From Nitrospinota bacterium (GTDB taxonomy: Bacteria > UBA8248), in contig JAYGFR010000265.1 of the NCBI GenBank assembly GCA_046581755.1, positions 1 to 23,092 on the forward strand: 23,092 nt of DNA, in the 5' to 3' direction. Made by a program: the position numbers and the translations under genes. Position 1 is the stretch's first letter. Each line of letters opens with the position of its first letter. Below the pieces are notes generated by a model. It did not search any database and had not been told where the DNA came from. It worked only from the letters and a program-made list of their open reading frames with translations. Shown here one piece after another: positions 1 through 23,092 of the stretch.

Positions 1-108
1 TAGCTGAACAGGTAGTGAAAATTTCCATCCCGGCCAAGACGAGATCGTTTACCGAACCCATTTTTCGATAATGAGGTTCGCTTGTTATCCGATAGACTTT
101 ATATATAA

Positions 109-260
109 GAGACCGCTGAAAAACTATTCTAGGGGGCATTCGGCAAGAGATATTCCCCCCCCCAAATCATATCATAATAGAAGCTTTTCTATATAATTTG
201 CTACTATTGGATATTTTATCGGTCCGGAGAAGCTCACTTTGGGACTTTTTCAGCAGTCTC
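109..260. mobile_element. MITE / non-autonomous IS derivative (IS5/IS1182-like ends)
   Basis: Left end GAGACCGCTGAAAAACT (109-125) matches the reverse complement of the right end ACTTTTTCAGCAGTCTC (244-260), i.e. GAGACTGCTGAAAAAGT, at 15/17. TATAA directly repeated on both sides (104-108, 261-265). AT-rich interior with no ORF. Family assignment is from recalled end style only. Confidence 0.75.
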
Positions 261-576
261 TATAAGGTCGATATTTGTAATATTTTGAACCGGCAATTCC
301 CAAGTGGCCTCTTGGTTTAGGAAAATTTAACACAATCGCTCTCGGGTAGAGCGTAATATTCACCCGTGGGCCGGCCATAAGCCCCACCTTTGAGAACGGG
401 ATGTTTCCCCTCAGGCGAGGTGGACCCGATGTCCACCCTCCTCTGGTTCCAGGCCTTTTATCTGGAAACTGATTTCATGGCCGCCGCTGCCGGCCGGGCG
501 CGTATACCGCTGCCATCCGGGAGCATATGAAAAACGGGCATCCCGGACAGGGTTGAAAAGAAAGAGGATAGCGCGT

Positions 577-1368
577 ATGGAATTCGCCGCGAACAAGTCC
601 ACGGCCGCTTTGGTGGCATTGGCGGTTCTTTGGGCGCTGGAGGGGTGGATCCCCTTTTTCCACGACTTCAACGAGCGCGGAAAACGCTACCCCCATGCCG
701 GGCGAAATTTCGCGCTGGGCGCGTTCAACGCCCTGGTTATGGGCGCGCTCTTCTCGGGGCTGGTGGTCTGGGCCTCCACGCAGGCGCGAGGGTCGGGCAT
801 GGGCCTGCTTTCCTGGCTTGGGCTCCCCGCCTGGGCCGAGACCCTCTTCGCCGTTCTGATCTTCGACGCCTGGATGTACCTTTGGCACCGGCTGAACCAC
901 ATCGTGCCGATCCTTTGGAGGTTCCACCGGGTTCATCACTCCGACCCGCGCATGGACGTGACATCCGGCGTCCGGTTTCATCCGGGGGAAATCGCCCTTT
1001 CTTTTCTGTTCCGCATTCCGGTGGTGCCCCTTCTCGGAATCACGGTGTGGCAGCTCGCTATCTACGAAAGTTTTCTCTTGCCCATCATCTTGTTTCACCA
1101 CAGTAACCTCGCCATTTCCGGCAAGGCGGACGCCGTCCTGCGCTGGATCATCGTCTCACCGAACATGCACCGGGTGCACCACTCGGACTGGCAGCCTGAG
1201 ACGGATTCTAACTACGCGAGCGTCTTCTCGTGGTGGGATCGGATTTTCAGGAGCTACCGCTGGCGGGAGGACTACCACGCCATCCATTACGGGCTCCGGG
1301 AGTTTGCGGACCCTGGCTGGCACACACTGAAGGGAATTCTCAAAACGCCATTGCATAAACAAAAGTAG
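577..1368 (+). CDS. Sterol desaturase / fatty acid hydroxylase family membrane protein
   Basis: His boxes HRLNH, HRVHH, HHSN and HRVHH, plus an SNY...WDR motif and several TM segments. AGAGGA RBS precedes ATG 577 (ORF track starts at TTG 553). Confidence 0.9.
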   Translation: MEFAANKSTAALVALAVLWALEGWIPFFHDFNERGKRYPHAGRNFALGAFNALVMGALFSGLVVWASTQARGSGMGLLSWLGLPAWAETLFAVLIFDAWMYLWHRLNHIVPILWRFHRVHHSDPRMDVTSGVRFHPGEIALSFLFRIPVVPLLGITVWQLAIYESFLLPIILFHHSNLAISGKADAVLRWIIVSPNMHRVHHSDWQPETDSNYASVFSWWDRIFRSYRWREDYHAIHYGLREFADPGWHTLKGILKTPLHKQK

Positions 1369-1372
1369 ATTT

Positions 1373-3397
1373 TTATCGGGAGCGGGACCGGGAGCGGTTT
1401 CCGTTCGGCTTGAGGGCATCGAGGATTTCGGCGGCACGGGCGCGAAGGGCCTCCAGGCCGGTCCGCGCCGGGTCGATGTCTCCGCCTTCGATGAGGCCGA
1501 TCAATTCGGCGCGCACATGCTCGCGGATAGAGGGGGGGATTCCCTCGGTGGCATCGTTCACCATCCGCTGAAGAGAGTCGGTCCAGATGCGCTCGAATTC
1601 CTCCCGCGCCAGGCCGTATGAAAACCGCGCCACACCCTCCCCCCGCGCCTGAAGCTCGCGCCTTCGCGCGGCGGTGGCCTCCGCGTCGAACCCCTTCCCT
1701 TCCAGGACCACCCCGTAGGCGCTCTCGGCCATTTCGGGCGAGACGAACCCGTCCTCGACATCGCGCAGCACGGCCTCCGGGCTCCGCTCCCATGCCGGGC
1801 CGAAACCGCCCCCGCCCGCCGTCTCCATGTGGACCACCCCGCCCGGCGGAACATCGAGGATGTTGATCTTGTCGATGGGCTCCTTTTCCCCGCCCGGCCA
1901 TTGGGCGAAGTTCCGACCGTTGTCGCCGGGCGCTCCGCCGTCCCGTCCCCAGGGCTGGAAGCGGAACCGCTCGAGGCCGCGGGAGGTCACGATCGACCCC
2001 GGCGAGAGCACGCGCAGCGAATAGCGCAGGCCGCACCCGCCCCGCGTCCGGCCCGCCCCCGCCGAATCCGGAATCAGTCCGCAAACCTCCACCACCACGG
2101 GCGTCTCGGATTCGAGGACCTCGGTCGGGATGTTCCGGTAAAACCCCGTGGTGAAGTCCACGCCGTCGGTTCCGTCCTCGCCCGGGCGCGCGCCCGATCC
2201 CCCCACCAGGGGCTGGACGATGCTCACCACGCGCTTGCCGGTCGAAACCTCGGGGGTGGAGACGAGCATGATCGAGCCCTGCCCGCAGCCGGCCGCGGGG
2301 AGGCGGCCCGGCACCGCCTGGCTGAGGGCGCCCAGAACGATGTCGGCCAGCCGGAAAAAGGTGGCCTGCCGCGCCCCGCAAGGAGCGTTGGGCTCCGGGT
2401 TCAGCAAGGACCCCTTGGGGACGGCCACCCGGACGGGCCGGACGAGGCCGGAGTTGTACACCAGGTCCGGCTTGACTGTCCGCATGTAGTTCACCAGTCC
2501 GAGGACCAGGAGATAGTGGCCGTCGGCCCCGTAGGAGGGGATGTTGAAGGCCGCCGAGACCTGGGGGTCGGTTCCCTCGAAGTCGAGCGTTAGCTCGTCC
2601 CCGCGTACCCGGATGTTGAGCCGCATCCGAACCGGGCGGCCGCCGGGCACGAAATCGCCCTCCAGATAGTCCCAGAATTCGTGGTCCCCGTCGGGGAGTT
2701 CGCCGATGATGTCGCGCGCCTGGTTTTCGGCGTAGCCGAGCACCTCGTAGAGGGCCTGGCGCATGGTTCCGGCGCCGAATTTATCCGCCAGATGATGAAG
2801 CCGCTCCTCGGCCCGGCTCAGTGTCCCCAGCAGGGCGAGCAGATCGCCCCGGCAACGCTCGGGCGTCCGGGTGTTCCGGAGAAAAAACCGGATGATTTCC
2901 TCGCGGATCTCGCCGCCCTCGACCAGCTTGGTGACGGGGATGACGGTTCCCTCCTGAAACAGATCCACCGCCGAGGGGGCGACCGAACCGGGGGCCATTC
3001 CCCCGACGTCGGTGCAATGAATAAAAGCGCAGGCAAAACAGATGAGCTCTCCCCCGTGGAAGATGGGCCGCCAGCCGAACACGTCGGGCAGATGCGCCAC
3101 CAGCCCCCGGCTCTCGTCCGGATCGTTCGTGAACCAAACGTCGCCCTCCCGGTAGGGCCCCCCGGCGTCGATGACGGCCTTGTAGTTTTGCCCGATGGCC
3201 ACCCAGAGGCCGATCCGCTTGGAGCACGCGGCCACCTCGCCCTCGGGGGTGACGAGGGCGACGACGAAATCCTGCGTCTCCTTGACGAACACCGTGTGCC
3301 CGCAGCGCGTCATCATCTCCCCCATCTCCTCGACGATGCCCTGCATCTGGCAGCGCACCACCTCGAGCAGAACGGGGTCCATCTTTCCGCCCGTCAT
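1373..3397 (-). CDS. Hydantoinase B / 5-oxoprolinase family subunit
   Basis: MDPVLLEV N-terminus, ETQDF, TNDP, HLPD, HCTDVGG..PGS, DLFQEG, DFEGTDPQ, NIPTEVLE, GGGGFG motifs. Start placed at ATG 3397; ATG 3382 is also possible. Confidence 0.92.
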   Translation of the reverse strand: MTGGKMDPVLLEVVRCQMQGIVEEMGEMMTRCGHTVFVKETQDFVVALVTPEGEVAACSKRIGLWVAIGQNYKAVIDAGGPYREGDVWFTNDPDESRGLVAHLPDVFGWRPIFHGGELICFACAFIHCTDVGGMAPGSVAPSAVDLFQEGTVIPVTKLVEGGEIREEIIRFFLRNTRTPERCRGDLLALLGTLSRAEERLHHLADKFGAGTMRQALYEVLGYAENQARDIIGELPDGDHEFWDYLEGDFVPGGRPVRMRLNIRVRGDELTLDFEGTDPQVSAAFNIPSYGADGHYLLVLGLVNYMRTVKPDLVYNSGLVRPVRVAVPKGSLLNPEPNAPCGARQATFFRLADIVLGALSQAVPGRLPAAGCGQGSIMLVSTPEVSTGKRVVSIVQPLVGGSGARPGEDGTDGVDFTTGFYRNIPTEVLESETPVVVEVCGLIPDSAGAGRTRGGCGLRYSLRVLSPGSIVTSRGLERFRFQPWGRDGGAPGDNGRNFAQWPGGEKEPIDKINILDVPPGGVVHMETAGGGGFGPAWERSPEAVLRDVEDGFVSPEMAESAYGVVLEGKGFDAEATAARRRELQARGEGVARFSYGLAREEFERIWTDSLQRMVNDATEGIPPSIREHVRAELIGLIEGGDIDPARTGLEALRARAAEILDALKPNGNRSRSRSR

Positions 3398-3446
3398 GAT
3401 TTCACCCCACCAGTCATGATCTTGCCCCACCCGTCATGATTTCACC
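3391..3446. repeat. 20-bp tandem repeat (~2.8 copies) at the hydantoinase A/B junction
   Basis: ccgtcatgatttcaccccac (3391-3410), cagtcatgatcttgccccac (3411-3430), ccgtcatgatttcacc (3431-3446). Confidence 0.9.
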
Positions 3447-5479
3447 TCGGCGCGAATGTTTCCCCGCGCGTCCGCCCAGAAGGCGAAGCGGGGGGTGATG
3501 AAGATGATCGTATCGTACTGGGTCACCACGGCCGGCCCCTCGAGGCGCACCTCCGGGGGGAGGTCCGCGCGCCGGTAGACCTTCGCCGCCACCCGCTCGC
3601 CCCGGTAGAGGACGCTTCGCTCCCCGGCGGCCCGCGGCGGTCCCTTCGAATCCGGAAGTGCCCCTCCGGCGGGGATGGGCGGCGGATTCCGCACCTTCGC
3701 CAAAAGGCGGAGCTGGAGCACCTCGATGGGGCATTCCGGGTCCTGATAGCCGTAGACCTGCTCGTAGCGACTGCGGAAGGCGTCTCCCGGGTCATGCCCA
3801 CCCGCCGGGTCATGCCCACCATCTACATCCAGCTCGACCGTGAGGTCGAACGATTGGCCCACGAAGCGCATGTCGGCGCTCCGCTCAAAGACGGCGCTCT
3901 CCGGAGAGAGGCCCTGGCCCGTCAGCCACCCGGCGGCCTCCCGCTCGAGATCGGCGAAAATCTCCTCCAGCGCCCGGAGCTCGGAGAGCCTTTCCCGCAC
4001 GCTCCGGACGAAATCCATCTGAAGGTCGGTCAGGGCCGCGCCAAGGGCGCACATGGCCCCCGGCGTCCGGGGGATAAGGAGACGGGTCAGGCCCGCCTCC
4101 TCGGCGAGGAAAAAGGCGTGGGTGGGCCCCGCTCCCCCGTAGGGGACGAGAATGAATTCGCGCTGATCGACCCCGTAGCGGGCGATCATGGGAAGAAATT
4201 CGGCGTACATGTTGGCGGTGGCGATTCGCAGGATGGCCTCGGCCGTCCGGGCGGCATCGAGCCCCATGCGCTCGCCCAGGGCGCCGACAACCTCCTCGGC
4301 CAGGCGCGAGGAGAGTTCCATCTCCCCGCCCAGCAGGTCGCGGGGCCCGAGAATGCCCGAGACCAGATAGGCGTCGGTGACGGTGGGCTCCCGGCCCCCC
4401 CTTCCATAGCAGGCCGGGCCGGGATGGGCGCCGGCCGAGCGGGGCCCCACCTTGAGGACGGCCTGATCGTCCAGCCAGGCGATCGAGCCGCCGCCCGCGC
4501 CGAGGGTGTTGATGGCGATGGCGGGCATGAAGAGGGGAAAATCTCCGATGACGCTTTCGGTGCCGAAGCGGGGCGCCTCGTCCACCACCGCCATGTCTGC
4601 GCTGGTCCCGCCCATGTCGAGGGTGAAAAAGCGATTCATGCCCTCTTCCCGCGCTTCCTTCACCGCCGCCATCACCCCCGAGGCCGGACCCGAGAGCATC
4701 GTCCGCACCGGAACCCGGGCGGCGTCGGCGACCGACATCGTGCCGCCGTTCGATTGGGTCACGAGGAGCGGGCATCCGATTCCCAGCCGCCGGAGTCCGG
4801 TTTCGAGCCGCCCGTAGTAGCGCGACATCGCCGGTCCCGTGTAAGCGTTCATGATGGCGACCAGCGCCCGCTCGTATTCGCGCTGCTGCGGCCAGGTATC
4901 CACGGAGGTGCACAGGAACAGATCGGGCCATTCGACCGAGACAATCTCCCGGGCGAGGCGCTCGTGTTCGGGATTGGCGTAGGAGTGGAGAAAGCAGATG
5001 GCGATGGCCTCGGCGCCCGCATCGGCGAGGGCGTGCGCCGCTTCGCGGACCGAGGCGGGCTCCAGGGGCCTGAGGATCGAGCCGTCGGCCATCGTCCGCT
5101 CGGCCACCTCCCGGACGTGGGCCCTCCGGACGAGGGGAACCGGGCGGGCCGCGTCGTAGCTCGGGGCGTCGGGCAGGCGCGTCCTGCGGATCTCCAGGAC
5201 ATCGCGATAGCCCTGGGTGACGAGAAGGCCCGTCCGCCCGCCGGCGCGCTGGATCACGGTGTTGAGCGCAAGGGTGGTTCCTGCGCCGAAATAGACCACG
5301 CTGGCCGGCTCCACCCCGGCTTCCCCGAGGGAGGCCTCGACGCCCGCGAGCACCCCCTCGACGGGGTCCTCGGAGGTCGTGGGCACCTTGCGCACTCTCA
5401 GGCGGCCGCTTCCCTCCTCCAGGAGGGCGATGTCCGTGAACGTGCCCCCGACATCGACGCCCACCCGCCAGCCGCTCAC
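3434..5479 (-). CDS. Hydantoinase A / oxoprolinase family subunit (ATP-binding)
   Basis: GVDVGGTFTD, CFLHSYANPEHE, SGPASGV, DMGGTSAD, GAGGGS, GPRSAGAHPGPACYGRGG, PTVTDA, YGGAGPTH. GTG 5479 is preceded by GGAGGAAGG. The ORF-track extension to 5947 is read-through over the fdrA remnant. Confidence 0.93.
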   Translation of the reverse strand: MSGWRVGVDVGGTFTDIALLEEGSGRLRVRKVPTTSEDPVEGVLAGVEASLGEAGVEPASVVYFGAGTTLALNTVIQRAGGRTGLLVTQGYRDVLEIRRTRLPDAPSYDAARPVPLVRRAHVREVAERTMADGSILRPLEPASVREAAHALADAGAEAIAICFLHSYANPEHERLAREIVSVEWPDLFLCTSVDTWPQQREYERALVAIMNAYTGPAMSRYYGRLETGLRRLGIGCPLLVTQSNGGTMSVADAARVPVRTMLSGPASGVMAAVKEAREEGMNRFFTLDMGGTSADMAVVDEAPRFGTESVIGDFPLFMPAIAINTLGAGGGSIAWLDDQAVLKVGPRSAGAHPGPACYGRGGREPTVTDAYLVSGILGPRDLLGGEMELSSRLAEEVVGALGERMGLDAARTAEAILRIATANMYAEFLPMIARYGVDQREFILVPYGGAGPTHAFFLAEEAGLTRLLIPRTPGAMCALGAALTDLQMDFVRSVRERLSELRALEEIFADLEREAAGWLTGQGLSPESAVFERSADMRFVGQSFDLTVELDVDGGHDPAGGHDPGDAFRSRYEQVYGYQDPECPIEVLQLRLLAKVRNPPPIPAGGALPDSKGPPRAAGERSVLYRGERVAAKVYRRADLPPEVRLEGPAVVTQYDTIIFITPRFAFWADARGNIRAEVKS
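3787..3820. repeat. In-frame 18-bp-period duplication inside hydantoinase A (GGHDPA-GGHDPG)
   Basis: ccgggtcatgcccacc at 3787-3802 and 3805-3820. Confidence 0.8.
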
Positions 5480-5517
5480 AGCCTTCCTCCGCGAAAATCC
5501 ACCGGCACCCCGATCAC

Positions 5518-6095
5518 TTAAAAACCGCGCCGGGCCGCCCGGAGCGCCATCCCGGCCGCCAGGGCATTCGCCGGGGCGACCGCCACCCCCGCCGCAACGA
5601 GCTTTTTCACCTGGGCCGAGTAGACCTAGGGATCGTCCTCGGTGCCGCAGAGCGAGGCCACGGCAACCGCCTTCCTCTCCCCCATTCCGGCCAGCACCTG
5701 GGCGATCTCTCCTCCCGGGTCCGAATGCGCCCCATGGCCGATGACGACATCGAACAAAACCGCCGCCACCCCCGGCTCCCGGAGGGCGCGGACCAGGAGT
5801 TCGTTTCGGGACGCGGGGTCGATCATCGGGTGGGGCCGCCCGCATAGAGCCCCCGTATCCATTTCCGTTCCGGCTCCAGAGCCGCCGACGCTTCCCGCGC
5901 CGCCCGCTCGGCAGCGGGATCGGGCTCCACCGCCTTTCCGGCGGCATCTACGACCGCTGCCATCTGCGTGGCCGCCGGCCGTGCGTTCGGGGGAAGATCC
6001 CCGGCTTCGAGCCCCAGAAAACAAACCGTGACCGGCTTCGCGGATTTTCCGATGCGCTCGAATACCCGGCGGGACACCTCCTCCGAGGGCGGCTT
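5518..6095 (-). pseudogene. fdrA: Remnant of acyl-CoA synthetase FdrA-like gene (5'-truncated, internal deletion with frameshift, amber stop)
   Basis: KPPSEEV...KPVTVCFLG...IRGLYAGG in one frame. GRPHPMIDP...VLFDVVIGHGAHSDP...VASLCGTEDDP*VYSAQVKKLVAAGVAVAPANALAA in another, ending at TAA 5520-5518. These are characteristic FdrA motifs; the N-terminal part is absent. Confidence 0.85.
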
Positions 6096-6117
6096 CGGCC
6101 TCGCCCGTGGCTTCTAT

Positions 6118-6183
6118 TTACCGGAGACTCGATACCTCACTACCGGAAATTCGGAACTTCATTACCGGAAATTCGATACCTCC
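6118..6183. repeat. 22-bp tandem triplication of the last 7 codons of the Gfo/Idh/MocA gene
   Basis: ttaccggagactcgatacctca (6118-6139), ctaccggaaattcggaacttca (6140-6161), ttaccggaaattcgatacctcc (6162-6183). Confidence 0.88.
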
Positions 6184-7157
6184 ACCGCCCGCCCGGTGTT
6201 GACGCTTTCGATGATGGCCTCTAACACGGCCACAACCTCGACCCCCTCCGCGCCGCCGACTTCGGGCCGCCCGCCCCCTCGAATGCACCGGGCAAACTCC
6301 GCGAATTCATCCGCCAGCGCATCGCCCCCCTCCACGGGAAGTTCGCTCCGGGCGGCCTCGTCCTTTTTCTGGACATACAGCTTCGTTCCGTCCTCATCGC
6401 TCCAGGCGGAGGCCTTAGTCCCATAAACGGAAGTGGAGATGATGGCGGGAACGACGATCGAGGTCTGGAGATAGCCGAGGGGGCCGCCCTCGAATTCCAT
6501 CCCGACGATGGAAACGTCGTCCAGCTCGCCGCCCGCGAACAGTTTCTTGCTGAACGCGAATACGCGCTTGATGGGTCCCGCGAGGTAGTGGAAGTTGTCG
6601 ATCTTATGAACTCCGAGGGCCGTCAAGCCGCCGATCGGGCACTCGCCGGGGTCGTTCCGCCAGCCCTGGCGCGGGACCTGCCCGTTGGCGTTGGTGATGT
6701 TGGCCTCGAGCTGATGCACCATCCCGAGCTCGCCCGCATCGATCATCTCGCGGAGACGCCGCGTGGCGCCCAGGCGGCGGCGGTTGTGCCCCACCTGGAG
6801 GACGACGCTGGCCTTTTCCGCCGCCTCCACCGCCCGCCTTCCGCTCTCCACGGTCAGCGAGAGCGGCTTTTCGACGAAGACGTGCTTTCCCGCCGAGGCG
6901 GCCTGGACGATGATGTCCGCGTGCGTGGAATGGGGGGTGACGACAAGCACGCCCTCCACCTCATCGTCCGCCAAAAGCGCGTCCAGGCTGTCCGCCGATC
7001 GGCAACCCACCTCCTTCTCGAAGGCCTTGCGGGTCTCCTCGGTCCGCGAGAAGCCGGTGACGACCTCAGCCTCCCTGCTCCGCTCCACCGCTCCGGCCAG
7101 CTTTCCCGCCCACCTTCCCACACCGATGATTCCGAAACGCACCTTGTCCTGCGCCAT
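6162..7157 (-). CDS. Gfo/Idh/MocA family NAD(P)-dependent oxidoreductase
   Basis: Rossmann GIIGVG, AGKHVFVEKP, GHNRR, GVHKID motifs. GAGGA RBS; start 7157 or 7163. Confidence 0.92.
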   Translation of the reverse strand: MAQDKVRFGIIGVGRWAGKLAGAVERSREAEVVTGFSRTEETRKAFEKEVGCRSADSLDALLADDEVEGVLVVTPHSTHADIIVQAASAGKHVFVEKPLSLTVESGRRAVEAAEKASVVLQVGHNRRRLGATRRLREMIDAGELGMVHQLEANITNANGQVPRQGWRNDPGECPIGGLTALGVHKIDNFHYLAGPIKRVFAFSKKLFAGGELDDVSIVGMEFEGGPLGYLQTSIVVPAIISTSVYGTKASAWSDEDGTKLYVQKKDEAARSELPVEGGDALADEFAEFARCIRGGGRPEVGGAEGVEVVAVLEAIIESVNTGRAVEVSNFR

Positions 7158-7258
7158 TTTCATTTTCCTCACGGTTGAAAAATTTCGGGGCCGCGCGCGC
7201 GGGGCGGCGAATTTCTTTTATTCTTTTCTTTTCCTAATCCGACATCTTCTTTTTCTCT

Positions 7259-8146
7259 TCACCGAAATCCATACAGCGCGGCGGGGTTGTCCACCAGGAT
7301 TTTCCGGCGCACGGCTTCGTCCGGCGCCCAGTCGGCGAGCTGATCGAGTATGTCCCCGTCGTTGGGACAAAACTTGAAAAAATAGACGTGGGGCCAGTCC
7401 GAGCCCCAGAGCATCCGGTCCGGGTTGGCCTCCACCAGCGCGCGGCCGAAGGGATCGACGTCCCGGTAGGGCGGGCGATCGAGACCCGTGATGCGGTTCG
7501 GGGCCGTGAGCTTCACCCAGGCGCGCCCGTCGCGCACGAGATTGAGAAACTCCCGGAAACCCGGGTGCCCGGTTCCCTCGGAGGTGGGGATATAACCCAG
7601 ATGCCCGAACACCGAATCCACCGCCAGGGCGGAGAAGGTTTTCCGGATATCGGGAAAATCGTTCACGTGGATCAAAAACTCCATGTGCCAGCCCAGGCTC
7701 TGGATGCGCTCCGCCATTAATCCGATCTCATCGAAGGAGGCGAACGGGTTGCCGCCCGGGTCGGCCAGGTTGATCCGGATGCCCCGGACGCCGGCCTCGT
7801 TCATCCGCTCCAATTCGGCGTCGGTGACCGATCCGTCCACCGCCGCCACGGCGCGGAGGCGGCCGCTCTCCCCGGCGAGCGCGTCCATGATCATCGCGTT
7901 GTCGGTTCCGTAGGCGCTGGCCTGGACCAACACCCCGCGCTCGATGCCGAGGATCCGGTGGAGCCGGAAATAATCCTCGAGCGGGCAGGGGGGCGGCGTG
8001 TACCCGCGCCGGGGGGAGAGGGGATATTTCTCCTCGGGGCCAAAAACGTGGGCGTGCGTGTCGCATGCCCACGCCGGGATCTCGATGCGGGGGGCTCTTG
8101 GTTCGGGGTCGGGCCCCGGGCAGAGGGAATACCTATCGTCCTCCAT
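7259..8146 (-). CDS. Amidohydrolase family protein (2-pyrone-4,6-dicarboxylate lactonase LigI-like)
   Basis: CDTHAHVFGP, LVQASAYGTDN, GVRGIRIN, WVKLTAP, MLWGSDWPH, ILVDNPAALYGF. AAGGAG RBS before ATG 8146. Confidence 0.9.
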   Translation of the reverse strand: MEDDRYSLCPGPDPEPRAPRIEIPAWACDTHAHVFGPEEKYPLSPRRGYTPPPCPLEDYFRLHRILGIERGVLVQASAYGTDNAMIMDALAGESGRLRAVAAVDGSVTDAELERMNEAGVRGIRINLADPGGNPFASFDEIGLMAERIQSLGWHMEFLIHVNDFPDIRKTFSALAVDSVFGHLGYIPTSEGTGHPGFREFLNLVRDGRAWVKLTAPNRITGLDRPPYRDVDPFGRALVEANPDRMLWGSDWPHVYFFKFCPNDGDILDQLADWAPDEAVRRKILVDNPAALYGFR

Positions 8147-8277
8147 GACATCTCCTTCGATCGCGAGGGGCCGCTCGGGTGAGCCCGCTCGGCCGGGGCC
8201 GGGCCGTGGCCGCGGCGGCGCAACCGTCCCGCCCGCGAATCCGCGCATTTTACGGCAAGGCCGCTGCGGCTCAAACG

Positions 8278-8997
8278 CTAGGGCTTGAAATCCGGCGAGA
8301 GGGCCTGGATCCGCCTCTCGTAGTAGTTCCACGAAAACTCGTACAGCAGATCGTAGGGGGCGTTCGTGCCCAGCTTCCGGGCCAGGGCGCCGTCGAGGGG
8401 GCGCGCCGCGCCGCCCTGCCAGGCGAGGTGCTGGGTCTGGGCCGCCTTCTCGAGATAAACCGCCCGCATGCAGGCCTCCCGGACGCTCGCGCCGTGGGTC
8501 AGGATTCCGTGATAGGTGATGATGGTGGCGGGACACTCCCCCATCCGGTCCAGGATGGCCCCGGCCAACTCGAAGGAGTAGACCCGCTCGGGCGAGTCCT
8601 CGAAAAGGGGCACGCCGTTGGCGTAGAAATAGGTTCCGAACTGATCGAAGGGCTCGATGCTCTTGCCCTGGGCGGCCACGGCCAGGCAATAGGGCGCGTG
8701 GGTGTGAACGGCGGCCGCCATCCCGGGCCGGTCCCGGAACAGGGCGGCGAAGAGCACCCATTCGTTGTGCTTGCGCCCCTCGCCCTCGACGACGTTTCCC
8801 TCGTAGTCGATGCGGAGCAGATCGCCCGGATGCACCTCGTCCAGGCCCATGGGCATCTGCTTCATCCAGAACGAGGCGCCGTCGGCCGCCCGCGCTCCGA
8901 CAAATCCCAGGATGGCGTCCGTCTGGCCCAGAAAACCCAGGATCCGCCCGGCGAGGGCGACCCGGTAGCGAAGTTCGGGCTCACTCGTGCTCGGCAT
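8278..8997 (-). CDS. Class II aldolase/adducin family metalloenzyme
   Basis: GFVGAR, GLDEV..GDLLRID..GNVVEG, AVHTHAPY, YHG..THG.SVREA...YLEKAA. GGAG RBS. Confidence 0.88.
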   Translation of the reverse strand: MPSTSEPELRYRVALAGRILGFLGQTDAILGFVGARAADGASFWMKQMPMGLDEVHPGDLLRIDYEGNVVEGEGRKHNEWVLFAALFRDRPGMAAAVHTHAPYCLAVAAQGKSIEPFDQFGTYFYANGVPLFEDSPERVYSFELAGAILDRMGECPATIITYHGILTHGASVREACMRAVYLEKAAQTQHLAWQGGAARPLDGALARKLGTNAPYDLLYEFSWNYYERRIQALSPDFKP

Positions 8998-9024
8998 TTC
9001 GTTTTCTCCCCAATGGTTCCGGCT

Positions 9025-9747
9025 CTAGCGCGCGCGGTCTCCGGCGGCGGCGGGCGCCCCCAGTTTTTCAGCCAGCGCATCCAGGGTGAGGACCCACCCG
9101 AGCCGCCGCTGGATATTCGCGAGGGCGAAGCGGTGAAGATCCTCCCCGTAGGCCGAGGCGACACAATCCTCCGGCACCACCGCCCGGTAGCCCCGGCAGT
9201 AGGCGCCGAAGACCGAGGCGAGGACGCATGTGTTCGTGTTGCAGCCGGCGATGAGGAGGGTATCGCAGCCCAGGCCGCGCAACAAACCCTCGAGCTGGGT
9301 GCCGTAGAACATATCGAACGTGCGCTTGCTTCCGATGAGATAGTCCTCCGGGCGCACGTCGAGATCGGGCATGAATTCTCCTTCGGGCGAGCCGGGCAAT
9401 TTGTGCCGGGAGAAATCGCTCTCCCGGTGCGGGGTGAACGATACCTTCGATTCGAGCATGGCCCGCTCGAAGGGATGCTTGCCCAGCAGGGGCTCCTCGT
9501 AGACCGTGTAGACGTGGATCACGGGCGCACCCGCCCGCCGGGCGAGGGCGAGCATGCGGTTCGTCCCGGCAATCACGCGCTCGCACTCGGCCTCGGGAAC
9601 CGGCAGCGAGGCGATGGCGGGCTCGAGGTTTCCCCGCTGGCAGTCGATGGTGATCGCGGCGGTTTTTCCCGACTCCAGGCGCAGGGCCGCGTTCATTTTT
9701 TCCGCCAGGGCCGTGCGGCCGGCCGGCGCAACCGAATCGTTGTCCAT
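9025..9747 (-). CDS. Isochorismatase-family cysteine hydrolase
   Basis: Catalytic triad motifs IDCQ (Asp), SKRTFDMFYGTQL (Lys) and GCNTNTCV (Cys). GGAGGG RBS before ATG 9747. Confidence 0.9.
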   Translation of the reverse strand: MDNDSVAPAGRTALAEKMNAALRLESGKTAAITIDCQRGNLEPAIASLPVPEAECERVIAGTNRMLALARRAGAPVIHVYTVYEEPLLGKHPFERAMLESKVSFTPHRESDFSRHKLPGSPEGEFMPDLDVRPEDYLIGSKRTFDMFYGTQLEGLLRGLGCDTLLIAGCNTNTCVLASVFGAYCRGYRAVVPEDCVASAYGEDLHRFALANIQRRLGWVLTLDALAEKLGAPAAAGDRAR

Positions 9748-9787
9748 GGCATTTCCCTCCTTGAACGGGCCTCGTTGATTCGGCCCA

Positions 9788-9862
9788 GTATGGCCGGTCG
9801 AGGCATGGCCGGCCGCGATATGACCGGCTGCGGCGCCGCGCCCGTCCACGGTATGGCCGGTC
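9788..9862. repeat. Degenerate 15-bp tandem repeat (3 copies plus a detached partial copy)
   Basis: GTATGGCCGGTCGAG (9788), GCATGGCCGGCCGCG (9803), ATATGACCGGCTGCG (9818), and GTATGGCCGGTC again at 9851-9862 over the permease stop codon. Confidence 0.7.
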
Positions 9863-12001
9863 AACTTGCAGCGGCGAGGTCCGGCGATCTCCACTGCCAG
9901 AGAAAGATTCCGCCCAGCAGGGCGGCCCCGACCACGTTCAGGGCATATCCCGAAACGCCTCCCCGGAAAATAAACTGCGCGGGCGTGAAGCTAAGGGCCG
10001 CCGCCCCTCCCAGGACGATCCACTCGAGGATACTCGTTTTCCTCGCCAGGTATCCCATCGTCCAGGCCGATAATGCGAGCGTGCCGATCAAGGCCGAGAC
10101 CATAACCCAAATGACGAGGCCGGCCGAACCCGCCAGCAAAATCGGAGTATATGCGAACAGCAAAGGAACAACATAGAGCATCTTGGCGAACCGGAAGCTC
10201 ATCCAGCCCGTCTTCCAGGGATCGGCCCCGGCGATGGAGGCGGCGACATAGGCGCCCAAGCAGACGGGGGGCGTGATGTTCGAGTCCTGGCTGAGCCAGA
10301 AGACGATCATATGGGCGGCGATGAGGGGTACGCCCAGATTTTCCAGCGCCGGGTCCGCCAGTACGACGAGGACGAGATAGGAGGCCGTGATCGGGAGCGC
10401 CATCCCCAGAACCAGAGACGCGACCGCGACCAGGAAAATGCGAACAGGAGGCTCCCCCCCGAAAAGGCGACCAGCAAATAACTCATCTTCAGGCCAAGGC
10501 CCGTCAGGGCGACCATGCCCACGATGATGCCGACCGCGGCGGCGGCCGATCCGACGATCAGGGAGTTCTCGGTCCCCTCGATGAACGAGGCGGCGATCCC
10601 CCGTAAATCCATTTTTTCCTTGGGCACGGGAAACGTATCCGGAGAGAACCGGGACAAGCCCACCCGGATCCAGTTGATTATGATGATGGAGAAAATGGCC
10701 ATGGCCGCGCACCAATCCGGCAAATAGCCCGCGATCAAAAACGCCAGCAGGATGATCAGAGGGAGCAGGTGGAACCACCCTTCCCTGAAAACCTCCATCG
10801 AACGGCGAAGGTCCTCCTCGGCCATCCCGCTGATTCCGTTCCGCTTCGCCTCGAAGTGGACGATAAATCCGATGGAAAGAAGGTAAAGGAGCGCGGGGAC
10901 GGCGGCGATGGCCATGATCCGGACGTAGGGCACCCCCGTAATTTCCGCCATCACGAACGCCCCCGAGCCCATGACGGGCGGAAGAAGCTGGCCCCCGAGC
11001 GAGGGCGCTGTTTTCCACCGCCCCGGCCACCTGGGGGCGGAACCCCACTTTTTTCATGAGCGGGATGGTGAAGGTGCCCGTCGATACGATGTTGGCGATG
11101 CGGCTCCCCGATATGGAGCCGAATATCGCCGAGGCCAGGACCGCCACCTTGGCGGGGCCCCCCGCCGACCGGCCCGCCAGGGAGAGGGGCAAATCGATGA
11201 AAAACCGGCCCATTCCCGAGCGGTTCATGAAGGCGCCCAGATAGATGAATATCAGGACATAGGTCGCCATCACGCCCGTCATGACGCCGAAAATGCCTTC
11301 CTGGGAGTAGAAGGTGTAGTTCACGATTTGGTGGACCGTCGAGCCCCGGTGGGAGAGCTGGCCCGGGAAAATCCACCCGAAATGGGCATAGAGGAGCGCG
11401 AAAGCGGCGATGGCCGGTATCCAAAGACTCAGCCCCGCCTCGCGGATTCGAGCGAGAGCCCGATGGCCAAAAACGCCATCCAGAAATCGGTGGATGTCCA
11501 GGCGCCCATCCAGTCCTGGAGCTCAAGATAGTGGTAAATGAAATATCCCAGGCACAGGATCGCCAGCCCTTTGAGGGCGAAATTGATCGCCTGGGGCCTG
11601 CGGAGGGAGACGGCGGCCACCCCGGCGGCGGCGGCCCACCCGATCCAGTCGGCGGCGGCGACCCCTTTTTCGGAAACGGCGTCCGCCCTCCAGATGGAAT
11701 AGGCGATCAGGGCTGTGAGCCCCGCCGCCAGCAGGAGGTCCGCCCGGCTGGGCGGGCGCCAGGGCGCACCCTTCCGGCCGGGGAAAAGAAGCAGGGTGAG
11801 AATCCAGGTGACGAGGGTATAGAAGCCGAGATGGAAATTCTCCTCGGAATTTCCCGGTCCGGCGGACCAGACGGCGAATAACCCGAGCGCAACGGCCATG
11901 CCGCGGTAGAGCCATGCCCAGCCGCCCGTGAGCTGCGAAGCGCGGCTGCCCCCGGCAGCGGGCGAAGCCGTTTGAGAAGTATCTTCGATTGCCGCCATCA
12001 T
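9861..12001 (-). pseudogene. TAXI-type TRAP transporter fused (4TM/12TM) permease, three single-base frameshifts
   Basis: GGPAKVAVLAS, GTFTIPLMKK, PPVMGSGAFVMAE, LGMALPITASY, AHMIVFWLSQDSNITPPVC motifs spread over different frames. Shifts at ~11433 (-1), ~11004 (+1) and ~10440 (-1). Repairing them gives one 713-aa ORF. Confidence 0.9.
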
Positions 12002-12013
12002 GCCCCCGGAAAC

Positions 12014-12045
12014 GCCCCCCGCGCGGACCCGTCCCGCGGGGGGGC
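12014..12045. other. GC-rich intercistronic stem-loop between TAXI binding-protein and permease genes
   Basis: CCCCCCGCG-c-GGAC-cc-GTCC-CGCGGGGGG inverted repeat. No U-tract, so more likely an mRNA-stabilising hairpin than a terminator. Confidence 0.5.
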
Positions 12046-12068
12046 CGTTCATCCGCTACCGTATCCCG

Positions 12069-13064
12069 TTAAGGCATGATGTCCGCTGGAATCTTCTTGC
12101 CTTTTTCCTTCCAGAACCGGACGGCGCCGGGGTGGAGCGGCGCGTTGATCAGTTTCAGTACGTTGGCGATCGACAGTTCACTCGCCACCTTGCCGGCGGC
12201 GGAGAGGATGTATTTCATCCCCTTCTTCGAGTAGATGAGCGTCATAATCTTGTAGATCAAATCCGCCGAGACGTTCTTGTTGGCGATCATCACGCTTCCG
12301 GTCCCGAACGTGGGCATGTCCACGTTGACGTTCGGATAAACGCCCGCCGGAATTACCGTCGGCCCGTAATAGGGAAATTTCTTGTAGAATCCCGACTTCC
12401 TCGCGGGGGCGTCCATGTTGATGAAGCGGATCCACATCATGGTGGCCGTATCGCGGCTCATCGCGTTGCCCAGGCCTGGATGCCAGTTGTAGCCGATAAT
12501 TTTTCCGTTCCGCATCGCCTCGGGGCTTTTCCGCCCCAGGTAGACCGCCTTGAACGAACCCCAGATTCCCAGATGCTTGAGGAGGTTAGTGAGGTTCTTC
12601 GCCGATCCCGATCCGGGCCCGCCCATCGAAAGGGTTTTTCCCTTTAAATCGTAAACCGTTTTCACGGAGCTTTTCGCCGGAAGGAGAAGATGGCCCACGG
12701 AGCCGAAGAGATAGGTCATGGTCCGTAGATTTTTCTGGACCTTTTAATAATGGGCCAACCCGCGCGCGCCGAGATACGATTCGCTCGAAAAGGTAAGCGC
12801 CAGTTTGACCGCACCCGAATTCACCGAGCGGACGTTCTCGGAGGCTCCGGTCGAAGACTCCGAGGACACCTGAATCCCATCCATCTCCTTTGTCAGAAAG
12901 ATGGCATAGGCGCTCGTCCAGCGGTTATAGGCGCCCCGTATCTGACCGCCCTTCATGGTGATGCGTTTCTGGGCGGCGGCCGTATCCGCCGAAAGCCCGA
13001 TCGAACCCGCAACCAGCAACACCGCCGCAACCACTCCCAACATCCATCCGTATCTCGTCTTTAT
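12069..13064 (-). pseudogene. TAXI-family TRAP solute-binding protein, nonsense mutation and probable lost start codon
   Basis: Signal peptide, STGASENV, DLKGKTLSMGGPGSGS, IPAGVYP, PLHPGAVRFWKE. In-frame TAA at 12746-12744 (LAHY*KVQKNLR). AGGAGAGG RBS is followed by in-frame ATA (13064) rather than ATG; next ATG is 13043. Confidence 0.88.
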
Positions 13065-13126
13065 CTTTCCTCTCCTCCTGAAAATCTCCCAACCGTGCGC
13101 GCCGCCTCGGGCCGCGCGCCGTCTCC

Positions 13127-14290
13127 TCAGCGGGCGTCGATAAACACCCGCCGCGCATGTCCCTCGCCGAACTTTCCCTCCAGCGCGTCCCGGATCCAGT
13201 CCGCCACCGCCAGATAAAAATCGGGGAGCCTCGATCCGAGCGTGTGGGTTTCGTTCTCGTAGACCCAAAGCTCCTTCGGGCAGCCGAGCATCTCGAAGAG
13301 GCGCTCGGCGTCCTCGACCGGGCAAAGTTCGTCGAACTCCCCCATCGCCAGAAGCGTCGGGCACTTGATCTTCCCCGCGACCGGCTCCAGCGTCATCCGG
13401 TCCGCCATGGCGTCGAAGGCCTCCTCTTCATGGACATCGGACATGTACATATAGTTCGCCCGGTAGGCCGGCTTGCCGGTCTTGAAGAGGGGGTCCTTTC
13501 CGAGATAGACGCCCATCGCCCCGACGCACGCCTTGAGGCGATCGTCAAAGGCGGCGACGCGCGGACCCCAGTAGCTCCCCATGCTCCACCCGTAGAGGCC
13601 CACCCGCGAGGCGTCCACCTCCGGGCGGCCATCGAGATAATCGATGGCGGCCGAGCCCGCCCGCTCGAAGTTGTCCACCGTCACCCACGTCTCCCGGACG
13701 TTGCTCTCCCCCTGGCCGGGCCCGTCGATGCTGAGGGTGGCCATGCCCCGGCGGCGGAAATGATTGTGGTAGGGGCTGGGCATGTACTCCTTGATCGTGT
13801 CCATGCCCGGAACGATCAGCACGCAGGGCGCCCCCTCGACGCCCGGCACGGCCTGAAAGATGCCCGGAATCGATTTCCCGTTCTCGAAGGGGATCTCCAC
13901 CCGCTCCAGGGGCGCCTCCTCGAAGAGATCGATGAATTTCTCGTAGCAGGAGATCATCTTCCCGTAGAGCTCGATCTTTTGCGCGTTGTTTTTGTGGATC
14001 GTGCCGCAGGCGGGCCCGTAATAAAGGGCCGCCCGGTAGTAGAGCTCGGCCGCGCTCTCCCGGTGCCCCTCACTCTCGGCCCGCCGGGCGAAGGCTTCCT
14101 CCTGGGCCGCCGTCCGCACCCACTCCTTGACCACCGCCCCCGGAACCTTGATCCGCTCTGTCGTCCGCTTCACGTCGGCGGGCCGGAACCCCCACTCCAC
14201 GAACATCGTCGCGCGAAAACCGTATACATCGTGGACTTTATAAAACTCCTCGGTAATCCATTTGTGGCTCAAGCGGCTGCGGTCCGGCAT
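13127..14290 (-). CDS. Alpha/beta hydrolase (2,6-dihydroxypseudooxynicotine hydrolase / FrsA-like)
   Basis: PGMDTIKE, DGPGQGES, nucleophile elbow GWSMGSYW, GEFDEL (Asp), ETH (His). GAGAGG RBS. Confidence 0.9.
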   Translation of the reverse strand: MPDRSRLSHKWITEEFYKVHDVYGFRATMFVEWGFRPADVKRTTERIKVPGAVVKEWVRTAAQEEAFARRAESEGHRESAAELYYRAALYYGPACGTIHKNNAQKIELYGKMISCYEKFIDLFEEAPLERVEIPFENGKSIPGIFQAVPGVEGAPCVLIVPGMDTIKEYMPSPYHNHFRRRGMATLSIDGPGQGESNVRETWVTVDNFERAGSAAIDYLDGRPEVDASRVGLYGWSMGSYWGPRVAAFDDRLKACVGAMGVYLGKDPLFKTGKPAYRANYMYMSDVHEEEAFDAMADRMTLEPVAGKIKCPTLLAMGEFDELCPVEDAERLFEMLGCPKELWVYENETHTLGSRLPDFYLAVADWIRDALEGKFGEGHARRVFIDAR

Positions 14291-14750
14291 GGAAACGGCG
14301 CCCTCTCGGTGTGGCCGGTGGCTCCCGGCCTCCCGTCGCGAAGTGTATGAACGGTACCGTCACTATGGAGCGAATCCCCCGGAAGTCAATCCCGGCGGGC
14401 GATCCCGGGCCCGCGGCGGAAAATATCCGCCCCCCCCTCCTTGCCCGCCTTTTATTTTGCCGGTACCATACCAGCAAATATATTCACACCAGTTCATTTC
14501 ATGAATTCGGGGGGCGATCATGCCATCGCGCGCCGGTGGCGGTGAAGCGGCCGGGGAAGACTGAATGGCCCGGATTTTGAAAAAGGGAGAGCGTTCCCGC
14601 ATCATTCCGGTTAGAATGCGCCGGGAGAGACAGACCGCCGCGGCGAGGCGATGGCGGCCAGCCCAGCCCGGGCGCTCGAAGTTGTCCGCCAGGGGGCGCT
14701 CTTTGGGCCGAGTCTCTGAGCCAATTCTCTAGGCTGATTGGGAGAAAACC

Positions 14751-14888
14751 ATGGATATGCTGATCTTCATACTGATTCTGGGGGGGTTCATCCTCTTCAA
14801 GCGGCTTCCGGATGAGCAAAGGAAGCATATACTCCTGCGCCTCGAGTACGAACTCCACAAACGGGGATTTATCGAATACAGGGACTGA
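14751..14888 (+). CDS. Putative 45-aa single-pass membrane protein (not in ORF track)
   Basis: GGGAG RBS 6 nt before ATG. MDMLIFILILGGFILFKRLPDEQRKHILLRLEYELHKRGFIEYRD: hydrophobic N-terminal helix and charged tail. Confidence 0.6.
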   Translation: MDMLIFILILGGFILFKRLPDEQRKHILLRLEYELHKRGFIEYRD

Positions 14889-15090
14889 GGCAGACACCCC
14901 TCGACCCGCTTCCGCCCGGGCGCTAGACTCATTTTTCCCCCGGACATCCTCCCACCCTACTGATCGTTAGGGAAGAAGACTAGCTGTACACCTAGAGCAT
15001 TCAGACAAATCCATCTCCTCCCACGAGAGGCTCTTTCCGAGAACAGGCCAAGTTCTTTTCTGTGATTACAAGGGGCGGACAGAGCCCGAG

Positions 15091-15420
15091 ATGGTGAAGC
15101 GGAGGCCAGTAATCTTAATCTCAAGATATCGGAGATTCGACCCCGGAACATGCACGATCGTCCCTCTGAGCAAAACCGCGCCCCGCCAAATCGAAACCCA
15201 CCATTACAAGATGCCGGAGGGTATTCTCCCGGCAGAGATGGATAATGGAGATTCTTGGGTAAAATGCGACATGATTGACACCGTTTGCTATCAAAGGCTC
15301 AATCTGGTCCGAACCAAATGGGTGAATAGGCAATGGCAGTATTTTACCGCGGTCCTGCCATCCGAGGTGATGGCCGGGATTCAGGATTGCGTGCGCCATG
15401 CTCTCTATCTACATAACTGA
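15091..15420 (+). CDS. PemK/MazF-superfamily endoribonuclease toxin, YifN-like
   Basis: EPEMVKRRPVILIS, CTIVPLSKTAP, WVKCDMIDTVCYQRL motifs. Family-like sequence (FPRTGQVLFCDY) continues in frame upstream to ~15031 without a canonical start codon. Confidence 0.85.
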   Translation: MVKRRPVILISRYRRFDPGTCTIVPLSKTAPRQIETHHYKMPEGILPAEMDNGDSWVKCDMIDTVCYQRLNLVRTKWVNRQWQYFTAVLPSEVMAGIQDCVRHALYLHN

Positions 15421-15455
15421 TATTAAAGGGTTTATAATTTTGTGGTACAAATGTA

Positions 15456-15484
15456 TCCACAGAGCCGATAAATTGATGTAGATT
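15456..15484 (+). promoter_or_regulatory. Sigma70-like promoter for the downstream RNA
   Basis: TCCACA (15456-15461), 17-nt spacer, TAGATT (15479-15484), predicting a start near G15491. A perfect TATAAT (15433-15438) and the imperfect palindrome TGTGGTACA-aa-TGTAtCCACA (15441-15461) lie just upstream. Confidence 0.5.
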
Positions 15485-15490
15485 AATAGT

Positions 15491-15626
15491 GTCACCGCTT
15501 CGGAGGGCATGGAAGACCGTCCCTAACCGGGCGGCAGGCCCCACAATATGGCAACGACAAGCCTAGTGGGGTCTCAGATGTACGGTGTCCCTGAAACCAT
15601 GCCCTCGGGCGGGGTTTCAGGGTTAT
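15491..15626 (+). ncRNA. Candidate structured small RNA downstream of the PemK-like toxin
   Basis: Consecutive hairpins: cUUCGg hairpin (15491-15508); CCGTCC/GGGCGG (15517-15534); AGGCCCCAC/GTGGGGTCT (15536-15574) with inner GGC-AACGACAA-GCC; then a terminator-like hairpin. No credible ORF. Confidence 0.6.
15589..15626 (+). terminator. Intrinsic terminator-like hairpin
   Basis: Perfect 10-bp inverted repeat CCCTGAAACC (15589-15598) / GGTTTCAGGG (15613-15622) with inner GCCC/GGGC. Short TTAT tail, so the U-tract is weak. Confidence 0.6.
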
Positions 15627-15783
15627 GGACGCACCGGTTCGGGATACCGGATATCCGTATTTCCAAATTTTCAAAAAAAAATAGAATCTAACCAACCCCG
15701 CCCCCGCATGATCGCTGAATTCCCCGGTGGCGGCGGGAGTGAAAATCCCGCCCAAAGGGCCCCTCCCCGCCTCCACCCAAACC

Positions 15784-16764
15784 CTAGACGCAGTGGGGCA
15801 GGACCTCCTTGGCGAAAAGCTCCAGCGATTCGTCGAAATCCTGGGAGGGGGGGTCGATCATGATGCTTTTCACCCCGAAGCTTTCGATCTCCTTGATGCG
15901 CCGGACGCAGTCCTCGGGGGTGCCGGTGATGGTGAATCGGTCGAGGATGTAGTCGGTGATCAGGGGGATGTGTTTGGGGTGGCGCCAGTTGGTCACGTCA
16001 AAATTGTCGAGAAGGTTTTGGATCTCGGGCCGGAACTCCTCGGGGACGGAGTCGAGGGTCATCCTGAAGTTGTGATGCGCCCGGTTGGCGACGCGGGGGC
16101 GGACCTTTTCGCGGGCGGCGCGGGCGTCGCGGTCCACGGAGACGACGGCGCCAAAGATGATGTCCATCTCGCCGAGGCCGGCCTGGCGCTCGGCGATCCC
16201 CGCGTTCAGGTGTTTCATCGCCCATTCGACGGTTTCCTTGTAGACGCCGGAGCCGACGATGACGCCGTCGGCGATTTCACCGGACATCCGGAGGGTCTTG
16301 GGGCCCTCGGCGGAGGTGTAGACGGGGATGTCGCGCTGGCTCCAGATGTTGACGTTGACGCCTTCGGCGTATTCGACCGTCTCGCCCCGAGTGAGGCTTC
16401 TGATCTGGTGGATGGCGGTGCGCATGGAGGCGAGGCGGGCCATCTTTTTCCCGAGGGTGTAGACGGGGGTGTCGCCGGAGCCGATGCCGAAGAGGACGCG
16501 CCCGCCGGCGAGTTCATCGAGGGTGGCGATGGCGCTGGCGGAGACGGAGTTGTCGTGCAGAACGGGGTTGGTGACGCCGGGGCCGATCGGGATGGTGGAG
16601 GTGTTCATGATAGCGACGGCGAGGGCGACGTTGTGATCCCGGCAGGTGAGGTGGCTTTCGGCCACCCAGACCTGGACAAATCCGCTGTCCTCGGCGAATT
16701 TGGCGCGTTTGGCGAGGAGGGGGATGTCGTCGGGGACGAGGTGAAGGCTGAAGCTGACTCCCAT
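15784..16764 (-). CDS. LLM-class flavin/F420-dependent oxidoreductase (Mer-like)
   Basis: AEDSGF..VWVAES, IGPGVTNP..H, ATLDELAGGRVLFGIGSGD, AEGPKTLRMSGEIADGVI, ITGTPEDC, FAKEVLP. AAGGAG RBS before ATG 16764. The ORF-track extension to 17319 is non-coding. Confidence 0.92.
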   Translation of the reverse strand: MGVSFSLHLVPDDIPLLAKRAKFAEDSGFVQVWVAESHLTCRDHNVALAVAIMNTSTIPIGPGVTNPVLHDNSVSASAIATLDELAGGRVLFGIGSGDTPVYTLGKKMARLASMRTAIHQIRSLTRGETVEYAEGVNVNIWSQRDIPVYTSAEGPKTLRMSGEIADGVIVGSGVYKETVEWAMKHLNAGIAERQAGLGEMDIIFGAVVSVDRDARAAREKVRPRVANRAHHNFRMTLDSVPEEFRPEIQNLLDNFDVTNWRHPKHIPLITDYILDRFTITGTPEDCVRRIKEIESFGVKSIMIDPPSQDFDESLELFAKEVLPHCV

Positions 16765-16813
16765 GATGGTGGCTCCTTGGATGAGGGAGGCGGCGCCGAG
16801 GCCGCCAATCAAT

Positions 16814-16972
16814 AAAAAACGGCGCCGGCAAATTTCAGGAATTTGGCGATAAACCGCACCGGCAAAATCGGCATCGTCAAAAATCAGTATCGTCAAATTC
16901 AACACCTTCCGAAAAACGGCATCGCAAAAACCTGCATCGCAAAACCCGGTGCTGGCAAAAAACGGCGTTGGC
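16814..16972. repeat. Degenerate 15-16-bp tandem array, ~10 units, consensus about AAAAACGGCATCGGC
   Basis: Units: aaaaaacggcgccggc, aaatttcaggaatttggc, gataaaccgcaccggc, aaaatcggcatcgtc, aaaaatcagtatcgtc, aaattcaacaccttcc, gaaaaacggcatcgc, aaaaacctgcatcgc, aaaacccggtgctggc, aaaaaacggcgttggc. Confidence 0.75.
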
Positions 16973-17270
16973 CCGAAATGTTCCGGACAAGACCTCCCGG
17001 CGAGCCGCTCGGGCCTGAACCTCGACCCAATTTCCGGATGAGCGCATCCTAACGCGGGGGCGCGGGATTCAAAAGGGGGCGAGAGCGTGGCCGGGCCGGA
17101 ATTCGTGTGATATTCTCGGTGCTCCGGACAGCATGGAACGAACATCCACGGAGGGGCGGGGCATACCCCCCGGTGCGGATTCGCCTGGTGGGGCGCGATG
17201 GCCGAATGTGGCCGGGCGCGAATCATGGCGCAGGTTTTTGTCAGTTTGGCGGCGTCTGGCGGCAGTTGGG

Positions 17271-17337
17271 GGCATATAGGGGCCGGGCGAATCCATGCGC
17301 GGGTCCTGTCTTTTGGCATTTAGGGGCCGTGCGAATC
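17271..17337. repeat. 23-bp direct repeat, 44-bp period, upstream of the TPP enzyme gene
   Basis: GGCATATAGGGGCCGGGCGAATC (17271-17293) and GGCATTTAGGGGCCGTGCGAATC (17315-17337), 21/23 identical. Confidence 0.75.
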
Positions 17338-17454
17338 TGCACGAAAGTCCCGGCATTTGGCGGCAGTTTCACGAATATGACCGCACGTCCTCCCGGACCG
17401 TTTCGAAATATTCACCCTAGGGGGGCTTTTCCGAATTCTCGAAGGAGCAGCGCC

Positions 17455-19248
17455 GTGACCCGCATGAATGGTGGCCAAATCATCGTAGACTATCTGATCC
17501 AAAAAGGCGCGACCGACGTATTCGGCCTGTGCGGCCACGGGAACATCAGCTTCATCGATGCGCTCTATGAGCGCTCCGACGAGATCACTTCCTACTCGGT
17601 GCGCCACGAATCCGTCGCCGGGTTCATGGCCGATGTCTACTACCGGGTCTCCGGCCACCCGGCCGCCACCTTCACCTCCTGCGGCCCCGGCTCGGCCAAT
17701 CTGCCCATCAGTCTGGCCAACGCTTTTTTCGATTCGGTTCCCTTCTTCGCCATTACAGGAAATATCCCCACCGACCAGTTCAACCGGGGCGCTTTCCAGG
17801 AGGCCTACCGTCACTATCAGGCCGACTTTCCATCGGCCGTCCGGCCCTTCTGCAAGCACGTCTTTCAGCCCACGCGGGCCGAACAGGTTCCCCTCTTCAC
17901 GCGCCAGGCCTGGAAAACCATGGTCACCGGACGGCCTGGGCCCGTCGTGCTCGACGTGCCGTTCGATATATTCAAGGAAGAAACCGATGTCGAAATGCCC
18001 CAGGCGAAAGATTGGGACGCCAATATCTCGTGCCGCTGCGGTGCGGATCCGGACGGCGTTCGAAAAGCGGTCGATTTGCTCCTGGAGGCCGAGCGGCCTG
18101 TCATTATGGTCGGCCAAGGGGTCAAATACGGTGGAGCGACCGAAGAGATGCTCCGGCTGGCCGAGCGGCTGCAAATTCCGGTGGTATGCTCCTCGAGCGG
18201 CATGGGCGCCATCGACGCGGCCCACCCGCTCGCGCTGGGGCTCATCGCCCGGAACGGCACCTATCCCGCGAACCATGCTGCCCGGCAGGCCGACGTTCTC
18301 CTCGCCCTCGGCGTGCGGTTCGACGACCGAACTTCGAGTAGCTGGCTCCCCGGGTATTCGTTCAATATCCCTCCCACCAAGCTGATTCATGTTGATATTG
18401 ATCCGGATGAAATCGCCCGCAACTACCCCGTTGCTCTCGGCCTCATGGCAGACGTGAGAACGTTTCTCCGGCAGATTCTCGGAGAACTCGATGCCAGAAG
18501 CGCGCCAAACGAGATTCCCGCCGCGCAGAGCGCCTGGCTGCGCGACATCGACGGGTGGCGCAATGAGTGGGAGGAATGGACCGCTCCCGGCTACCAGGCG
18601 GACACCACACCGATTCATCCCCAGCGCGCGGCGCATGAAATCGACAAGGCGCTCCCCGACGACGCCATCATTGTGAGCGACGTAGGCATCCACCATAACT
18701 GGCTCATCCAGTATTGCCGCCCGAAGGACTCACACTCCCTTATCGGATCGATGGGATTCGGGGCCATGGGCTTCGGGGTGGCCGGGGTTTTGGGGGCCGC
18801 GATCGCCGCGCCCGGCAGACCATGCATCTCGGTCTGCGGAGACGGGGCTTTCCTGATGCACGCCAGCGTCATGGCCACGGCGGTCGAGTACAAAATTCCG
18901 GCTATCTGGGTGGTATGGAACAACTACGCTTTTGCCTCCATCCGTGGCCTTCAACGCGGCTACCTCGGCGGCCGCGAACTCGTCACCGACTTCAAGGATC
19001 CGGACTCGGCGGAACCCTATAACCCGGACTTCGCCGCCATGGCGCGAACGGCGGGGCTGAAAGGTCTCCGGGTCGATAAAGCAAAGGATCTGGGAGAAGC
19101 GGTGGAGGAGGCTGTCGCGGCGAACGAGCCCTGCGTCATCGACGCGAACATCCAGGGGGAAGGCAACCCCGTCGGCGCCGGAGTTTGGGAGTTGCCCGGC
19201 CTGGGCCACGGGGAGCCGGCCATCGGGGCGAGAACCATCGTCGAGTAG
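17455..19248 (+). CDS. Thiamine pyrophosphate-dependent enzyme (acetolactate synthase large subunit-like family)
   Basis: FGLCGHGN, VRHE, TSCGPGSAN, GRPGPVVLDVPFD, RFDDR, GAMGFG, TPP motif GDGAF...WNN. AAGGAG RBS before GTG 17455. No small regulatory subunit nearby. Confidence 0.93.
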   Translation: MTRMNGGQIIVDYLIQKGATDVFGLCGHGNISFIDALYERSDEITSYSVRHESVAGFMADVYYRVSGHPAATFTSCGPGSANLPISLANAFFDSVPFFAITGNIPTDQFNRGAFQEAYRHYQADFPSAVRPFCKHVFQPTRAEQVPLFTRQAWKTMVTGRPGPVVLDVPFDIFKEETDVEMPQAKDWDANISCRCGADPDGVRKAVDLLLEAERPVIMVGQGVKYGGATEEMLRLAERLQIPVVCSSSGMGAIDAAHPLALGLIARNGTYPANHAARQADVLLALGVRFDDRTSSSWLPGYSFNIPPTKLIHVDIDPDEIARNYPVALGLMADVRTFLRQILGELDARSAPNEIPAAQSAWLRDIDGWRNEWEEWTAPGYQADTTPIHPQRAAHEIDKALPDDAIIVSDVGIHHNWLIQYCRPKDSHSLIGSMGFGAMGFGVAGVLGAAIAAPGRPCISVCGDGAFLMHASVMATAVEYKIPAIWVVWNNYAFASIRGLQRGYLGGRELVTDFKDPDSAEPYNPDFAAMARTAGLKGLRVDKAKDLGEAVEEAVAANEPCVIDANIQGEGNPVGAGVWELPGLGHGEPAIGARTIVE

Positions 19249-19259
19249 ACCGCGCGGAC

Positions 19260-19934
19260 CTAGCCCTGGCTCCAGATTCGGCGATAGAGAACTCTTGAGT
19301 TTTCGCCGTGTAGCACCGCTTGGAAATTTTCCGCCGCCCAAGGAGTGGACCAGGATCGCTCGATGCATCCGGACCGGAGTGCATCAACGGAATCGAATTC
19401 ATAGAGGAATAGATTTGCCGGCTCGCCCTCCACAGCCAGGTAGCGCCGGAGGGTGAGCAGTCCTTCCATTTTCGCCGCCTCGCCGAAATGCTCCCGGCCC
19501 AGCCAGGCATTGAAGTCCGGCCGGACCTCCAAGGCAACGTCAAAACGCATCAGGCAAACGGCTGGACCAATCGCCAAACTGGCGGCACGAGCGTAATCCG
19601 AGGGTCCGTTTACCCGCGACACCTCGGCATAGTGGCACCTCACCTGCCCGAGGCGCTGCGCCATCATGCCGGCGACGTTCTCGGGCAGCCGTTTCGCTGC
19701 ATCGAGCCTGCCTGCGCTGTGAAAGCTGGAATATGAGGGCATGATCTCCAGAAGCTGGAACTGCTTCGGTGCTTCAATCGCCTCGTAATGAGAAATGGCG
19801 GAAAACGAACCCTCGGCGAGCGTTCTTGGAAGATGTTCTCCGTGGAGCCATTCGAGGTAGGCATCCACCTTATCCGCCTCGACGTCGTAGTTGGGGGCAA
19901 AGAGCCCCAAATCGAGGCCTCGTTCGACTTCCAT
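19260..19934 (-). CDS. Hypothetical protein with two DUF4286/EthD-like dimeric alpha-beta barrel repeats
   Basis: Internal duplication: DAYLEWLHGEHLP and DFNAWLGREHFG...RRY...LYEFDS...STPW. GGAGGGAG RBS. Confidence 0.75.
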   Translation of the reverse strand: MEVERGLDLGLFAPNYDVEADKVDAYLEWLHGEHLPRTLAEGSFSAISHYEAIEAPKQFQLLEIMPSYSSFHSAGRLDAAKRLPENVAGMMAQRLGQVRCHYAEVSRVNGPSDYARAASLAIGPAVCLMRFDVALEVRPDFNAWLGREHFGEAAKMEGLLTLRRYLAVEGEPANLFLYEFDSVDALRSGCIERSWSTPWAAENFQAVLHGENSRVLYRRIWSQG

Positions 19935-19965
19935 GCTCACTCCCTCCCCCGTTTTTTCAAGTGAC

Positions 19966-21078
19966 CTATAAAGCGGCCGCTGGCGCGTTTCCGCTTTTTT
20001 GCAGGAAAACCATGTGCCCCGCACCTATCAATAACCCGGCCAGATTCAGGCACGGCGAGGCGAGAAAAAGAAGCGCCGCCACCACTGCCATGACCAGGCG
20101 ATCTCCAGCCCCCAACAAGGAACGGCCATACCCCATCGCCGCCATCGCGACAAAAATTATTCCTACACTTGAGACGGTGAGCCGGTAAGCGATCTCCCCG
20201 AAGGTTCCCTGAGTCAGAAGCAGTTCGGGATAATAAACAAACAGGTAGGGCACGATGAAGGCGGTAATCGCAAGCCGGCAAGCGGTAAATCCCGTTCGCA
20301 TCGCGTTGGCTCCCGATATGCCCGAAGCCGCGTAGGCAGCCAGCGCCACCGGGGGTGTGATCGAACTGATCACCCCGAAGTAGAAGATAAACATATGGGC
20401 GGCAACGAGCGGGGCCCCCAGCTTGGTAATCGAGGGTGCCACCACAATCACCAAAAGGATGTAAGCCGCGATGGTCGGAAGCCCCATTCCGAGTACAAGG
20501 GAGGCAATTATCACCAGAAAAATAACGAGGAAAAGCGATGACGAGGCGATTTCGGTGACCATGATGGATATTCGCACACCGAGCGCCGCCAAAACGAGCA
20601 GGCCCACGATGAGGCCGATACTGGAGGTCGCCGCGACAAGGCCGAGCGAGTTCTTCGCTCCGTTCTCCATCCCTGCCAGAATCGAACTGCCAAGTTCGCG
20701 GGCACTCTCGGCGGGGTGGACTATCTCCTTTATCGTGAAAACGGGCATCGCGATGAGGCAGATGGCCCCGGCGGAAAGAACGGCAGGAAGGAAAAGGCCG
20801 AGAAAAGGGATTTGTCCCAGCCAGAGAAGCTCGGATGGAAATTGCCATCGGGCAATCGACAGACCGAAAAAGAAAATGATCGGAAATCCTTGTAGAGAGG
20901 GAACGGCGGCAAAAAGGATGCCCGCGCCGAACAGCGCCAGCCGGACCCAGCCAATTTCACCGAGCAGGGGAAGCGCAACCGCACCTTTAAAGGCAGATGG
21001 GGCGGCGACCGGCCCATAGGCGAGCGCGAGAGAAGCGATGAGAACCACACTGGCCGCCAACACCCCCAATTCCCCCAT
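19966..21078 (-). pseudogene. C-terminal half of a second TRAP fused permease (5'-truncated)
   Basis: LVLGMGLPTIAAYI, AAHMFIFYFGVISSITPPVALAAYAASGI, AFIVPYLFVYYPELL are present. The N-terminal GGPAK/GTFTIP/PPVMG motifs appear in none of the upstream ORF-track translations, and only ~550 nt remain before the next gene. No binding-protein gene is adjacent. Confidence 0.8.
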
Positions 21079-21111
21079 AAGCGGACCGGAACCAACGCAG
21101 GGAACGCACAA

Positions 21112-21197
21112 TCGCGATAATGGCATACCCACCGCGAGGTGGGGACGCAAAAACACAAGTCAGAGGGACCTCGGCTGATGGTTGGCCTGCCGAACGA
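21112..21197 (+). promoter_or_regulatory. c-di-GMP-I (GEMM-I) riboswitch-like aptamer, partly degenerate
   Basis: CGATAATGGCATA-CCCACC-GCGA-GGTGGG-GACGCAAA...TCAG...CTGA-TGG-TT-GGCC-TGCCGAA follows the GEMM-I pattern GGCAAACC-stem-GNRA-stem-GACGCAAA-second stem-TGCCGA. Deviations are GGCATA for GGCAAA and an unpaired base of the second stem. Confidence 0.72.
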
Positions 21198-21198
21198 A

Positions 21199-21217
21199 AG
21201 GGAGTCGAAGACTCCCT
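21199..21217. terminator. Perfect hairpin just after the aptamer (expression platform or minus-strand terminator)
   Basis: AGGGAGTC-GAA-GACTCCCT. No U-tract on +; on - the stem runs into TTTCGTT. Confidence 0.5.
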
Positions 21218-21622
21218 GCGCGAAGGACAATATTGTAAAAAGTTTCTATATGCCCTTTCGATTTGTATTCCGCTTCAAATCACCCAACTCCATTCCGCAT
21301 TTACCGAAAATCCAAGGTAGCGATACCGGGGACTGGCTACTGAACCATCGGCCTCGCCGGACTTACAAAAAACCGAAACCATCCGATCATTCGGCCAGCG
21401 AGAACCGGGAAAAGAAAAAAGAGAAACCGGAAAACAGCCCAACAAACCTGCCAAACTGGATGCGCTACCCGATACGGCCGATAAAATCGGTTAAGGAGAA
21501 ATAAAAATCGGCCTGAATGGGAGGCGATGAAATAGAATGCCGGCAACGATGGCGCCTCCGTTTGCCCGGGTTTGATCGGTTTTCAGTTTGAGTGAATGGA
21601 AGAGCCTCTTTTTTCGGCAAAG

Positions 21623-22759
21623 CTATTTGTCCAACTTTGCGGACAGGTCGCGGGGCGAAAACTTTCCCTCGCCATCCCCCAAGTAAATTCCCACCCGATG
21701 AATACTTGCAAAAGCAAGAACGAGATCGGCCTTTCCATCCCCGTTCATGTCTCCCGCCCGAAGAGCAATGACATCGTCGGGAACGCGGAATTTCCCGCCG
21801 GGGCGAAAACTCCCATCCCCCATTCCAAAGGACACCCAAACATCCAACGAGGTGCGGCTTCCAACAGCCATATCCAAAAATCCGTCACCGTTGAAGTCGC
21901 TCACGGCAATCCCGTGGGGATTGGTCCCAACCTTTACGCGGCTTCCCGGAACAAATCCTTTCTTCTCGTCGCCGTTCAGCAGAACCACGGCATCGTCGCC
22001 CCCCAGGACAACGGCGATATCCATCCGCCCATCCCGGTTGAAATCCCGAACCGCCAAGTAATGCGGCAGGCGGCCGGGGCGATAGTGCCGGGGTTTGGAG
22101 AAAATGCCTCCCCCCTGATTCAAGAGGACGGATACCCGTTGCTGCCCAAGACCTCCCACGGCAATATCCTTTTTGCCGTCCCCATTCAGATCCGCTAGCT
22201 CAAGAATATGAAGGCCTCTGAAGAGGAGATACTCATGCGCTTCACCAAATCCACCCCCGCTTTTTGCGAGAAAAACCAGAATCTTCCCCGGAACCGCTTG
22301 CGATACGACCAAATCCGTCCTGCCATCACCGTTCAAATCTCCGAGCCCCAGGGAAACCGCCGCCGGAACCGGGAGAATTTTTCGGCGAGGAAATGACCCA
22401 TTTCCATCCCCGTAAAGAATCGTCACCTGTCCCGCCCCGGTCTCAGCACTGACCATATCCAGGGTGCCGTTCCCGTCCACATCACCCATTACCACCCAAC
22501 CGGGCCCGCGGCCGACCTGAATGGATGTCGCCCGGGAAATCCCACCCTTTCCGTCTCCGAGCAGTACGCCAATTTGCTCCCCGGCGGATGCCGCAACGAT
22601 AATGTCCAGGTTTCCGTCCTTGTTGACATCCGCGAGAACCAGGGCATGGGGAGATCGGCCAACGTGGAAATGCCCTTCTCCCTGGTCCGACAGGACATTC
22701 CGGGGGGAGATGGTCAGGAAGGCGGCAACCGCCATGGCAAGCGAAATATTTCGAAACAA
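21623..22759 (-). CDS. FG-GAP/VCBS repeat beta-propeller protein, probably exported
   Basis: Seven DxNxDGxxD Ca-blade motifs (DVNKDGNLD, DVDGNGTLD, DLNGDGRTD, DLNGDGKKD, DFNRDGRMD, DFNGDGFLD, DMNGDGKAD) and a signal-like N-terminus. Start uncertain (TTG 22759 or ATG 22735). Confidence 0.88.
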   Translation of the reverse strand: MFRNISLAMAVAAFLTISPRNVLSDQGEGHFHVGRSPHALVLADVNKDGNLDIIVAASAGEQIGVLLGDGKGGISRATSIQVGRGPGWVVMGDVDGNGTLDMVSAETGAGQVTILYGDGNGSFPRRKILPVPAAVSLGLGDLNGDGRTDLVVSQAVPGKILVFLAKSGGGFGEAHEYLLFRGLHILELADLNGDGKKDIAVGGLGQQRVSVLLNQGGGIFSKPRHYRPGRLPHYLAVRDFNRDGRMDIAVVLGGDDAVVLLNGDEKKGFVPGSRVKVGTNPHGIAVSDFNGDGFLDMAVGSRTSLDVWVSFGMGDGSFRPGGKFRVPDDVIALRAGDMNGDGKADLVLAFASIHRVGIYLGDGEGKFSPRDLSAKLDK

Positions 22760-22776
22760 GCGGGGCCCAAAATTTT

Positions 22777-22857
22777 CGAGACTTCCAAATTCGCGGCCAG
22801 GGACGGAAAAAAGACACCAAAAATACCCGAGACTTCCGATTTTGCGGCCGGGGACGG
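22777..22857. repeat. 30-bp direct repeat, 51-bp period, between cytochrome c and FG-GAP genes
   Basis: CGAGACTTCCAAATTCGCGGCCAGGGACGG (22777-22806) and CGAGACTTCCGATTTTGCGGCCGGGGACGG (22828-22857), 26/30 identical. Confidence 0.8.
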
Positions 22858-22871
22858 CCTGGAACCCACCG

Positions 22872-23092
22872 CTATTTTTTTTGACTTTTATCACCTGAGG
22901 GACTCCGTTCCAAGGATCGGAGATAGACGATGACATCTCGAATGTCATCGTCGCTAAGCCACCTGCCGGCGGGCGGCATGAAGCGCGATTTTCCCGCTCT
23001 CGTTCCGCCTTCTTTGATCACGTTGAACAATTCCTTGCCCGAGAAACGGCTCATGAATTCGGGATTCGTCAAATCGGGAACCGGAAAAGGAG
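22872..23092 (-). CDS. Class I cytochrome c domain protein, 3' part (gene starts outside the window)
   Basis: PDLTNPEFM...ELFNVIKEGG...GKSRFMPP...LSDDDIRDVIVYLRSL fits the axial-Met and C-terminal helix pattern. CxxCH is not within the window. Confidence 0.78.
   Translation of the reverse strand, partial: PFPVPDLTNPEFMSRFSGKELFNVIKEGGTRAGKSRFMPPAGRWLSDDDIRDVIVYLRSLERSPSGDKSQKK

Follow-up and report, generated by a model that had tools for sequence, protein, structure and literature searches.

A folded non-coding RNA that lies beside YifN-like PemK/MazF genes is a conserved family spread over many phyla. Judging from sequence comparisons, we propose, with a probability of roughly 0.6, that this RNA is the single-copy antitoxin of a MazF/PemK-fold toxin, and that it would bind and inhibit the RNase in a type III-like manner. 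To our knowledge, RNA antitoxins occur in just a handful of toxin families. If the proposal is true, a further RNA-antitoxin family exists, carried by plasmids, prophages and the majority of E. coli genomes; an RNA can take the place of the protein antidote of a type II-like MazF; the common annotation of these toxins as “orphan” is explained; and a published orphan E. coli sRNA acquires a function. The case was taken up from an earlier note on a 23,092-nucleotide stretch of DNA from a Nitrospinota bacterium (contig JAYGFR010000265.1), here called the window, to which all coordinates refer.

In the window, the toxin gene occupies positions 15031–15420 (+). Its translation matches Pfam family PF02452 (E = 1.6e-11; 44.8 bits against a cut-off of 23.1) and shares 36–42% identity with its nearest relatives, which carry YifN-like annotation. 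The earlier note’s identification of a YifN-like PemK gene is thus borne out, and NCBIfam and PADLOC assigned no family to the window toxin. The lower-GC islet that had been described around the gene is present but modest, and it consists chiefly of the gene (G+C of 0.513) and the spacer (0.286); the RNA stands at 0.614, the flanks at 0.57–0.61, and the genome at 0.60.

A structure model of one homologue (L001; pLDDT 94.6) adopts the MazF fold, and its best Foldseek matches are type II MazF/PemK proteins. The model aligned with type II MazF at Z = 14.9 (rmsd 2.1, 112 aligned), compared with Z = 10.0 for CptN (rmsd 3.0, 111 aligned) and 5.7–6.6 for ToxN/AbiQ; the family protein is structurally nearer to type II MazF than to either of the others. 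Two residues, R29 and S51, are invariant across 62 aligned rows. They align with R29 and T52 of E. coli MazF, positions that we take to be catalytic, and on the basis of this invariant Arg-Ser pair the family protein is probably an endoribonuclease toxin. The family proteins are about 140 residues long and basic (mean net charge +6.8), and they carry near the C-terminus a G-x-R-x-Y hairpin, a basic element that is a candidate for RNA contact. A genome scan returned 402 protein relatives, of which the best 80 loci were used in the comparisons below. The family comprises at least 2,745 protein clusters at E ≤ 1e-10, the RNA having been checked in part of them, and the module is found on small plasmids and prophages. 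The genome that holds the window also contains a second toxin-gene fragment (L091, contig C357:20071–20238), which represents the 3′ part only and has 68% identity over 53 residues; there was no match to the RNA model beside it.

The conserved core of the RNA lies at 15490–15577 (+) and scores 40 bits with the covariance model, in whose seed the window is included. On the same strand, the core comprises helix P1 with a UUCG loop (15495–15506), a linker, an AAG-A-C junction with a bulged A at 15516, helix P2 (15517–15522 paired with 15529–15534), helix P3 (15536–15544 paired with 15566–15574), and an apical helix P3a (15550–15552 paired with 15561–15563) that closes an eight-nucleotide loop (15553–15560). 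A terminator-type hairpin at 15589–15622 (+) has a mismatch of A15599 opposite G15612. All four hairpins of the folded stretch of about 135 nt that the earlier note had described were found, and the folding of 15488–15630 gave z = −3.93, with one of 200 shuffles equally stable. Two of the hairpins needed correction in their details: the one given as cUUCGg is present but interrupted by a G-A mismatch, and the terminator stem is present but without a U-tail. A suggested GACA/TGTC pseudoknot did not hold up as a trait of the family; the letters are there, but a 4-bp match is attained in only 7 of 59 cognate pairs, and non-cognate loops do as well. No tandem repeat family was detected within 14700–15800. 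Separately, 15494–15512 is 79% complementary to 15597–15615, and the 5′ end of the RNA might thus pair with the terminator hairpin in a possible alternative fold.

Does this fold recur beside other YifN-like genes? The consensus begins with NGU-W-CCCG, followed by P1, a short linker, and an R-A-G-(bulged A/U/C)-C junction that opens P2; the 3′ part consists of a G-C, the long P3, and an apical 3-bp helix around an eight-nucleotide loop that mostly reads GANNRCAA. Applied to 49 sequences aligned with plain MAFFT, RNAalifold returned 11 pairs, nine of them with double changes. The full structure, drawn by the analyst from the same alignment, has double changes in 18 of its 20 pairs (0 of 500 shuffles), and 86% of its cells are paired, as opposed to 29–50% with slid partners; the value of 93% obtained after fitting to the covariance model is biased by the fit. 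Across 68 non-redundant copies, with one weak second match at L045 removed from the structural alignment, the twelve strongest covarying column pairs all fall within helices. No Watson-Crick covariation was seen among the loop bases, and those that are invariant cannot show any, so that a pseudoknot other than the suggested one may exist. The bulged base is coupled to the apical closing pair (MI of 0.41), which may reflect shared ancestry. Together, the covariance model and the covarying helices supply the conserved structure beside homologues that had been anticipated.

A cmscan of Rfam 15 found no family over the RNA in the window or in 34 other loci (20 run at the gathering score and 14 at E = 0.1), so the novelty claimed for the RNA stands by this check. 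The Rfam pemK motif, a Firmicutes motif near pemK genes, was among those without a match at the same loci, and its association with PemK genes is one of name only. A match to Giardia RNase MRP upstream of the RNA, at E = 0.49, was discarded as noise. By eye, three loci (L016, L049 and L079) keep P1-P2-P3 with loss of the CAA loop; these three have in common a small upstream ORF, which is YgaP-like in L049.

The gene and the RNA are tightly linked. The covariance model matches 75 of the 80 loci (the best 80 of 402), including 29 of the 34 that lie outside its seed; the five misses include three weak matches at the expected place (E of 0.03–0.3) and one contig end. The RNA is single-copy, as had been claimed: the genome search yielded one copy, and each locus one model match, except for one weak extra match. 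The model also matches beside homologues on plasmids, in a Vibrio prophage and in a Neisseria record. Among 101 genomes of one family, for which 43 RNA candidates were scored per genome, the RNA and the gene occur in the same two genomes, where they are adjacent. The distances between RNAs correlate with those between proteins (rho of 0.59 over 59 pairs; 0 of 2000 permutations). On a quick tree, two changes suffice for the bulge-U subtype vs. 15.6 when shuffled. At the level of sequence, this distance correlation shows co-inheritance across phyla, which linked DNA could explain without physical contact.

The linkage is looser from the side of the RNA. Metagenomes scanned with a pattern returned 101 matches, of which 80 were examined; the model confirmed 77 of these and did not match three. 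Fifty-eight of the 77 copies lie beside the gene (51 near full, seven partial), 13 have no gene despite at least 500 nt of upstream sequence, and six are on pieces too short to tell. In viral contigs, 42 pattern matches resolved into 18 strong model matches and 22 without a model match; two weak ones (23.6 bits; L120 and L132) were left out of the 18 because they lie inside a terminase gene. Of the strong viral copies, 11 stand beside the gene or a part of it, one is at a contig edge, and six are alone (two of them near-identical). The lone copies are preceded by unrelated genes, by IS transposases or by remnants of the toxin C-terminus. The lone viral copies (L101, L138, L113, L114, L106 and L122) have terminator-like hairpins, and some are placed behind repressor-region or integrase genes; they are candidate remnants or decoys. 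Given the metagenomic and viral copies without a toxin nearby, the RNA may lead an independent existence. That the RNA without the toxin is fairly common and the toxin without the RNA rare fits an antidote.

Stand-alone copies with terminators, found in phage contigs and beside unrelated genes, could also be expected of an independent mobile-element sRNA whose tie to the gene is their common cargo sites; the protein itself would then be harmless, poorly expressed, or restrained by a second protein whose gene lies elsewhere, and many homologues do lack a clear ribosome-binding site by eye. We consider this explanation improbable. The linkage at 75 of 80 loci extends across phyla and was kept through inversion and relocation; the RNA subtypes track protein clades rather than host phyla on a quick tree; and several of the lone copies are those that adjoin IS transposases or toxin C-terminal remnants.

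The RNA appears to be transcribed on its own account. Across the 54 copies whose 5′ end could be anchored, the preferred position relative to the first base of the RNA is −34 for TTGACA and −11 for TANNNT; both boxes are present in 34 of these copies, compared with 0–2 at nine control offsets. A hairpin with a U-tail follows the RNA in 59 of 68 copies vs. 2–8 in controls. By motif, then, the RNA has its own sigma-70 promoter in a fixed register as well as a terminator, in agreement with the separate promotion that had been supposed. In the window, the predicted promoter spans 15456–15484 (+) and consists of a degenerate −35 box, TCCACA (15456–15461), 17 nt, and a −10 box, TAGATT (15479–15484); the pair is real in that it keeps the homologues’ register, but it scores 8/12, below the threshold of the promoter scan. 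The RNA starts no more than 35 nt past the toxin stop codon in 39 of 59 loci, which places the −35 box inside the toxin gene or at its end.

At 67 of 75 loci the RNA follows the gene on the same strand, at five it is convergent, and at three it lies upstream, with its terminator directly 5′ of the toxin ATG. The downstream position reported for the window is therefore usual but not universal, and the existence of all three layouts makes the RNA a separate unit. We infer from the motifs that it is its own transcription unit, its expression being for the most part deduced. A seawater metatranscriptome contig spans 15494–15629 and ends on both sides in adapter-like letters, presumably adapter sequence. 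As evidence of a transcript this amounts to a hint: one contig, at depth 3.5, comes from a relative showing seven differences, has no strand assigned and may derive from DNA, and other contigs also end in adapter. In metatranscriptome runs X1–X4, X5 and X7, the contigs leave the RNA uncovered, which, as they are contigs, bears on its expression in neither direction. A second metatranscriptome contig bridges 15391–15566, thereby joining the toxin stop codon to the RNA. Such a bridge, like the prevalence of the downstream same-strand layout, would be compatible with a 3′ structure that acts in cis within the toxin mRNA, be it a stabiliser, a terminator or a riboswitch for the next gene. This seems very unlikely to us, given that the RNA has a promoter motif of its own, that opposite-strand and upstream copies exist, and that the downstream genes are unrelated between loci.

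A toxin with a neighbouring small RNA that has its own promoter, in a convergent arrangement at some loci, is also what a type I-like system would look like; translation of the toxin mRNA would there be blocked by base pairing with the RNA. Complementarity was compared in 59 cognate pairs and in non-cognate controls. The longest perfect complement was 7.5 nt in cognate and 7.3 nt in non-cognate pairs (p = 0.10), and the start-region duplex −31.5 vs. −29.8 kcal/mol (p = 0.12). With no excess of complementarity over the non-cognate pairs, and with convergent copies that do not overlap the toxin ORF, we give antisense pairing very little credence.

Could a protein antitoxin accompany the toxin instead? 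In the window, the sole upstream ORF (14751–14888, +; 45 residues) has a hydrophobic N-terminus and is covered by metatranscriptome contigs. It was rejected as an antitoxin, as it remained below the cut-off in Pfam, PADLOC and NCBIfam and had no match in 249 loci; lacking a family, it leaves intact the earlier observation that no antitoxin-like ORF adjoins the toxin. Among 79 flanking ORFs, none belonged to an antitoxin Pfam family, and there were one HTH_3, one phage CI repressor and one second PemK. Nor did any family among 608 nearby ORFs occur in more than three of 79 loci. A conserved protein antitoxin beside the toxin is absent in this search of flanking genes, beyond the reach of which a trans-encoded one would lie. 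Of the refuting outcomes named in the earlier note, none that lends itself to computation came about.

If the RNA is the antitoxin, a mechanism can be outlined. The RNA would be made in excess from its sigma-70 promoter, the −35 box of which often sits in the toxin’s last codons, and would act by binding the protein. Its invariant unpaired bases, in the AG-x-C junction and the G/A-A-N-N-N-C-A-A loop, would contact the toxin, perhaps via the family’s basic C-terminal hairpin. Once transcription ceases, through phage shut-off or plasmid loss, decay of the RNA would release the toxin, and the freed toxin could cause abortive infection or addiction. Phage defence by the module is one step further removed, and is put forward as a conjecture.

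Invariant unpaired bases at two sites might equally suggest a docked tertiary fold, and hence an RNA that the protein needs as a cofactor or sensor, forming a ribonucleoprotein licensed or aimed by the RNA, and not a simple inhibitor. There is a precedent of sorts in AbiV, whose RNA is required for phage resistance according to the available part of a preprint (10.1101/2024.05.05.592566). We nevertheless regard a cofactor role as unlikely: the RNA has no variable guide-like single strand, its variable parts being paired stems, and the RNA persists on its own, whereas the protein is rarely found alone.

Viewed as a toxin and its RNA antitoxin, the module resembles several known systems without coinciding with any of them. 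With type II MazEF/PemIK it shares the toxin fold, the Pfam family and the aligned catalytic positions, but it has neither MazE/PemI nor another conserved protein partner. ToxIN/AbiQ, CptIN and TenpIN each have a Kid/MazF-superfamily toxin, a linked non-coding RNA and a terminator, according to the portion of Blower 2012 available to us (PMC3401426). Measured against that portion, the YifN module has in common with ToxIN, CptIN and TenpIN the Kid/MazF-superfamily fold, the linked RNA with terminator and, in three loci, the RNA-terminator-toxin order. It differs in its single RNA copy, the lack of a tandem array and of a supported pseudoknot, and an RNA that is mostly downstream with its own promoter, the upstream order being confined to three of 75 loci. 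By the definitions given in the same portion of Blower 2012 (PMC3401426), the module would work like a type III system yet fall outside the ToxIN type. In AbiF/AbiFr and AbiV, a single non-repeated RNA inhibits an RNase, and a bulge of AbiFr contacts the enzyme, as described in the accessible sections of PMC13064643, PMC12737573 and 10.1101/2024.05.05.592566. As presented in those sections, AbiF and AbiV are HEPN toxins with the RNA upstream, whereas the YifN module has a MazF-fold protein and an RNA that is mostly downstream. A literature search, the scope of which stopped short of subscription journals and motif-survey supplements and which may have passed over another name, returned no description of the gene-RNA pair as a toxin-antitoxin system.

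The window copy itself is likely degraded or decaying, with a gene that is attenuated or pseudogenising. Its frame is open from 15031 to 15420, and the earliest canonical start is the ATG at 15091, within the PEMVKRRP motif. The start lies six residues before the invariant Pro in 55 of 61 aligned homologues; the window reads TCC there and has no ATG, GTG or TTG at the homologues’ start position, and the same is true of all five cluster members. At two conserved sites of the window protein, family positions 52 and 108, T is replaced by K and R by W, residues that 0 of 61 homologues have there; in the −35 box, two conserved bases are lost. About 40 nt before the toxin frame, at 14934–14990 (no strand assigned), is the terminal piece of a dispersed repeat, 56–57 bp long and ending in TGTACA. 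The same genome holds eight other copies at 96–100% identity along with weaker ones, and their flanks diverge past TGTACA. These copies, on contigs C261, C257, C151, C8, C56, C195, C287, C86 and others, fall into two subtypes and are often near contig ends. No transposase was seen beside the repeat at five copies. The repeat is likely MITE-like, the remnant of a small mobile element that would have disturbed the leader of the gene.

Sequences from relatives bear on the state of the RNA. At 15504 and 15553, two metatranscriptome contigs read C and G, respectively; C at 15599 and T at 15540 are found in one. By the pairing in the window, C15504 completes P1, G15553 matches the loop consensus, C15599 completes the terminator stem, and T15540 keeps a G-U pair. 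Since the relatives’ bases restore the helices and the loop, selection seems to keep the fold in close relatives, while the window allele has slipped; the contigs are not linkable to a toxin allele.

The namesake of the family is present in E. coli, where the yifN region occurs in 3,985 of 5,426 genomes. In K-12, yifN is frameshifted and is followed by TTGACA-17-GATAAT in the family’s promoter register. Behind it lies the 79-nt sRNA ecr3777(d+), detected by northern blot (Romero 2014; PMC4681348, seen in part). The 5′ end of this sRNA is the very start base predicted from the −34/−11 register (coordinate offset of 1977, fixed from GlmZ). In the part of the PMC4681348 supplement consulted, the probe labelled ecr3777 misses the yifN region and that labelled ecr2775 matches it; both are marked as detected there, and the two labels appear to be swapped. 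In its position behind yifN, its promoter register, the kind of 5′ end and its terminator, ecr3777(d+) resembles the family RNA. It is unlike it in being 79 nt long, in lacking P3, and in being missed by the covariance model, and the sections of the PMC4681348 text at hand give neither a function nor a link to a toxin. It counts as a counterpart by position and not as a proven family member. A second yifN-type locus has the 5′ part and the promoter in common with ecr3777(d+), and a viral scan that used yifN gave no match.

These strands can be joined into a broader account, which we hold tentatively and with more doubt than confidence. The YifN branch would be a cross-phylum RNA-antitoxin family derived from a type II MazF clade, independent of ToxN and equipped with one relocatable three-helix RNA; it would defend against phages and be countered by phage-borne lone RNA decoys, and the E. 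coli orphan sRNA would be a shortened antitoxin.

The surroundings of the module offer some further observations. PADLOC flagged defence neighbours at about eight loci among 118 ORFs, a count in which four loci had been preselected by a Pfam flag and for which there is no control set; these neighbours, found at a minority of loci, are restriction enzymes, AbiD, DndH, SoFic and WYL. At L035 and L040, AbiD/F-family genes lie less than 1 kb from the module, and two RNA-controlled systems may stand side by side there. Genes for tRNA or tmRNA are located within 2.5 kb in seven of 20 loci. Elsewhere in the window, a c-di-GMP-I riboswitch (21112–21194, +; 50.4 bits) lies over the region where a TRAP permease ORF of the minus strand starts.
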